From: Desulfuromonadales bacterium
GTDB lineage: Bacteria > Desulfobacterota > Desulfuromonadia > Desulfuromonadales > SZUA-540
NCBI GenBank assembly: GCA_033549025.1
Contig: JAWSUS010000015.1
Location: forward strand, 1-64,000
Length of the DNA: 64,000 nt
Direction: 5' to 3'
In this document: positions 1 to 64,000 of the stretch, one piece after another
Layout: each line of letters begins with the position of its first letter
How positions within the stretch are numbered: the first letter of the stretch is position 1
Notes under the pieces: model-generated
Database searches by the model: none
What the model was told of the DNA's origin: nothing
What the model saw: the letters and a program-made list of their open reading frames with translations, nothing else
Made by a program: the position numbers and the translations under genes

Positions 1-101
1 CTTTTCTGGCATCACTATGCCTGAAGTAGGAAGGCTTATCCACTTATACCGCTGTTCAAATTTCTGGAGCCGGCTCTGATGGGCAAAAAAATGTTAAAAA
101 A

Positions 102-707
102 TCATTCAAACTCTTCAACTACTTTTTCTGCAAAAACAGGTATTTCACTATAAGCGAGCGACAATCCTCTTATTTTTTTTATAGCATCTTCTTTTTTATC
201 CTCTGAAACACCCAGCAAGACTAAAAGGCTTTCAATATACTCACCTTTTTCATAGTTTAATTCATCAATTATATTTTTATAACCAGCAACGATGAAATCC
301 TTTGTTTTTGATTTGCTAGAAATTTTGCCATCTACTGGCACTAGTGTTACATAGTATTGATCTGGACCATATTTATATATGGCCCCTGAAAGTGCATCGG
401 TAGTACTACCAATAAGACCCCCAGTCAGAATATTACCAAAAAACCAAGGTTCGACCGTTGTCGACAAGGGCATTGAAACAGTTTTATAACCAACGAGCTC
501 AAAAGATAATGTTTGATCCGCTTTCTTATCAATTGTAATTGTAATTGGAGTTTTGCCAAGTGGTCGACCATCTACCTTCACAGTAGCCCCTTCAGGTTCA
601 CTCTGAAAAGTCATTTGCTGATTTGTTCCTCCGACCAAAGTGGCACACCCATATAGTGCAACTATAATCAGAATAAGAAAAAGTATGATTTTGCAGTGAG
701 ATTTCAT
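102..707 (-). CDS. PEGA-domain lipoprotein (AT-rich, probably horizontally acquired)
   Basis: Lipobox-like signal (ALYGC), PEGA-like segment SEPEGATVKVDGRPLGKTP, gaggag RBS on minus strand; far more AT-rich than the rest of the window. Confidence 0.8.
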   Translation of the reverse strand: MKSHCKIILFLILIIVALYGCATLVGGTNQQMTFQSEPEGATVKVDGRPLGKTPITITIDKKADQTLSFELVGYKTVSMPLSTTVEPWFFGNILTGGLIGSTTDALSGAIYKYGPDQYYVTLVPVDGKISSKSKTKDFIVAGYKNIIDELNYEKGEYIESLLVLLGVSEDKKEDAIKKIRGLSLAYSEIPVFAEKVVEEFE

Positions 708-1040
708 ATTTTTGCTCCTCTTGAAATTAAATTATAATTTTGGCTGGTGACATGTCATTCACGAAAGATACCGTTATCTTTCTCACAAAACTAAAAGATA
801 CTAACCGATACAAAGGCTTTCCGAAATCAGGAAATTCCTGAGTTGCATTATGCAACATCCGGAAACTGGCCAAATTAAGCACGATGTATCTTCCTGCTTA
901 CCTAGTCTTTTGGCCTACCAGAGCACACATCGCCGTTGGTAGCCTGCCATATTAAAATACCTGACCGTTCCCTACCCAGCGGCCAAAGCGTTACAATTAA
1001 AATGAGTAGAACATCGCACCTTTTGCAGAAAGGCTTTCTC

Positions 1041-2522
1041 ATGCCCCTCGACACTAGCACCTCAACACCCATGGGCTGGAAGTTCGATAACAGCTACGCC
1101 TCGCTGCCCGAACTTTTTTTCCGGCAGCAGGCGCCGGTGCCGGTTCGGGAGCCGAAACTGGTGATTTTCAATCGACCGCTGGCCACGGAACTTGGCTTGG
1201 ACCCTGAACGGCTGCAAAGCGACGAGGGGGTGTCTATTCTGGCCGGCAATGCACTGCCTGAAGGGGCGCAGCCCCTGGCTCAGGCCTATGCAGGGCACCA
1301 GTTCGGCCACTTCACCACCTTGGGCGACGGCCGCGCCATTTTGCTGGGGGAGCAGATCACGCCAACCGGCGAGCGGCGGGATATTCAACTTAAGGGTTCG
1401 GGCCGTACGCCCTTTTCCCGTCAGGGAGACGGACGGGCGGCACTGGGACCGATGCTGCGGGAGTACGTCATCAGCGAAGCCATGTACGCCCTCGGCATTC
1501 CCACCACCCGCAGTCTGGCGGTGGTGGCCAGCGGCGAACCGGTGCGTCGCGAGACGCTGCTGCCGGGTGCTGTTCTCACCCGGGTGGCCGCCAGTCACCT
1601 GCGTGTGGGCACCTTTGAGTATGCGGCCTGGCAAGGGACGCCCGAGCAGGTGAAGATGCTGGCCGACTACAGCATCCGCCGCCACTACCCCGAGGTGGCG
1701 CAGCAGGAGAACCCCTACCTCGCCTTCTTCGAGGCCGTCATGGACCGGCAGGCCGCCCTGATTGTCCAATGGCTGCTGGTCGGCTTTATACACGGGGTGA
1801 TGAACACGGACAACATGGCGATTTCGGGCGAAACCATCGATTATGGCCCCTGCGCGTTTATGGATATCTACAACCCGGCCACCGTCTTCAGCTCCATTGA
1901 TCATCACGGTCGCTACGCCTTTGCCAACCAGGCCCACATCGCCCAGTGGAACCTCGCGCGATTCGCCGAAACCCTGCTGCCGCTCTTCGCCAACGGGCAG
2001 GATAAAGCCATCGAGCTAGCCCACACGGCGCTAAAGGCTTTTGAGGACAGGTTTCAGGCCTATTGGCTGAAGGGGATGCGGGCCAAGCTGGGACTGGCGG
2101 ATGCGCAGGAAGGGGATGCGGGACTGATCGAGGAGCTCCTGAAAATCATGCAGCGACTGGGGGCCGATTACACCACCAGTTTTCGTGACCTCGCCCGCGA
2201 GGCCTTGCCGGATACGGCGCTCTTTCAGGACGGGGAGTTTCAAGACTGGCAGCAGCGCTGGCGGGCCCGGGTGGTGCAGCAGGGCAAACCATTGGCGGAA
2301 GCCAGGTCGAGCATGGATGCCCACAACCCGGCCGTGATCCCGCGCAACCATCGCGTCGAAGAGGCACTTGCCGCTGCCGTTGAGGAGGAGGATATCCAGC
2401 CGCTGGAAAAACTGCTGGGGGTGCTGGCAACGCCCTATGCGGAGCCGGCTGAATCGGACCAGGTCTATCGGCAGCCGCCGGAGCCGAGCAACCGGGTTTA
2501 TCAGACGTTCTGCGGCACCTGA
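1041..2522 (+). CDS. selO: Protein adenylyltransferase SelO (YdiU family)
   Basis: Motifs [36 protein letters not shown] and C-terminal TFCGT; start moved to ATG 1041 after gaaagg. Confidence 0.93.
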
Positions 2523-2556
2523 TCAAAGCTAAAAAGGAAGCCGCCGTCACCCAGCC

Positions 2557-3414
2557 TTACCCCTTATCCATCTTCAGGCTCGACTCAAAGGCTCTGGACA
2601 CGAGAGGCATGGCCGCAAAAGGGGGCAGGCCGAGCGCGGCGACGGCTTTTTGGCAGAGCTCCATACCGTTTTGCCCCTCTACCCCCTGGCTGCTGTTGAT
2701 TACGGCGACATGAATGCGGTCGAGATAAGACAGGCTCTCTTCCATCCGCTGGCGAATCTGTTGGCGCCCCTGCATGGGGGGTTCCCAGGAGGAAAACAGG
2801 CAGTCGAGATTTTGAATTTTCTGCAGCCTTTTGATCGAGGCAAGGCATTGCGAAATATCTTCGTAAATGGGCAGATCGCCAGGGAGAATCAGCGTATCCC
2901 CGGTGAAGAGGGCGCTTTCCTCTTCAAACAGCAATGAAATGGAGCCCCGGCTGTGCCCGGGGGTATGAATAATCTGGCAGCGGAGATCTTTTTCCAGTTC
3001 CAGCAGCTCGCCGTCCTCCACCAACACATCCACCTCGACCGCCCCTTCGACCAGGGCATGAAAGCCGGGTACGGGTCTGTCCTGGTATTGTTTTTCCGTA
3101 TCTTCAATCCAGTCCTGTTCGCCTTTGTGGGCAAAAACCGTACAGCCTGTCTGCGCCTTAATGCTTTTGGCGGCGCCGAGGTGGTCTGGATGGGAATGGG
3201 TGAGAATTAGTGTGGAAACTTCCTGCGGATCACGACCCTGCTGTTTTATATAGTCCCAAATCGCCCCTGCGGCGCCTGCCACGCCGCTGTCAATGAGGTG
3301 GATGCTGTCGCCAAAGAGCAGATAGACAAAAGCAAAGCGGTCAAGTGATTTCTCGGCGGAAAGAGGTAACTTAAAGGGGATTTTCAGCGCGTGGATCTGG
3401 GGTGTGATCTGCAT
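2557..3414 (-). CDS. MBL-fold metallo-hydrolase
   Basis: THSHPDH (HxHxDH), TPGHS and FTGD motifs. Confidence 0.9.
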   Translation of the reverse strand: MQITPQIHALKIPFKLPLSAEKSLDRFAFVYLLFGDSIHLIDSGVAGAAGAIWDYIKQQGRDPQEVSTLILTHSHPDHLGAAKSIKAQTGCTVFAHKGEQDWIEDTEKQYQDRPVPGFHALVEGAVEVDVLVEDGELLELEKDLRCQIIHTPGHSRGSISLLFEEESALFTGDTLILPGDLPIYEDISQCLASIKRLQKIQNLDCLFSSWEPPMQGRQQIRQRMEESLSYLDRIHVAVINSSQGVEGQNGMELCQKAVAALGLPPFAAMPLVSRAFESSLKMDKG

Positions 3415-3716
3415 GGGGTTTCCTCTCCGTTGGACGGGTACCGACGCGGCGCGGCTGCCTAAGACGCCACCATCCTACCTTATTTGAAAATCAACCGACA
3501 TCAGGAAATGGGCGTAGCGCTCCTACCTCAACCCGCAGCTTGCTTCTCCGAGGGCTTTCTGCTAGGGTGGCTCCACTATGAGGCGCTATTTCCCGGTAAA
3601 ACTCAATCGGATTGTTGTGAATACACCCTTGGTGCGCCAGCGGCCGGCAGCGGGCACCTGGGGACGTCATGGCGGATTCTGACCCGAATCCACCCCGTTT
3701 CCAATCCCGTTTTGCC

Positions 3717-3748
3717 AGGCCACAGACTCTCCCGTCTGTGGCCTTTTT
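3717..3748 (+). terminator. Intrinsic terminator inside the 5' leader of the DUF2179-rnk operon (attenuator candidate)
   Basis: 11-bp stem aggccacagac/gtctgtggcct with a 6-nt loop and T-tract, 78 nt before the first start codon. Confidence 0.65.
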
Positions 3749-3825
3749 GCATTTGGGGCCTGCATGCAGAGTAATGTCCGTGACCGACCCGACAAGTGGT
3801 CACCTTTTTATTAAAGGAGTTTTCG

Positions 3826-4422
3826 ATGCTTACGGAACTTGGCAGTCAATCAGACGTGTTTGCTGTGTGGGCGGTGCCCCTGCTGGTCTTTCTGGCCCGC
3901 ATTCTCGATGTCAGCCTGGGCACGCTGCGGATCTCCATGGTCTATCGGGGGCTCAAGCATCTGGCGGCGCCGCTCGGTTTTCTGGAAGCGCTGGTGTGGA
4001 TTCTGGCCATCTCCCAGGTCATGCAGCACATCGAAAACTGGGCCACCTACCTGGCCTTTGCTCTCGGCTTTGGCGCCGGCAACTTCGTCGGTCTGCTCAT
4101 CGAGGAGCGCCTGGCCTTCGGCAACCTGATCATCCGGGTCATCACCCCCGACGAGGATCCCCGGTTAAGCGCCGCCCTCTGGGACGCAGGTTTCGGGGTG
4201 ACCAATGTCAATGCCCGGGGTGAGTCGGGGCCGGTCAAAATCATCTTCACGGTGGTGCGACGACGCGAGCTGCAGAAGGCGCTGCGTCTGATCAAAACCT
4301 TTAACGAGAACGCTTTTTACACCATAGAGGACGTGCGCTTTTTCAACGAGACCTACGCACCCTTGCCCAAGGGAAAAATTCCCAAACGATTTTTCCGTCT
4401 GCGGGCCCTCAAATCCCGCTGA
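3826..4422 (+). CDS. DUF2179/DUF5698 (YebE/UPF0316-like) membrane protein
   Basis: ARILDVSLGTLR, GFLEALVW, GFGAGNFVG and GFGVT motifs; aaggag RBS before ATG 3826. Confidence 0.85.
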   Translation: MLTELGSQSDVFAVWAVPLLVFLARILDVSLGTLRISMVYRGLKHLAAPLGFLEALVWILAISQVMQHIENWATYLAFALGFGAGNFVGLLIEERLAFGNLIIRVITPDEDPRLSAALWDAGFGVTNVNARGESGPVKIIFTVVRRRELQKALRLIKTFNENAFYTIEDVRFFNETYAPLPKGKIPKRFFRLRALKSR

Positions 4423-4458
4423 CCCTGGCCCCGTGCCATTACGAAAGGAGTCATCCCC

Positions 4459-4875
4459 ATGAATCAGCAAACACTTACCTTCACGGAACACGACGTGGAG
4501 CGCCTTGAAATCATTCTTGAAGGCGCACAGCGCTCGGCCTCTCTCAAAAAAAGTCACCTGGAAGCGCTGGCCGATGAGCTGGAAAAAGGAGACATCGTCT
4601 CGTCACGGGAGATTGGAGCGGACGTCGTCACCCTGAACTCGCGGGTCAGGCTGCGCGACCTGGACAACGACAAGGAGATGGAAGTCACCCTGGTACTGCC
4701 GATGGGGTCCAATTTTTCCGAGGGGCGCCTGTCGGTGACCTCGCCTTTGGGCATCGCTCTGCTCGGCTATACGGCAGGATCCGTGATTGAGTGGCAGGGG
4801 CAGGCGGGCTACAGAAAGGCCCGGATTGAGGCGGTTCTTTACCAACCGGAGGCGGCCGGTCATTACCATCTATAG
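4459..4875 (+). CDS. rnk: Nucleoside diphosphate kinase regulator Rnk (GreA/GreB family)
   Basis: Short N-terminal coiled coil, DVVTLNSRV, LSVTSPLGIALLG, YQPEAAG; 138 aa. Confidence 0.9.
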   Translation: MNQQTLTFTEHDVERLEIILEGAQRSASLKKSHLEALADELEKGDIVSSREIGADVVTLNSRVRLRDLDNDKEMEVTLVLPMGSNFSEGRLSVTSPLGIALLGYTAGSVIEWQGQAGYRKARIEAVLYQPEAAGHYHL

Positions 4876-4893
4876 AGGAGGCATTAAGACCCG

Positions 4894-4933
4894 AGGGCCG
4901 GTCATTCGCGCCTGGCGATACCGGCCCTTTTTT
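4894..4933 (+). terminator. Intrinsic terminator after rnk
   Basis: agggccggt/accggccct stem followed by T-tract. Confidence 0.7.
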
Positions 4934-4937
4934 GTGG

Positions 4938-5720
4938 CTACAGGAAGAGTTCGGGCTCGCGGCGTTCGCTGAAATTGGTCACCAGCAGCTGCCGTCTTGC
5001 CTCGATCATGGGATGATTGAAGAACCGCGCCTGCACAGGACACACCTTGACGCAGGCGCAGCACATGACGCAGTTTTCGGCCGCGGTCGTCACCTCATCC
5101 TCCACCCGGATGACAAAGGTCGGGCAGACCTTGGCGCAGGCCCCGCACAGGGTGCACAGGGCCTTATCGGTGGCGGGGGCGATGCCGCCCAAGGGCACTC
5201 TTTCCTTGTAGGGGGTATCGCCCGGAATTTGGAGGGTTGCCGCCAAGGAGCCCCTCTGCGGTTTTTCGGCGATCTGGGCACCGAATTCACGGGCCTTTTG
5301 CCGATCCTGCACATCGGGACGGCCGGGAGCGATGGGCTGGTTCGGGGTGGAATAGGAATGCTCGCCGACGAAGGCGCCGGCGGCGAGCACCGAGAATCCC
5401 TTGGCGACAGCAACATCCCGCAGCTCGACCAGCGCATCCTCAAAGGCCCGGTTGCCGTAAAGGGCCACCAGCACGACCGGCACACCCGTGGCCGACAATC
5501 CCTCCATCCTTTTCAGACAGACTTCCGGCACCCGTCCGGCGTAGACCGGCACGCCGATGATGGCCAGACCGTCGGTGAGCTGAAGGTCGGGTCCTTCTTC
5601 CAGACGGGTCAGGTCGTAATGCCTGACCGCACGGGCCGGGATGCCGGCGGCGATCTCCTCGACAATGTTCCGGGTGGTATTGGTCGGTGAAAAATAGATT
5701 AGGTGGACGGTGGTCAGCAT
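4938..5720 (-). CDS. EFR1-family ferrodoxin (flavodoxin-like domain plus 2x[4Fe-4S])
   Basis: YFSPTNTT, PVYAGRVP, YGNRAFEDAL, and CxxCxxCxxxCP twice. Confidence 0.88.
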   Translation of the reverse strand: MLTTVHLIYFSPTNTTRNIVEEIAAGIPARAVRHYDLTRLEEGPDLQLTDGLAIIGVPVYAGRVPEVCLKRMEGLSATGVPVVLVALYGNRAFEDALVELRDVAVAKGFSVLAAGAFVGEHSYSTPNQPIAPGRPDVQDRQKAREFGAQIAEKPQRGSLAATLQIPGDTPYKERVPLGGIAPATDKALCTLCGACAKVCPTFVIRVEDEVTTAAENCVMCCACVKVCPVQARFFNHPMIEARRQLLVTNFSERREPELFL

Positions 5721-5737
5721 GGCGGCTCCCGGTCGGC

Positions 5738-6808
5738 TCAACTGGTGAACATAAGCTTGCGCTCCAGGTCCATGGAGCGGGTGATGCGCTTGGCTTCATC
5801 GACGGCGATGATCTTCTGCTGGCAGAGCTGGATGAGGTGCTGGTCCAGCGTCTGCATGCCGTACTGGGCGACGCCGTTTTCGATGTGCTTTTCGATCTCG
5901 TCGAGGCGGCCGTCGCGGATGCAGGCCTGGATGGTGGTGGTGGAGCGCATCACTTCGACGACGGGGATGATGTTCTCACCGCTCTTGTCCTTGACCAGGC
6001 GCAGGGAAACGATGGCCACCAGGATGTCGGCCAGACGCTGGCGCATGACTTCCTGCACCTCGGGAGGGAAGTTGCCGATGAGTCGGTTGATGGTGGAGGA
6101 GGCGCTCTGGGTATGCAGGGTGGAGAAGACCAGGTGCCCGGTTTCGGCGGCCTTGATGCAGGCGTCGATGGTCTCCGGGTCGCGCATCTCGCCGACCATG
6201 ATGACGTCGGGGTCCATGCGCAGCGCCGCTTTCAGCGCCGCTCCGAACCCCTCGGTGTCGATCCCCACCTCACGCTGGATGATGCAGCTTTTGCTGGAGG
6301 TGAAGAGAAACTCGATGGGGTCTTCGATGGTGATGATGTTGTAGCTGTAGTGCTCGTTGAGGTAGCGCAGCATGGAGGCCAGCGTCGTCGACTTGCCGTT
6401 GCCCGTGGGGCCGGTGACCAGAATGAGACCGTTGGGCGCCTTGACGATCTCGGAGAGAACCGTCGGCAGGTTGAGCTCCTGAAAAGAGCCGATTTGCGGG
6501 GGGATGACGCGCATGACGATGCCGACCACCCCTTTCTGCCGGAAGATGCTAACGCGAAAGCGCCCGCCATTGGGCAGGGAATAGGAGGCGTCCTGCTCGC
6601 GCAGATTGGGGTCGAGCTGGCGTTTATTGGCTTCCAGGATAGTTTTGGCGATGAATTCGGTGTCTTCAGGCTTGAGCTTGGGCAGCTTGGAGCGGATCAG
6701 CTGGCCACGCCCCCGGAAGAAGGGCGCGTTGTCCACCTCAAAGTGAACGTCCGACACCCTCTTTTCGAAAGCGATCTCCAGAATCTGGTTCAGAACTTTG
6801 GCGTCCAT
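5738..6808 (-). CDS. pilT: PilT/PilU-family type IV pilus retraction ATPase (paralog)
   Basis: SDVHF, Walker A GPTGNGKS, TIEDPIE, ALRMDPDVIMVGEMRD, His box TGHLVFSTLH, GMQT; AIRNLIRE motif replaced by TIQACIRD. Confidence 0.9.
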   Translation of the reverse strand: MDAKVLNQILEIAFEKRVSDVHFEVDNAPFFRGRGQLIRSKLPKLKPEDTEFIAKTILEANKRQLDPNLREQDASYSLPNGGRFRVSIFRQKGVVGIVMRVIPPQIGSFQELNLPTVLSEIVKAPNGLILVTGPTGNGKSTTLASMLRYLNEHYSYNIITIEDPIEFLFTSSKSCIIQREVGIDTEGFGAALKAALRMDPDVIMVGEMRDPETIDACIKAAETGHLVFSTLHTQSASSTINRLIGNFPPEVQEVMRQRLADILVAIVSLRLVKDKSGENIIPVVEVMRSTTTIQACIRDGRLDEIEKHIENGVAQYGMQTLDQHLIQLCQQKIIAVDEAKRITRSMDLERKLMFTS

Positions 6809-6854
6809 GCACGTATCCTCTTAAAAAGATGTAAAACTTGGCCGAGAATATCAC

Positions 6855-8612
6855 CTACCGCGGGGTTTTTTCCAGTTTTTTACGGTACAGGGCGTTTTCC
6901 GCCACCAGGGCGGCCTGTGCCGCCAGACGCTCCAGTTGATCCATGGGCACCGAGTTCGCCTCGGCATCGCCAAAATCGGCGTAGATGACGGCCAGCGTCC
7001 GACCGCGCACATGTAGGGGAAAGAGGAGTGCCTTGGGAGTGGCCGCCGCCCCCAGGGCTTCAAAAAGCGGGGTACTGAGACCGCCGTCATAGAGCAGCCC
7101 GAAGAACGGGCGCCGTTCTTCCGTCACCTTGCGCAGAAGGCTGGAAGCTTCGAGGGGAATGCGCAGGGAGGGCACGGGTCCGGCTTCACGGTCGCTCCCG
7201 CCGAAGCCGATCCCTTTTTCCGCCACGAACTCCTCCTGGCGGGCCGCCAGGGTCAGCACCCGGGGAAAAATTCCGGCCAGAATCTTGAGCAGGGACTGGT
7301 GAACGGCCGGAATGGAGGGACAGTCGATAAGATCGAGCACCCCTCGGGCCAGCACATCTTCGGCCCCGGCATCTTTCTGTTCGAAAAAGGTGTGCAGATA
7401 GAGGCGCAAGGTCTCGATAAAGGCCAAAAGTTCCATGGCGGAGGCCTCCTGTCGCCCATCGGCGAAGGGCCGCGGAAAGACCGCGCGAGCCCCCTCCCGG
7501 TAGGACTGCAGGATAAAATCACGCTCAAGGGAAAGGGCCAGCTGCAGCGTCTCCAGATGAGGATATTTCATCCTCTTTTCACGGCGCAGACGGTGAATCT
7601 TGTCGGCGGAATAGCCGACCCGGGCTTTTTGGGGGCAATCCATGACCAGCAGCGGCCGAATGCCCTTGTGCAGGGACTGGTCGATAATGAGGTCGAGATC
7701 CTGATCGTCGTTGGTGGAAAAAATCAGCGAGCCATCACTTTTGCCGAGGGTGGTGAGCAGATAGGTGAGAAACTCGTCGGAGCTGAAAATAATCACGGCC
7801 CGCGTGCCTTTTTCAGAGCCCGAAGCTTCCTTGGCTCGATCGGCAGCGTCGCCGAGATAGGCGAGAACCCTTTCCTTTTCCGAGTCGGGCCAGGCCGGCG
7901 CCAGGGCCGCGATGCGCGACCGATGGATGGCGACGGGGTCTTTTTCTTCGAGCACCGAAAAAACGCCGGGGATACGCGCTTCCAGCTTGTCCAGATCGGC
8001 GAGGCCCAGATCGTCTTCGGAAATGCTCCAGCCGCTCTCTTCTTCCTCCCTCTCCTCGGCCGCCGGCTGTTCGTCTTCCTCGTTCAATTCGCCGTCGCGT
8101 TTCTTTTCATCGTAGATGCGCAGGGCGTCCATGAGCACGTTCTGGCTGTTGAGCAGAAATTCTTCATTGAGCTTCTCGGGGAAATACCGGTATTCGTCGG
8201 CAATGACCACATTCTCCACGTCGAGGGAGAAGGTGCCGGCTTTCCAGGTCAGTATTTCGACGATGGTCATTTCGATGAGCAGCTGCAGCCCTTTGAAGGC
8301 TGCGTCCTTGTTGATGATCCCCCGGGACATGAGGGTGGCGATGAGGGGCTTACGGTTTTCGCCGGCCTGATTCTGTTCCTCCAGCGCGGCCGCCAGATCC
8401 TCTTCGCCGATGGCCTTCATCTCCAGCAAAATCTGCCCGATGCGCCCCCGGCTTTGCAGGTTGCTGGCGCTGCCGATAAAGCCATCCTTGAAGACCAGCT
8501 GGCAGGTTCCCCGGCGGCTTTGCACCGTCAGGGTTCCCGACTTGCGGGCCGCGTGGATGAGCTGGACAATATCGACGATCGGCAGGTGTTCCAGGTCTCC
8601 GGTAAAGGACAT
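6855..8612 (-). CDS. DUF4388 (PATAN) + MshEN-like + degenerate receiver + GAF-like signalling protein
   Basis: N-terminal FTGDLEHLPIVDIVQL..RKSGTL, RIGQILL..LAAALEEQ, WKAGTF; C-terminal LFPLHVRGRTLAVIYAD; start ATG 8612 with gagagg RBS. Confidence 0.8.
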   Translation of the reverse strand: MSFTGDLEHLPIVDIVQLIHAARKSGTLTVQSRRGTCQLVFKDGFIGSASNLQSRGRIGQILLEMKAIGEEDLAAALEEQNQAGENRKPLIATLMSRGIINKDAAFKGLQLLIEMTIVEILTWKAGTFSLDVENVVIADEYRYFPEKLNEEFLLNSQNVLMDALRIYDEKKRDGELNEEDEQPAAEEREEEESGWSISEDDLGLADLDKLEARIPGVFSVLEEKDPVAIHRSRIAALAPAWPDSEKERVLAYLGDAADRAKEASGSEKGTRAVIIFSSDEFLTYLLTTLGKSDGSLIFSTNDDQDLDLIIDQSLHKGIRPLLVMDCPQKARVGYSADKIHRLRREKRMKYPHLETLQLALSLERDFILQSYREGARAVFPRPFADGRQEASAMELLAFIETLRLYLHTFFEQKDAGAEDVLARGVLDLIDCPSIPAVHQSLLKILAGIFPRVLTLAARQEEFVAEKGIGFGGSDREAGPVPSLRIPLEASSLLRKVTEERRPFFGLLYDGGLSTPLFEALGAAATPKALLFPLHVRGRTLAVIYADFGDAEANSVPMDQLERLAAQAALVAENALYRKKLEKTPR

Positions 8613-8789
8613 GACGTAACCTCTCTGGGAAGAATGGGATGGGAAAATCCCGGTGCGAGCCATAATTAAACCCAAAAAACGGGCAGGATTCAAGGCCGCT
8701 GTCGATCTGCGGCCGCACAAAAGATTCTTGTGCAAAACCCGGCTCTCACGGTAGAGTACCGAAAAAGACAGGGAAAGGGTCAACAAACC

Positions 8790-10688
8790 ATGATAACCGC
8801 CAGCCCTACAACGCTTTTCGACGTTTTAATCCAAAGCTATCGGCAGTTTCCCCAGCGGACCGCATTTATCTACCGGGCGGCCGGCGAAGAGTTCTCCGTC
8901 ACCTACGAAAAGCTCTTCGACGATGTCCTGCTGCTGGCCCGCGCCTTTCGGGAGAAGAAGATCGGCCACGGCTCCAAGGTCATGCTCCTCTCCGACAACC
9001 GCTACGGCTGGATGGTTACCGACCTGGCCCTCATCGCCCTGGGCGCCATCAGCGTGCCGCGCGGCAGCGATACGCCGACGCGGGAGCTGGAATTCATCAT
9101 GACCCACTCGGACTGCGAGTTCCTGGTGGTGGAAAACGAGGAACTGTACGAACAGCACCGTGAAATGACAGATAAGCTGTCTCAGCTCAAAGTGACCTTC
9201 ATCATCGAATCCGATAGCCGGCACAAGCTTTTTCAGCCCGTCTATGCCTACCAGGATCTGCTGCAGGACCGCACCATCACCCCCGAGGAACTGCAGGCGT
9301 TTATCCTCAGCAGCGCCCAGCGGCGGCCGGAAGATACCGTCACCCTGGTCTACACCTCCGGCACCACCGGGATGCCCAAAGGGGTGGTACTGACCCACCG
9401 CAATCTCATGCACCAGATCGCCAGCCTGCCGTCCATTATCGCCCTGACGGAGGAGGATCGCTGGCTCTCCATCCTGCCGTCCTGGCATATCTTCGAGCGC
9501 ACGGCCGAATATATCGCCCTGGCTGCGGGCAGCTGCATCGTCTATTCGACCCTGAAGACCTTCGCCGATGACCTGGTCACCTATCAGCCGACCCTGGTGG
9601 CCACCGTGCCGCGCCTGTGGGAGTCCCTCTACAGCAAAATCAACGCGGCCCTCGAGAAGCAGAGCAAGAAGAAGGCCAAACTCTTTCGGACCCTGGTGTG
9701 GATCTCGGCCACCTTCCGGCGCCACAGCCGTCAGCTCAAGGATCACCTCCCCCGCTACGAGAAGGTCTTTTTTCTGCGCCGCTGGCTGCAGAAGCTGCGG
9801 GCCCTGGGTGCCGTCGTCCTGCTCTTCCCCCTGTACCTGCTGGCCCGCAGGAAGCTGGCCCTGGTGCAGGAAAAATTCGGCGGCCGCCTGCGGGTGGCCA
9901 TCAGCGGCGGCGGCAGTCTCCCCGACTATCTGGACGCCTGGCTCGACGCCGTCGGCATCCGCATCGCCAACGCCTACGGCATGACGGAGTGCGCCCCCGG
10001 CATCGCCGGCCGCGCCCTCGACTGTCCCATTTTTGGCACCCTGGGCAAGCCGATTGCCGGAACGGAGGTACGCATCGTCGACGAGCACGGCCAGGTGCTG
10101 CCGGCTGGTTGCGAGGGCGAGGTGCAGGTGCGCGGCCAGCAGGTCACCCCCGGCTACTACAACAACCCGGAAGAGAACGAGAAGTCCTTCACGGCCGATG
10201 GCTTCTTCAAGACCGGCGACCTGGGCAAGTTCACCCTCACCGGGGAGCTCGTGCTGTGCGGCCGCTCCAAGGAGATCATCGTGCTGGCCAGCGGCGAAAA
10301 CATCGACCCCACCCACATCGAGGCCACCATCACCATGCTCCCCTTCGTGGCCGACGCCGTGCTGGTCGGGCAGGATAAAAAAGGCCTGGGGGCCCTCATC
10401 GTCCCCGACATGGACAAACTGAAGGAATACGTGGCCGACAAGTTCAGTCACCTGGTGGGGGAAACGGAGGATTTCCTTAACGACAAGCAGGTGATGGCCA
10501 AGGTCAAGAATGAAATCAACAAGCTGCTGCACCCCAAAAAGGGCTTCAAACCCTATGAGCGCTTAAGCGGCATCAGTTTTCTGGACAAGGAATTCAAGGC
10601 GGGGGAAGAGCTGACCAACACGCTGAAGAAAAAGCGTCACGTCATTGAGCAGAAGTACAAGGAGATCATCAACAAGCTGCTGAAGTAG
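8790..10688 (+). CDS. Long-chain fatty acid-CoA ligase (AMP-dependent synthetase)
   Basis: YTSGTTGMPKG, AYGMTE, FKTGDLG, GRSKEIIVLASGENI. Confidence 0.92.
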   Translation: MITASPTTLFDVLIQSYRQFPQRTAFIYRAAGEEFSVTYEKLFDDVLLLARAFREKKIGHGSKVMLLSDNRYGWMVTDLALIALGAISVPRGSDTPTRELEFIMTHSDCEFLVVENEELYEQHREMTDKLSQLKVTFIIESDSRHKLFQPVYAYQDLLQDRTITPEELQAFILSSAQRRPEDTVTLVYTSGTTGMPKGVVLTHRNLMHQIASLPSIIALTEEDRWLSILPSWHIFERTAEYIALAAGSCIVYSTLKTFADDLVTYQPTLVATVPRLWESLYSKINAALEKQSKKKAKLFRTLVWISATFRRHSRQLKDHLPRYEKVFFLRRWLQKLRALGAVVLLFPLYLLARRKLALVQEKFGGRLRVAISGGGSLPDYLDAWLDAVGIRIANAYGMTECAPGIAGRALDCPIFGTLGKPIAGTEVRIVDEHGQVLPAGCEGEVQVRGQQVTPGYYNNPEENEKSFTADGFFKTGDLGKFTLTGELVLCGRSKEIIVLASGENIDPTHIEATITMLPFVADAVLVGQDKKGLGALIVPDMDKLKEYVADKFSHLVGETEDFLNDKQVMAKVKNEINKLLHPKKGFKPYERLSGISFLDKEFKAGEELTNTLKKKRHVIEQKYKEIINKLLK

Positions 10689-10710
10689 AGGGGCAGCCAG
10701 CCAAAGAAGA

Positions 10711-10735
10711 CGGGGACGCCGTCATGGCGTCCCCG
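10711..10735. terminator. Hairpin between convergent genes
   Basis: cggggacgcc-gtcat-ggcgtccccg, a perfect 10-bp stem. Confidence 0.55.
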
Positions 10736-10761
10736 CGACTGGGAGAAAGAATCCGGTTGAA

Positions 10762-11145
10762 TTACCAGGGGATGCGCAGGTCGATGGATCCATACCCCGA
10801 GGGAGGAATGACCGCCCCGTAGATCACCCGCAGCATGCCGTCAGGCCCCTGACGATGATGGGCGGCGGGACGGTAATGCCCGTGTTTTTTCTGCCCATGC
10901 TTCGCCTGCTGGTGTCCCCAGCGGGGTGGCTGTTTTTTCTGGTGCTTCCCATAGGCATGGCCCTTACCAGGGTGGTTGTCATAGGGCCTGGCGCCATAGC
11001 TCCGATCCTGGCCCCGCTGATGGTGGGACACTTCCTTGACCACCACGACCTTCTTCCTGGCGTCATGGGCTTCGGCAGCCAGGGGAGCCCCGAGGGCAAA
11101 CAGACTGCCAATCAACAGTACCAACAGAGTTTTCATGGTTTTCAT
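10762..11145 (-). CDS. Secreted His/Lys/Gly-rich hypothetical protein
   Basis: Signal peptide ending AEA, low-complexity mature part with PGKGHAYGKH; ggaaaggag RBS. Confidence 0.7.
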   Translation of the reverse strand: MKTMKTLLVLLIGSLFALGAPLAAEAHDARKKVVVVKEVSHHQRGQDRSYGARPYDNHPGKGHAYGKHQKKQPPRWGHQQAKHGQKKHGHYRPAAHHRQGPDGMLRVIYGAVIPPSGYGSIDLRIPW

Positions 11146-11349
11146 GGCACGCTCCTTTCCTTTGGCAAGACATCGTACAAACGGCTTCTTTGTGGTCAAG
11201 CCTACCCCGCCCCGATCCCAATAAAAAGCCGATATCGCGGCGAATGCCCCCTGATGTCTAGTCTATTTCTCGTGATTTCGGTTAGTTGAAAACCACTACG
11301 TCGTGTTTCGGCAGGCTGTTTTTTCGGGCCGGCCCAGGAGATTTCATCC

Positions 11350-11961
11350 ATGTTTCGCTTATTTCCCCTCATCGCCATTCTTCTTTTCCTGCTGCCGGCC
11401 AGCGGCTGCAACCGCGGACCGGCCATCGCTTCTTTGCCCGAGGACGCCATCGTGCTGGCCTTCGGCGACAGCCTCACTTACGGTACCGGCGCCGGCTCGG
11501 GGGAATCCTACCCCGAAGTCCTGGCCTCCCTGCTGGGCCGCACCGTCATCAACGCCGGCGTGCCGGGAGAAACCTCGGCCCAGGGGCTGCGGCGCCTCCC
11601 GGGCGTGCTGGCGGAACACGAGCCCGACCTGGTCATCCTCTGCCACGGCGGCAATGACTTTCTGCGGCGCCTCGACCAGCAGCAGCTGGCCGCCAATCTG
11701 TCCGCCATGGTGGCCCTCATTCACGACAGCGGCGCCCAGGTCGTGGTGATCGGCGTCCCCCAGCTCGGCCTCTTTTTGCAGACCGCGCCTCTTTACGAAC
11801 AGCTGGCCGAGACCTACCGTCTGCCTTACGAAGGGGAGATCGTCGCCGACCTGCTGGGCGACCGTGACCTCAAAAGCGACTCGGTGCATCCCAACGCCGC
11901 CGGCTATCGCCAGCTGGCCCAAGCGGTCTTTCGCCTCATCGACAGGGCCCAGCGGTCCTGA
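11350..11961 (+). CDS. Arylesterase, SGNH/GDSL-family lipoprotein
   Basis: AFGDSLT, NAGVPG, GGND, D-SVHPN; lipobox ASGC. Confidence 0.9.
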   Translation: MFRLFPLIAILLFLLPASGCNRGPAIASLPEDAIVLAFGDSLTYGTGAGSGESYPEVLASLLGRTVINAGVPGETSAQGLRRLPGVLAEHEPDLVILCHGGNDFLRRLDQQQLAANLSAMVALIHDSGAQVVVIGVPQLGLFLQTAPLYEQLAETYRLPYEGEIVADLLGDRDLKSDSVHPNAAGYRQLAQAVFRLIDRAQRS

Positions 11962-12033
11962 CGGGGTGTTTCCGCCACCCGCCCATTCCGGGCTTGACCC
12001 GGGGACGACACAGGCATAAGATTCCGCTCCATC

Positions 12034-13431
12034 ATGGATACCATTCCCTCCACCAAACGCCAGCGCTCCCTGCGGGAGCTCAAAACCCTGGCCATTCTCT
12101 CCGGCCCCCTCGTCGCCGCCCAGGTCTCCCAGTCCGCCATGGGTTTCATCGACACGGTCATGGCCGGGCGGGTCGGCTCCGTCGATCTGGCCGCGGTGGC
12201 TATGGGGGCGAGCATCTGGCACCCCCTCTTTCTCTTCATGCTCGGCATCCTCATGGCCGTCACCCCTTCCGTCGCCCAGTTGCACGGCGGCGGCTTCCGT
12301 AAAGAAATGGGCCACCATGTGCGCCAGGCCCTGCTCCTTGGTCTGGTCCTGAGCCTGCTGGTCATCCCCCTGCTGCGCCACGCCGGTCCCGTCCTCACCT
12401 GGATGGAGGTCGACCCCTTGGCGGCCCCCAAGACCCTGGCTTATCTGGAAGCCATCTCCTGGGGGATGCCGGCCATCGCCGGCTTTTTCGTCCTGCGCCA
12501 CTTCAGCGAGGGGCTCTCCTGCTCGAAGCCGAGCATGATCATCAGCCTGCTGGCGCTGCCCTTCAACGCCACCGCCAACTATGTGCTCATCTACGGCAAG
12601 CTCGGCCTGCCTGCCCTCGGCGGCCCGGGCTGCGGCTGGGCTACCTCGCTGACCATGTGGTTCATGCTGCTGGGCATGTTGGTGATCGTGCGCCGAGGGA
12701 AGATCTATCGGCCGGCGCAGCTCTTCGACGCCTGGCCCCGCCCCGACTGGCAGGAGATCGGCCAGATCCTGCGCCTGGGCGTCCCCATCGGTTTTTCTCT
12801 TTTCGTCGAAGCCAGCATCTTCGCCGTCATCGCCCTGCTCATCGGCTCCCTCGGCGCCGACATCGTCGCCGCCCACCAGATCTGCCTGAGCTTTTCGACC
12901 CTTGTCTTCATGATCCCCATGAGCATCTCCAGCGCCATCTCCATCCGCGTCGGCTGGGCGGTGGGAAGCCGCGACCTGCCCCTGGCCCGCCGCGCCGGCT
13001 ACACCGGCATCGCCCTCACCGGCGTCATCGCCCTGGGCACCTCGACCCTCTGCCTGCTCTTCCCCGAACCGGTGGCGGCCATCTACACTACCAACCCCGA
13101 AGTGCGCCGCCTCGCCGTCGAACTCCTCATCCTCGGTGCCCTCTTCCAGGTATCCGATGCCATCCAGGTCAGCACCTCCGGCGCCCTGCGCGGCTTCAAG
13201 GACACCCGCACTCCCATGTTTCTACTCATCTTCGCCTACTGGGGCGTCGGCCTGCCCATCGGCTACACCCTGGGCCTCACTTCCCTGTGGGGCGAACCGA
13301 TGGGGGCGGCCGGTTTCTGGATCGGCCTCATCGCCGGCCTCACCATGGCGGCGCTGCTGCTCAGCGGACGTCTGGTGCGGGTCATCCGTAGCTATCGCCG
13401 CGCCGGGCGGACTGCGCAGCCATCCGCCTGA
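12034..13431 (+). CDS. MATE family efflux transporter (NorM-like)
   Basis: About 12 hydrophobic segments; FIDTVMAG, IYGKLGLPALG, GALRGFKDTRTP. Confidence 0.92.
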   Translation: MDTIPSTKRQRSLRELKTLAILSGPLVAAQVSQSAMGFIDTVMAGRVGSVDLAAVAMGASIWHPLFLFMLGILMAVTPSVAQLHGGGFRKEMGHHVRQALLLGLVLSLLVIPLLRHAGPVLTWMEVDPLAAPKTLAYLEAISWGMPAIAGFFVLRHFSEGLSCSKPSMIISLLALPFNATANYVLIYGKLGLPALGGPGCGWATSLTMWFMLLGMLVIVRRGKIYRPAQLFDAWPRPDWQEIGQILRLGVPIGFSLFVEASIFAVIALLIGSLGADIVAAHQICLSFSTLVFMIPMSISSAISIRVGWAVGSRDLPLARRAGYTGIALTGVIALGTSTLCLLFPEPVAAIYTTNPEVRRLAVELLILGALFQVSDAIQVSTSGALRGFKDTRTPMFLLIFAYWGVGLPIGYTLGLTSLWGEPMGAAGFWIGLIAGLTMAALLLSGRLVRVIRSYRRAGRTAQPSA

Positions 13432-13438
13432 TCCCCCC

Positions 13439-13472
13439 AAAAAAGCAGGGGCGACCTTGTAGGCCGCCCCTG
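13439..13472 (-). terminator. Intrinsic terminator for the guaC-ending operon
   Basis: caggggcgacc/ggccgcccctg stem preceded by an A-tract on + (T-tract on -). Confidence 0.6.
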
Positions 13473-13501
13473 GCGTCGAACTCTCTGCAAAATAACCCGA
13501 T

Positions 13502-14542
13502 CTAGCCGGAGAAAGTCTGGTTCTCCTGTTCCAGCACCCGGATGAAGGTGGTGCGCTTGGTGAGCTCCTTGAGGGCGGCGGCACCGACGTAGGTGCAGGC
13601 CGAACGCACGCCGCCGAGGACATCCTTGATTGTCTCGGCGAGCGGGCCCCGATAGGGAACTTCCACCGTTTTCCCTTCGGAGGCGCGGTAGTGGGCGACG
13701 CCGCCGGCGTGCTTCTCCATGGCGGTGGCCGAGCTCATGCCGTAGAAGAGTTTGTAGGCCTGGCCACCGCGCTCGACGATCTGGCCGCCGCTCTCGTCGT
13801 GGCCGGCGAACATGCCGCCGAGCATGACGAAGTCGGCCCCGCCGCCGAAGGCCTTGGCCACGTCGCCGGCACAGACGCAGCCGCCGTCGGAGATGATGCG
13901 CCCGCCGAGACCGTGGGCCGCGTCGGCGCATTCGATGACGGCGGAGAGTTGGGGATAGCCGACACCGGTCTTCACCCGGGTGGTGCAGACCGAGCCGGGC
14001 CCGATGCCGACCTTGACGATGTCGGCCCCCGACAGCAGCAGTTCTTCCACCATCTCCCCCGTCACCACGTTGCCGGCGACGATGGTCTTGTCGGGCCAGG
14101 CCTCGCGCACACGGCGGACGAACTCGACGAAGGCCTCGGCGTAGCCGTTGGCCACATCGATGCAGATGAAGGCGAGCTTGGGGTGGTCGGTCAGAATCTG
14201 CGTCAGCTTGCCGAAATCCTCCTCGGAGGTGCCGGTGCTCACCAGAATGCGCTCATAGATGTCGTCAGCCCTTCCCCGCAGCCAGGCCGCCCACTCCTCC
14301 AGGCTGTAATGCTTGTGGATGGCGGTGAGCAGACCGAAGCCGGCCAGCACCTCGGCCGCCTCGAAGGTTCCCACCGTGTCCATGTTGGCGGCGATGACGG
14401 GGATTCCCGTCCAGGTTCTGCCACTGTGCAGAAAGGTATAGGTGCGGTTCAGGTCCACCTGGGCGCGGCTTTTAAGGTTGGAGCGTTTGGGGCGGATGAG
14501 CACATCCTTGAAGCCCAGCTTAATATCGGTCTCTACGCGCAT
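13502..14542 (-). CDS. guaC: GMP reductase (E. coli-type, 346 aa)
   Basis: [52 protein letters not shown]. Confidence 0.95.
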
Positions 14543-14557
14543 GATTCCTCCCTGTGG

Positions 14558-16585
14558 CTAGGACGGTTCCGGTGCGAACCGTCGGACCTCGATGCGATTG
14601 TCATAAAAGGTGCTCCCCTCGCCCCGATCGGTGAGCCGCTGCGAGGTCAGCGCGTTGACGGTGCGGGCGCCGGGAGCGAATTCGCCCCACCAGACCCCTT
14701 CGGCCACGGCCACCCCCGGCGGTACCTGGTCGTCGGCCTGCAGAAAAAAGACGACCTCGCCGAGATCGTTCCAGGCCGTGACTTTCTCCCCGTATGCCAG
14801 TCCGCGGGCCGCCGCCTCATCGGGGTGCAGCCGCAGTCGCATGCCCTGTTGGCGCTCCCGCAGGGCATCCTGCTCGCCGAAGGTGCTGTTGAGCCCGAAG
14901 AGGCTGGGCGCCGTCAGCAGGCGCAAAGGGTACAGCCCTTCTTCCTCATAGCTGGGGAGATAGCGGGGCAATGGGTCAAGCTCACGCGGATTGTACAGTT
15001 CAATCCGGCCGGAAGGGGTGAGAAAGCGGCGGCGGTAGCCGTCGGGCAGACGCAGAGGAACCGCTCGGCCCTCCTGCAAGGCCGCCGTGTCGATCCCCTC
15101 GCGCAGGGAGCTGGGGATGGCGAGCAGATGGTCGATGACCTCCTCGGCGCTGTGCCGATATATCTCCTCGTCAAAACCCATGGCCCGGGCCAGCCAGGTA
15201 AAGACCTCGCGGTTGGAGCGGCTCTCGCCCACCGGCGGGATGCAGGGGCGGGCCCGCTGGATGAAGTAGGTGCCGTAGCTGCGATAGAGGTCGCTGTGCT
15301 CGACGGAAGAGGTCGCCGGCAGCACGATGTCGGCGTAGCGGGCGGTATCGGTCAAAAAACGCTCATGCACGACGGTAAAGAGATCGTCCCGGCTCAAACC
15401 CCGCAGCACGGCGTTCTGGTCGGGGGTCACGGCGGCGGGATTGGCGTGATAGACGTAGAGGGACTGGATGGGCGGCGCCTGCAGCTCGGTGAGGGCGTGG
15501 CCGAGCTGGTTCATGTTGATGAGGCGGGTGGGCGCGGCGAGCAGATCTTCGCGGGTCAGTTCGGCAGCGGCAAAGGCAGCACTGGTGGAGGTGCTGGGAA
15601 AGCAGCCGCCGCCGATCTTGCCGTAGGCGCCGACCAAGGCCGGCAGGGCGGCGATGGTGCGCACGGTCATGGCGCCGTTGCCGTAGCGGGAGAGGCCGCT
15701 GCCGAGACGGATGCAGGGCGCCTGGGCTCCGGCGTAGGCCCGGGCCAGCTCCTCGATAAGGGCGGCCGGCAGTCCGGTGCGCCCGCTGGCCCAGATCGGC
15801 GTGCAGGCGGGCAGCACCTCGGCGGCAAACGCCTCGTAGCCCTGCACCTGCGCGGCGACAAACTTATGGTCGACCAGACCTTCGCGGGCGAAGACGTGCA
15901 TCATCGCCAGGGCCAGAGCCCCGTCGCTGCCGGGACGCAGCAGCATGACGCGGTCGGCCCCGGCGGCCGTCGGCGTCCGATAGGTATCGATGAGCCAGAC
16001 GGACGCGCCCCGACGACGGGCCTGTTGCACAAAGGGAAGATAGTGGATGTTGGTGGCAGCGGCGTTCACCCCCCAGAGTATGACCAGATCGCTCTGTACC
16101 ACTTCGTCGGGGGGCGGCACCATTGTATCCCCCATGATCGCCTGCCAGCCCGCGCCCTTGGCGGGGGAGCAGATGGTGCGGGCCAGCCGGGAGGCGCCGA
16201 GAGCGTGAAAAAAAGGATGGCCGGCGTTGCGCTGCACCAGTCCCAGGGTGCCGCCGTAGGAATAGGGCAGAATCGCCTCGCCGCCGTGCGCGGCGATGAT
16301 GGCCTGCCAGCGGTCGGCGATGCGTTCGATGGCCTCATCCCAGGTGATGGGCTCAAAGTCGCCGCTCCCCTTGGCGCCGCGGCGCAGCAGGGGGGTGGTC
16401 AGACGGCGGCGGGAGTGCACCGTGCGTTCGTAGTGCTGCATCTTCGGGCAGAGAAAGCCGCGGGTGAAGGGGTGCTCGGGATCGCCGCTCACCTTCACCA
16501 CCCGCTCCCCCGCGACCTCCACCAGCAGCCCGCAGGTGTCGGGGCAATCGTAGGGACAGACAGAACGCCGAATCATTCGGTTCAT
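14558..16585 (-). CDS. Molybdopterin (Mo/W-bisPGD) oxidoreductase of uncharacterised subfamily
   Basis: N-terminal CPYDCPDTC...C [4Fe-4S] motif, TICS ligand region, TDTARYADIVLPA, C-terminal molybdopterin-binding domain; no Tat signal. Confidence 0.88.
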   Translation of the reverse strand: MNRMIRRSVCPYDCPDTCGLLVEVAGERVVKVSGDPEHPFTRGFLCPKMQHYERTVHSRRRLTTPLLRRGAKGSGDFEPITWDEAIERIADRWQAIIAAHGGEAILPYSYGGTLGLVQRNAGHPFFHALGASRLARTICSPAKGAGWQAIMGDTMVPPPDEVVQSDLVILWGVNAAATNIHYLPFVQQARRRGASVWLIDTYRTPTAAGADRVMLLRPGSDGALALAMMHVFAREGLVDHKFVAAQVQGYEAFAAEVLPACTPIWASGRTGLPAALIEELARAYAGAQAPCIRLGSGLSRYGNGAMTVRTIAALPALVGAYGKIGGGCFPSTSTSAAFAAAELTREDLLAAPTRLINMNQLGHALTELQAPPIQSLYVYHANPAAVTPDQNAVLRGLSRDDLFTVVHERFLTDTARYADIVLPATSSVEHSDLYRSYGTYFIQRARPCIPPVGESRSNREVFTWLARAMGFDEEIYRHSAEEVIDHLLAIPSSLREGIDTAALQEGRAVPLRLPDGYRRRFLTPSGRIELYNPRELDPLPRYLPSYEEEGLYPLRLLTAPSLFGLNSTFGEQDALRERQQGMRLRLHPDEAAARGLAYGEKVTAWNDLGEVVFFLQADDQVPPGVAVAEGVWWGEFAPGARTVNALTSQRLTDRGEGSTFYDNRIEVRRFAPEPS

Positions 16586-16595
16586 AGCCTCACCT

Positions 16596-17423
16596 TCAGT
16601 TCGATTTCAGCCGCACCCCGTCCTCGCTCAGCTCCACCCGTTTCTCCTTGTAGAGACCGCCCACCGCCTTTTTGAAGACCTTCTTGCTCATCCCCAGGCG
16701 CTTCTGGATCTCCCAGGAGGGACTCTTGTCATGCAGGGGGAGGAAACCATCCTTCTGCAGGGCGGCCAGCAGGGTATTCCGGGCTTCCTCAATCCCCTCG
16801 ACGCCGCTCTGGCGCAGGGTGACGTCCAGCTTGCCGTCGGGGCGGATGGTCTTGACGTAGCCCTGCAGACGGTCGCCGCGCTTGAGGCCGCTGCGCAGCT
16901 CGTCCTTGTAGAGCAGAGCCCCGTAGAGGCCGTTGACGATCACCTTGGCGCCGAGGTCGGTGTACTGCCAGAGAATGAGCTCGACCCTGTCCCCCTCTTT
17001 GAGGTCCTTGATTTCGGGCTCCAGGCATTCATCCAGACGGGCGGTAGCCACCACGCGGCCCCGGTTGTCGAGGCAGACCTTGACCAGGTATTTGTGCCCG
17101 GTGCGCATGCGTTCGGGCTGCTCGCTGTAGGGGGCCAGTAGATCCTTCGGCATCCCCCAGTCGAGAAAGGCTCCGTGCCGGGTGACGTCCTTGACCTTGA
17201 GCAGGGCGAACTCGCCGACCTGGGCCTTGGGCAGGTTGAGGGTGGCCACGGGTTTTTCCGCGGCATCGAGAGTGACGAAGACGGGATAGACGGCCCCGAC
17301 CCTGGCGTCGGCCGGAACTTCACGGATGGGCAGCAGCACCGGCTGGGATTCCTCTCCCAGCCAGGCACCCTCTTCATCGAGACGATGGATTTTCAGGTTT
17401 TGAATGCGGCCGATTTCAAACAT
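16596..17423 (-). CDS. CvfB/YitL-family S1 RNA-binding protein
   Basis: GAFLDWG..KDLL, DLGAKV, C-terminal winged helix DKS...MSKKVFKKAVGGLYK. Confidence 0.9.
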   Translation of the reverse strand: MFEIGRIQNLKIHRLDEEGAWLGEESQPVLLPIREVPADARVGAVYPVFVTLDAAEKPVATLNLPKAQVGEFALLKVKDVTRHGAFLDWGMPKDLLAPYSEQPERMRTGHKYLVKVCLDNRGRVVATARLDECLEPEIKDLKEGDRVELILWQYTDLGAKVIVNGLYGALLYKDELRSGLKRGDRLQGYVKTIRPDGKLDVTLRQSGVEGIEEARNTLLAALQKDGFLPLHDKSPSWEIQKRLGMSKKVFKKAVGGLYKEKRVELSEDGVRLKSN

Positions 17424-17510
17424 CAGTTCCTCCTGCGGGCTTGCCCAAAAAAGACAACGCCGGGCAGAGGGCCCGGCGTCTGCCAGAGTTTCTATTATAC
17501 ACGGGTTTTC

Positions 17511-17840
17511 CTAAACGAAAGAGCAGATGTACTCCGTGACGCCTTCGGCGACTTCGATGTCAAAGGACGCATGGCCAGGTACATCGAACCAGGTGCCGGC
17601 GGTGAAGCCGATCCAGTCGCCCTGGCCGCCGATGCGGACACGACAGCTGCCCGCGATGATTTCCATCTTCTCGGGGGCCTCGGTGTTGAAGGTGTAACGG
17701 CCGGGATAGACCAGCCCGAGGGTCTTTTTACGGCCGTCGGCCAGCAGAATGCTGTGGCTGACCACCTTGCCGTCAAAGTAAATGTTGGCCTTGCAGGTCA
17801 CGGTGACCTCGGTGAAACTTTCGGGTGCCTGGTAACTCAT
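17511..17840 (-). CDS. ppnP: Pyrimidine/purine nucleoside phosphorylase (DUF1255/YaiE)
   Basis: KANIYFDGKVVS, KKTLG, YTFNT..PEKMEII, YICSF. Confidence 0.9.
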   Translation of the reverse strand: MSYQAPESFTEVTVTCKANIYFDGKVVSHSILLADGRKKTLGLVYPGRYTFNTEAPEKMEIIAGSCRVRIGGQGDWIGFTAGTWFDVPGHASFDIEVAEGVTEYICSFV

Positions 17841-17928
17841 GGGATTTCTCCTGCGCGTAAATGGGGTTCTGAGCCGGTCTAGTTATCACAAGGACGCGGC
17901 TTCCGCAAGGGAATTCCCGGCCGCCGCT

Positions 17929-18672
17929 TCAGCGCTGGCGATGCACCGCCAGATGCCCCCAGGACTGGTAGACCGACATGACCTCGAGGGCGTTGATGTT
18001 GATATGAGCAGGGACGTTGGCCACATACCAGATAATGTCGGCGATATCCTCCGGTCGCAGGGGCTCCGTGTCGGCATAGACGCCGGCGGCGCGCTCGCCA
18101 TCCCCCTTGAAGCGGACCTGGGAGAACTCCGTCTCCGCCATACCGGGAGCCAGATAGGTGACGCGGACCCGGCTGCCGAGCAGGTCGGCGCGCAGGTTGC
18201 GGCTGAACTGCTCGACAAAGGCCTTGGTCGAACCATAGACGTTGCCGCCGGGATAGGGCCAGCTGCCGGCGGTGGAGCCGATATTGATGACGTGACCGCC
18301 ATTGCGGGCGACCATGGCCGGCAGCACCGTGCGGGTGCAGTACATGAGGCCCTTGACGTTGGTATCGACCATGGTCTCCCAGTCTTCGAGGTCGACCTCC
18401 CAGGCCGGCTCCAGGCCGAGGGCGAGGCCGGCATTGTTGAGCAGCACGTCGACGGCGGGCAAATCCCCCAGGGCCTCCTGCACGGCCTGGCGCTGACGCA
18501 CGTCAAGCACCAGGGTGCGGCTGACGGCGGCGCCCAGCTCCTTCTCCAGGGTCTGCAGGCGCTCGCGACGGCGGCCGGTGAGGATGAGCTGCCAGCCTTC
18601 GGCGGCAAAACGGCGGGCGCAGGCTTCCCCGAATCCCGAGGTGGCGCCGGTGATGAGAATCGTTTTGGCCAT
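17929..18672 (-). CDS. NADP-dependent SDR oxidoreductase (YdfG-like)
   Basis: TGATSGFG, GRR, NNAGLALG, YPGGNVYGSTK, ETEFSQVRF; start ATG 18672 with aaaggag RBS. Confidence 0.9.
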   Translation of the reverse strand: MAKTILITGATSGFGEACARRFAAEGWQLILTGRRRERLQTLEKELGAAVSRTLVLDVRQRQAVQEALGDLPAVDVLLNNAGLALGLEPAWEVDLEDWETMVDTNVKGLMYCTRTVLPAMVARNGGHVINIGSTAGSWPYPGGNVYGSTKAFVEQFSRNLRADLLGSRVRVTYLAPGMAETEFSQVRFKGDGERAAGVYADTEPLRPEDIADIIWYVANVPAHININALEVMSVYQSWGHLAVHRQR

Positions 18673-18715
18673 CGTGGCAATCTCCTTTCGGAAAATATAA
18701 AGACAGGGGCGGCAA

Positions 18716-19546
18716 CTACTGACGGGCCAGCCGCAGGTTCTCCACCGTGTTCTCGAAATTGCTGCGGAAGGGATTGATATCGAGGCCGCCGCGGCGGGTG
18801 TAGCGCGCGTAGACGGTGAGTCTCTCCGGCCGGCAGAAGCGCATGATGTCGGCGAAGATGCGCTCGACGCACTGCTCGTGGAATTCGTTGTGCTGGCGGA
18901 AAGAGATGAGATAGCGCAGCAGGGCGGCAGGGTCGATCCGCCCGCCACGATAGCGGATGAGCACGCTGGCCCAGTCGGGCTGCCAGGTGACGAGGCAGTT
19001 GCTCTTGAGCAGATGGCTGTACAGTTCTTCCTCGACGACATCCTCCGCGTCGGCCGCCCCGGTCAGCAACTCGGCCTCCAGCTGGTACTGGTTGACCGCG
19101 ATATCGATCCCATCGATGCAGCGCCCCGGCAGGGCGAAGAGGCGCTCGTCGCCGAAGCGCTCGCTGCCGATGAGGCGCACCTGCACCGGCGCCCCGGCCA
19201 CGCGGCCGAGATCCTCGGCCAGCACCTTCTCCACTTCGGCAAAGCTGGCGAAGCGGGTCTGGTTGAAGGAGTTGAGGTAGAGCTTGAAGGACTTGGATTC
19301 GACGATGTTGGGTGAATGGCAGGGGAAGCGGAACTCCCCCATGGCCACCACCGGCTTGCCGCCGGGCAGCAGCCAGGAGAGCTCGAAGGCGTTCCAGATG
19401 TCCACTCCCTGAAAGGGAAGCGCCCGCTCCAGGCCCAGCTCCAGGCGTTTGAGGCTGCGCGGCACGGCACAGAGCAGGCCAGCATCGTATTCGGATTTGT
19501 ACTCGGTGGTCCTGCCCAGAGGCAGGGAAGCGTCAAGATCAGTCAT
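18716..19546 (-). CDS. queF: NADPH-dependent 7-cyano-7-deazaguanine reductase (long, two-domain type)
   Basis: ESKSFKLYLNS, KSNCLVT.QPDW, HEQCVE, YTRRGGLDINP. Confidence 0.95.
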   Translation of the reverse strand: MTDLDASLPLGRTTEYKSEYDAGLLCAVPRSLKRLELGLERALPFQGVDIWNAFELSWLLPGGKPVVAMGEFRFPCHSPNIVESKSFKLYLNSFNQTRFASFAEVEKVLAEDLGRVAGAPVQVRLIGSERFGDERLFALPGRCIDGIDIAVNQYQLEAELLTGAADAEDVVEEELYSHLLKSNCLVTWQPDWASVLIRYRGGRIDPAALLRYLISFRQHNEFHEQCVERIFADIMRFCRPERLTVYARYTRRGGLDINPFRSNFENTVENLRLARQ

Positions 19547-19553
19547 GGGATTA

Positions 19554-19582
19554 ATTGTCCGTCAGCAGGGGGATAATGTCAA
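19554..19582 (-). promoter_or_regulatory. Sigma70-type promoter of queF (likely leaderless mRNA)
   Basis: Minus strand reads TTGACA-17 nt-GACAAT-7 nt-ATG; no Shine-Dalgarno. Confidence 0.6.
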
Positions 19583-19810
19583 GGATACCGACAATAGATG
19601 GTAATTTTTAACTTGCATTCCGTCATTTTTACCCCCATAATTACGCTTTTTATCCGTCGGAAGAAATATTAGTCGACGAACGAACACTACTTTTCCCGAA
19701 ATGCGCCCAATGTAAAAGAGTTCATCCTCCGCGAAACACCCTGCCGAAGTCGTTTTTCCCAATCACCTCTGCAGCAGTTTTCAACCGATCGAATCGACGG
19801 AAATATTGCC

Positions 19811-19868
19811 GCCGGCCTATGGCCGTGCGTGTGCGTTGGTCTGTCTTTAGCCGAGAAACAAACGGACT
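19811..19868 (+). promoter_or_regulatory. Two-hairpin leader RNA candidate upstream of SulP-USP (possibly sul1-motif-like)
   Basis: cggcc-tat-ggccg hairpin then gtctgt...acggac hairpin, about 100 nt before the SulP start. Confidence 0.4.
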
Positions 19869-19969
19869 CCTTCCTGTCCTTTTGCTTCCCCTGTTCACTA
19901 CAGCAGATTCGGGTGGCCAGCCAGTTCTGGCTCGCTTTCCGTGATGTTGTAACTTGTTAAAGGAATAGA

Positions 19970-21451
19970 ATGACTGTTCAAATGATTCAAAAAAATTGGT
20001 TCTCTAATGTACGCGGCGACGCCCTCGCCGGAATCGTGGTCGCCTTGGCCCTCATCCCAGAAGCGATCGCCTTCTCCATCATCGCGGGGGTCGACCCCAA
20101 AGTCGGACTTTATGCCTCTTTCTGTATCGCCGTGGTTACTGCTTTTGTCGGTGGGCGGCCGGGGATGGTCTCGGCAGCAACCGGCGCCATGGCCCTGCTG
20201 ATGGTGACATTGGTTAAAACGCACGGCCTGCAATATCTTCTGGCGGCGACACTTCTGACCGGCCTGCTGCAGATTTTGGCCGGAACCTTTCGGCTGGGCG
20301 GCCTGATGCGATTCGTCTCTCGGTCGGTGGTGATCGGCTTCGTCAACGCTCTGGCAATCCTGATCTTCCTCGCACAGATCCCCGAGCTTACCAACGTGGG
20401 CTGGCAGGTCTATGCCCTGCTGGCGGCCGGCCTGGGTTTGATCTATCTGTTTCCCTATATCAGCAAAGCCATCCCCTCACCGCTGGTCTGCATCGTGGCA
20501 CTGACTGCTTTCACCATGTTTTTCGGCGTAGATGTGCGCACCGTGGGGGACATGGGAGCCCTGCCTGACAGCCTGCCAATCTTTTTGATCCCTGACCTTC
20601 CTTTGAACTTCACAACTTTGGCGATCATCTTCCCCTATTCGGTGACTCTGGCCGTGGTCGGCCTGCTGGAATCGATGATGACGGCGACGATCGTCGATGA
20701 CTTGACCGATTCGCCCAGCGACAAGAATCGTGAATGCGTGGGCCAGGGAGTGGCGAATATCGCCTCGGGGTTCATGGGAGGTATGGCCGGATGCGCGATG
20801 ATCGGCCAATCAGTCATCAACATCAAATCGGGTGGCCGCGGCCGTCTTTCCACTCTTTTCTCCGGCGTTTTTCTGCTGCTGATGGTGGTCTTCCTGGGGC
20901 CATGGGTGTCACGCATTCCGATGGCGGCGCTGGTAGCGGTCATGATCATGGTGGCCATCGGCACTTTCAGTTGGGAGTCGATCCGAAACTTGCGCAAAAA
21001 CCCCAAAAGCTCCAGTCTGGTGATGGCCTCTACGGTGGTCGTGGTGGTGGCGACCCACAATCTGGCGCTGGGGGTGCTGGTTGGCGTGCTGCTTAGCTCG
21101 CTGACCTTTGCGTACAAGATCGGCAGGGTTTTGCATGTTGGTTCCAGCCTTTCGGAAGATGGACTCTCCCGTCATTACACCGTGGTTGGACAGGTCTTCT
21201 TCACCTCCGCTGAACGCTTCATCGCCTCTTTCGATCTGAAGGAAGCCGTGGAGAATGTGCAGATCGACGTCAGCCGAGCACATTTCTGGGACATCACCGC
21301 TATCGGGGCCTTAGATAAGGTTATCCTCAAGTTCCGCCGGGAGGGAACCGAAGTGAAAATTATCGGACTCAACAAGGCCAGTGAGACCATGGTGGATCGT
21401 TTCGCGGTCCACGACAAGCCGGAAGCGGTGGAACTGCTGATGGGGCACTAA
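19970..21451 (+). CDS. SulP family inorganic anion transporter with STAS domain
   Basis: [30 protein letters not shown]-terminal STAS ([10 protein letters not shown]). Confidence 0.93.
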
Positions 21452-21462
21452 GGAGATAAACT

Positions 21463-22317
21463 ATGAATAGACTCGTACTCGCCTGCATCGACGGATCGTC
21501 CTATTCACCCGCTGTTTGTGACGCGGCCTCCTGGGCCGCCCTGCGGATGAAGTCCCCCTTGAAGTTTCTTCATGTGCCCCACAAAGAGCAGGCTCCCCCG
21601 CCTTCCGACCTGAGCGGGAGCATCGGGCTGGGAGCCCGCGAATCGCTGCTGGAGGAACTGGCAGCCCTCGACGAGAAGCGTGGCAAACTGGTCCAGGAGA
21701 GGGGGCGGCAGCTTCTTGGCGCGGCCAAATTCAGGGCCCGTACTGCCGGGGTGGAAAAGCCCGAAGGACTGCAACGCCACGGGGGGCTTGTGGAAACCCT
21801 GTCGGAGATGGAAGAAGGGATTCGCCTGCTGGTGCTTGGGAAACGGGGGGAAGCGGCGCAGGTAGCCTCCGAACACCTGGGAAGCCACCTGGAGCGGGTC
21901 ATCCGCACCTTGCGCCGTCCCATCCTGGTGACCACCGAGGAATTTCGCGCGCCGCAAAAGGTGATGCTCGCCTGTGACGGCAGCGCCACCGCCCGAAAGG
22001 CGCTGGAGATGGTTTCCTCTAGTCCACTGTTCAAGGGCATTTCATGCCACCTGGTGATGGTGGGTTCGGATACGGAGGAGACGCGAGCCGGACTTGCTCG
22101 AGCCCGGCAGATTCTGGAAATGGCGGGATTCGAGGCGTCGACCACAATCCTTTCCGGCGAAACTGAGAACGCACTGAGCCGGTACCAGCAGGAGAACGGC
22201 ATCGATCTGATGATCATGGGTGCCTACGGCCACTCCCGCATCCGCCACCTGCTCATCGGCAGCACCACCACCGCCATGCTGCGCAGATCGACCATCCCCC
22301 TCCTGCTGCTTCGCTGA
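21463..22317 (+). CDS. Universal stress protein (tandem USP domains)
   Basis: ACIDGS, LSGSIGLG, LVLGKRG, MGAYGHSRIRHLLIGSTT. Confidence 0.92.
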   Translation: MNRLVLACIDGSSYSPAVCDAASWAALRMKSPLKFLHVPHKEQAPPPSDLSGSIGLGARESLLEELAALDEKRGKLVQERGRQLLGAAKFRARTAGVEKPEGLQRHGGLVETLSEMEEGIRLLVLGKRGEAAQVASEHLGSHLERVIRTLRRPILVTTEEFRAPQKVMLACDGSATARKALEMVSSSPLFKGISCHLVMVGSDTEETRAGLARARQILEMAGFEASTTILSGETENALSRYQQENGIDLMIMGAYGHSRIRHLLIGSTTTAMLRRSTIPLLLLR

Positions 22318-22634
22318 GTTGGGCAGGTTGGTCCTTGATTTTACGGACAGGAAGATGATATAAACCGTGCCATGATTTTCAGAACCGCACACCCTTCTAA
22401 GCCGATTTGATCCGACTCCCAGTCCTGCTGGAGTTGGCCCGGCGCCCCACGGCTTTCCCCTGAGACCCGGAATCTCCGCGCGCTCTCAGGGGCAGAGCTT
22501 TTCCTGACAGCAACACGCATCCCGCAACCATCTCCCTCTCGACCAAAGTGAACCGGACAACGCTTCCGATGGACGCACCTTTGCATCTGCCGCCTGCTGG
22601 CGAGGGGTAAATTTCTAGACGGAGAAGAGGACGG

Positions 22635-22913
22635 ATGAAAAAAACGCAGACAACGGAAATCCGTAATACGGAACCATTTCAAAAAATGTTGGCGGATCGG
22701 CTCGATCTCCTAGACCGCCGAATGGAAACAGGGAACACCGGCTTTCACACGGGAACGGAGCGGCTGCTCATTCACCTTGCCTTCGATCGCATCCGCAAGG
22801 ACGAATACTGGAGCTGTGTGAAATGCGGGGAAGATATCACCCGGCAGAGGATGCTCGCCGACCCGACAACCCTTATGTGCGCCGACTGCGAGACCGGAGC
22901 GAAGAAAAGATAA
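22635..22913 (+). CDS. TraR/DksA C4 zinc-finger protein with shortened coiled coil
   Basis: AFDRIRKDEYWSCVKCGEDI..RMLADPTTLMCADC; gagg RBS. Confidence 0.75.
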   Translation: MKKTQTTEIRNTEPFQKMLADRLDLLDRRMETGNTGFHTGTERLLIHLAFDRIRKDEYWSCVKCGEDITRQRMLADPTTLMCADCETGAKKR

Positions 22914-22927
22914 ACTGTGCTTAAGGA

Positions 22928-25060
22928 ATGTCCCAAGAGATGAAAACAAAACGCATCGACCCGGCAGAGAACCTGAGTCCCGAAGAGGAAGAACGCGCCC
23001 GGCTTGCCGCGGTGCAGTGCCGGCTGAACAGGCTCGTCAAGGGTATCGACGAGCGCCTCGCCCGCTACCAGCACGACATTCAGGCCCAGAAGGCCTACCT
23101 CTGGGAAAACAAAGCGGACATGGACCATGCTGAAAAGGTTTCGACCCGCCAGTCGATCGAGCAGATGCTCATGACCGGCGACTCCATCCTGGCGCAGAAG
23201 AATCGCCTTCTCAAACTCGCGCGCGCTCCCTATTTCGGGCGCTTCGATTTCACCCGGAGTGGCCAAGAACTTCCCGAGCCTTTCTATATTGGAGTTCACC
23301 ATCTCTACGACGAGCACGACAGGGTGAATCTCGTTTACGACTGGCGCGCTCCTATTGCTACCCTCTTCTACGACTTCGAAACCGGGCCGGCCGCGTACAC
23401 GTCCCTTTCGGGGGAGATCAGCGGCGAGGTCACGCTCAAACGCCAGTTCCGGATCCGCGACGGCGAGATGGAATTCATGTTGGAGAGCGGACTCCATATC
23501 GTTGACGATGTCCTTCAGCAGGAGCTGGCACGCGCCTCCGACGACGGCATGAAGAACATTGTCGCCACCATCCAGCGTGACCAGAACGCCATCATCCGCG
23601 ACGACCACGCCCAGACCCTGATCATCCAGGGGGTCGCCGGCTCCGGCAAAACCTCCATCGCCCTGCACCGCATCGCCTTTTTGCTCTACCGATTCAAGGA
23701 GACACTCACTTCCAAAGACATCCTGATCATCTCCCCCAACCGGGTCTTTGCCGACTACATCGCCAACGTTCTCCCCGAACTGGGGGAGGAGTCGGTCGCC
23801 GAGATAGGCATGGAGCGGCTCGCCGACGAGCTGCTGGAGCACAAGGTTCGTTTCCAGAGCTACTTCGAGCAGACCGCTTCGCTTCTCGAAAAGAACGACG
23901 AAGCCATGAAGGAGCGCATCTCATCCAAATCTTCAACCGAGTTCCTGAAGAAACTGGACGAGTACGCCGATCACGTGGAAGCGACGCGTTTCACAGGCGA
24001 AGACGTCTCCCTTGACGGCCGCCTGGTGCCTGGCTGGTTCATCGAGAAGTTCTTCGCCAAGTACCGGGGGATGGCTCTGGCCAGGCGCATCACCGAAGTG
24101 GTGAGGGCGGTGGAGACGAACGTGGGGATACAGTACAACTACGATATTGGCTCCGAGGGGCGTAAAACGCTCCGAAACGCCATTCGTAAGATGCACCGCA
24201 CCACCACGTTGCGAAACGCCTACAAGGAATACTACGATTGGATGGGGCGACCGGAGCTGTTCAAGCCCGCCAGGGGCGGCGGACTTGAGTATGCCGACGT
24301 CTTCCCGCTCATCTATCTCAAGCTGCGCCTGGAGGGGATTGACAACCCGTACAGTTCGGTCAAGCACCTGCTCATCGACGAGATGCAGGATTATACGCCG
24401 GTACAGTATGCGGTGATCGCCCGGCTCTTTGCATGCCGCAAGACCATCCTCGGCGACGTGGCGCAATCGGTGAACCCTTACAGTGCCTCGACCCCGGAGG
24501 ATATCCGCGACGCCTTCTCCGGGGCCAGCTACATGACCCTGACACGGAGCTACCGCTCGACTCTGCAGATCATGGAGTTCGTCCAGCACATCCGCTTCAA
24601 CCCGGACCTGATTCCGATGGCGCGCCACGGCGAGCCGCCACGGATAGTGGCCTGCCAAAGCAAGGCTGAGGAGATGACGCAGATCCGGATGCTGGCGGAG
24701 GAATATCTCGCCTCGAAGCACAACAGCCTGGGGATTGTCTGCAAAACGCAGAAGGAGGCAGAAAAAGTTGCGGTCGCGCTGAGCAGGGAAGGCATCCAGG
24801 CAAGGCTTCTTGATGCCTCCAGCACCTTGTTCTCGAACGGCGTCATCGTTTGCACCGCCCATTTAGCCAAGGGACTGGAGTTTGACCGCGTCATCGTACC
24901 GGACGCCAGTGCCACCGCCTATCACACCCCCATGGACCGCAACATGCTCTACGTCGCCTGCACACGGGCGATGCACCTGCTCGTGCTAACCCACACGGCC
25001 GAGCCCTCGACCTTTCTTCACACATCCTGCCTTACCCCCTGCAAAATCCCTCCGCCATAG
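22928..25060 (+). CDS. helD: HelD-family RNA-polymerase-recycling SF1 (UvrD-like) ATPase
   Basis: PYFGRFDF, YDWRAPIA.LFY, MKNIVATIQRDQN, QGVAGSGKTSIALHRIAFLLY, IDEMQD, GDVAQ, SYRST, AKGLEFD, LYVACTRA. Confidence 0.88.
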   Translation: MSQEMKTKRIDPAENLSPEEEERARLAAVQCRLNRLVKGIDERLARYQHDIQAQKAYLWENKADMDHAEKVSTRQSIEQMLMTGDSILAQKNRLLKLARAPYFGRFDFTRSGQELPEPFYIGVHHLYDEHDRVNLVYDWRAPIATLFYDFETGPAAYTSLSGEISGEVTLKRQFRIRDGEMEFMLESGLHIVDDVLQQELARASDDGMKNIVATIQRDQNAIIRDDHAQTLIIQGVAGSGKTSIALHRIAFLLYRFKETLTSKDILIISPNRVFADYIANVLPELGEESVAEIGMERLADELLEHKVRFQSYFEQTASLLEKNDEAMKERISSKSSTEFLKKLDEYADHVEATRFTGEDVSLDGRLVPGWFIEKFFAKYRGMALARRITEVVRAVETNVGIQYNYDIGSEGRKTLRNAIRKMHRTTTLRNAYKEYYDWMGRPELFKPARGGGLEYADVFPLIYLKLRLEGIDNPYSSVKHLLIDEMQDYTPVQYAVIARLFACRKTILGDVAQSVNPYSASTPEDIRDAFSGASYMTLTRSYRSTLQIMEFVQHIRFNPDLIPMARHGEPPRIVACQSKAEEMTQIRMLAEEYLASKHNSLGIVCKTQKEAEKVAVALSREGIQARLLDASSTLFSNGVIVCTAHLAKGLEFDRVIVPDASATAYHTPMDRNMLYVACTRAMHLLVLTHTAEPSTFLHTSCLTPCKIPPP

Positions 25061-25217
25061 TACCCCGGCATCAGCGTTTGATGTTTTCTCGTCCTGAACG
25101 CCATCAGGGTGAGAAATCGTTTCCGTAAACATTGACCGTTTATGCCAGGTGGCCGCTAGACCCCCTAGACGGATTGCCGGCCCGGATGCCAAATGCGGAG
25201 CTGGTACGGAGGATCTC

Positions 25218-26801
25218 ATGAGCAAGCAGAAAAACGAGGTGCAAAGGCGCCGCACTTTCGGAATAATCAGCCATCCCGACGCGGGCAAGACCACCCTGAC
25301 GGAAAAGCTCCTTCTGTTTGGTGGCGCGATCAAGATGGCAGGCGCGATCAAGGCTCGCAAGGCCGACAGGCATGCCACCAGCGACTGGATGGCCATTGAA
25401 CAGCAGCGGGGCATCTCTGTCACCAGTTCGGTGATGAAGTTCAATTACCGCAATTTCGAGATCAACCTCCTCGATACGCCGGGGCATCAGGACTTTTCGG
25501 AGGATACATATCGAGTGCTCACCGCTGTGGACAGCGCGGTCATGGTCATTGATAGCGTCAAGGGGGTCGAGACCCAGACTCGCAAGCTAATGGAGGTCTG
25601 CCGGATGCGCAACACTCCCATTCTGACTTTCATCAACAAGCTCGATCGGGAAGGGATGGCGCCACTGGACATTCTGGCCGACATCGAAGAGACGCTGCAG
25701 ATCGAATGTGCTCCCCTCTCCTGGCCGATCGGCATGGGAAAGCGCTTCAAGGGAACCTACAATCTGTACCGCAAGGAGCTGAACCTCTTCACTCCCGGCG
25801 AGGAACGCCTTACCGACGAGATGCTCACCATTCGGGACATCGACGATCCACTCCTTGACGAACTGTTGGGGAGTCAGGCCGAAGAACTGCGCGAGGATGT
25901 GGCCCTGCTCGAAGGGGCAGCCAATCCTTTCGTGCTGGAAGACTACCTGAAAGGAAACCAGACCCCCGTCTTCTTCGGCAGCGCCGTCAACAACTTCGGC
26001 GTTCGTGAAATGCTCGATGCCTTCGTGGAGATCGCGCCCGCTCCGATGCCGAGAGCGACCACCACCCGCATGGTTGGCCCCGAAGAGGAGACGTTCTCCG
26101 GCTTCGTCTTCAAGATCCAGGCGAACATGGACCCGATGCACCGCGATCGCATCGCCTTCCTGCGCATCTGCTCAGGCCGCTTCACGCGGGGGATGAAGGC
26201 GCGTCATCACCGCATCGGCAAGGATGTCCTGCTGGCCAACCCGACCATCTTCATGGCCCAGGATCGTGCGCTGGTCGAAGAGGCCTGGCCGGGGGACATC
26301 ATCGGCTTGCACAACCACGGGACCATCAAGATCGGTGACACCTTTTCGGAGAAAGAGCCGCTCAAGTTCACCGGCATTCCCAGCTTCGCCCCCGAGCACT
26401 TCCGGCGGGTGCGGCTTAAGTCGCCCCTGCGGGCCAAGCAATTGCAGAAGGGACTCTCCCAACTCGCCGAGGAGGGAGCGGTGCAGCTTTTCCGCCCTCT
26501 CCTGGGGAGCGACTTTATCCTCGGCGCGGTCGGGGTGCTGCAGTTTGACGTGACCATGTCCCGACTCAAGGCTGAGTACAACGTCGACGCCACCTACGAA
26601 GGGATCGACTACGCCACCGCCCGCTGGGTGAGCTGCGCCGACCCCAAGAAAATGGCCGCCTTTGAAAAAGCGAATCAGGCCAATCTGGCCCTGGACGCAG
26701 AGGGAAACCTCACTTATCTGGCCCCGAGCGAATGGCGGCTGGGATTCGTGGTCGAGCAGTGGCCGAAGGTTACATTCCTGAAAACCCGGGAACACGATTG
26801 A
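25218..26801 (+). CDS. prfC: Peptide chain release factor 3
   Basis: [48 protein letters not shown]; ggagg RBS before ATG 25218. Confidence 0.96.
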
Positions 26802-26826
26802 TCCAAGGGCAACGAAAGGAGCGGAT

Positions 26827-27171
26827 ATGAACATAGAGATTTTTGCCCCAGCCAGAATTCTTTCAGCAGGAACGGATGGGGGTTCGGCCAAGCCCGAACT
26901 GGAGTGGTGGAAAAGAAATATTTCCCTATTGCGGGAATCCGGCATGGATGTGCAGATCTATACCCTTGATACTGACGCGATTGCTTATGCCGCGCACGCT
27001 GGAGTGGCCGATCTGCTGCTGGCGGAGGGCGGAGGCGTACTACCCGCCACCTTTATAGACGGCAAACTGACTGCAAAAAGGCGCTATCTCTCGGCGGCAG
27101 AGTTGGAGCGGGAAGCTGCTGTCCGGGGGGTGCGTTTCACTTCTGGCGAAAAGGTAACTGACAGCATGTAA
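26827..27171 (+). CDS. ArsD-like (thioredoxin-fold) protein lacking the arsenic-binding cysteines
   Basis: Follows the ArsD pattern (IEIFxP..., GxDV..Y.L, LPAT.IDG....RY...EL) but contains no Cys; aaggag RBS. Confidence 0.6.
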   Translation: MNIEIFAPARILSAGTDGGSAKPELEWWKRNISLLRESGMDVQIYTLDTDAIAYAAHAGVADLLLAEGGGVLPATFIDGKLTAKRRYLSAAELEREAAVRGVRFTSGEKVTDSM

Positions 27172-27172
27172 G

Positions 27173-27367
27173 ATGGACACGTTGCTGCTCAGCGAACGAT
27201 GGAAAAAATAGCCCACGCATTGAGGGAGAAGGGTTCGAGTTGTGTTCGGCGGAGGCCCGGTGCTGTTGACGACCCGGTTGGCTGCGGAAAAGTGTTTCGC
27301 GGAGGTTGCCGGTCTCGACAACTCTCTGGAGGCCCTCGCAACGGCGCGGCGCATGTTTGCCTTCTAA
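27173..27367 (+). pseudogene. Frameshifted remnant resembling the C-terminus of a cobalamin-binding (corrinoid) domain
   Basis: Joining frames gives TLLL..MEKIAHALREKG/VRVVFGGGPV..A......DNSLEALATARRM; stops and frameshifts present. Confidence 0.35.
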
Positions 27368-27661
27368 GAGCATTACGGGACGGAATCGACTTGTCTCTGC
27401 CTCACGCCCCTTTTGAGCTTGATCGGGAATTTCTCCTATAAAACATCTCAGGGAATCCGAAGGGAATTTTCATACAGAGTGACTACCGTTTCGCGTGGAC
27501 CCGAGACAAATGGCGAAAACATGGTCGGCCATCATGGATGCTGTATCGCGGTTGACGACCTCGGCACAGTCTTTCCGCAATGGGGAATCTCGGCAAAATT
27601 GGCGGCATTTTCGCGCCAGCGATGGTAAAAAGCGGAAAGCATAAAAAAGGAAAACAGCATA

Positions 27662-28033
27662 ATGAAAAATTGGTCAGGCAAGAATCTCTGTTTCGAATGT
27701 GCAAAGAAACTGGGCACCAACATCAATATCGGCCGTAAACACAAAGGCCGCTGCCACAGATGCCACAGTGAGCAGACGGTATTCAAGGTCACCGCCATGC
27801 CGATCATTGTCGCTTCGGGAGAGGGTGTCTGCCCTGAGTGTGCCCACCCCGAAGGAGCCCATGCGGCATTCTGCCCCCGCTCGGAGCTGGAGATCCTTAA
27901 AAGGGAAAGGGAGGAGATTGTCAAGGTATTGGAATGCGTAGCCCACTATGATCCGGAGAAATCCTTGTCGGATCAGCTCGAACAGATACTCCGGCAGTTG
28001 CCGAAAGGGGATCGAGAAGAGAAGGATTTATAA
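27662..28033 (+). CDS. Cys/His-rich zinc-ribbon hypothetical protein
   Basis: CFEC, CHRCH and CPECAH...H...C motifs, helical C-terminus; aagga RBS. Confidence 0.65.
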   Translation: MKNWSGKNLCFECAKKLGTNINIGRKHKGRCHRCHSEQTVFKVTAMPIIVASGEGVCPECAHPEGAHAAFCPRSELEILKREREEIVKVLECVAHYDPEKSLSDQLEQILRQLPKGDREEKDL

Positions 28034-28068
28034 GACAGACCCCGACTTAGTCCCGAAGCCCGGGGGTA

Positions 28069-28422
28069 TCACTTCCCCTCCGCCGCCCTCGCGCAATCGA
28101 TGCAGACCAGGGTGGCGGGATCGACCCGCAGACGCCCCTCGGTGATCTCTTCCTCACATTTCACGCAGTACCCATAATCGCCCGAGCGCATGCGACCGAG
28201 GGCCGACCTAATGCGCTGCGCCTCCAACTCGGTGCGGCGGGCCGAGGCCTGGGCCATGGCCTGCTGCTGCATGGCATCCATGCGAGAGAGGCGCCCCACC
28301 TTCGTCTGGTCGAGTTCGACCGGCGCCCCCTCCTTCTTCTGCGCCTCGCGTCCCGCCTGAATAGCGGCGAGGCGCTCTTCGAGAATTCCCTTGAAATAAT
28401 TCAGATCGAGGTCGTCACGCAC
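28069..28422 (-). CDS. TraR/DksA C4 zinc-finger protein (full length)
   Basis: PVELDQTKVGRLSRMDAMQQQAMA tip, YGYCVKCEEEI..RL..DP...CIDC; GTG start with ggagg RBS, overlapping the MFS stop. Confidence 0.9.
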   Translation of the reverse strand: MRDDLDLNYFKGILEERLAAIQAGREAQKKEGAPVELDQTKVGRLSRMDAMQQQAMAQASARRTELEAQRIRSALGRMRSGDYGYCVKCEEEITEGRLRVDPATLVCIDCARAAEGK

Positions 28423-29636
28423 GGTTCTTCACCTCCATGAGTCGTTTCTAGACGCCAGCGCATCAGCAGGCTCGCTCCTATGGCCAAAAGGCCCATTGCC
28501 ACGCATCCTGGCAAGATGATAGAAAAAGGGATTCCGACCTTGATCAATCCGCCCATCAGCACCGGCCCTAAGGCCGTCGCGAAAACGCCGATCGTTGCCA
28601 CGGTCCCCTTGGTTGCCCCCAGCGACTCGACCCCGTAGACCTCCGCCCACAGCGCCGACATCATCGGATTGGCGATTCCCTGGCTGAAGCCCACAAGAAG
28701 CAGGTAGACGAGGGCGACCCAGGGAGATGTTCCGAAACTCAGAAAGATCAGGCCAGCGCAGGCCGGAACGAGGATATACGGAAAGAGCCTCGTTGCGCTC
28801 CAGCGGTCGATCCATGGTCCCGCCAGCAGCGAACCGGCCATACGCGCCAGAGCAAATCCGATGAACGCAGTCGCCATGACCTGCGCCGACCATCCCCGGT
28901 CTTGCCCGAGAGGCGCCTGATAGAGAAAGAGCGCCGTCAGCACTAGAGGGAGGAAAATGCTTCCCGGAAGCAGGCCATAGAAGCGCCAGTCCCGCAACAG
29001 GGCCGGACGCGGTCTAAGGATGGGAGCCGGATCCGCCGGTGTGGCGTCGGACGCCTGCAGGCCGCGCAATAGAAGGAACATGGAAGGAAGAAGGGTCAAA
29101 GCGATGACTCCGCCGAGAATCGCCCAACTCCACCGCCACCCCACACCCAGAATCAGCAGGAGAACCAGCGAAGGCAGGAGCCCTTCCCCGAGGGGATAAC
29201 CGAGGCTGGAGACGCTAAGCGCCCTCCCCCTTCCCTTGCCGAAGAGGCGGGCCATGGTCGTGGAGGCCGTCAAGCTGAGCAGTCCTTGACCGGTCAGGCG
29301 CAGCCCAAGGATTGCCAGGAAAAGGGCCCAGACCGCAGGAGAGGCGGCCATGAAAATGCAGGCCGCAACCATGCATGATCCCACCGCGAGACTGAAGCGC
29401 CGGACTTCCACCCGGTCGATCAGTCCGCCAAAGTACGGCAGGCTTGCCGCGCTCAGGAGGGTGGCGGCGGAGTATAGGATACCAAACTGGGCGGTATCCA
29501 GCCGGAAGGTGTCCAGCCAATAGGGCACAAAGATGGAGATCAGGAACGTCTGGCCGAAGCTGGAGAATAAGGTCAGTAGCACCCCGAAGGACAGGATGGC
29601 TGGATGAGATGCGAAAAAGCGGAAGTATGCGGTCAT
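28401..29636 (-). CDS. MFS transporter
   Basis: About 12 TM segments, SSFGQTF, GGLIDR, GPWIDR. Confidence 0.88.
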   Translation of the reverse strand: MTAYFRFFASHPAILSFGVLLTLFSSFGQTFLISIFVPYWLDTFRLDTAQFGILYSAATLLSAASLPYFGGLIDRVEVRRFSLAVGSCMVAACIFMAASPAVWALFLAILGLRLTGQGLLSLTASTTMARLFGKGRGRALSVSSLGYPLGEGLLPSLVLLLILGVGWRWSWAILGGVIALTLLPSMFLLLRGLQASDATPADPAPILRPRPALLRDWRFYGLLPGSIFLPLVLTALFLYQAPLGQDRGWSAQVMATAFIGFALARMAGSLLAGPWIDRWSATRLFPYILVPACAGLIFLSFGTSPWVALVYLLLVGFSQGIANPMMSALWAEVYGVESLGATKGTVATIGVFATALGPVLMGGLIKVGIPFSIILPGCVAMGLLAIGASLLMRWRLETTHGGEEPCVTTSI

Positions 29637-29690
29637 AATCTTATCTGTTAAATGGTCCTTATTTTACGCGGAGACGAACTGGATGAGGTA

Positions 29691-30023
29691 TCAATCCTCC
29701 TTTTTGTTCTCCGATGTGCAATCCGCACAGGTCAGGACGGTTGGATCGTTCAGCAGGTGCTCCTCGGAGATATTCCCTCCACAGGTCACACAATACCAGT
29801 ATTCGTCTCGGCGTATGCGTTCCAGAGCAAGATTGATGCGCTGCCGCTCCGCTTCTGTCGGAGAAACAGTGCCCTGCGACATGGCCTGCCGTTGCAGCGC
29901 ACTAAACTGTTTCAGGAGGAGACCCTGAAAATGCTCAAGATTTTTTTTGCACCCGATGCTCCTTCCTGTGCGAATTGGCCATTTCCAGCTCCCCTCTGCA
30001 GGTCCCACCTGCGCACTGCTCAT
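29691..30023 (-). CDS. TraR/DksA C4 zinc-finger protein with shortened coiled coil; start uncertain, possibly frameshifted
   Basis: ALERIRRDEYWYCVTCGGNI..HLLNDPTVLTCADC; the best-RBS GTG (29952) is out of frame by one base in an A8 tract. Confidence 0.65.
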   Translation of the reverse strand: MSSAQVGPAEGSWKWPIRTGRSIGCKKNLEHFQGLLLKQFSALQRQAMSQGTVSPTEAERQRINLALERIRRDEYWYCVTCGGNISEEHLLNDPTVLTCADCTSENKKED

Positions 30024-30378
30024 TTTAGGATCACGCCGGCAGCAATCCGAGCCGCCTATCGATTGGCAGTATCATGATTCGAATTGTGATGTTTTGCCCG
30101 TAGGAAACTGCAGACTGCGCGCGGGAGCTGAGCCGGCGGTGCCCCTCTCAAATCGGTTTTGGAGGAGTACCCATGAAAAGGGGGAGAAGTAGTCAATCTT
30201 TGGGTTGCCGTGTGGATTCTTTTACCATTTTATGGTGGGGAATACAATCCTCTGAAACAGGATACCGCCACAATAACGCTGGCTTGGCGATCCGTCAAAA
30301 GTTTTCGGGCACAAAAAGGACAATTGCCTTATACTGCCGCCACTTCCCGAAAAAGCCGAACAAAAGGATAGTGAGACG

Positions 30379-31362
30379 ATGACCGAGAACCAGCCCCCCT
30401 TCCAGAGCCTGACCCCCAGCTTCATCATGGACGCCGTCGAAAGCCAGGGCTACGTCTGCGACTGCCGCACCCTGGCCCTGAACAGCTACGAGAACCGCGT
30501 CTACCAGGTGGGCATCGAGGAAGGCCAGCCGCTCATCGCCAAGTTCTACCGCCCCCAGCGCTGGACCGACGCGCAGATTGGCGAGGAGCACCAGTTCTGC
30601 TTCGAGCTGCGGGAGCACGAGCTTCCCGTCGTCGCCCCCCTGCGCAATGAGGCAGGGGAGAGCCTCTTTCACTACGGCGGCTTCCGCTTCGCCCTCTATG
30701 CACGCCAGGGGGGACACGCCCCCGAGTTCGACGATCTGGACAACCTGCTCATCATGGGACGCCTGCTCGGTCGCCTGCACCGCATCGGCGCCATTCGCCC
30801 CTTTGTTCACCGGCCTCATCTCGACGGCCAGAGCTTCGGCCACGACAGCGTCGCCCTCATCAGCGAGCGCTTCATCCCGGCCGAGTACAAGGCCAATTAC
30901 GACGCCCTCACGACGGATCTGCTGCAGGCCGTCGACGAGCTGACGGCGACGGTGACGGCCCGCTCCATCCGCGTGCACGGCGACTGCCATGCCGGCAATA
31001 TTCTCTGGCGCGACGACGCCCCCCATCTGGTCGATCTGGACGACGCCCGCATGGCCCCGGCCGTACAGGATATCTGGATGATGCTTTCGGGCGACCGCAC
31101 CCGCCAGCAGGTGCAGCTGGCGGAGATCCTCGACGGCTACCAGGAGTTCTACGATTTTCACCCGGCCGAGCTGCGTCTGATCGAGGCTTTGCGCAGCCTG
31201 CGCATCCTGCACTTCACCGCCTGGCTGGCCCGCCGCTGGGACGACCCCACCTTTCCCCGCCATTTTTCCTGGTTCAACACCCCCCGCTACTGGGGCGAGC
31301 ACATTCTGCAGCTGCGCGAGCAGATCGCCGCTTTGGCCGAGCCTCCTCTGCAGGCCCCCTGA
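30379..31362 (+). CDS. srkA: Stress response Ser/Thr kinase SrkA (RdoA/YihE)
   Basis: LNSYENRVY, AKFYRP.RW, HGDCHAGN, DLDD, RRWDDP.FP. Confidence 0.93.
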   Translation: MTENQPPFQSLTPSFIMDAVESQGYVCDCRTLALNSYENRVYQVGIEEGQPLIAKFYRPQRWTDAQIGEEHQFCFELREHELPVVAPLRNEAGESLFHYGGFRFALYARQGGHAPEFDDLDNLLIMGRLLGRLHRIGAIRPFVHRPHLDGQSFGHDSVALISERFIPAEYKANYDALTTDLLQAVDELTATVTARSIRVHGDCHAGNILWRDDAPHLVDLDDARMAPAVQDIWMMLSGDRTRQQVQLAEILDGYQEFYDFHPAELRLIEALRSLRILHFTAWLARRWDDPTFPRHFSWFNTPRYWGEHILQLREQIAALAEPPLQAP

Positions 31363-31374
31363 GCACACCTGCCG

Positions 31375-32283
31375 TCAGGGCCACCACTGCAAAAGGAGAT
31401 AGAGCAGGGGCAGGGTTCCAAAGGACAGAATGATGCCCATGCCCACCAGGGACACCGCCAGCTCCGCTTCCATCCCCGCCACGACGGCGAGAGCGCCCGC
31501 CGTCACCATGGGCGGCATGCCGGCTTCAAAGATGGGGATATCCGCCGGCAGGCCGTGCAGCCCCAACAACCGGCACAGGAGCAGTGCGGCCAGAGGAGCC
31601 GCGACCAGCTTTATGCCCAGGCCAAAGCTCAGGGGCGCCAGCACGCTTGGCTGCAGCCGCCAACGCATCTGGAAACCGATGGCGGTCATCACCAGGGGAA
31701 TAAGAGCGAGGGAAGTGTTCCGCAGGGCCAGCTCCACTGCCTCCGGGTAGGGCCAGGAACGCAGGGCAAAGCCTGCCAGCAGGGCCAGCGTGGGCGGAAA
31801 GAGAATCCCCCGCCGGGCGATAGCCGGCAGATTGAGAGAGCCTCCTTTGCCGTAGATCGCCAGAATCAGCGAGCCGTAGGTCGAAAAGGTCAGCATGGTG
31901 CCTATCTGGTCGTAGATGATGAGATAGGGCAACCCCGCCTCACCGAAAAAGGCCTGCACCATGGGCACCCCCAAAAAAGAGGTATTACCCAGGGGCACAA
32001 CCAGCAGCAGAACGCCCACCGTGGCGCGCGGCCACCGAAACAGCCTGGCGGCCGCCAGCACCGCCGCCGCCGAAAAGAGGAGCACTCCCCAGGGGAGCAG
32101 CGCCGCCGTCAGCATCTCGCGGGAAAAGTCCAGCTCAGGCACCTTGAGCAGGACCAGGGCCGGCAGCGCGACATAAAGAGCGAACATGTTGAGAACCTGG
32201 GGCGTATCCTTGGGAAAGGCCTGCAACCGCCGGAAGAGCATCCCCAACAGCACAAAAACCCCGATCAGCACAAAATTCGCCAT
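31375..32283 (-). CDS. AEC (auxin efflux carrier) family transporter
   Basis: YVALPAL, GNTSFLG.P, EAGMPP; about 10 TM segments. Confidence 0.88.
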   Translation of the reverse strand: MANFVLIGVFVLLGMLFRRLQAFPKDTPQVLNMFALYVALPALVLLKVPELDFSREMLTAALLPWGVLLFSAAAVLAAARLFRWPRATVGVLLLVVPLGNTSFLGVPMVQAFFGEAGLPYLIIYDQIGTMLTFSTYGSLILAIYGKGGSLNLPAIARRGILFPPTLALLAGFALRSWPYPEAVELALRNTSLALIPLVMTAIGFQMRWRLQPSVLAPLSFGLGIKLVAAPLAALLLCRLLGLHGLPADIPIFEAGMPPMVTAGALAVVAGMEAELAVSLVGMGIILSFGTLPLLYLLLQWWP

Positions 32284-32298
32284 GGTCCTCCCCTGCGC

Positions 32299-33543
32299 TT
32301 AAAGGTCTTCAAGACGCCCTCCCCCCCGCATCGACAGAAACGAGGCCAGCATCACGGCCATGCCCGTCAGTCCCCCCGACAGCAGAAAAGCCGTAGTGAA
32401 GGTGCCGCTGGTCTCGGCTAGCACACCGGCGCTGGCCGGACCGAGGGTCTGGCCGACAGCGAAGAAAACGGTGATGAGGGAGAAGCCCGCCGCTGCCCGT
32501 GACAGGCCGAGGAGGTCGCCGACAGCGGCGGCCATGATGGTCGGAATGGCAAAGGTGGAGAGGCCATAAAGGACGACGGAAGCCACCAGGGCCCCTTCGC
32601 CCAAGGCAGAGCCGGCCAACAGGTAAGCCAGGCTCTGAATGACGAAGACGACCATGAGCCCGCTCTTGCGGCCGAGGCGGTCGGACAGCGCCCCGAAGCC
32701 CACACCGGAGAAGAGGCTGAAAAAGCCGACCCACGACCAGAACAGGCCGGCGCGGGCCTCGGCGAGACCGAATTCGGCGACCATGGCCGTGACGATAAAG
32801 GTGCCGTAGACCATGTAGGTGGCACCGAAGATAAGGTAGAGCACGCCGAGCAGCAGCAGGCTGCGGCCGCTCCCCGCCGGCGAATGTTCGGCAACGGCGG
32901 CGGGTTCGAGGGACTGTCTGGCGCCCAGCGGCGTTAGTCCCAGTTCGGCCGGATCGTTGCGCACCAGCATCGCCGTGCAGACCGCCGCCCCCAGGGTGAT
33001 GGCCGCCAGAATGAGCCAGCCCGTGCGCCAGCCCTGCATCCCCAGGCTGGCGTTGAGGGTGGGGATCAAAAAGCCGGAGAAGATGATGGCGGCGCCGTTG
33101 CCCATGATCATGAGGCCGGCGGCACGGCCGCGCCGTTCGCGGCGGAACCAGTGGGAGATGAGCACTACCGCCGGGATATTGGCGAAACCTCCCCCCATGC
33201 CGACCAGCGTATAAAAGACCAGCAGGGGTAAGAAACGGTCGGTCTGGCTGATGCCAACCATGCACAGGGCAATCAGCAGCAGACTGCCGGTGATGAGCAC
33301 GCGGGGCCGGACCAGGCGCAGCAGCAGGGGCGCCAGGGCCACCGAGACCAGGTAACCGGCGAAGTTGCCGGTGCTGACGTAGCCCATCTGGTCATAGCCG
33401 AGGCCGAGGCCGGTTTTCATGGCAGGCAACAGCATGCCGAAGGCAAACCGGGCCAGCCCCAGGCAGGAAAAGATGGTCAGGCCGCCGCAGAGGACGATGA
33501 CCCAGGCGTAATGAAAGGGCAGGGATGTCTTGGGTTGGTTCAT
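32299..33543 (-). CDS. MFS transporter (YbfB/YjiJ-like)
   Basis: GLARFAFG.LLP, N.AGYL, GALSDRLGRK. Confidence 0.88.
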   Translation of the reverse strand: MNQPKTSLPFHYAWVIVLCGGLTIFSCLGLARFAFGMLLPAMKTGLGLGYDQMGYVSTGNFAGYLVSVALAPLLLRLVRPRVLITGSLLLIALCMVGISQTDRFLPLLVFYTLVGMGGGFANIPAVVLISHWFRRERRGRAAGLMIMGNGAAIIFSGFLIPTLNASLGMQGWRTGWLILAAITLGAAVCTAMLVRNDPAELGLTPLGARQSLEPAAVAEHSPAGSGRSLLLLGVLYLIFGATYMVYGTFIVTAMVAEFGLAEARAGLFWSWVGFFSLFSGVGFGALSDRLGRKSGLMVVFVIQSLAYLLAGSALGEGALVASVVLYGLSTFAIPTIMAAAVGDLLGLSRAAAGFSLITVFFAVGQTLGPASAGVLAETSGTFTTAFLLSGGLTGMAVMLASFLSMRGGGRLEDL

Positions 33544-33567
33544 GAAGTGCCCGGCGCGTGGAATAGT

Positions 33568-33602
33568 AAAAAGCCGCGCCCCCTTTCGATGCGGGGCGCG
33601 GC
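33568..33602 (-). terminator. Intrinsic terminator after slyD
   Basis: gccgcgcccc/ggggcgcggc stem with an A-tract on its left on the + strand. Confidence 0.7.
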
Positions 33603-33620
33603 CAGATTGGTGCGGTTGGA

Positions 33621-34115
33621 CTAGAGAATCTCGACCAGGGTGAATTCGTAGGTGAGATCTTCGCCAGCTAAGGGGTGGTTGGCGTCGAAGGTGATGCTAT
33701 CGTCCGCTACCTCGACCACCGTGACGCCGATGGCCTCGTCTTCCTCGTCGGTGAGCACCAGCTCTTCACCGACCTCGGGCTGCATGTCGTCGGGGATTTG
33801 CTCGCGGGGAACGGCGAAGACTTTGCTCTCGTCGTAGTCGCCAAAAGCCTCTTCACAAGGGATGGTCAGGGTCTTCTTCTCCCCCGCCGCCATGCCGATG
33901 AGAGCCTCTTCGATCTGCTCGAAGAACTCTCCCTCGCCAATGACCAACTCCATGGGTCCCGCTTCGCAACCGCAGCTGTCATCGCCGCAGTCGTCCGTAT
34001 CGCAATGGCCGGATTCGCAGTCGCCGCTATCCAGGGTGCTGTCGAAAATGGTGCCGTCTTCCAGGGTGCCGGTAAAATCGATGCGGACCCGATCGCCTTT
34101 TTTGGCCTGTGCCAT
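33621..34115 (-). CDS. FKBP-type peptidyl-prolyl isomerase (SlyD/FkpB-like) with internal Cys/Asp-rich insert
   Basis: GTLEDGTIFDST, EEALIGM..GEKK, EAFG, DANHPLAGEDL. Confidence 0.9.
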   Translation of the reverse strand: MAQAKKGDRVRIDFTGTLEDGTIFDSTLDSGDCESGHCDTDDCGDDSCGCEAGPMELVIGEGEFFEQIEEALIGMAAGEKKTLTIPCEEAFGDYDESKVFAVPREQIPDDMQPEVGEELVLTDEEDEAIGVTVVEVADDSITFDANHPLAGEDLTYEFTLVEIL

Positions 34116-34172
34116 GATGTCTGTCCTTCCTATGCTGTGTGAAATGGATGTTGCCTGTAAGTGCCCGGCCGG

Positions 34173-35807
34173 TCAGGCCGCGCGGTTCTCCTGCCCGCTC
34201 TTGCGCAGGTAATATGCGTAATCGCCCTCGTACACCCGCATGTCGCCGTGATCGACCTCGAAGACCCGATTGACGAGGCTGCGCAGGAAGTGGCGGTCGT
34301 GGCTGACCAGCACGACGGTGCCGGCGAACTTCTGCAGGGCTTCCAGCAGCACCTCGCGGGACTGGATGTCGAGATGGTTGGTCGGCTCGTCGAGGATGAG
34401 AAAATTGATGGGCCGCGCCAGCAGAGTGGCCAGCACCACGCGGCTCTTCTCGCCACCGGAGAGCTTGTCGATGCGCTTGTCGACGTCGTCGCCGCTGAAC
34501 AGAAAGGCGGCGCAGAGGTTGCGCACCACACCGATAGAGGCCATGGGGATGGCTTCCTGCACCGTCTCGAAGACGGTGCGCCTGGGGTCGAGGACGTCCA
34601 TGGCGTGCTGGCTGAAGTAGCCCAGGTGAACGCTGGCTCCCAGGGTAACGCTCCCCTCGCTCGGCTCCGTCTGCCCGGCCAGCACCTTGAGAAAGGTCGA
34701 CTTGCCGGCGCCGTTGACCCCGACCACGGCGATCTTCTCCTGGCGACGGATGAGACCGGAAACGCCGCCGAAGACCGACTTCTCGCCGCCGTCGGGCAGC
34801 GGCCAGCGCTTGGCCAAACCGTCGATCTTCACCACATCGTCGCCGCTGCGCGGCGGTTCGGCAAATTCGAAGCGCACGGTGCGCTGTTCTGGCGGCAGCT
34901 CAATGCGATCGATCTTCTCCAGCTTTTTCACACGCGACTGCACCTGGGCGGCGTGAGAGGCGCGGGCAGCGAAGCGGGCGATGAAATCCTCTTCCTTGGC
35001 CAGCATCTCCTGCTGACGGCGGTGGCTGGCCAGCAGCTGCTCGCGGCGGATTTCGCGCTCGCGCAGGTAAAAATCGTAATTGCCGCCATAGGTCGTCACC
35101 GTGCGGTTGGCCACTTCGATGATGCGACTGACCAGGCGGTTCATGAAGTCGCGGTCGTGGCTCGTCATGAGCACCGCTCCCTTGAAGTCGGTAGACAGCC
35201 AGTTTTCCAGCCAGACGATGGACTCGACGTCGAGGTGGTTGGTCGGCTCGTCAAGGAGCAGCACGTCGGGGTTGAGGGTCAGGATGCGGGCCAGGGCGAT
35301 GCGCATCTTCCAGCCGCCGCTGAAGTCCCCTACCGAACGGTTGTAGTCGTCGGGCCCGATGCCGAGACCGGTAAGCACCGCCTGGGCGCGGGCTTCCAGG
35401 TCGTAGCCGCCGCGATGCTCGAACTCTTCCTGGGCATCGCCGTAGCGTTCCAGCAGCTCCGCCAGGGCGTCATCGGCCATCGGCTCGCACATGGCGGCCT
35501 CCATGGCCTTGATCTCCTCGCCGAGGGCCACGGTGCGGGCGGAAGCCGCCATGACCTCGGCCAGGGCGCTGCGGCCGGACATCTCGCCGACATCCTGGGA
35601 AAAATAGCCGATCACCGTCTTTTTCGAGCAGGAAATCTCGCCGCTGTCGGCATCTTCCTCACCGGTGATGAGGCGGAAAATGGTGGACTTGCCGGCGCCG
35701 TTGGGGCCGACGAGGCCGCTGCGGGTGCCGGGCAGTATCTGAAAGCTGGCGTTCTGAAAGAGGATCTGGGTGCCATGCTGCTTGTTGATGTTGGTCAGGT
35801 GAATCAT
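34173..35807 (-). CDS. ABC-F family ATP-binding protein
   Basis: Two ABC domains (GPNGAGKS/FSGGW/LDEPTNHLD; GVNGAGKS/LSGGE/LDEPTNHLD), no TM segments. Confidence 0.93.
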   Translation of the reverse strand: MIHLTNINKQHGTQILFQNASFQILPGTRSGLVGPNGAGKSTIFRLITGEEDADSGEISCSKKTVIGYFSQDVGEMSGRSALAEVMAASARTVALGEEIKAMEAAMCEPMADDALAELLERYGDAQEEFEHRGGYDLEARAQAVLTGLGIGPDDYNRSVGDFSGGWKMRIALARILTLNPDVLLLDEPTNHLDVESIVWLENWLSTDFKGAVLMTSHDRDFMNRLVSRIIEVANRTVTTYGGNYDFYLREREIRREQLLASHRRQQEMLAKEEDFIARFAARASHAAQVQSRVKKLEKIDRIELPPEQRTVRFEFAEPPRSGDDVVKIDGLAKRWPLPDGGEKSVFGGVSGLIRRQEKIAVVGVNGAGKSTFLKVLAGQTEPSEGSVTLGASVHLGYFSQHAMDVLDPRRTVFETVQEAIPMASIGVVRNLCAAFLFSGDDVDKRIDKLSGGEKSRVVLATLLARPINFLILDEPTNHLDIQSREVLLEALQKFAGTVVLVSHDRHFLRSLVNRVFEVDHGDMRVYEGDYAYYLRKSGQENRAA

Positions 35808-35999
35808 GAATCAAAGCTCCACGGAAAAAGTCCCGTCTTGTTAGCACGACCGACCCCCTAACGGCAAGACAAATAACCGAAAATCCCTTTCCACCCTGGC
35901 CGTGAGGGACGGATTAACCCCGCCGAAGAGGGGTACCGGGAAAACTGTTTGAAGCGCTGTCGGCTTCATGGCAAGATAGGGATTCCCGAGGAGGCGTAT

Positions 36000-36872
36000 A
36001 TGGAAAGTCAAAACAAGGACAGAGGCGAGCGCCTGGCCTGGATCAAGCAGGCCGTGATCGGCTTCTGGGCTGACAGCCCGCGCAACACCCTGGGCCCGGA
36101 CAGCGGCGAGAAAGCCTGGGATGAACCACTGCTGGCCTTTTCCCGCGGCGACGACCCCTTCTACGCCCAAATCAAGGCCGATCTGGGCGACTTCTACTGG
36201 ACGCCGGCGGACGCTTTCCGGCTGGCCTTCCCCGCTGAACCTGCCGCGGCTGGCGAACTGACGGTGATCACCTGGGTGCTGCCGCAGACGGCGGCCACCA
36301 AACAGGAGCAGCGCCGGGAAACCACCCTCCCCGGTCGGCGCTGGTCGCGCTCGCGTTTTTACGGGGAACAGTTCAACTGCGACCTGCGCCTGCATCTGGC
36401 CGGCCTGCTGACGGAAGCCGGCATTGCCGCCGTCGCCCCCGAGCGCCTGCCGGAATTCGGCTACCGCCGCTCGAAAACCTTCGGCCTGGCCTCCAACTGG
36501 TCGGAGCGACACGCCGCCTTCATCGCCGGGCTGGGCACCTTCGGCCTCAGCGACGGCCTCATCACCCCGCGTGGCAAGGCGGTGCGCATCGGCAGCGTCG
36601 TCGCCCGCCTCGACCTGCCAGCAACACCGCGCCCGTACCAGAGCCACCAGCAGTGGTGTCTGTGGTACGCCAAGGGAACCTGCGGCGTCTGCATCAAGCG
36701 CTGTCCGGCCGACGCCATCGACAGCGAGGGGCACGACAAGGATCGGTGCCATGACTACATCCGCGCCGTTACGGCCCCCCACGCCCGCCAGCATTACGGC
36801 GTCGAGGCCACCCCCTGCGGCCTGTGCCAGTGCGCCGTCCCCTGCGAGTCGCGTAACCCGACGGAAACCTGA
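36000..36872 (+). CDS. Epoxyqueuosine-reductase-like (QueG/RdhA-related) 4Fe-4S protein
   Basis: WSERHAAFIAGLGTFG, G..VRIGSV, C..CGVCIKRCP, CGLCQCAVPC; gaggagg RBS before ATG 36000. Confidence 0.75.
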   Translation: MESQNKDRGERLAWIKQAVIGFWADSPRNTLGPDSGEKAWDEPLLAFSRGDDPFYAQIKADLGDFYWTPADAFRLAFPAEPAAAGELTVITWVLPQTAATKQEQRRETTLPGRRWSRSRFYGEQFNCDLRLHLAGLLTEAGIAAVAPERLPEFGYRRSKTFGLASNWSERHAAFIAGLGTFGLSDGLITPRGKAVRIGSVVARLDLPATPRPYQSHQQWCLWYAKGTCGVCIKRCPADAIDSEGHDKDRCHDYIRAVTAPHARQHYGVEATPCGLCQCAVPCESRNPTET

Positions 36873-36881
36873 GGGACTAGA

Positions 36882-38654
36882 ATGTCTGAGCAGAATGCCC
36901 CCAACTGGCGCCCGCAGCGCGGCGAAGCCCTGCTCTACGACCCCGACACTGGCCGCTGGCTCTACTTCGCCCGCCCCCGGCGCCTGCTGGAAGTCCGCGA
37001 AGCCGGGGCCATTCGCCAGACCCTGCGGCAGCTGGAGGAGGTGGTGGAGGGGAGCGGTCTCTGGGCCGCCGGTTTTCTGAGCTACGAGGCCGCCGCCGCC
37101 TTCGATGAAGCCTGCACCGTGCTGGCGGACGACGACTTTCCCCTGCTGTGGTTCGGGCTCTACGACGAACCTCAGGTGGTGGAACTGCCGGCTCCCCCCG
37201 CCGCCCTGCCCCGCCCGCAGTGGACGGCCGCCTGCGATGAGTCGGCCTTCGCCGAAGCCGTGTCCGCCATTCGCGAACGCATCGCCGCCGGCGAAACCTA
37301 CCAGGTCAATTTCACCTTCCCCCTGCACAGCGACTTTCGTCAGGATCCCTGGCTCTTCTTCCTCGACCTGGTGCAGGGCCAAAAGGCCGGCGGCGCCGCC
37401 TACCTCGATACCGGCCGCTACGCCATCGCCTCGGCTTCCCCCGAGCTCTTTTTCGCGCGTCACGGTCGACACCTCTGGTCCCGGCCCATGAAGGGGACAG
37501 CCCCCCGCGGCCGCACCCTGCCGGAAGACCGGGCCCGGGGCGAGGGACTGCGCTCTTCCGAGAAGGACCGCGCCGAAAACCTCATGATCCTCGACATGAT
37601 CCGCAACGACCTCGGCCGCCTTGGCGGCGCCGTGCGGGTGCCGGCACTCTTTACCCTGGAGAAATATCCGACGGTCTGGCAGCTCACCTCCACGGCCGAG
37701 ACGGAAACGGATGCCCCCCTCGACGCGGTCTTCGCCGCCCTTTTTCCCTGCGCCTCCATCACCGGCGCCCCCAAATACCGCACCATGCAGATCATCGCCG
37801 AGCTAGAGCAGCGCCCCCGCCGCCTCTACACCGGCTGCCTCGGCTATGTGGCCCCGCAGCGCCGGGCCCGCTTCAGCGTCGCCATCCGCACCGCCCTCAT
37901 CGATCGCCAGCGCCAGCTCGGCGAATACGGCGTCGGCGCCGGCATCACCTGGGGCTCCGAGGCCGACAAGGAATATCGGGAGTGTCTGCAGAAAGGCCGC
38001 ATTCTGAGTCAATCGGCTCCCGCCCCGACCCTGCTCGAATCCCTGGCCTGGACGCCTGCGGAAGGGCTCTTTCTGCGGGAGGAACACCTGCGGCGCCTGG
38101 GCGATTCCGCCGCCTACTTCGACCTCCCCTGGTCGCGGCAGGAGGCCATCCGCCAGCTCGACCGCCTCACCACCACCCTGCCGCCTTCTCCTCATAAAGT
38201 CCGTCTGCTCCTCGATGCCGACGGCCACTACCAAGGCGAGGCACTCCCCCTGCTGCCCTCAGCGCCGGGCCCCCTGCGCCTGGGGCTCGCCCCCTTCCCC
38301 GTCGACTCCGCTGATCCCCGCCTCTATCACAAGACCACGCAGCGTCAGCTCTATGACGAGGCCCGACAGGCCTGCCCGGACTGCGACGATGTCATCCTGT
38401 GGAATGAGCGGGGGGAAGTGACCGAAACGACCATCGCCAACCTCGTGGTGGAGCGGGAGGACGGTCGCCTGATCACTCCCGCTCTCGACTGCGGTCTGCT
38501 GCCCGGCACCTTCCGGGCCGACCTGCTGGCCCGGGGCACTATCGAGGAAGGCATCGTGCCCCTTGCAGAGTTATCCGGCTGCCGCCGCCTTTTTCTGATA
38601 AACTCCGTACGGGGCTGGCGGCCAGCCACATTCAGCCGGGAGGCCGGTCTGTGA
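36882..38654 (+). CDS. pabB: Aminodeoxychorismate synthase component I fused to a class-IV aminotransferase/ADC lyase domain
   Basis: GETYQVN, SPELFF, PMKGT, AENLMI.D..RNDL, FPCASITGAPK; C-terminal HKTT.R, ETTIAN, GLLPGT.R, NSVRG. Confidence 0.9.
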   Translation: MSEQNAPNWRPQRGEALLYDPDTGRWLYFARPRRLLEVREAGAIRQTLRQLEEVVEGSGLWAAGFLSYEAAAAFDEACTVLADDDFPLLWFGLYDEPQVVELPAPPAALPRPQWTAACDESAFAEAVSAIRERIAAGETYQVNFTFPLHSDFRQDPWLFFLDLVQGQKAGGAAYLDTGRYAIASASPELFFARHGRHLWSRPMKGTAPRGRTLPEDRARGEGLRSSEKDRAENLMILDMIRNDLGRLGGAVRVPALFTLEKYPTVWQLTSTAETETDAPLDAVFAALFPCASITGAPKYRTMQIIAELEQRPRRLYTGCLGYVAPQRRARFSVAIRTALIDRQRQLGEYGVGAGITWGSEADKEYRECLQKGRILSQSAPAPTLLESLAWTPAEGLFLREEHLRRLGDSAAYFDLPWSRQEAIRQLDRLTTTLPPSPHKVRLLLDADGHYQGEALPLLPSAPGPLRLGLAPFPVDSADPRLYHKTTQRQLYDEARQACPDCDDVILWNERGEVTETTIANLVVEREDGRLITPALDCGLLPGTFRADLLARGTIEEGIVPLAELSGCRRLFLINSVRGWRPATFSREAGL

Positions 38655-38685
38655 TCTGAACTTCCACCCCAGGAGGGATGTTGAC

Positions 38686-39813
38686 ATGCTGTTCGTTCTG
38701 ACTTTTCTGCTCATCTATACCGCCATGCACGCCCTCGTCTTCTGGGGGATGCACCCGCTGCTGGCCGGGCACCCGGCTCTGCCCAGTCTGGCCTGGGTGT
38801 GGATGGGCACCATGATCGTCGCCCCGGTGCTGGTGCGCCTGCTCGACCATGCCGGTCACGAGCTCGTCGCCCGCGCCCTTGCCTGGGTCGGTTACAGCTG
38901 GATGGGCTTCGCCTTTCTCGCCTTCAGCCTCTGCCTCCCCCTCGCCCTCTGGGAGCTGGCCGCCTGGCTGCTGCCCAAAGTGGTCGGCAGCGCCCCCCGC
39001 CTTTCCCTGCACGGCGCCGTCAGCGCCGGCGTCATCCTGCTGGTGACCCTGGCCGGCGGCCTCTACGGCCTGCGGGAAGCCACGGATCTGCGCGTCGAAC
39101 AGGTGCGGCTGACCAGCGCCAAGCTCCCCCCCGGCAGCCCCCCTCTGCGCATCGCCCAGATTTCCGACCTGCACCTGGGGCTGATTCTGCGCGACGAGGC
39201 GCTGGCCCCCATCATCTCCGAGCTGCAGCAGCTGCAGCCCGACCTGGTGGTCGCCACCGGGGATATCGTCGACGCTCAGATCAATCATCTCGACGGCCTC
39301 TCCGAACTGTGGACCCGCATCGATCCCCCCTTGGGCAAATTCGCCATCATCGGCAACCACGAGGTCTACGCCGGCATGGAGCAGGGCCTCGACTTTCTGC
39401 GCCGCAGCGGTTTCCAGGTTCTGCGCAACCGGGCCCACACCGTCGGAGCGAACATCACCCTGGTCGGCGTCGACGATCCGGCCACCCGGCAGGCCGCCGA
39501 AGAAACGGAGCTGCTCAAGACGGTACCGAAGGACCACCTCATCATCCTGCTCAAGCATCGCCCGCGTCTCGGTGCCGGCGCGGATGGTCTCTTCGACCTG
39601 CAGCTCTCCGGCCATGCGCACCGGGGTCAGATCTTTCCCTTCAATCTGCTCACCCGCCTCGAATTCCCCCTGCAGGACGGCCTCCACCGCACCGAAAGGG
39701 GCAGTCATCTCTATGCCAGCCGGGGAACGGGCACCTGGGGACCCCCCATGCGAGTGCTGTCGCCGCCCGAAATCACCCTGCTGGAAATCAGCCCGGCGCC
39801 TGCCAGTCCTTGA
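38686..39813 (+). CDS. Membrane-anchored metallophosphoesterase (YkuE-like)
   Basis: N-terminal TM segments, SDLH, TGD, GNHE, LSGHAHRGQ, GTWGPP.R. Confidence 0.9.
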   Translation: MLFVLTFLLIYTAMHALVFWGMHPLLAGHPALPSLAWVWMGTMIVAPVLVRLLDHAGHELVARALAWVGYSWMGFAFLAFSLCLPLALWELAAWLLPKVVGSAPRLSLHGAVSAGVILLVTLAGGLYGLREATDLRVEQVRLTSAKLPPGSPPLRIAQISDLHLGLILRDEALAPIISELQQLQPDLVVATGDIVDAQINHLDGLSELWTRIDPPLGKFAIIGNHEVYAGMEQGLDFLRRSGFQVLRNRAHTVGANITLVGVDDPATRQAAEETELLKTVPKDHLIILLKHRPRLGAGADGLFDLQLSGHAHRGQIFPFNLLTRLEFPLQDGLHRTERGSHLYASRGTGTWGPPMRVLSPPEITLLEISPAPASP

Positions 39814-39972
39814 TAGGCCAAAAAAGAAACAGTGTTTGATTCTTTTCTGGCCATGGGTTTTTCCTTCTGCTATATTCGACAAATTCAATGTAAGGGGCGA
39901 GATTTCGACGCCTAACGGCAGACCGGTTAGCCATACCCTGATTCGTTTATATTTGAGAAGGAGAGAAGGACG

Positions 39973-40707
39973 ATGAGCGACAAGACCACCCTTTCCTGCG
40001 CCACCTGCAGCGCCGTCTGGAACAAGCTCGGCACCACCAACTGCTGGAGCGACCCCAAAAACCGCCCGGGACAGCCGGGATACTGCCCCTCCCAGCGTGA
40101 GAAGGAGGTCATCGACGATTCCTTCCAAAAATACCGGGGAGACGATGCCGACGCCAAACTGGCGCGGGTGGCGGCGATCGTCGAAGGACTCTGCTACCAG
40201 CCCGTGCCGGGCTCCGATGCCGTCAACGCCCGCTGGACGCGGGTGGAGGACACCATCGCTTTGGCCAAACTCATGGGTTACCGGAAAATCGGCATCGGCA
40301 CCTGCATCGGCCTGCTCGAAGAGACCAAACGGCTGGCCGACATCCTCACGGCGCAGGGGTTCGAGCCCGTCTCCGTCTGCTGCAAGGCCGGCAGCATCGA
40401 CAAGCTCGAGCTCGATATCGACGAAAAATACAAGGTGCGGCCGGGCACCTTCGAACCGGCCTGCAACCCCATCGCCCAGGCCAAGCTCCTCAACCAGGCG
40501 GGCTGCGACATGAACATCATCGTCGGCCTCTGCGTCGGCCACGACATGCTCTTCGCCAAATATTCCGAGGTTCCCGTCACTACCCTGGTCGTCAAGGATC
40601 GGGTCACCGGCCACAACCCGGCGGCCGTGCTCTACGGGCAGAACTTCTACTATAAGCGCCTGCAGAAGCAGCCGGTCATCGTGCCCGACGAGGCTTTCGA
40701 CGAATAG
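39973..40707 (+). CDS. DUF1847 domain-containing Cys-rich protein
   Basis: TRVED, GTCIGL, SVCCKAG, CNPIAQA, GLCVGHD, KDRVTGHNP. Confidence 0.88.
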   Translation: MSDKTTLSCATCSAVWNKLGTTNCWSDPKNRPGQPGYCPSQREKEVIDDSFQKYRGDDADAKLARVAAIVEGLCYQPVPGSDAVNARWTRVEDTIALAKLMGYRKIGIGTCIGLLEETKRLADILTAQGFEPVSVCCKAGSIDKLELDIDEKYKVRPGTFEPACNPIAQAKLLNQAGCDMNIIVGLCVGHDMLFAKYSEVPVTTLVVKDRVTGHNPAAVLYGQNFYYKRLQKQPVIVPDEAFDE

Positions 40708-40730
40708 GAGTCGCCTCTTCGCCTCTCCCA

Positions 40731-40765
40731 AAAGCCCCGGTTTTCACCTGAAACCGGGGCTTTTT
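40731..40765 (+). terminator. Intrinsic terminator
   Basis: aaagccccggttt/aaaccggggcttt stem plus T-tract. Confidence 0.75.
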
Positions 40766-40767
40766 GC

Positions 40768-40807
40768 TTAACCGCCCCTTGACAAACGGCGGTTAAACGA
40801 ATAATAT
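40768..40807 (+). promoter_or_regulatory. Sigma70 promoter of the Lrp gene with an inverted repeat bracketing the -35
   Basis: TTGACA (40779-84), 17 nt, TAATAT; perfect 9-bp arms ttaaccgcc/ggcggttaa. Confidence 0.65.
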
Positions 40808-40831
40808 TCTCCGTCATGGAGATTAGAGAGA

Positions 40832-41296
40832 ATGTTTGACGATATTGACTTGCAGATTCTGCACATCCTTCAGGAAAAGGCCCGAATCCCCAACGCTGAA
40901 GTCGCCCGACAGGTCGGCATGGCCCCCTCAGCTGTACTGGAGCGCATCCGCAAACTGGAGGAGCGAGGCATCATCGAGGGTTACGAGGTGCGCCTCAATC
41001 CGCGTCATTTCGGCCAGAAACTCACCGCCTTCATCCTGGTCGAAGCCAGCCGGGCCGGTAACGGTCGTCTGGCCGGCGAACTTGCCGCCATCACCGGCGT
41101 GCAGGAGGTTCACCAGGTCGCCGGCGAGGATGGCTATCTGGTCAAGATTCGCGTGGCGGGCACCGAGGACCTCGGCCGCATCCTGCGCGACGACTTCATG
41201 GCCATCCAGGGGGTCATCTCAACCCGGACCCAGGTGGTGCTCTCGACCATCAAGGAGACCCGGCGCATTGATCTCGAACCGCCGCCGGGCCCTTAG
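40832..41296 (+). CDS. Lrp/AsnC family transcriptional regulator
   Basis: DDIDLQIL..LQ..AR.PNAEVARQVG...ERIRKLEERGII.GY HTH; VAGEDGY. Confidence 0.93.
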   Translation: MFDDIDLQILHILQEKARIPNAEVARQVGMAPSAVLERIRKLEERGIIEGYEVRLNPRHFGQKLTAFILVEASRAGNGRLAGELAAITGVQEVHQVAGEDGYLVKIRVAGTEDLGRILRDDFMAIQGVISTRTQVVLSTIKETRRIDLEPPPGP

Positions 41297-41378
41297 GCGG
41301 CCACGACCCAACACAATACTTACGAAACGACTGACCTTTTAACTTTTTTCACTAACCCGAAACCAGGAGAATCCCAGC

Positions 41379-42647
41379 ATGCCTATGTCACAAGATTTTA
41401 AAAACCGTCTCTTTCCCGTGGCGAAGGACATCGCCGCCCACTACGGCACCCCCTTTCACATCTACGACGAGACCGGCATCCGCGAGACCGGCGAGAACCT
41501 GAAAAAGGCCTTTGCCGGCATCGACGGCTTTCAGGAATTCTTCGCGGTCAAGGCCCTGCCCAACAAGGCCATCCTGCGCCTGATGAAGGAGTTGGGCTTC
41601 GGCTTCGACTGCAGCTCCATCCCCGAACTCATCCTGGCTCGTGAAGTCGGCGCCAAGCCCGAAGACATCATGTTCACCTCCAACAACACCAGCGAGGAGG
41701 AATTTCTCTTCGCCGCCCAGGACGGCGGCTGCGTCCTCAATCTCGACGACATCAGCCTCATCAGCAAAGTGCCCGTCTTCCCTGAGCTGATCTGCTTCCG
41801 CTACAACCCCGGGCCCCGCCGCACGGGCAACGTTATTATCGGCAACCCGGTGGAGGCCAAGTACGGCGTTACCCACGAGCAGGTCATCGACGCCTACCGT
41901 ATGGCCCAAGAGCGCGGCGCCAAACGCTTCGGTCTGCACACCATGGTCGCCTCCAACGAGCTCGACTACACCTACATGGTAGAGACGACCCGCATGGTGC
42001 TCGAAATCGCCGAACTGGTCGAAAAAGAGCTCGGCATCCGTTTCGAGTTCGTCAACATCGGCGGCGGCTTCGGCATCCCCTACAAGCCCGAGCAGCAGCC
42101 TCTCGACCTGGCGGCCATGTCCAAGGAGATTACCGCCCAGTTCGACGCCTTCAAGGCCAAGCACGATTACGCCCCGCGTATGTACATGGAAAGCGGCCGC
42201 TACATGACCGGCCCCCACGGCGCCCTGGTCACCACCGCCATCAACCACAAGGACACCTACCGCAAGTACGTCGGCGTCGACGCCTGCATGTCCTCGCTGA
42301 TGCGCCCGGCCCTGTACGGCTCCTATCACCACATCGACGTCCTCGGCAAAGAAGACCAGCCTTGTAGCGAGGTCTACGACGTGGTCGGTTCCCTGTGCGA
42401 AAACAATGACAAGTTCGCCATCCAGCGCGAACTCCCCCCTATCGCCGAAAATGACCTCGTCATCATCCACGACACCGGCGCCCACGGGCACGCCATGGGC
42501 TTCCAGTACAACGGCCGCCTGCGTCCCAAGGAGCTGCTGCTGCACGGCGACGGCCGCGTCGAGCTGATCCGCCGGGCCGAGACGGTGGAGGACTACTTCG
42601 CCACCTACAACTTCACTCCGGACACCTTCATGCCGCAAAAGGGCTGA
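41379..42647 (+). CDS. lysA: Diaminopimelate decarboxylase
   Basis: YGTPFHIYD, FAVKA, FDCSS, NIGGGFG, ESGR, RPALYG, GSLCENND, TGAHG. Confidence 0.92.
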   Translation: MPMSQDFKNRLFPVAKDIAAHYGTPFHIYDETGIRETGENLKKAFAGIDGFQEFFAVKALPNKAILRLMKELGFGFDCSSIPELILAREVGAKPEDIMFTSNNTSEEEFLFAAQDGGCVLNLDDISLISKVPVFPELICFRYNPGPRRTGNVIIGNPVEAKYGVTHEQVIDAYRMAQERGAKRFGLHTMVASNELDYTYMVETTRMVLEIAELVEKELGIRFEFVNIGGGFGIPYKPEQQPLDLAAMSKEITAQFDAFKAKHDYAPRMYMESGRYMTGPHGALVTTAINHKDTYRKYVGVDACMSSLMRPALYGSYHHIDVLGKEDQPCSEVYDVVGSLCENNDKFAIQRELPPIAENDLVIIHDTGAHGHAMGFQYNGRLRPKELLLHGDGRVELIRRAETVEDYFATYNFTPDTFMPQKG

Positions 42648-42671
42648 TAAAAACCGCTTCCTGCACACGTC

Positions 42672-42701
42672 AAAAGGCTGCCGACTCCGGCAGCCTTTTT
42701 T
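42672..42701 (+). terminator. Intrinsic terminator after lysA
   Basis: aaaaggctgccg-actc-cggcagcctttttt. Confidence 0.8.
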
Positions 42702-42814
42702 CATGGGAGCCGGTGTCACCCCTCCTTCACCGGAAAAAATCCCAAAAGAGACACTGGCCCGGAAATTGCTTTTTGATGCGCTTATTTCGATGTTTCAAGA
42801 GAAGGAGGTCGAGG

Positions 42815-43561
42815 GTGCGAGCAGCGAAAAAAATCCTGCTGGTCGATGACGTGAAGTTTTTTCTGGATATGGAAAAATCGTTTTTTGCCCGGGAGAACAT
42901 TCAGATTACGACCTCGCAGAGCGCCTGCAAGGTACTTCCGCTCATGCGCGCGCTGCGTCCGGATCTGGTCATCATGGATCTCCACATGCCGGAAATGGAC
43001 GGCGCCGCCTGCTGCCGGCAGATCAAAAGCGATCCGGAGCTCTTTACCACGCCGGTCATACTCATCACCGACAGCGAAGACGAGAACGAAAGGGAGTTCT
43101 GTCGGAAGGCCGGCTGTGATGAAGTCATTTCGCGGCCCCTGAACCGCCATCGCCTGCGCCAGGTGGCGAAAGAATTCCTCCAGATCGCCGAGCGCGCCAC
43201 CCCCCGGGTCAAAACCCGGATGCTGGTGCATTACGGCGTCGAGCATGAAAAGACCCTGCATGACTATTCCGTCAATATTAGCGCCGGCGGCCTCTTTCTG
43301 GAGACACCCCACCCCCTGCCGGTCGACACCCCGGTGACGCTGGAGTTTTTCGTCCCCGGCGCCGAGGAGACGATCCGCTGTAAAGGGCGCGTCACCTGGC
43401 TGAACGCCGCCCTGAGCAAAACCAAGGCGGACTTACCGGCGGGCGTCGGCATCGCCTTTGAGGACATCCCGGCGACCGCCAGTCAGCGCATCCGGGAATT
43501 CATCCACGCCGAATGCGCACCTCACCTGCGCGGAGACCGGGCTCAGCAGGTCGAAGAGTAA
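42815..43561 (+). CDS. Response regulator receiver + PilZ domain protein
   Basis: LLVDD, MDLHMPEMDG; PilZ RxxxR (RATPR) and NISAGG; GTG start after aggagg. Confidence 0.88.
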   Translation: MRAAKKILLVDDVKFFLDMEKSFFARENIQITTSQSACKVLPLMRALRPDLVIMDLHMPEMDGAACCRQIKSDPELFTTPVILITDSEDENEREFCRKAGCDEVISRPLNRHRLRQVAKEFLQIAERATPRVKTRMLVHYGVEHEKTLHDYSVNISAGGLFLETPHPLPVDTPVTLEFFVPGAEETIRCKGRVTWLNAALSKTKADLPAGVGIAFEDIPATASQRIREFIHAECAPHLRGDRAQQVEE

Positions 43562-43605
43562 AAGGAGAAAAAGGGGGAGAAAGAAGGGCGTGGGAGGCGA
43601 GGAGT

Positions 43606-43752
43606 TTACTGGCGAACCACACAAAGCACGATGACATGGCCTTCGGGCTTGTTCTGCATGAATTTCATCTGGGCTTCTACCGGCGTATTGGCTTCGACCA
43701 GCTGTTCGCGAACTTCGCCGTCAATTTCGTAAGATACTTCGTACAGATTCAT
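43606..43752 (-). CDS. Small hypothetical protein, 48 aa (MNLYEVSYEIDGEVREQLVEANTPVEAQMKFMQNKPEGHVIVLCVVRQ)
   Basis: aagga RBS, ATG...TAA, protein-like codon use; absent from the ORF track (<60 aa). Confidence 0.75.
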   Translation of the reverse strand: MNLYEVSYEIDGEVREQLVEANTPVEAQMKFMQNKPEGHVIVLCVVRQ

Positions 43753-43845
43753 AATCTATTCCTTCTGAAAAAACGTCAGCGGCCAGATACTAGCGCCGGA
43801 CGCGGCCGCCTGTCAACCATCTGCCGGCCTGCCTAAAAAATCCGT

Positions 43846-44763
43846 TCAAACCGCCCCGGCCACCTGCCGGCGGCGCACGAAAAAACCGGACAACTCCGAA
43901 AACAACATGCCCGCCAGCATAAGCAGGCAGCCGAGCAGCCCGCGCGCCGACAGGGTTTCCCCGAGAATCAGCCAGCCCCCCAGCGCGGCGAAGGCCCCTT
44001 CCAGGCTGAGAATGATCGCCGTATGGGCGGGATGGGCCTCTCGCTGGGCGACAACCTGCAGGGTGTAGGCGACCCCGACGGACATCAGACCACCGTAGAG
44101 AATAGGCAAGGCCGCTGACAGCAGACCTTGAAGGCTGATGACCTCCAGGGCGACTGCCACGGCCAGACTCAGCAGGGAGCAGACGGCAAACTGGATGCTC
44201 GACAGGCGGATGGCGTCCACGCGAGGGGACAGCCAGCCGATGAGCAGAACGTGCCCGGCCCAGAAAAAGGCCCCCAGCAATTCGAGCAGATCCCCGAAGG
44301 CGATGGTGAACTCTTCCGTCACGCAGAGCAGGTAGAGGCCGAAGACGGCCAAAGTGGCCCCACCCCAGGTACCGGCATGAGGACGCTGTCGCCAGAACAG
44401 CCCCAGGATGGGCACGAGAATCACATAGAGTCCCGTGATGAAACCCGCCTTGCCGGCCGTGGTGTAGACCAGGCCAACCTGCTGCAGGGAGGCGCCGGTA
44501 AAGAGGGCCACCCCCGCCGCCACCCCTCCCCAGAGGAGAAGCTTGACGGACACCGCCGGATCCATGACCGACGCCCGGTTGACGCGGCGCCGGCTCAAAT
44601 ACCACAGGGGCAGCAGGGACAGGCTGCCCAGGGCGAAACGCACCCCGTTGAAGGTGAACGGCCCCACATGGTCCATGCCCAGGCGCTGGGCGACAAAGGC
44701 AAATCCCCAGATCGCCGCGGTCAGCAACAAAAGCACATCGGACTTGATTGCCGCACTTTTCAT
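43846..44763 (-). CDS. DMT/EamA family transporter
   Basis: IWGFAFVAQR, RF, QQVGL..TTAGKAGFITG, YTLQVVAQ, LSLE. Confidence 0.92.
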   Translation of the reverse strand: MKSAAIKSDVLLLLTAAIWGFAFVAQRLGMDHVGPFTFNGVRFALGSLSLLPLWYLSRRRVNRASVMDPAVSVKLLLWGGVAAGVALFTGASLQQVGLVYTTAGKAGFITGLYVILVPILGLFWRQRPHAGTWGGATLAVFGLYLLCVTEEFTIAFGDLLELLGAFFWAGHVLLIGWLSPRVDAIRLSSIQFAVCSLLSLAVAVALEVISLQGLLSAALPILYGGLMSVGVAYTLQVVAQREAHPAHTAIILSLEGAFAALGGWLILGETLSARGLLGCLLMLAGMLFSELSGFFVRRRQVAGAV

Positions 44764-44873
44764 AAGACCCGAACTTTCAGAAACAAATGGACAAAAAGGC
44801 TTTCTTTTCGGCGCGGAAGATACCCCCGAGACCTTGTGAAGTCAAGAGCTCTTGTCGACGGCTGTCCGCTTGA

Positions 44874-44940
44874 GCCTAAAAATCTTCTTGACAAGATTTG
44901 TTTAGGCGCTAAAATTATGACCAATTTAGTAATATTAATC
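44874..44940 (+). promoter_or_regulatory. Promoter of the small rubredoxin-like gene, with a palindrome and an Rrf2/IscR-like site
   Basis: TTGACA (44888-93), 16 nt, TAAAAT; gcctaaaaatctt/aagatt(tg)tttaggc arms; tatgaccaatttagtaata just downstream. Confidence 0.5.
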
Positions 44941-44961
44941 CCAACACCAAGGAGAGAGCCT

Positions 44962-45066
44962 ATGGCACTGTGGAGTTGTGAAAAATGCGGATATGAAAAA
45001 GAAGGGCGCTGCAAGCCCAAGAAGTGTCCGACCTGCAACGAGCAGACGAATTTCGTCAAAAAATAA
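44962..45066 (+). CDS. RCKP-type rubredoxin-like small protein, 34 aa
   Basis: MALWSCEKCGYEKEGRCKPKKCPTCNEQTNFVKK with two CxxC; aaggag RBS. Confidence 0.85.
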   Translation: MALWSCEKCGYEKEGRCKPKKCPTCNEQTNFVKK

Positions 45067-45133
45067 CCGTCTTCCCTGGCGGGCGCTTCCGTCCCCCCTC
45101 CTCGGAGCGCCCGCTTCTTCCTTCCCCTGCACT

Positions 45134-45171
45134 ACAATCAAAGGCCCTCACAAGGGGCCTTTGATTGTTTT
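45134..45171 (+). terminator. Intrinsic terminator
   Basis: acaatcaaaggccc/gggcctttgattgt 14-bp stem plus T-tract. Confidence 0.75.
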
Positions 45172-45466
45172 AGCCTGAAAAAACAGGCCATTAGGCCGCG
45201 ACCCGTTTTTTTTCACCTGGGGACTTTCCATCAGGAAATATCCTGCTAGACTAAACTTAAACGCAAGATTGATCTTTGAAATCTCTGGGATGTTCGATAC
45301 TGGACTTTGGTTTATCCTCAACACCAGGAGTATTTCTTCCCCGGCAAAAAGGCGGTGTGCCAGCCCGCCCTTGAGTGGGACGCCTGAAGCCTTTTTCAGG
45401 GGAAGGTTGTTGGACCGTTTGCGGAAACTCAGGACGAGGTCGACATCCCGGAGAAACTGACAGCAA

Positions 45467-45655
45467 ACGAAGTCGGTGTGACGCGGCCTGACGCCGGACG
45501 CCGTCCATCCCTCCGCCAGGGGCGTACCAACCCCCGTAAAGAAGCGCAGCCTGAACGTGAACAATTGGCCAGGTAAAGTGGCTTGGTCGGCTGAAGCGAT
45601 GAGGGCTCCAGCTCAGCGGATCGGATAAAGCGGGCCCTATTCACATCGACTTCGT
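45467..45655 (+). ncRNA. Unidentified ~190-nt rod-shaped structured RNA candidate
   Basis: 15-bp closing helix (14 WC + 1 GU) and nested stems; followed by a terminator; lies in a 770-bp gap with no credible ORF. Confidence 0.5.
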
Positions 45656-45667
45656 CTTATTGAAAAG

Positions 45668-45700
45668 AGGCTCCATCCCTGACCGGATGGGGCCTTTTTT
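45668..45700 (+). terminator. Intrinsic terminator after the ncRNA candidate
   Basis: aggctccatcc/ggatggggcct stem plus T-tract. Confidence 0.75.
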
Positions 45701-45832
45701 CGTTGCGCGGAATCGGGGACGGGCATAAAATCGCTTCCATTTTCAGCACCGACCATTGCCAGCCCCGGATGATCGGGTAAAAATAAGGAAAACCGAACAG
45801 CGGCCATCACCAAACAAGGGGAGTCCACTTCC

Positions 45833-47173
45833 ATGGAAATTGAAAAAGGCGCCGGCAAAATCGCCAAGACCCTCAGGGTCATGATTCAGGACAAGCCGGG
45901 CTATCTCGGCAAACTGACGTCGGCCATCGGCATGGCCGGCAGCAATATCGGCGATATCCGCCTTGTGCGCATGGGCCGGACCCACAACACCCGTGAGATG
46001 ACGATCTACGTCGATTCGGAAGAGCAGCTGGAGAAGATCCTCGACGATATCGCCAAGGTTGAGGGCATCATCGTCGAGGAGGTCATCGACCTGGTGCACC
46101 AGCTGCACGAGGGGGGCAAGATCGCCATGAAGAGCCGGCTGCCGATCAACAGCATCGGCGACATCCGCAAGCTCTACACGCCGGGGGTCGCTTCCATCTG
46201 CCGGGATATCCAGAAGAAGCCCGAGCTGGCCTATCGCTACACGGCCATCCCCAACCAGGTCGCCATCGTCACCAACGGCACAGCCATCCTGGGCCTGGGC
46301 AACATCGGCGCGGTGGCCGGCATGCCGGTCATGGAAGGCAAGGCCGCCCTCTTCGACCGCCTCGTCAATGTCAGCGGCATCCCCATCCTCATCGAGAGCC
46401 TGGATCCGCAGGTCATCATCGACACGGTCAAAAACATCGCTCCCACCTTTGGCGCCATCAAGCTGGAAGATATCGCCGCCCCCGAGTGTTTCGCTATCGA
46501 GGACTCCCTGGACGAAGCCCTCGACATCCCGGTCATGCATGACGACCAGCACGGAACGGCGGTCGTGGTGTTGGCGGCCCTGCTCAACACCACCCATTTT
46601 TCCGGCCTCATGCTGAGCAAATCGACCATCGGCGTCATCGGCCTGGGAGCGGCGGGGATGGGCATCTCCAAGCTGCTCCTCTCCTACGGCGTCAAGAAGG
46701 TCATGGGTACCGACCTGAAGGCCGAATCGCGCGACATGCTCGAGAAGGCCGGCGGAACGGCCGGCACCCTGGCCGATGTTATGGCCGAGTCAAACATCGT
46801 CATCGCCACCACCGGCTGTCCCGGCCTCATCAAACCGTCCATGGTGCGCAAGGGGCAGGTGATCCTGGCCCTGTCCAATCCCAATCCGGAAATCACCCCG
46901 GAAGACGCCATGGCGGCCGGGGCCTCCTTCGCCGCTGACGGCAAGAGCGTCAACAACGCCCTGGGCTTTCCCGGCATCTTCCGCGGCGCCCTCAACGTGC
47001 GGGCCACCCGTATCAACAACAAAATGAAGATCGCCGCGGCCAAAGCCATCGCCGCCTGCGCCGAAGAAGGGGAACTGGTGCCTTCCATCCTGCACAAGGA
47101 AGTGCACGCCAAGGTGGCCGAGGCCGTGGAGCGGGCCGCTCTGGAGTCGGGGATCATCAAACCCTGGGAGTGA
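45833..47173 (+). CDS. NAD(P)-dependent malic enzyme with N-terminal ACT domain
   Basis: DKPGYLG ACT; YTPGVA, NGTAILGLGNIG, PVMEGKA, LEDI, HDDQHGT, GLGAAG, LSNP, NNALGFPG. Confidence 0.93.
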   Translation: MEIEKGAGKIAKTLRVMIQDKPGYLGKLTSAIGMAGSNIGDIRLVRMGRTHNTREMTIYVDSEEQLEKILDDIAKVEGIIVEEVIDLVHQLHEGGKIAMKSRLPINSIGDIRKLYTPGVASICRDIQKKPELAYRYTAIPNQVAIVTNGTAILGLGNIGAVAGMPVMEGKAALFDRLVNVSGIPILIESLDPQVIIDTVKNIAPTFGAIKLEDIAAPECFAIEDSLDEALDIPVMHDDQHGTAVVVLAALLNTTHFSGLMLSKSTIGVIGLGAAGMGISKLLLSYGVKKVMGTDLKAESRDMLEKAGGTAGTLADVMAESNIVIATTGCPGLIKPSMVRKGQVILALSNPNPEITPEDAMAAGASFAADGKSVNNALGFPGIFRGALNVRATRINNKMKIAAAKAIAACAEEGELVPSILHKEVHAKVAEAVERAALESGIIKPWE

Positions 47174-47202
47174 TCGGATTGAGACAACTGAATAGGGGCT
47201 AG

Positions 47203-47226
47203 AAAAAGGGGCGTTGCGCCCCTTTT
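47203..47226. terminator. Bidirectional terminator
   Basis: aaaaaggggcg-ttg-cgcccctttt between convergent genes. Confidence 0.7.
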
Positions 47227-47256
47227 CATTTTAACGCGTCGGCGTGCGCCGGCCGG

Positions 47257-47751
47257 TTAAAGCCGCGCCACCGTGTAGCGGCCGAAATCCAGGGGCTCGG
47301 CCAGGGGAAGGGGCGATTTGTTGGCATACAGGGCCGTGACCCTGCCGCTGAGCACGTCCTGCCCGTAACGGCTGTTCACCTCGGTCTGGTCGCATACCAG
47401 TTGCACCGGGCACTCCTCGATGGCCGCCACCGCCATAAACCGGTCCTGCCAGGGCGTCAGCCCCGGGGCGCTCTCCATGTCGGGGTTTTTCGTCATCAGC
47501 CAGTGGATCAGCGGCGACGAATCGAGCAGGGAATCGGGGGGAAGATTGACCACGAACCGGGACGATCCCTGCATCAGCGGCCGAGCTGCACAGCCGTGTC
47601 GAAAAGCCAGGGTCAAGCGTGGCGGGTCACACCAGACGATCCCCATCCAGGGGGAGGGAAGCAGGCAGGTTTTACCCTGGGGACCGTCAAAAGTGACCAG
47701 GGCCGCCGGGGTCGGATAGAAGGCCGGGTCAAGCGCTGAAATACTGGACAT
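47257..47751 (-). CDS. Flavin reductase-like (split-barrel) protein
   Basis: YPTPAALVT, W.G....PP, FVVNLP, AIEECPV.L.C. Confidence 0.7.
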   Translation of the reverse strand: MSSISALDPAFYPTPAALVTFDGPQGKTCLLPSPWMGIVWCDPPRLTLAFRHGCAARPLMQGSSRFVVNLPPDSLLDSSPLIHWLMTKNPDMESAPGLTPWQDRFMAVAAIEECPVQLVCDQTEVNSRYGQDVLSGRVTALYANKSPLPLAEPLDFGRYTVARL

Positions 47752-47835
47752 GAGCTTGCTCCAAAAGTCTCTAAAACTTCTATGTAATGGAAAATCAAAA
47801 AATCACCCTGATCAAGGGAGAATTTCGCTTAATTC

Positions 47836-47864
47836 TTGACACGGGCTATAAGCTTTACGATAAT
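47836..47864 (+). promoter_or_regulatory. Sigma70 promoter of the Rrf2-cysK operon
   Basis: TTGACA, 17 nt, GATAAT. Confidence 0.6.
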
Positions 47865-47894
47865 CGGCCATCACACTTTACAAGGAGATTTCCC

Positions 47895-48362
47895 GTGAAG
47901 CTATCGACCAAAGGACGTTATGGAGTCAGAGCCCTTTTCGACATGGCCTATCATTCCGGCGCCCTTCCCACTCAGATCAAGGATATTTCCCGGCGGCAGG
48001 ACATTTCGCCCCGTTATCTCGAACAGATTTTTCAGGACCTTAAAAAAGCGGGCTTGCTCAAAAGCAAGCGCGGCCCCCAAGGGGGGTATGTGCTCTCCCG
48101 CAAGCCGGAAGAGATTCGCGTCAGCGATATCATCCTGGCCACGGAAGGGGAGCTCTTTCTGGTCTCCTGCACCAAGGCGACCGATGACTGCCACGGCAAA
48201 TGCGATTTCGACGGCCAGTGCGTAACCCAGAGCATCTGGTCGGAAGCCAACCGCCTCCTTAACGAGTATTTTGCCTCCCTGACCCTCAAGGACCTCTGCG
48301 ATAAGGCCAAGGACATGGGGATGGAAAAAGAACTCGATCACCGGTTCATGTATTTTATCTGA
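47895..48362 (+). CDS. Rrf2 family (IscR/CymR-like) regulator with Cys cluster
   Basis: [30 protein letters not shown]-terminal MYFI; GTG start after aaggag. Confidence 0.92.
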
Positions 48363-48402
48363 TTCTCCCGCGTTCACCACCCCCACGGCCAAGGAATTTA
48401 TC

Positions 48403-49323
48403 ATGCCCACCGTTTTGAGCGAAAATTCTCTGGGACAAATCGGCAACACGCCCTTGGTACGCCTGACCAAGCTGACGGACGCCAGCAGCGCCACCGTCTG
48501 GGGCAAAATGGAAGGACTCAACCCGGGCGGCAGCGTCAAGGACCGCATTGCTCTGGCCATGGTCGAAGCGGCCGAGGCAGCGGGCAAAATCCGCCCCGGC
48601 GACACCCTGATCGAGCCGACCAGCGGCAATACGGGCATCGGCCTGTCCCTGGTCTGCGCTGTCAAGGGCTATCGTCTGGTTTTAACCATGCCCGAAACCA
48701 TGAGCATAGAGCGCCGCCGCCTGCTGAGCGCCTACGGGGCCGAGCTCGTTTTGACCCCGGGCAACCTCGGCATGCGCGGCGCCATCGACAAGGCGGAAGA
48801 GTTGGCTGCACGCCAGGGCACCTTCATGCTGCAGCAATTTAAAAACCCGGCCAACCCCCGCGTCCACGAGCAGACGACCGGCCCCGAAATCGTTGAGGCC
48901 CTGGCCGGAAAGGTCGATGCCTTTGTGGCCGGCGTCGGCACCGGCGGCACCATCACCGGCGTCGGCCGCGTTCTGCGCCGGCACAACCCGGGCGTGCACA
49001 TTGTCGCTGTGGAACCGGCGGACTCCCCCGTGCTTTCCGGCGGCGACCCCGGCCCCCACATGATCCAGGGCATCGGCGCCGGCTTCATTCCCGACACCCT
49101 TGACACCGCGATCTACAATGAAATTCTGCCGGTCAGCAACGAGGAAGCCACGAATACGGCCCGCCGCCTGGCCCGGGAGGAAGGTCTTTTTACCGGCATC
49201 TCGGCCGGAGCCAACGTCTATGCCGCCATGCAGGTGGCGCGCCGCCTGGGAACGGGCAAGAACGTGGTGACCATTCTCTGCGATACAGGCGAACGCTACC
49301 TCTCCACCGGCATCTTCGACTAG
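48403..49323 (+). CDS. cysK: Cysteine synthase A
   Basis: [42 protein letters not shown]. Confidence 0.95.
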
Positions 49324-49376
49324 CAACGCCCTCCCCTGTCCGCTGAAGAAGACAGGCGGAGCATCATCAATCCACC

Positions 49377-49402
49377 AGGCCGGGCATCCCCGGCCTTTTT
49401 AT
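49377..49402 (+). terminator. Intrinsic terminator after cysK
   Basis: aggccggg-catc-cccggcct plus T-tract. Confidence 0.7.
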
Positions 49403-49438
49403 TAACCTGTCGCCTTTTAGACGCCCAAAGGATGGAAG

Positions 49439-50260
49439 ATGCCTGAAATGGCACCGTACACCCGTTTGCTGGCCAAACTGACCCCCATGAGCCGCGTGGC
49501 GGTCGCTTTTTCCGGGGGAGTCGATTCGACCCTGCTGCTGCACGCGTCCGTCGAAGCCCTGGGCGTGGTCAACGTGCTGGCGATAACCGCCTCTGCGGAC
49601 GCTTTCCCCCAGGAAGAACTGGGCTTTTGCCAGGCTTTCACAGCCGCCAGGGGCATCCGCCATCACTTGATCCACCTCGACCCGCTGGCGCGAGAGGAGG
49701 TCAGAACCAACGATCCCCGGCGCTGTTATTTCTGCAAGCAGTTCATCTTTACCCATTGCCTTCAGATCGCGCAAGACGCCGGCTTCGACCTGCTGATCGA
49801 TGGCACCAACGCCGACGACGCCCTCGACTATCGACCGGGGACCCAGGCTGCCCGTGAACTGGGTGTGCGCTCTCCCCTGGAGGAGGCCGGCCTGGGCAAA
49901 GACACTATTCGTGACCTGAGCCGCCAGGCGGGATTGCCGGGCTGGGACAAGCCGCCGCTGACCTGCTACCTGACCCGCTTCCCCTACGGCACGACCATTA
50001 CCGCAGAGCGCCTCCAGCAGGTCCGCCGCTGCGAGGAATTCCTGGCCAGCCGCAACTTCAGGGGCTTCAGGGTACGCTACCATGGTGAGGTGGCGCGCCT
50101 TGAACTCAATCCGGACGATTTTCGCCGACTGCTCGATCCGGCCCTGCGCGGCGAGATTGTCGCCACCTGTCGACAAAACGGCTTTACCTACGTGGCCCTC
50201 GACCTGGAGGGATACCGTCAGGGGAGCCTGAACCCGGCCGGTCTATCAGCCACCTTGTAA
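49439..50260 (+). CDS. larE: ATP-dependent sulfur transferase LarE family (PP-loop)
   Basis: AFSGGVDS, RCYFCK, DGTNADD..DYRPG, SPL, CYLTRFPYG, RVRYHG, LDLEGYR.GSLN. Confidence 0.9.
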   Translation: MPEMAPYTRLLAKLTPMSRVAVAFSGGVDSTLLLHASVEALGVVNVLAITASADAFPQEELGFCQAFTAARGIRHHLIHLDPLAREEVRTNDPRRCYFCKQFIFTHCLQIAQDAGFDLLIDGTNADDALDYRPGTQAARELGVRSPLEEAGLGKDTIRDLSRQAGLPGWDKPPLTCYLTRFPYGTTITAERLQQVRRCEEFLASRNFRGFRVRYHGEVARLELNPDDFRRLLDPALRGEIVATCRQNGFTYVALDLEGYRQGSLNPAGLSATL

Positions 50261-50273
50261 TTTTTACAGGAGA

Positions 50274-50705
50274 GTGCCCGTGCATCGAACCCGTGCCCTG
50301 CTAGCCGTCTGCGCCTGCGCTGGCCTGATCGGCGCCTTTGTCGTCAGCCTCCTTTTGGGGGTTTTACCCAGGGGGGAGCTGCTCCCCACGGCAGAACTCT
50401 TCCTGCATGATCCCCTCTCCCCCGAATGGCTCTACCCCCGGCTGCTGCGAGGCGGTGCCTGGGCCCTGCTCTTCTTCGTGACCGTCGCCTCGCCACGCCA
50501 GCGCCGCCACTGGATCCGCAAGGCGCTCTGGGTCAGCCTGATACCCGCTGCCTGGCAGCTGCTGTATGTCTTTCCGAAGCTCACCCCTTACGGCCTGTTC
50601 GGGCTCCAGCTCGGCATCGCCGCACCCTTTTTCGTGCTGCTGATCCACTTGATCTGGGGCTTCTTTACCGGCCTGTTCGCCCGGCTGCTGTGGGGGCGGC
50701 CATGA
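50274..50705 (+). CDS. Hypothetical membrane protein (about 4 TM)
   Basis: aggag RBS, GTG start, hydrophobic segments, 4-nt overlap with the next gene. Confidence 0.7.
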   Translation: MPVHRTRALLAVCACAGLIGAFVVSLLLGVLPRGELLPTAELFLHDPLSPEWLYPRLLRGGAWALLFFVTVASPRQRRHWIRKALWVSLIPAAWQLLYVFPKLTPYGLFGLQLGIAAPFFVLLIHLIWGFFTGLFARLLWGRP

Positions 50706-51232
50706 GATTCTCCCGACTTTCCCTGAAATCCGGGGTCTTCCTGATCTTTCTACTGACGAGCCTGCTAGTGGGGATGCAGAAGCGGCCAGACCCTCCGCCC
50801 ACCGCCACCGGCCTCAGCGGCACCGTCGAGTGGGTTTACGACGGCGACACCCTGAAGGTAGCCGGCATCGGCAAGGTGCGCCTGCTCGGTATTGATACGC
50901 CGGAGCATGAGGATTCCTCCCGCGACCGCGGCTTCACCCGCTTGGGCGTCCCCGCCAAAAACCTGCGACCCATGGCCAAGGCCGCCCTGCAGCACAACAT
51001 CGCCCTCGTCAAGAACCGCACTGTGCGCCTGATTACCGAAGAGGAAGAACGCGACCGCTACGGGCGTCTGCTGGCCTACGTCTACCTGGAGGACGGTACC
51101 GAGCTCAACCGCCTCCTGCTCGAAAAAGGGCTGGCCGTAGTCTATAGACGCTTCAGTTTCGCCCACAAAAAGGATTTCCTGCAGGCCGAAAAGGCCGCCC
51201 GCCAGGCCGGACTCGGCCTCTGGGCACCCTAG
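50702..51232 (+). CDS. Thermonuclease (SNase) family protein
   Basis: DGDT, VRLLGIDTPE, DRYGRLLAYV, A+..GLGLW; N-terminal hydrophobic anchor. Confidence 0.9.
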   Translation: MRFSRLSLKSGVFLIFLLTSLLVGMQKRPDPPPTATGLSGTVEWVYDGDTLKVAGIGKVRLLGIDTPEHEDSSRDRGFTRLGVPAKNLRPMAKAALQHNIALVKNRTVRLITEEEERDRYGRLLAYVYLEDGTELNRLLLEKGLAVVYRRFSFAHKKDFLQAEKAARQAGLGLWAP

Positions 51233-51299
51233 CCCTGGCCTTGCATTCCCCCGGTGTATCTGCTAAGAAAAGCCCCTAACCACACACCGGGAGTGACTC

Positions 51300-52418
51300 A
51301 TGGAAACCCTGCAGACCCTCTTTGACCAGCATGTCTTCGGCATCGGTCTCGGCCGCTACGCCACGGCCTTCGGCATCCTGCTGGCGGCCCTGATTCTCCG
51401 CCGCATCGCCGACCACCTGTTCAACCGCTTTCTCGTGCCGCTGGCCGCAAAATCCGCCAACCCCTACGACGACCTGACTTTGCAGAGCCTGCGCAAGCCC
51501 GGCACCTTTCTCGTCACCCTCGTCGGCCTCTTTCTGGCGGTCCAGGTTCTGCAGCTGCCGGTGGAGCCGATGGATGTCCGCCGCTTCGCCCACGCCCTGC
51601 TCAAAGTGCTCATCACCTTCGACATCGCCTGGGCCCTGTTCAATCTGGTCAGCGTGCTCGAAGCCTATCTATCCAAGTTGGCCCACCACACCGACTCGAC
51701 CCTGGACGACAACCTGCTCCCCTTCGTCCGCAAGAGTCTGCGGGTCTTTATCGTCTTCATGGCCATCCTCATGGCCGTGCAAAACCTCGGCTACTCCATC
51801 TCGGGGCTGCTCGCCTCCCTCGGCATCGGCGGCGTCGCCGTGGCCCTGGCCGCCAAGGACACGCTCTCCAACATCTTCGGCTCCTTCATGATTATCCTCG
51901 ACCGCCCCTTTGGCATCGGCGACTGGATCAAGGCGGGGGACATGGAGGGGACCGTCGAAGAGGTCGGCTTCCGCTCTACCAAAATCCGCACCTTCGCCCA
52001 GACGCTGATCGCCGTCCCCAACAACATCATCGCCAACATGCCCCTCGACAACTTCAGCCGCATGCCCAAGCGCCGCATCAAGATGACCGTCGGCGTCACC
52101 TACGAGACCACCCCCGCCCAGCTGCGCGAGGCGGTGGAGCGCATCCGCGCGTTGCTGCGCCGCCATCCGGCCATCGACCAGGAGTTCTTCCTCGTCAACT
52201 TCACCGACTTCGGCGCTTCCTCCCTCGACATCATGGTCTACTGCTTCACCAACACGACGGTCTGGGCCGACTATCTCGACGCCCGCCAGGACGTCTGTCT
52301 GCAGGTCATGGATATCCTCGAAGATATGGGCCTGGAGATCGCCTTCCCCAGCCGCAGCGTCTATCTACGCGGCAAGGAAGAGGACGGCCTGCCCGCCCCG
52401 GCCGACGCCGAGGCCTGA
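51300..52418 (+). CDS. MscS-family mechanosensitive channel
   Basis: GIGGVAVALAAKDTLSN, DRPF.IGDWI, GFRST, FGASSL, IAFPS. Confidence 0.92.
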   Translation: METLQTLFDQHVFGIGLGRYATAFGILLAALILRRIADHLFNRFLVPLAAKSANPYDDLTLQSLRKPGTFLVTLVGLFLAVQVLQLPVEPMDVRRFAHALLKVLITFDIAWALFNLVSVLEAYLSKLAHHTDSTLDDNLLPFVRKSLRVFIVFMAILMAVQNLGYSISGLLASLGIGGVAVALAAKDTLSNIFGSFMIILDRPFGIGDWIKAGDMEGTVEEVGFRSTKIRTFAQTLIAVPNNIIANMPLDNFSRMPKRRIKMTVGVTYETTPAQLREAVERIRALLRRHPAIDQEFFLVNFTDFGASSLDIMVYCFTNTTVWADYLDARQDVCLQVMDILEDMGLEIAFPSRSVYLRGKEEDGLPAPADAEA

Positions 52419-52422
52419 GACG

Positions 52423-52461
52423 AAAAAGAGCGGAAAGCCAGCCTGGCTTTCCGCTCTTTTT
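52423..52461. terminator. Bidirectional terminator; first copy of the agagcgga(a)agcc repeat
   Basis: aaaaagagcggaaagcca/tggctttccgctcttttt stem. Confidence 0.75.
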
Positions 52462-52855
52462 CAAGATACCGCTACCGCCTCTCCCTGTCTCGCCCCCTCA
52501 CCACCCCTCGCATAACCCTGGCATTGAAATGCCCTTACCACCTGTTACTATCTACATAATGCGGGACCGCTACATGCCTATTTCCTCTATTTATCCCGAA
52601 GTTCCCGACATCTTTTAAAGTTTCAAACGTGCGCACAGGAAAACCTCGTCGCCTTCGTTGGGGTTCACGCATCCCCCTTCTGAGTCATCTCCGAGAGAGA
52701 GACACCCCGGGCGAAACAAAGAAACGCCCGAGAATATTTTTCCCCCCAGAGGATGAATTTCGGTCTCTTTCGTCTTTCCAGCTCAATAACCCAGTCTTTT
52801 GGCTTGTTCTCTTCATGACATGCGTCTTAAATCGACATTAAACCTGGAGGATTTC

Positions 52856-53722
52856 ATGACGTCATACACTTCCGCTATTTCGGAGAGGCTGGAAGATTTT
52901 CTCGGGCCCCAGGTGGTGGGCCAACTGCTCACTGAATGGACCATCAAACTCGTCGTGGCCCTGGTAATACTTATCGTTTTTTATACCCTGTGGCGAATAG
53001 TACAGGGACTGATGCGTGCTACCTTTCGGCGAAAGATGGATGAAACGAGCTTTTCCTTTCTTGAAACAATCGTTAAATTCGCCCTCCTGACAATCGGTTT
53101 CATTACAGCCCTGGACTCTGCAGGCATCAAAACTTCGGCCTTGTTGACATCTCTGGGCATTGTCGGATTGACCATCGGCTTTGCCGCCCGCGATGCCTTG
53201 TCCAACCTTATCTCGGGAATCCTGATTTTCGTTGACCGCCCCTTCGTTCTTGGGGATCTGGTTGAAATCGAGGGGGTATATGGACGGGTCGAACGGATCA
53301 CCCTGCGTTCGACCCGGGTGGTGACTTCCGACGGCCGCATGCTGGCCGTGCCGAATACCCAGGTCATCAACAAGACCGTTGCTTCCTATACCAACTTTCC
53401 ACACCTGCGCATTGATGTGAAGGTCACGGTCGGGGTCCTGGAGGATTTAGACCACATCCGCGGGCTATTACTGGCACTGGTACAGGACGATCCGGCCTTC
53501 ATGACCAGTCCCGCTCCGCGCGTGGTCGTCACAGAACTGAACGATTACAATGTGGCGGTGGAACTGCAGGCCTGGCTCGATGATGAAAAAAGGCATGTCG
53601 AAAAACGTTTCGAGCTCCGGGAAAAGGCTTTCAAGACTCTTAATCAGGCAGGGGTGGAATTGCCCTTTGAAACCCTCAAGCTCCAGCCCCTGGATGTCAC
53701 TCTGGTGGGTTCCAAATCATGA
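52856..53722 (+). CDS. MscS-family mechanosensitive channel (short type)
   Basis: GLTIGFAARDALSN, DRPF..GD, LRSTR, VPN; ggagg RBS before ATG 52856. Confidence 0.9.
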   Translation: MTSYTSAISERLEDFLGPQVVGQLLTEWTIKLVVALVILIVFYTLWRIVQGLMRATFRRKMDETSFSFLETIVKFALLTIGFITALDSAGIKTSALLTSLGIVGLTIGFAARDALSNLISGILIFVDRPFVLGDLVEIEGVYGRVERITLRSTRVVTSDGRMLAVPNTQVINKTVASYTNFPHLRIDVKVTVGVLEDLDHIRGLLLALVQDDPAFMTSPAPRVVVTELNDYNVAVELQAWLDDEKRHVEKRFELREKAFKTLNQAGVELPFETLKLQPLDVTLVGSKS

Positions 53723-53752
53723 ACCTTTGGGAAACGTCCTGCTTGGTCGACA

Positions 53753-53789
53753 AAGCAGAGCGGAAGCCAGCACGGCCTCCGCTCTGCTT
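53753..53789. repeat. Hairpin; second copy of the agagcggaagcc repeat
   Basis: aagcagagcgga/tccgctctgctt stem between convergent genes. Confidence 0.55.
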
Positions 53790-53833
53790 CGCTGCACTCA
53801 AATGGTCGCTTTCACCTTCCCCCTCCAGCCGTT

Positions 53834-55186
53834 TCACTCCTCCTCGCCTGACGGCCAGATGCGCTTAAAGGCCGTCTGCGGGAAAAAACAGACAGGGCAC
53901 TGCTCCGGGGCCTCGTCGCCATAATGGACATGCCCGCACATCCGGCAACGCCAGGCTTCAGAAGAGCCTTCGGCAGAGGACGCCGGATTCAGATCCATCC
54001 CTCGCATCAAGGGGAGCTGATCGAGGGCAGGCATGGCAGGGACGTACTTCTCCAGGGCATGGCCGGCGAGGACTATTCGCTGAACTTCGCTGGTCCCCTC
54101 GTAAATGGTGAATAGCCGGACATCCCGCAACAGTTTCTCGAGGGGGAACAGCCGGGTATACCCGTAGCCGCCAAAGATCTGCAGGGCCTCGTTCACCACC
54201 TCCATGGCCGTTTCCGTCGCCACCATCTTGGCTATTGAGGCCGAAATGGTAGGGTCGTGCCCACGATCGGCCTCCCAGGCCGCTTTCCAGACAAGCAGTC
54301 GGGCCGTCTCCACCTTCTGGAACATCTCGGCGATTTTGAACTGGATGGCCTGAAAGTTGGCCAGCGGCGCTCCGAAAGCCTGGCGTTTTTTGGCGTAGTC
54401 GATGGCGTATTCCATGGCCGAACGGGCAGCTCCTACGGCAAAGGCACCGATAACGGGTCGCGTCCGGGCGAAGGTCTTCATGGCCAGGGCAAACCCCTCG
54501 CCCGGCGGGGCGATGACATTGCGCCGGGGTACGCGGACATTGCGGAAGTGAAGTCCCGCCGTATTGGAGCAGCGTTGTCCCAGTTTGGGGATGTGTTCTC
54601 CGACCTCAACCCCCGCCCAGGATTTTTCCACCAGAAAAGCACCGATTCCTTTGTGACCCGCCTGGGGGTCGGCGGTAGCGAACACGGTCATGTAATCCGC
54701 GATGCCGCCATTGGTGATCCAGAACTTGGTGCCGTTTAAAAGGAAGTCGTCGCCATCGGGTCTCGCCTGACAGCGCATACCCGCGACATTGGAGCCCATG
54801 GTTGGCTCTGAGGTGGCAAAGCAGATGTACTTACCCTCTTCCAGGATCCGCCTGAAATATTCCTTTTTCAGCGCCTCGTTCCGGCAAAGAAGAAGGGGCT
54901 CGAACCCGAGGGAGTTGTCGAAGACGGACGTGGCCACGCCGGGGCAGGCCGCGGCGATCTCCTCGGAGATCAGAACGCTTTCCAGGATGCCGAGCCCCAG
55001 GCCGCCGTACTCAACCGGAATGTCGTGATTTAGAAAACCTTCCTCCCGTGCCCTTTCAAGCAGAAAGAGGGGGATCTCGTCACGCTCATCGTAATGCCAG
55101 GAAGCCGGCAGAACCTCCGTGCGGGCAAACTTCCTCGCCCTGATCCGGAGCTCCTCCTGGGCGGCAGACAGCGAAAAATTCATCAT
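53834..55186 (-). CDS. Acyl-CoA dehydrogenase with C-terminal rubredoxin-like domain
   Basis: SEP..GS, NGTKFWITNG, RQAFG, QIFGGYGY, IYEGTSEVQR; tail WRCRMCG...PEQCPVC. Confidence 0.92.
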   Translation of the reverse strand: MMNFSLSAAQEELRIRARKFARTEVLPASWHYDERDEIPLFLLERAREEGFLNHDIPVEYGGLGLGILESVLISEEIAAACPGVATSVFDNSLGFEPLLLCRNEALKKEYFRRILEEGKYICFATSEPTMGSNVAGMRCQARPDGDDFLLNGTKFWITNGGIADYMTVFATADPQAGHKGIGAFLVEKSWAGVEVGEHIPKLGQRCSNTAGLHFRNVRVPRRNVIAPPGEGFALAMKTFARTRPVIGAFAVGAARSAMEYAIDYAKKRQAFGAPLANFQAIQFKIAEMFQKVETARLLVWKAAWEADRGHDPTISASIAKMVATETAMEVVNEALQIFGGYGYTRLFPLEKLLRDVRLFTIYEGTSEVQRIVLAGHALEKYVPAMPALDQLPLMRGMDLNPASSAEGSSEAWRCRMCGHVHYGDEAPEQCPVCFFPQTAFKRIWPSGEEE

Positions 55187-55406
55187 GAAAACTCCTTCGA
55201 AGGTGAGTCAGAAGGGCCAGGTCTCAACCGCCTACAAACCCAAAGAGTGACTTCTGCAGAGCGTGCGAGACGCTCCCAACACCATGACAAACCACATCAC
55301 GGGTAGATTCACCTTGAACAAGAAGCCACTACCGCTAAACCGCTTACCCGCAAATAGAGCGGAAGCCGGCGAGCCACCACTCAAGCTGCAGTCAACACAG
55401 CACTTT

Positions 55407-55850
55407 CTATTTCACCTCCACCTCGATCTGGCGGGGCTGGTCGCTTGATTTCTTGGGAAGGACGACCTTGAGGACGCCCTTGTCGCAGCGGGCGCTGATG
55501 CGCTCCTGGTCGATGGTGGCGGGCAGGGAGAAGCTGCGGCGGAAGCTGCCGTAGCTGCGTTCAATGCGGTGGTAGTTCTGCTGTTTCTCCTTGCGTTCCA
55601 GTTCGCGGCGGCCGCTGATGACCAGGGTGCCTTCTTCAAGGGTGACGTCGATGTCCTTCTGGTCGATCTCGGGGACTTCCATCTTGACCACCACCTCCGC
55701 ATCGTCCTCGTAGATGTCGACGGCGGGGTGCCAGCTGCCGCTCTCCACCGGTTCGCCCTGACTGCGCTGGCGGCTCAGCTCGAACAGGCGGTTCATCTGC
55801 TCCTGCATCAGCTGCAGTTCCTGCAGCGGATTCCATTTGCCCGTGGCCAT
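55407..55850 (-). CDS. Hsp20/alpha-crystallin small heat-shock protein
   Basis: PAVDIYE, ERSYGSFRRSF.LP, A...GVL.V.LPK. Confidence 0.95.
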   Translation of the reverse strand: MATGKWNPLQELQLMQEQMNRLFELSRQRSQGEPVESGSWHPAVDIYEDDAEVVVKMEVPEIDQKDIDVTLEEGTLVISGRRELERKEKQQNYHRIERSYGSFRRSFSLPATIDQERISARCDKGVLKVVLPKKSSDQPRQIEVEVK

Positions 55851-55960
55851 GATCCTCTCCTTCCGGGGGGTTGCCCGGCCTCAGAACACAGCGGCCGGCT
55901 TTTTGCGCTAGATTAACAAAAAACCGGCCGCGTGCAATGGAGAATTCCTTGCCAGGGTAC

Positions 55961-58900
55961 CTATTGGAAGACCTCTCGGGAGGAGGATGTGGCGGGGTCG
56001 GGCGCGAAGATCTCCTGCAGGCTGGCTTCGTCGTCGGCGCCGTTCTGCACGTAGCGGCGCATGGCCACAACCCGACGGCGGATCTCTTCTTCGGCCCGTT
56101 CGCGGATCTGGCTGCCCAGCTTTTTGATCTCCTCGCGCTGGCGGGCGGTGTCGCGCTTGCCTTCGGCCAGATCGGCCTGCAGGCGCGCCTCAAAGATGCT
56201 TTTTTGCAGGTTGCGCACCTCCACCCCAAAATCGAGTACTTCCGGCACCAGCCCGGAGAAGCTGCGCACGCCACAGATATCCTTGCCTTCCATGCGGTAG
56301 GCCTCCAGCACCTCCGGCTCGAAGTCGAGATAGTTCTGCTGGGGCATGTACATGCGCGGCAGATACTGCAGCACCTTTTCGGCTTTTTTGCGGTGGCCGC
56401 CGATGATGACGGAGGCGCCGACTTCGCCGCGCTGGGCCCCCTTGATCCAGGGCGCACCGGTGATGCCAAAATCGTTGAGCACCGGCAGGTTCAAAAACAC
56501 CGACAGGGTGTTGATCGCCAGCGCGAAACCGGCGGAGGGACCGCCGACGCTGTAGGAGGCCGACAGCAGCTGGTGGTGCAGGGAGTAGCCCTCCAGAAAG
56601 CGCCCGAGCAGGCGAGGCAGGTTAAAGTCAGGGCAGAGAGCCTGCAGATAGTTCTCGACCAGGGTCACCGCCTCGCAGGCGCTCTGGCGGGTCATCTGTA
56701 CGGCCAGGTCCATCTCGGCTGCGCCCGGCGCCGAAGTGGAGACGGCCCCGGTCACCACGATCTTCTCGGGAAAGACCCGGTAGACCAGGGACGAGGCGAT
56801 GGGCAGCAGAATACCGCTGGTGTCGTTGGCCCCGACGCCGACGACGAAACCGACCTGGGGTTCTTTCGACAGTTCCGTCTCCAGAAATTCATCGAGCTGC
56901 TGTTTGCCCTTGCGCAGGGGGCTGCCCGCCAGCTGGGTGCGGGCGCTGAGCAGATGCCAGCGGGTGATGGGGAAAATTCCCTGCCGGTAGATCTTGCCCA
57001 GGCGCGAGGCGGCTTCATCGAGACAGCCCAGCAGAGATTCCTCGCCGTGCCGGGCGCGCAGGGCCAGGCTCGGTTCACCGGCCGCTCCCTCCAGCAGGCC
57101 GACCAGGGTCTTGTAGTTGAAGCGGACGAAACGCATGCGTTCTTCCTCGTCCCCCTTGACCGCCTCCATGAGCTTGCCGAGCACCTCGATCTCCGTCGAG
57201 CGCAGGCTGCGCACCTTTTCGACAAAGGCGGTAAAGTCTGCGGGCGTTTCGCAGAGGGAGCGGGCCACCCGCACGATCTCCTCGAAGCTGAGGCCTTCGT
57301 CCAGGCTGAGATCACGCAACTCCTTGTGCATGATGCGCAGGGCATCCTCGTCCCGCATGTGCCCGGTGACGTTGAGCACTTTCAGGCGTTTGGAGCGGAT
57401 CAGGGCCGGATCGAGAATGTCGAGACGGTTGGTGGTCAGCACGGTAAAGACCCGGTTCAGGGGGGATTCCCCGTCGATGATGGAGAGGAACTTGTTGGTG
57501 ACCTTGTCGTAGGGGCTCCCCCCCTGGGCGCTACGGCGCGGCGCCACCGAGTCCCCCTCGTCGAAGAAGACCATGGCGGGCGAGAGCATCTTGGCGATGT
57601 CGTAGACCCGTTCGAGATTCTCCACCATGCCTTCAAACGGATTGACCGGATCGGCCAGATCGTTGAGGTTGACCACCAGGTCCTGCACCTCGCGATTATC
57701 CCCCAGCCAGGCCCGCACCATGTAGGTCTTGCCCGAACCCGGCGGCCCGGCCAGCACCACCCCCTTCTCTTCGTTGACGTTGTAGAAGAGAGCGTTGTTG
57801 GCCATCTCGGAAAATTCGTTCTTGATGCCGCCGATATAATCGCTCCAGCGGACGCCGCGGTCGATATGCCCCACCAGCTTCTTGTAGAGGGAACCATAGA
57901 CGTTGCGGGCCACTTCTTTGAGGGCGTCACGCACCAGAAACTGATCGTCGAGATAGCGGTCGTGGAAATCACCCTTGAGGGAGATGATGGAGTCGATGAG
58001 GCGGCGTACGTAGGCCGGTGTGATGCGCAGGCTGCGCTCGCGGAAGATGGGATAGAGATGGTCGACCACCCGCTCCAGCTGCTCCTCGGGGAGGACCCTC
58101 TCTTCCTGGCCCGGGTGACCGGCGTTGAAATTTTTGCGCTTGAGCTCCTGGCGGACCACCTCGCGCAGGTGGTGGCGGTCCTGCCAGAATTCGCCGATAT
58201 CGATGACCAGACCGCGTTCGACGAAACGCCGGTAGATGGCGGGATCGAACTGTTCCGGCTGGTCGGTGGTGGCGATCAGCAGGCAGTCGCGACGGCCGTA
58301 GGCGATCTCGTCCAGCAGAATGTTGGCCGTATCGACCAGACTGGCCTGCTGCCCCTTGACGGTGCTCATCTGGTCAGGGCGACCGAAAGCCGAATGGGCC
58401 TCTTCCAGATGGCGGATGCAGGTGCGCCGCTCGTCTCCCATGGCCTTGCGCAGATAGTTGCCCGGTTCCCCCGCCCAGGCCGTCTGGTAGTCGTTGGGGG
58501 TGATCATGGCATAGTCGACCCAGACCCCCTGCTCTTCCAGGGAGGAGAGAGCCTGACCGATGCGCTCGCGAAAGATGTAGCGGATCAGGGGAACGCGGGA
58601 CCAGAAGCGCAGGCGCTCCACCTTGCGGCGCCGTTCGATGCGCACCGCCAGTTCGGGGTCGACATCCTCCAGGTGACGCCAGAAAGGTTGATCGGAGAGC
58701 ACCTCCTCTCGTTTGACCTCCAAATCGATGACGGGGCGCACCTCGTTGGCGAAGACGGCCTCCTCGATGGCCTGCTTGACCGTGGCGCTTTTGCCGCTGC
58801 CGCTGCTGCCCACCACCAGCACGAGGGGCGCTCGCGGCACCAGGGGATCTTCGGTGTACTCCTTGAGAATGTGGGCGTGGTAGAGTTTGCGGAAGGTCTC

Positions 58901-59296
58901 CAGCAAGGGCGGCGGCACGAAGATGTCGGTGGTTTTGTGGGCCAGCAGAAAGGTCAGGTACTGGTAGTCGTGCCAGTCGAGCTCGCGTTCAAGGATTTTC
59001 TCCCAGGCAGCCGAGGCGCTCTGCGAGCCGGACACCTCGAACCGTCGCCGCCAGTCGCTGAGCAGCTCCGGGTTGCGCAGATTCTGGAAATTGCGCTCCG
59101 ACGGCTTCAGCAGCCGCCGCAGCCAGGCCCGCAGCCGGCCGAAGAGGGTCGGCGTCGGGTCATACTGCCGCAGTCGGCGCAGCACGAAGAGGCGGGTCTC
59201 GTAGTTCCACTGCTCAACCAGCGCCTCAATCTGCTTGATGCGCTTCTCGGAGAGCCGGACGTATACTGGAGACCTTGTTTTTCGCGGCCTGCTCAT
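55961..59296 (-). CDS. Tandem AAA-AAA ATPase fused to a C-terminal Lon (S16)-type Ser-Lys protease domain
   Basis: AAA1: GSSGSGKS, AWAGE, HLEEAH, DPAIYRRF. AAA2: GPPGSGKT, FFDEGD, TTNRLDILDPALIR. Protease: GGPSAG (S921), ITG, IIGGHRKK (K971), MPQQN. Confidence 0.85.
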   Translation of the reverse strand: MSRPRKTRSPVYVRLSEKRIKQIEALVEQWNYETRLFVLRRLRQYDPTPTLFGRLRAWLRRLLKPSERNFQNLRNPELLSDWRRRFEVSGSQSASAAWEKILERELDWHDYQYLTFLLAHKTTDIFVPPPLLETFRKLYHAHILKEYTEDPLVPRAPLVLVVGSSGSGKSATVKQAIEEAVFANEVRPVIDLEVKREEVLSDQPFWRHLEDVDPELAVRIERRRKVERLRFWSRVPLIRYIFRERIGQALSSLEEQGVWVDYAMITPNDYQTAWAGEPGNYLRKAMGDERRTCIRHLEEAHSAFGRPDQMSTVKGQQASLVDTANILLDEIAYGRRDCLLIATTDQPEQFDPAIYRRFVERGLVIDIGEFWQDRHHLREVVRQELKRKNFNAGHPGQEERVLPEEQLERVVDHLYPIFRERSLRITPAYVRRLIDSIISLKGDFHDRYLDDQFLVRDALKEVARNVYGSLYKKLVGHIDRGVRWSDYIGGIKNEFSEMANNALFYNVNEEKGVVLAGPPGSGKTYMVRAWLGDNREVQDLVVNLNDLADPVNPFEGMVENLERVYDIAKMLSPAMVFFDEGDSVAPRRSAQGGSPYDKVTNKFLSIIDGESPLNRVFTVLTTNRLDILDPALIRSKRLKVLNVTGHMRDEDALRIMHKELRDLSLDEGLSFEEIVRVARSLCETPADFTAFVEKVRSLRSTEIEVLGKLMEAVKGDEEERMRFVRFNYKTLVGLLEGAAGEPSLALRARHGEESLLGCLDEAASRLGKIYRQGIFPITRWHLLSARTQLAGSPLRKGKQQLDEFLETELSKEPQVGFVVGVGANDTSGILLPIASSLVYRVFPEKIVVTGAVSTSAPGAAEMDLAVQMTRQSACEAVTLVENYLQALCPDFNLPRLLGRFLEGYSLHHQLLSASYSVGGPSAGFALAINTLSVFLNLPVLNDFGITGAPWIKGAQRGEVGASVIIGGHRKKAEKVLQYLPRMYMPQQNYLDFEPEVLEAYRMEGKDICGVRSFSGLVPEVLDFGVEVRNLQKSIFEARLQADLAEGKRDTARQREEIKKLGSQIRERAEEEIRRRVVAMRRYVQNGADDEASLQEIFAPDPATSSSREVFQ

Positions 59297-60236
59297 GGGG
59301 AGAAAGCTCTTCCTTTCTGGCCGGCTCGGGCGGCGCCGGCAAGACGACCGGCGTCGCGCCGGCGGTGTTGTTCAGGACGAAGGTATTCTGGCCCTGCTGG
59401 TTCTTTTCGTAGGCGGTGGCCCATTTCTGCTGGTTGAGAAACTCGAACAGAAACCGTTCCTCCCCTTCCTGCAGGCCGACGGCGGCGCGGAATTCGCGGA
59501 TTGAATCGCTGTAGGCGGCGTAAAGCTTGCGGGTTCGGCTGGCCTCGAGGTCGGCGGCGTAGTTCTCGGCCTCGGCAATGAGCTCCCGCCGCTTCTTCTC
59601 TTCGCTGGCCTCGGCTAGCTTGTCGCCAAAGCGGGTATCCCGCAGGACGAAGGAGACCACTTCGATGCCGTACTTCTGCTCCAGGTTGGGCCCCCCTTCG
59701 TTGATGGGGCGCTGCTTGAGGGCCTGGTAGATCTGTTCCTTGATCATCTCGCGGTCGGAGATGAGTTCATCGACGCTGTGTCCCTGCATGACGTCCTTGA
59801 CGATACCGTCGAAATCGTTCTGCAGCAGGGTCTGGGGCGACTTGTTTTCGATGCCCCAGGTCTCCAGGTCGCCGATGCGATAGGTCATCATGGCGCTGGT
59901 CCACAGGGCCACGTTCCCCCGCGACATGATGCGTTCTTCCTGGGATTTGCCGCCGAGATGGAGTTCCTGGTTCATCAGGGGCACCTCCAGCTCGATACGG
60001 GTGAAAAAGGGGAGCCGCATATGCCAGCCGATGCTGTGCACCACCCGCCGTTCGCCCGAAAGATCTTCCAGAACCACGGCGTAATTCTTGCGAACCTTGT
60101 AGATGGTCTTGGTCGCATAGACCAGGGCCACCCCGTAGTAGACCATGACGCCCACCAGAAGAGTCAACGCGCCCCGCTTGAGCAGGGCTTTCATGCGGGC
60201 TCGGTGCAAAAGTCGAAAACGCTGGTCGGCTTCCAT
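59226..60236 (-). CDS. SPFH/band-7 (HflC/prohibitin-like) membrane protein
   Basis: One N-terminal TM, GWH.RLPFF, SVDELISDR, YGIEVVSFVLRD, Ala/Glu coiled coil; aggagagg RBS; overlaps the AAA gene by 71 nt. Confidence 0.8.
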   Translation of the reverse strand: MEADQRFRLLHRARMKALLKRGALTLLVGVMVYYGVALVYATKTIYKVRKNYAVVLEDLSGERRVVHSIGWHMRLPFFTRIELEVPLMNQELHLGGKSQEERIMSRGNVALWTSAMMTYRIGDLETWGIENKSPQTLLQNDFDGIVKDVMQGHSVDELISDREMIKEQIYQALKQRPINEGGPNLEQKYGIEVVSFVLRDTRFGDKLAEASEEKKRRELIAEAENYAADLEASRTRKLYAAYSDSIREFRAAVGLQEGEERFLFEFLNQQKWATAYEKNQQGQNTFVLNNTAGATPVVLPAPPEPARKEELSPHEQAAKNKVSSIRPALREAHQAD

Positions 60237-60537
60237 AGTCACCTCTCCTGTAATATGCCATAAACTATAACATCATTTTAAATTTTTTCTCGACAGCTTT
60301 TTTGGTCTTCAATCGGCACAGACAGATCGTCCAAAACGGCTACTCCATACGCGCTATCCCTGTTTTAAAACATTGTTTATATAAAATTATTGAGATCTCG
60401 ACAGCCACCACGCCACCCTCGCCTGAAAATATCGATTTCACCGAGGAACGGTTGACCTCTCGGGACCGAGCGGCCATAATTTGCCAGTAAGCGCTGCCGA
60501 TCCTGCTCGGCTTTTATCCCGACAAAGGAGACCCCTC

Positions 60538-61671
60538 ATGAGTTCTCAGGTTCCCGTCTATTTCGCCGACATGCGTGCCGGCCATCGCGAAAACCTCTTC
60601 AACAAGCTGACCCGCCTGCTGGACGCCGCCGGCATCGAGCAGGTGATCCGGCGCGGCGATTTGACCGCCGTCAAGATTCACTTCGGCGAAAAAGGCGGCC
60701 ATGCCTACATCCGCCCCACCTTCCTGCGCCGCGTGGTCGACCGGGTCAAGGCCCTGGGCGGCAAACCTTTTCTCACCGACTCCTGCACCCTCTACCCCGG
60801 CGAACGCAAAGAAGCCGTCTCCGCCCTGACTTGCGGCATTGAAAACGGCTTCGCCTATGCCGTTGTTGGCGCCCCCCTCATCATGTGCGACGGGCTGCGC
60901 GGCCAGTCGGCCACCCGCGTCCCCATGGAGGGCGGCCTGCTCACCTCCGTCTCCATCGCCCAGGAAATCCTCGAAGCCGACGTGCTCATCGCCGTCTCTC
61001 ACTTCAAGTGTCACGAGCTCACCGGTTTCGGCGGCGCCCTCAAAAACCTCGCCATGGGCTGCTCGAGCCGTGAAGGCAAACTGGAGCAGCACTCCAACGT
61101 CGCCCCGAAGGTGGCGGAGAAGTTCTGCACCGCCTGCGCCGCCTGCCTGAAAGCCTGCGCCCACGGGGCCATCGCCTTCGTCGAGGGCAAAGCCTTCATC
61201 ACCGCCGCCAAATGCACCGGCTGCGGGCGCTGCATCACCGTGTGCGAGGAAAAGGCCATCCAGATCCAGTGGAACGAGGAAGCCCCGCTGGTCATGAAAA
61301 AGATGGCCGAGTACGCCAAAGGAGCCGTGCGGGGCAAGGAAGGCCAAACCCTGTTCGTCAATTTCATCACCCAGGTCTCCCCCGCCTGCGACTGCTACGG
61401 CCACTCGGACGCCCCTATCGTGCCGGATATCGGCATCCTGGCTTCCGCCGACCCCGTCGCTCTCGACCAGGCCTGCGCCGACCTGGTCAACCAGGCCCAG
61501 GGTCTGCCGAACACCGCTCTGCAGCAAGGGCATGAGTCGGGCGGCGACAAGTTCAGAGGGGTTCACCCCGCTATCGACTGGGAGATTACGCTGGAACACG
61601 CCGAGGCCATCGGCCTGGGGAGTCGGCAATACGAGCTGATCCGGCTGGAGCCGCAGGGGAAGAGCTGGTAG
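60538..61671 (+). CDS. DUF362 domain protein with 2x[4Fe-4S] insert
   Basis: KIHFGE, TDSCTLY, SHFKCH..GFGGALKN.AMGC, CxxCxxCxxxC twice, SP.CDC, DPVALDQAC. Confidence 0.9.
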   Translation: MSSQVPVYFADMRAGHRENLFNKLTRLLDAAGIEQVIRRGDLTAVKIHFGEKGGHAYIRPTFLRRVVDRVKALGGKPFLTDSCTLYPGERKEAVSALTCGIENGFAYAVVGAPLIMCDGLRGQSATRVPMEGGLLTSVSIAQEILEADVLIAVSHFKCHELTGFGGALKNLAMGCSSREGKLEQHSNVAPKVAEKFCTACAACLKACAHGAIAFVEGKAFITAAKCTGCGRCITVCEEKAIQIQWNEEAPLVMKKMAEYAKGAVRGKEGQTLFVNFITQVSPACDCYGHSDAPIVPDIGILASADPVALDQACADLVNQAQGLPNTALQQGHESGGDKFRGVHPAIDWEITLEHAEAIGLGSRQYELIRLEPQGKSW

Positions 61672-61705
61672 GCGGACAACGCACCGAAAAGGAAGGAGAC
61701 AGAAT

Positions 61706-62095
61706 ATGCCCATGGAGATTACCTTTCCCGGCGGCGCGGCAGTCAATGCCAGCGTCCGGGGCTTCACCATCCACACCGACCAGCCCGAGGAGGATGGCGG
61801 CGGCAACAGCGCCCCGGCCCCCTTCGAGTTCTTTCTGTCCTCCATCGGCACCTGCGCCGGCTACTACGCCCTGCGCTTCTGCCAGCAGCGCCAGCTATCC
61901 GTGGAAGGGTTGAAGCTGCACCTGGATTGGGAGAGGGACCCGGACAGCCATCGCCTCACCCGGGTGAGGCTGACCTTTGAACTGCCCGCGGACTTCCCGG
62001 AAAAGTACGGCAAGGCCATTCTGCGTGCGGCAGGACAGTGCTCGGTTAAACGCGCCATCCTCGACCCGCCCGAGTTTGATATGGGTATTGCCTGA
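61706..62095 (+). CDS. OsmC family protein
   Basis: TDQP...GG...P.PFE.FL.SIGTC, second Cys in QCSVK. Confidence 0.88.
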   Translation: MPMEITFPGGAAVNASVRGFTIHTDQPEEDGGGNSAPAPFEFFLSSIGTCAGYYALRFCQQRQLSVEGLKLHLDWERDPDSHRLTRVRLTFELPADFPEKYGKAILRAAGQCSVKRAILDPPEFDMGIA

Positions 62096-62106
62096 AAAAC
62101 GGTTAC

Positions 62107-62355
62107 TTACAGAGGGGGATAATCGGCGGCCATAGCCGGATCCTGTTCTTCCAGGGGGAGTTCGCGACCGAGGGCGGTCAGCAAAGCTTCGGCGTCCAGG
62201 CGGCGCGAAGGCGGGTAGGCGATCTCGACCAGGGCCTGTCGGTTGTCGAGGGTACGGATGAAGGCGAGACCATCGTAGCTCTCCAGCACGAAACGCAGGT
62301 AGGCGATATGCTGGCGGGGGGTGAGATAAATACGTTTGACAAAAGGGGTGTCCAT
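62107..62355 (-). CDS. DUF4911 domain protein
   Basis: IAYLRFVLESYDGLA..RTLD; aggag RBS before ATG 62355. Confidence 0.75.
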   Translation of the reverse strand: MDTPFVKRIYLTPRQHIAYLRFVLESYDGLAFIRTLDNRQALVEIAYPPSRRLDAEALLTALGRELPLEEQDPAMAADYPPL

Positions 62356-62438
62356 AAAGCGCTCCTGGCCGCTGACCGGCCTCAACAACACCAATGAGAT
62401 AACAGGACGACACGCGTTCGAAAGAAAGGACAGCCGCC

Positions 62439-63545
62439 ATGATCGTCGCCGTACCCAAGGAAATCAAAACCCGCGAATACCGCGTCGGCCTGACCCCGGC
62501 CGGGGTGCGCACCCTCGTCGAGGACGGTCACCAGGTTCTGGTGGAATGCGGGGCCGGCGATGGCAGCGGCCTCGACGACGACCAGTATGCGCGGGCGGGC
62601 GCCGAAATTGTTCCCACGGCGGCGGAAATCTACCGCAGGGCGGAGCTGATCGTCAAGGTGAAGGAGCCGCTGCCGGTGGAATATCCCCTGTTGCGGCCGG
62701 GACAACTCCTCTTCACCTATCTGCACCTGGCCCCGGCCCCGGAACTGACGGCGGCCCTGCTCGACCGCCAGGTCACCGGCATCGCCTACGAGACGGTGCA
62801 ACAGACGGACGGCAGCCTGCCGCTACTGCACCCCATGAGCGAGATTGCCGGCCGCATGGCCGTGCAGGTGGGAGCCCATTTTCTCGAGAAGGAACAGGGG
62901 GGCAAAGGGGTGCTGCTGGCGGGAGCCCCCGGTGTGCGCCAAGGCAAGGTGATGATCCTGGGCGCCGGCACGGTGGGGAGCAACGCGGCCCGCCTCGCCG
63001 TGGGCATGGGCGCCGAAGTCACGGTACTCGATATCGACCCGGCCCGGCTGGCCGCCCTTGACCAGCACTACGGCAACCGCCTGCAGACCCTGATATCCAA
63101 CTCGCAGACCATAGAGGAAGAAATCCGCCGCGCCGATCTGCTCGTCGGCGCCGTCCTCGTCGCCGGCGCCCGGGCGCCCCAACTGGTAAGCCGCGAGATG
63201 GTCGGCCGCATGGAGGCGGGCAGCGTCATCGTCGACGTGGCCGTGGACCAGGGGGGCTGCGTGGCCACGACCCGCCCCACCACCCATGACGAGCCGACCT
63301 ATATGGTCGACGGCGTCATCCACTACGGCGTCGCCAACATGCCGGGAGCGGTAAGCCGCACCAGCACCTTCGCCCTCACCAACCGCACCCTCCCTTACGT
63401 GCGCGCCTTGGCGGCAAAGGGGCTGACCGAAGCCGTGCGCAGCGACGCGGCGTTGGCCGGCGGCCTCAACACCTACGCCGGCCACCTCTGCAACGAAGCG
63501 GTGGCCAGGGCCCAGGGCAGAGCTTATACCCCGTTTGCGGGCTGA
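62439..63545 (+). CDS. ald: Alanine dehydrogenase
   Basis: PKEIK..EYRV, VKVKEP, FTYLHLA, MSEIAGR, GAGTVG, VDQGG, VANMPG. Confidence 0.95.
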   Translation: MIVAVPKEIKTREYRVGLTPAGVRTLVEDGHQVLVECGAGDGSGLDDDQYARAGAEIVPTAAEIYRRAELIVKVKEPLPVEYPLLRPGQLLFTYLHLAPAPELTAALLDRQVTGIAYETVQQTDGSLPLLHPMSEIAGRMAVQVGAHFLEKEQGGKGVLLAGAPGVRQGKVMILGAGTVGSNAARLAVGMGAEVTVLDIDPARLAALDQHYGNRLQTLISNSQTIEEEIRRADLLVGAVLVAGARAPQLVSREMVGRMEAGSVIVDVAVDQGGCVATTRPTTHDEPTYMVDGVIHYGVANMPGAVSRTSTFALTNRTLPYVRALAAKGLTEAVRSDAALAGGLNTYAGHLCNEAVARAQGRAYTPFAG

Positions 63546-64000
63546 GTCCGCAGGTCGATAAAGTGATCCAGCAGATAGCGGGCGATGCTGCGCTGGGGTG
63601 GCAGGGTGGGCAGGTCCGTCAGGGGAAACCAGCGGGCATCCTCCAGCTCCTTCTCTTCCACCCGTACCTCGCCGCCATCATAGTCGGCGACGAACCCGGC
63701 CATCAGCTGGCTGGGGAAGGGCCAGCTCTGGCTCCCGACATAACGGATATTCTTCACCCGCACCCCCGTCTCCTCCAGCACCTCTCGTACAACTGTCTCC
63801 TCCAGACATTCGCCGAACTCGACGAAGCCGGCCACCAGGCTGTAGCGACCTTCGGGCCATTCGCGCTTGCGGGTCAGCAGCACTTCACCGGCGCGCCGCA
63901 CCAGCACGATGATGCAGGGGTGGATGTGGGGAAAATGGCCGTAGTGGCAGGCGACACACTCCTTGCCCCATTCGCCGGGCAGATGCCGCAACTCGCCGCC
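63524..64000 (-). CDS. nudC: NAD(+) diphosphatase NudC (5' part lies beyond the window)
   Basis: Zn-ribbon C..C, Nudix box AGFVE.GE.LEE...REV.EETG, SQSWPFP.QLM. Confidence 0.9.
   Translation of the reverse strand, partial: GGELRHLPGEWGKECVACHYGHFPHIHPCIIVLVRRAGEVLLTRKREWPEGRYSLVAGFVEFGECLEETVVREVLEETGVRVKNIRYVGSQSWPFPSQLMAGFVADYDGGEVRVEEKELEDARWFPLTDLPTLPPQRSIARYLLDHFIDLRTQPANGV

Follow-up and report, generated by a model that had tools for sequence, protein, structure and literature searches.

A 64,000-nucleotide stretch of a Desulfuromonadales genome (assembly GCA_033549025.1, contig JAWSUS010000015.1, positions 1 to 64,000; hereafter, the window) contains a pair of genes in which one for an SPFH membrane protein directly precedes one for an 1111-residue enzyme. 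As the original prediction had proposed, family models, PDB matches, fold and invariant residues support the assignment of the enzyme as a tandem Cdc48/VAT-like classic AAA ATPase fused to a Lon-type Ser-Lys peptidase. Likewise, comparison of loci at the sequence level supports an obligate genetic link between this protease and an SPFH gene that is dedicated to it.

The ORF check places three co-oriented genes on the minus strand, at the predicted coordinates: the SPFH gene (59226-60236, 336 aa), the AAA-AAA-Lon protease gene (55961-59296, 1111 aa, ATG at 59296) and an hsp20 gene (55407-55850), the last of which is treated here as a neighbour of the cassette rather than a component. The SPFH stop codon at 59226-59228 lies downstream of the protease ATG, which yields the 71-nt gene overlap noted at the outset. 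For the SPFH gene, the ATG at 60236 was preferred to a GTG at 60242, since a GGAGAGG Shine-Dalgarno sequence is located 7 nt upstream and homologues align from that methionine. A consensus scan returned a sigma-70-like promoter match (TCGAGA-18-TATAGT with TG; 60264-60293, minus strand) in AT-rich DNA upstream of the SPFH gene, within the stretch that is missing from the related genome G042. Contigs from RNA libraries of two studies span the SPFH/protease junction with 0-1 differences, which is a weak hint of transcription, because such contigs are no proof of a single transcript and RNA libraries may hold DNA. RNA-library contigs overlap parts of the SPFH, protease and hsp20 genes, the uncovered parts being uninformative, and no contig among the RNA-library matches listed bridges the gap between the protease gene and hsp20. 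An Rfam scan of positions 55300-60600 gave nothing relevant, its single sub-threshold match being M23 (E 0.31).

The protease begins with a conserved, mostly helical N-terminal domain (residues 1-150; 58847-59296, minus strand, as are all features of the protein given below), which was delimited by an AF2 model and alignments. The model places helices at residues 17-144 with pLDDT of about 75-86, and a variable hydrophobic/basic helix lies at about residues 50-63; a Pfam search of the domain yielded no match to any known family. The whole-protein AF2 model was used for the N-domain and D1 only, as its D2 and Lon portions are poor (pLDDT <50). Along the entire chain no membrane segment of spanning quality was found, the best 19-residue hydropathy window (1.71) falling into the Lon core.

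The first AAA module, D1, comprises about residues 151-470 (57887-58846), as judged from alignments, residue counts and fold match. It features Walker A K169, an insertion of about 70 residues (185-255), the pore loop T-A-W-A-G-E (272-277), Walker B residues D329 and E330, and a DPA..R motif with R356 and R357. Its fold matches classic AAA ATPases with Z of 14-15.7, resembling p97, Rix7 and FtsH-type ATPases, and ClpA follows as a lower match (Z 12.1). The second module, D2, spans about residues 471-715 (57152-57886) and is recognised by PF00004 at residues 513-639 (E 6.2e-27). This module holds Walker A K523, a non-aromatic pore loop P-[LVIFY]-E-G (553-556), Walker B D579 and E580, sensor-1 N623, R634, R637 and a 'TPADF' motif, and its best PDB sequence matches are VAT and p97 D2 (1.9e-36). 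PF00004 matches the protease in two stretches, the second of which corresponds to D1, and the motifs DPAIYRRF and DPALIRSKR of the second region of homology could be read in the alignment; this region with its arginine fingers is the defining feature of the classic AAA clade. Across 141 family members, which are 31-100% identical, K169, K523, E580, N623, R634 and R637 are kept without exception, while D329, E330, R356 and R357 are each found in 138 of them; three distant members have lost a D1 Walker B residue. The D1 pore loop is aromatic (W/F/Y-A-G-E), whereas that of D2 is devoid of aromatic residues. Hence, the predicted presence of two AAA modules with Walker A lysines K169 and K523, Walker B and arginine motifs is confirmed by the two PF00004 stretches and by the invariance of both lysines. 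The CDC48 family model TIGR01243 aligns residues 320-725 with model positions 298-697 of 733, yet reaches 86.9 bits against a cut-off of 802.65.

D2 is followed by a helical linker, assigned from the secondary structure of the two models (about residues 716-800; 56897-57151), for which a Pfam search gave no family match. The subsequent Lon-type (S16) peptidase domain (about residues 801-1022; 56231-56896) was identified by AF2, Foldseek and its motifs, namely Ser921 in GGPSAG, Thr946 in ITGAP and Lys971 in IIGGHRKK, and all 141 family members, the most distant at 31% identity, retain these three residues. A separate AF2 model of residues 780-1111 attained a pLDDT of 84.6 and a pTM of 0.86. In a Foldseek search of this model against the PDB, all of the matches listed, through rank 49, were Lon proteolytic domains (best 1.5e-10), the match to 1rr9 giving a TM-target of 0.82 and an rmsd of 3.1 over 212 columns. 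Moreover, phmmer against the PDB found LonB (1xhk, 9.7e-5) and aligned Ser921 to the serine of the LonB GDSA motif. The Pfam family Lon_C scores 18.6 bits on the window's protein, below its cut-off of 21.1, though 11 of 12 members across the family match it at E<=0.01 (best 3.2e-8). The predicted Lon-type C-terminal domain is therefore upheld by the modelled fold and the invariant Ser921 and Lys971 but not, in this protein, by Pfam; in the domain scan as a whole the two AAA modules and Band_7 came out as expected and Lon_C fell short. Peptidase_M41 was absent among the best 25 of the 30 Pfam families matched by the protease. The protein ends in long helices (about residues 1023-1111; 55964-56230), modelled at 1025-1043 and 1050-1084, whose sequence is variable apart from R1038, R1065, E1069, R1075 and F1097, which are conserved in the alignment.

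The SPFH/Band_7 protein (59226-60236, minus strand) is composed of a basic N-terminal tail (residues 1-22), a hydrophobic segment (23-41) and the SPFH domain (about 47-231), after which come a charged helical region and C-terminal strands reading 'TFVLNN...VVLP'. Its proposed identity as an SPFH protein with one transmembrane segment is substantiated by the single hydrophobic segment and by Pfam Band_7 at residues 49-233 (E 3.6e-19, 69.9 bits against a cut-off of 23.6). The HflK model TIGR01933 reaches 19.8 bits, below its cut-off of 159.4, and a phmmer search against the PDB returned zero SPFH chains at E<=1; among the matches listed, a homologue search retrieved close bacterial orthologues only. 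In an alignment of 22 orthologues, with a mean column identity of 63%, the N-tail is conserved, R12 being invariant and A13 nearly so. Seven K/R residues occupy the 22-residue tail as opposed to four in the C-terminal flank; of the E. coli controls, HflK and HflC likewise show K/R in the N-terminal flank, and QmcA is tailless. The orientation is thus probably HflK/C-like, with the tail in the cytoplasm and the SPFH domain in the periplasm, an assignment that is based on the positive-inside rule as applied to charge counts. With the SPFH domain in the periplasm, only the 22-residue tail would be able to touch a cytosolic protease, which is a thin basis for a complex.

Conservation of the neighbourhood bears out the SPFH gene as a constant companion of the protease gene. 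It immediately precedes the protease gene in all 30 genome-derived loci and in 71 of 71 of the best 80 contig loci that include upstream DNA, the other nine starting at or inside the protease gene; the two sets partly overlap. Within a sample of 151 genomes of the order, the SPFH gene was found in 44, the protease in 44 and both in 43; of the two genomes that break the pattern, one has its match at the start of a contig (G052) and the other is 73% complete (G020). The 107 genomes of this sample without the protease possess no other SPFH paralogue reaching E 1e-40. Each carrier in the order sample has one cassette copy. A phylum sample showed the system in 10 of 401 genomes, and this patchy spread (44/151 in the order, 10/401 in the phylum sample) implies that the system is dispensable. 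The protease is 66-79% identical across families of the order, with mean column identities of 63-73% in the alignments, and full-length relatives extend to Desulfobacterales, Deferrisomatales and DPANN archaea; according to record titles, cultivated carriers include Desulfuromonas, Geothermobacter, Malonomonas and Desulfosarcina. Clustering of flanking ORFs across loci, a procedure made noisy by shadow ORFs in high-GC DNA, revealed no third gene that is widely common. When an alignment of distant members was used for a scan of metagenomes, three family loci emerged, all of the bacterial type, among matches that mostly reflected the generic Walker A pattern, and a scan of viral contigs gave generic AAA matches only. 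The distant members, some of them archaeal, vary more in sequence, which would be consistent with an origin outside Desulfobacterota and later transfer.

The extent of the cassette was derived from BLAST of positions 51000-63500 against two genomes, G042 and G025, and from reading the junction. Positions 55942-60439 are present in the window and in G025 but missing from the complete genome G042 of a congener, in which the cassette flanks are linked by 46 nt and hsp20 with its leader is retained; inspection of the borders by eye disclosed neither a target-site duplication nor a repeat. The third gene does encode an Hsp20, as claimed (PF00011, E 8.7e-25, 87.2 bits against a cut-off of 20.8). Its leader folds into a stable hairpin with a 20-bp stem (55891-55935, minus strand; -52.9 kcal/mol, z -3.6, 0 of 200 shuffles as stable), and in the minimum-energy fold the Shine-Dalgarno sequence pairs with an upstream UUCUCC; no Rfam family was assigned to the leader. 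Since G042 keeps this leader without the cassette, the hairpin belongs to hsp20 and not to the cassette. Upstream of hsp20, 'TGGCA...TTGCA' was considered as a sigma-54 element and rejected, as its spacing does not fit the consensus. Near the pair, hsp20 was encountered in 16 of 30 genome loci and in the flanks of 11 of the best 80 contig loci, all within Desulfuromonadales, whereas the DNA flanking the pair in Desulfobacterales, Deferrisomatales and many Desulfuromonadales lacks it; at least two relatives have an opposite-strand GGDEF-PilZ gene between it and the protease gene. Consequently, hsp20 is a lineage-specific neighbour with its own leader, at most co-regulated under stress. The notion of a conserved neighbour holds for a part of Desulfuromonadales only, and the assignment of Hsp20 as a machine part that feeds substrates is not supported by these counts or by G042.

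We favour, with moderate confidence, a two-gene cassette that places a soluble Cdc48-Lon protease at the cytoplasmic face of an SPFH-marked membrane patch. The protease would be a soluble, ATP-dependent serine enzyme built of the helical N-domain, two classic AAA modules and the Lon peptidase, and by analogy with all such enzymes it is expected to assemble as a hexamer. Its stack would consist of the D1 ring, whose pore loops are aromatic, the D2 ring, whose pore loops are not, and the Lon chamber, into which the unfolded chain would be passed. The hexamer, the stacking of its rings, ATPase and peptidase activity and the contact with the SPFH protein are what we infer here. The SPFH ring, periplasmic except for its basic N-tails in the cytoplasm, would mark a patch of membrane, and the protease may be recruited to, or act at, the cytoplasmic face of this membrane via the conserved N-tails or via client proteins; damaged or membrane-associated proteins would be its substrates for unfolding and degradation there. 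This working model functionally resembles FtsH-HflK/C, with a protease that is not embedded in the membrane. The scaffolding of the protease by an SPFH cage, as originally envisaged after FtsH-HflKC, is doubtful because the SPFH domain is probably periplasmic and the protease has no membrane segment. A more specific version, in which the Cdc48-Lon chimera docks on the ring of cytoplasmic N-tails of the periplasm-facing SPFH protein and pulls out membrane proteins for degradation, is tentative and conceivable rather than expected. If so, the chimera would form a further class of ATP-dependent protease in prokaryotes, and a counterpart, in bacteria and DPANN archaea, of Cdc48-driven membrane-protein extraction with the peptidase built in.

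The evidence is equally compatible with the SPFH protein being the substrate rather than the scaffold: the protease would grip the N-tail, extract subunits and degrade or recycle them, thereby controlling assembly and turnover of the ring. The strict pairing suits such a role, as do a dedicated SPFH subfamily without paralogues at E 1e-40 in the 107 protease-less genomes, an exposed, basic tail with its invariant R12 and nearly invariant A13, and an aromatic D1 pore loop apt to grip a terminus. Comparable cases would be the action of a specific NfeD protease on stomatin, or of Vps4 on ESCRT-III; an SPFH gene that shares an operon with the serine protease reported to cleave its product (PMC3795559) provides a precedent. 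On the other hand, 1111 residues and two ATPase rings are costly for a single substrate, and we regard this reading as unlikely. Still less probable is a three-part machine, in which the protease is enclosed or scaffolded at the membrane by an SPFH cage on the cytoplasmic side and receives substrates from Hsp20. The three genes are co-oriented, and of 30 loci, 10 have hsp20 within 200 nt downstream and six more have it within 3.3 kb, but it accompanies 11 of 80 loci only, persists with its leader hairpin in G042 without the cassette and, in at least two relatives, is set apart from the protease gene by the opposite-strand GGDEF-PilZ gene, while the basic N-tail predicts an SPFH domain facing the periplasm.

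The patchy spread, with presence and absence inside one genus, and the occurrence in both bacteria and DPANN archaea, suggestive of transfer, invite a comparison with conflict or defence cassettes, for example against phages, with the SPFH protein as the putative sensor in the membrane and the protease as the effector set off by a trigger. We consider this very improbable: PADLOC (2023 library) gave generic AAA matches only (TRIP13 2.2e-12, IetA 8.2e-10) and none for the SPFH protein, identities of 66-79% across families are unlike those of fast-evolving defence genes, and the cassette is single-copy per genome with no mobile-element or defence genes common to its flanks. Non-catalytic Lon-like domains exist, and the weak Lon_C match of 18.6 bits, below cut-off, would agree with a Lon-like domain that serves oligomerisation or binding, as in RadA/Sms or ComM, in a pure remodelling ATPase. 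The presence of Ser921, Lys971, Thr946, GGPSAG and ITGAP in 141 of 141 members and a fold that matches active Lon domains leave this reading with an equally small probability.

If the favoured reading of a soluble Cdc48-Lon protease at an SPFH-marked membrane is true, the union of two classic-AAA rings with a Lon chamber on one chain would represent a new solution and a natural single-chain model of two rings handing a chain to a protease. Moreover, the strict pairing provides a second, independent system in which to ask how SPFH rings serve proteases, a live question for HflK/C-FtsH and for prohibitin and the m-AAA protease. The system is open to experiment, as it consists of two genes, is highly conserved and is present in cultivated bacteria.

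Among known systems, Cdc48, p97 and VAT share with the protease the tandem classic AAA modules, which are co-linear with D1-D2, the arginine fingers in both modules and the D1 fold. The Cdc48 N-domain is beta-rich, whereas the AF2 model of the protease N-domain is helical; the protease further differs by the insertion of about 70 residues in D1 and by an aromatic pore loop in D1 rather than in D2. In addition, it carries its peptidase in cis, while Cdc48 and VAT work with a separate 20S proteasome. The Lon enzymes (LonA, LonB and LonC; S16) resemble it in the proteolytic fold, the Ser-Lys dyad motifs and the union of ATPase and peptidase in one chain. They possess one Lon-type module instead of two classic AAA modules, and the Lon equivalog models score far below cut-off (TIGR00763, 27.1 bits against 608; TIGR00764, 27.2 against 517; TIGR02902, 34.8 against 723, E 7.3e-9). 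The protease lacks the LonA N-domain as well as the LonB membrane insertion and has a helical linker of about 85 residues before the peptidase.

The relation to FtsH-HflK/C, and to the m-AAA protease with prohibitin, consists in an AAA+ protease that is genetically tied to an SPFH membrane protein, in the predicted SPFH topology and in the match of D2 to the FtsH model TIGR01241 (1e-16). Unlike the M41 zinc enzyme, however, the present protease would have a Lon-type serine peptidase and two AAA rings, and it is devoid of a membrane anchor and hence cannot sit laterally inside a cage. A single SPFH gene replaces the HflK/HflC pair, and the E. coli hflKC genes are not adjacent to ftsH. NfeD proteases have a ClpP fold, are ATP-independent and are membrane-bound, whereas the SPFH partner described here is predicted to be soluble, ATP-dependent, double-ringed and of Lon fold. 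The likeness to these stomatin-NfeD or STOPP systems (Pyrococcus PH1510/PH1511, PMC3795559; E. coli qmcA-ybbJ, whose adjacency was seen in E. coli) lies in a two-gene operon of an SPFH gene and a Ser-Lys protease. By analogy, ClpA/ClpC-ClpP may be compared for two stacked rings that feed a serine peptidase chamber, though the peptidase is fused here and has the Lon fold. In the Clp systems the ATPases are of a different AAA+ clade, and the peptidase, ClpP, is a polypeptide of its own that folds differently.

A full-text literature search, in line with the original expectation, found no description of a double-AAA-Lon protease combined with an SPFH protein. The energy-dependent proteases of prokaryotes comprise Lon, FtsH, ClpXP/ClpAP/ClpCP, HslUV and the proteasome with PAN, Mpa or Cdc48; to our knowledge, these have either one ring fused to a peptidase or one or two rings together with a separate peptidase. 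Compared with them, the AAA-AAA-Lon protease apparently constitutes an undescribed build of AAA+ protease.

On the minus strand of the window, the ORF listing holds three co-oriented frames (59226-60242, 55961-59296 and 55407-55850), in line with the original prediction of three co-directional genes. The first encodes a Band_7/SPFH protein (Pfam, E 3.6e-19), and its start is assigned, as before, to the ATG at 60236, because GGAGAGG precedes it by 7 nt and the alignment of orthologues begins at that residue. The resulting gene (59226-60236) overlaps by the expected 71 nt (59226-59296) with the gene of the large AAA-AAA-Lon protein (55961-59296), a predicted protease of 1111 aa for which the residue numbers K169, K523, S921 and K971 are right, while the third gene, hsp20 (55407-55850), encodes a small heat-shock protein (Hsp20, E 8.7e-25). 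The SPFH-protease pair is flanked in the window by a divergent DUF362 Fe-S gene and an acyl-CoA dehydrogenase gene, the latter situated directly downstream of hsp20 (53834-55186, minus strand) and featuring a C-terminal rubredoxin-like (RUBY_RBDX) domain. The same region contains a tandem pair of MscS-type mechanosensitive channel genes (51300-52418 and 52799-53722, plus strand), a dip in G+C near 52000-53500 (0.51-0.56, compared with about 0.63 elsewhere), and a gene at 50426-51232 (plus strand) whose 268-aa product has a staphylococcal-nuclease domain at its C-terminus and an N-terminal half devoid of assignment.

The large protein starts with an N-domain (residues 1-150) that is helical in the structure model and gave no family match. 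It is followed by two AAA modules, D1 and D2, and the claim of a tandem arrangement is substantiated by PF00004 matching in two stretches. D1 spans residues about 151-470, carries the Walker A motif GSSGSGKS with K169 and holds an insertion of about 70 residues; according to the alignments, its pore loop reads T-A-W-A-G-E (T-M-W-Y-G-E in distant members), its Walker B is D329-E330, and a DPAIYRRF motif supplies R356 and R357. Its fold resembles classic AAA ATPases, including Trip13, FtsHi, Rix7, p97, Rpt, FtsH, Vps4 and spastin (Z 14-15.7, with an rmsd near 4 across 225-255 residues). D2 (about 471-715) is the better conserved module, with a pore loop P-[LVIFY]-E-G that is devoid of aromatics in 134 of the 141 aligned members. 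The top PDB sequence matches are VAT and p97 D2 (1.9e-36 and below, two stretches each), and the NCBIfam CDC48 model is co-linear with residues 320-725, at 86.9 bits versus a cut-off of 802.65. Across 141 full-length members aligned with MAFFT (142 ids were picked and one shorter than 1000 aa was left out), K169, K523, E580, N623, R634, R637, S921, T946 and K971 are kept throughout, and D329 and E330 are each conserved in 138. A contig of one RNA-library run (X12) skips 244 bases within the D2 coding region (window 57460-57705; side of 29 letters, 90% likeness) and most likely represents a chimeric contig or another organism.

A helical linker precedes the C-terminal domain, whose proposed identity as a Lon-type peptidase holds with respect to fold and to the invariant S921 and K971, whereas the Pfam Lon_C model stays under its cut-off in the window's own protein (18.6 versus 21.1 bits). 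Lon_C was found in 11 of 12 diverse family members at E<=0.01. Modelled alone from a 31-row alignment, the domain reached pLDDT 84.6 and pTM 0.86, and Foldseek retrieved from the PDB only Lon proteolytic domains among the matches listed, including LonB of T. onnurineus (3k1j, 1.5e-10), LonBA of B. subtilis (8dvh) and the domains of M. jannaschii (1xhk) and E. coli (1rr9, with a TM-target of 0.82 and an rmsd of 3.1 across 212 columns); LonB 1xhk was also matched by sequence (9.7e-5).

The SPFH gene is a constant companion of the protease gene, as had been anticipated. An orthologue of 56-99% identity lies immediately upstream, overlapping or abutting, in 30/30 loci, which were taken from the order's genomes and from two further families of the phylum. 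In the partly overlapping locus set from the contig collection, which covers the best 80 of 340 matches, it is likewise upstream in all 71 loci with upstream DNA, the remaining nine starting at or inside the protease gene. Among 151 sampled genomes of the order, 44 carry the protease, 44 the SPFH orthologue (E<=1e-40) and 43 both; one genome (G052) has the protease without SPFH, its match lying at a contig start, and another (G020), 73% complete, has SPFH without the protease. No other gene is widely common in the flanks of these loci. In about 10 Desulfobacterales-type loci, an alpha/beta-hydrolase (S33/S9-like) gene is located directly upstream of SPFH (e.g. L079 3295-4038, plus strand), which may be lineage-specific context. 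Two public records of the SPFH orthologue, P0292 (Desulfuromonas soudanensis) and P0390 (Desulfuromonadales GWD2_61_12), bear the name 'serine protease', probably an annotation carry-over from SPFH/NfeD operons. RNA-library contigs of three studies contain parts of the genes, two of them spanning the SPFH/protease junction with 0-1 differences, and give a weak hint of expression.

Hsp20, which the original prediction had included as a machine part, is a neighbour outside the SPFH-protease unit. A homologue is present in the fetched flank of 16 of the 30 loci (10 within 200 nt, 6 at 1.2-3.3 kb) and in 11 of the best 80 loci of the contig collection, and all Hsp20-bearing loci belong to Desulfuromonadales with 71% identity or more in the protease. 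Two relatives tested have an oppositely oriented GGDEF-PilZ gene between the protease gene and hsp20 (L002 9392-10609, minus; L005 4763-5947, plus); two further loci (L007, L009) display ORFs of similar size. The matter is decided by G042, a congeneric genome complete on a single contig. Window 52808-55941 and 60440-63500 have counterparts there at 91-92% identity, 55942-60439 is absent, and 46 unrelated bases occupy the join, which lies outside the 8000 bases withheld from this genome; hsp20 and its leader hairpin are retained. Since exactly this segment is missing, the SPFH-protease pair together with a promoter-like region constitutes a discrete 4.5-kb cassette. The hsp20 leader (55851-55960, minus strand) contains a hairpin (20 bp, z -3.6 by RNA folding), and in the minimum-energy fold the hsp20 Shine-Dalgarno sequence is paired with an upstream UUCUCC. 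The structure may act as an RNA thermometer or resemble a terminator; the leader matched no Rfam family.

Carriers are scattered, with the protease in 10 of 401 genomes of the phylum sample. Bacteria named as carriers in the sequence records are, among others, Desulfuromonas, Geoalkalibacter, Geothermobacter, Geopsychrobacter, Malonomonas, Desulfosarcina, Desulfobacter, Desulfatirhabdium, Desulfofustis and Deferrisomatales. An exhaustive phmmer search returned full-length relatives at 31-39% identity (P0125-P0130, P0132), and the relatives recorded under archaeal names are P0125 (Candidatus Woesearchaeota), P0131 and P0286 (both Nanoarchaeota). Accessions of archaeal relatives are MBR9683063.1, MCG2719043.1 and MBU4502635.1.

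The SPFH protein starts with a conserved 22-residue N-tail containing 7 K/R, followed by one 19-residue hydrophobic segment, directly after which the SPFH domain begins. The same charge count reveals K/R in the N-flank of E. coli HflK and HflC, and QmcA has no tail. HflK and HflC face the periplasm, QmcA the cytoplasm. By the positive-inside rule, the tail is probably cytoplasmic and the SPFH domain periplasmic. The large protein has no membrane-spanning segment, which, together with the predicted periplasmic SPFH domain, renders the proposed SPFH cage enclosing the protease unlikely. A soluble cytosolic protease would, given such a topology, reach only tails or membrane-crossing client proteins, and because of this restricted reach we propose that the enzyme would act at the cytoplasmic face of a membrane patch marked by SPFH. 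The main rival explanation holds that the SPFH protein itself is the substrate. What the sequences establish is the identity of the domains, the conservation of the catalytic residues, the two-gene unit and the borders of its cassette; for the large protein we infer proteolytic activity, a hexameric assembly and its ring order, and likewise a contact with the SPFH protein.

Public annotation names the protease 'AAA family ATPase' or similar. As originally surmised, no description of the tandem-AAA Lon fusion or of its SPFH pairing was found in the full-text literature searched, with subscription journals outside coverage. The portion of a preprint drawn on here (PMC11188069) ties SPFH to Vps4 loci of archaea and makes no such connection for the tandem-AAA Lon protein. 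Taken together, the system belongs among the AAA+ proteases with an SPFH partner.
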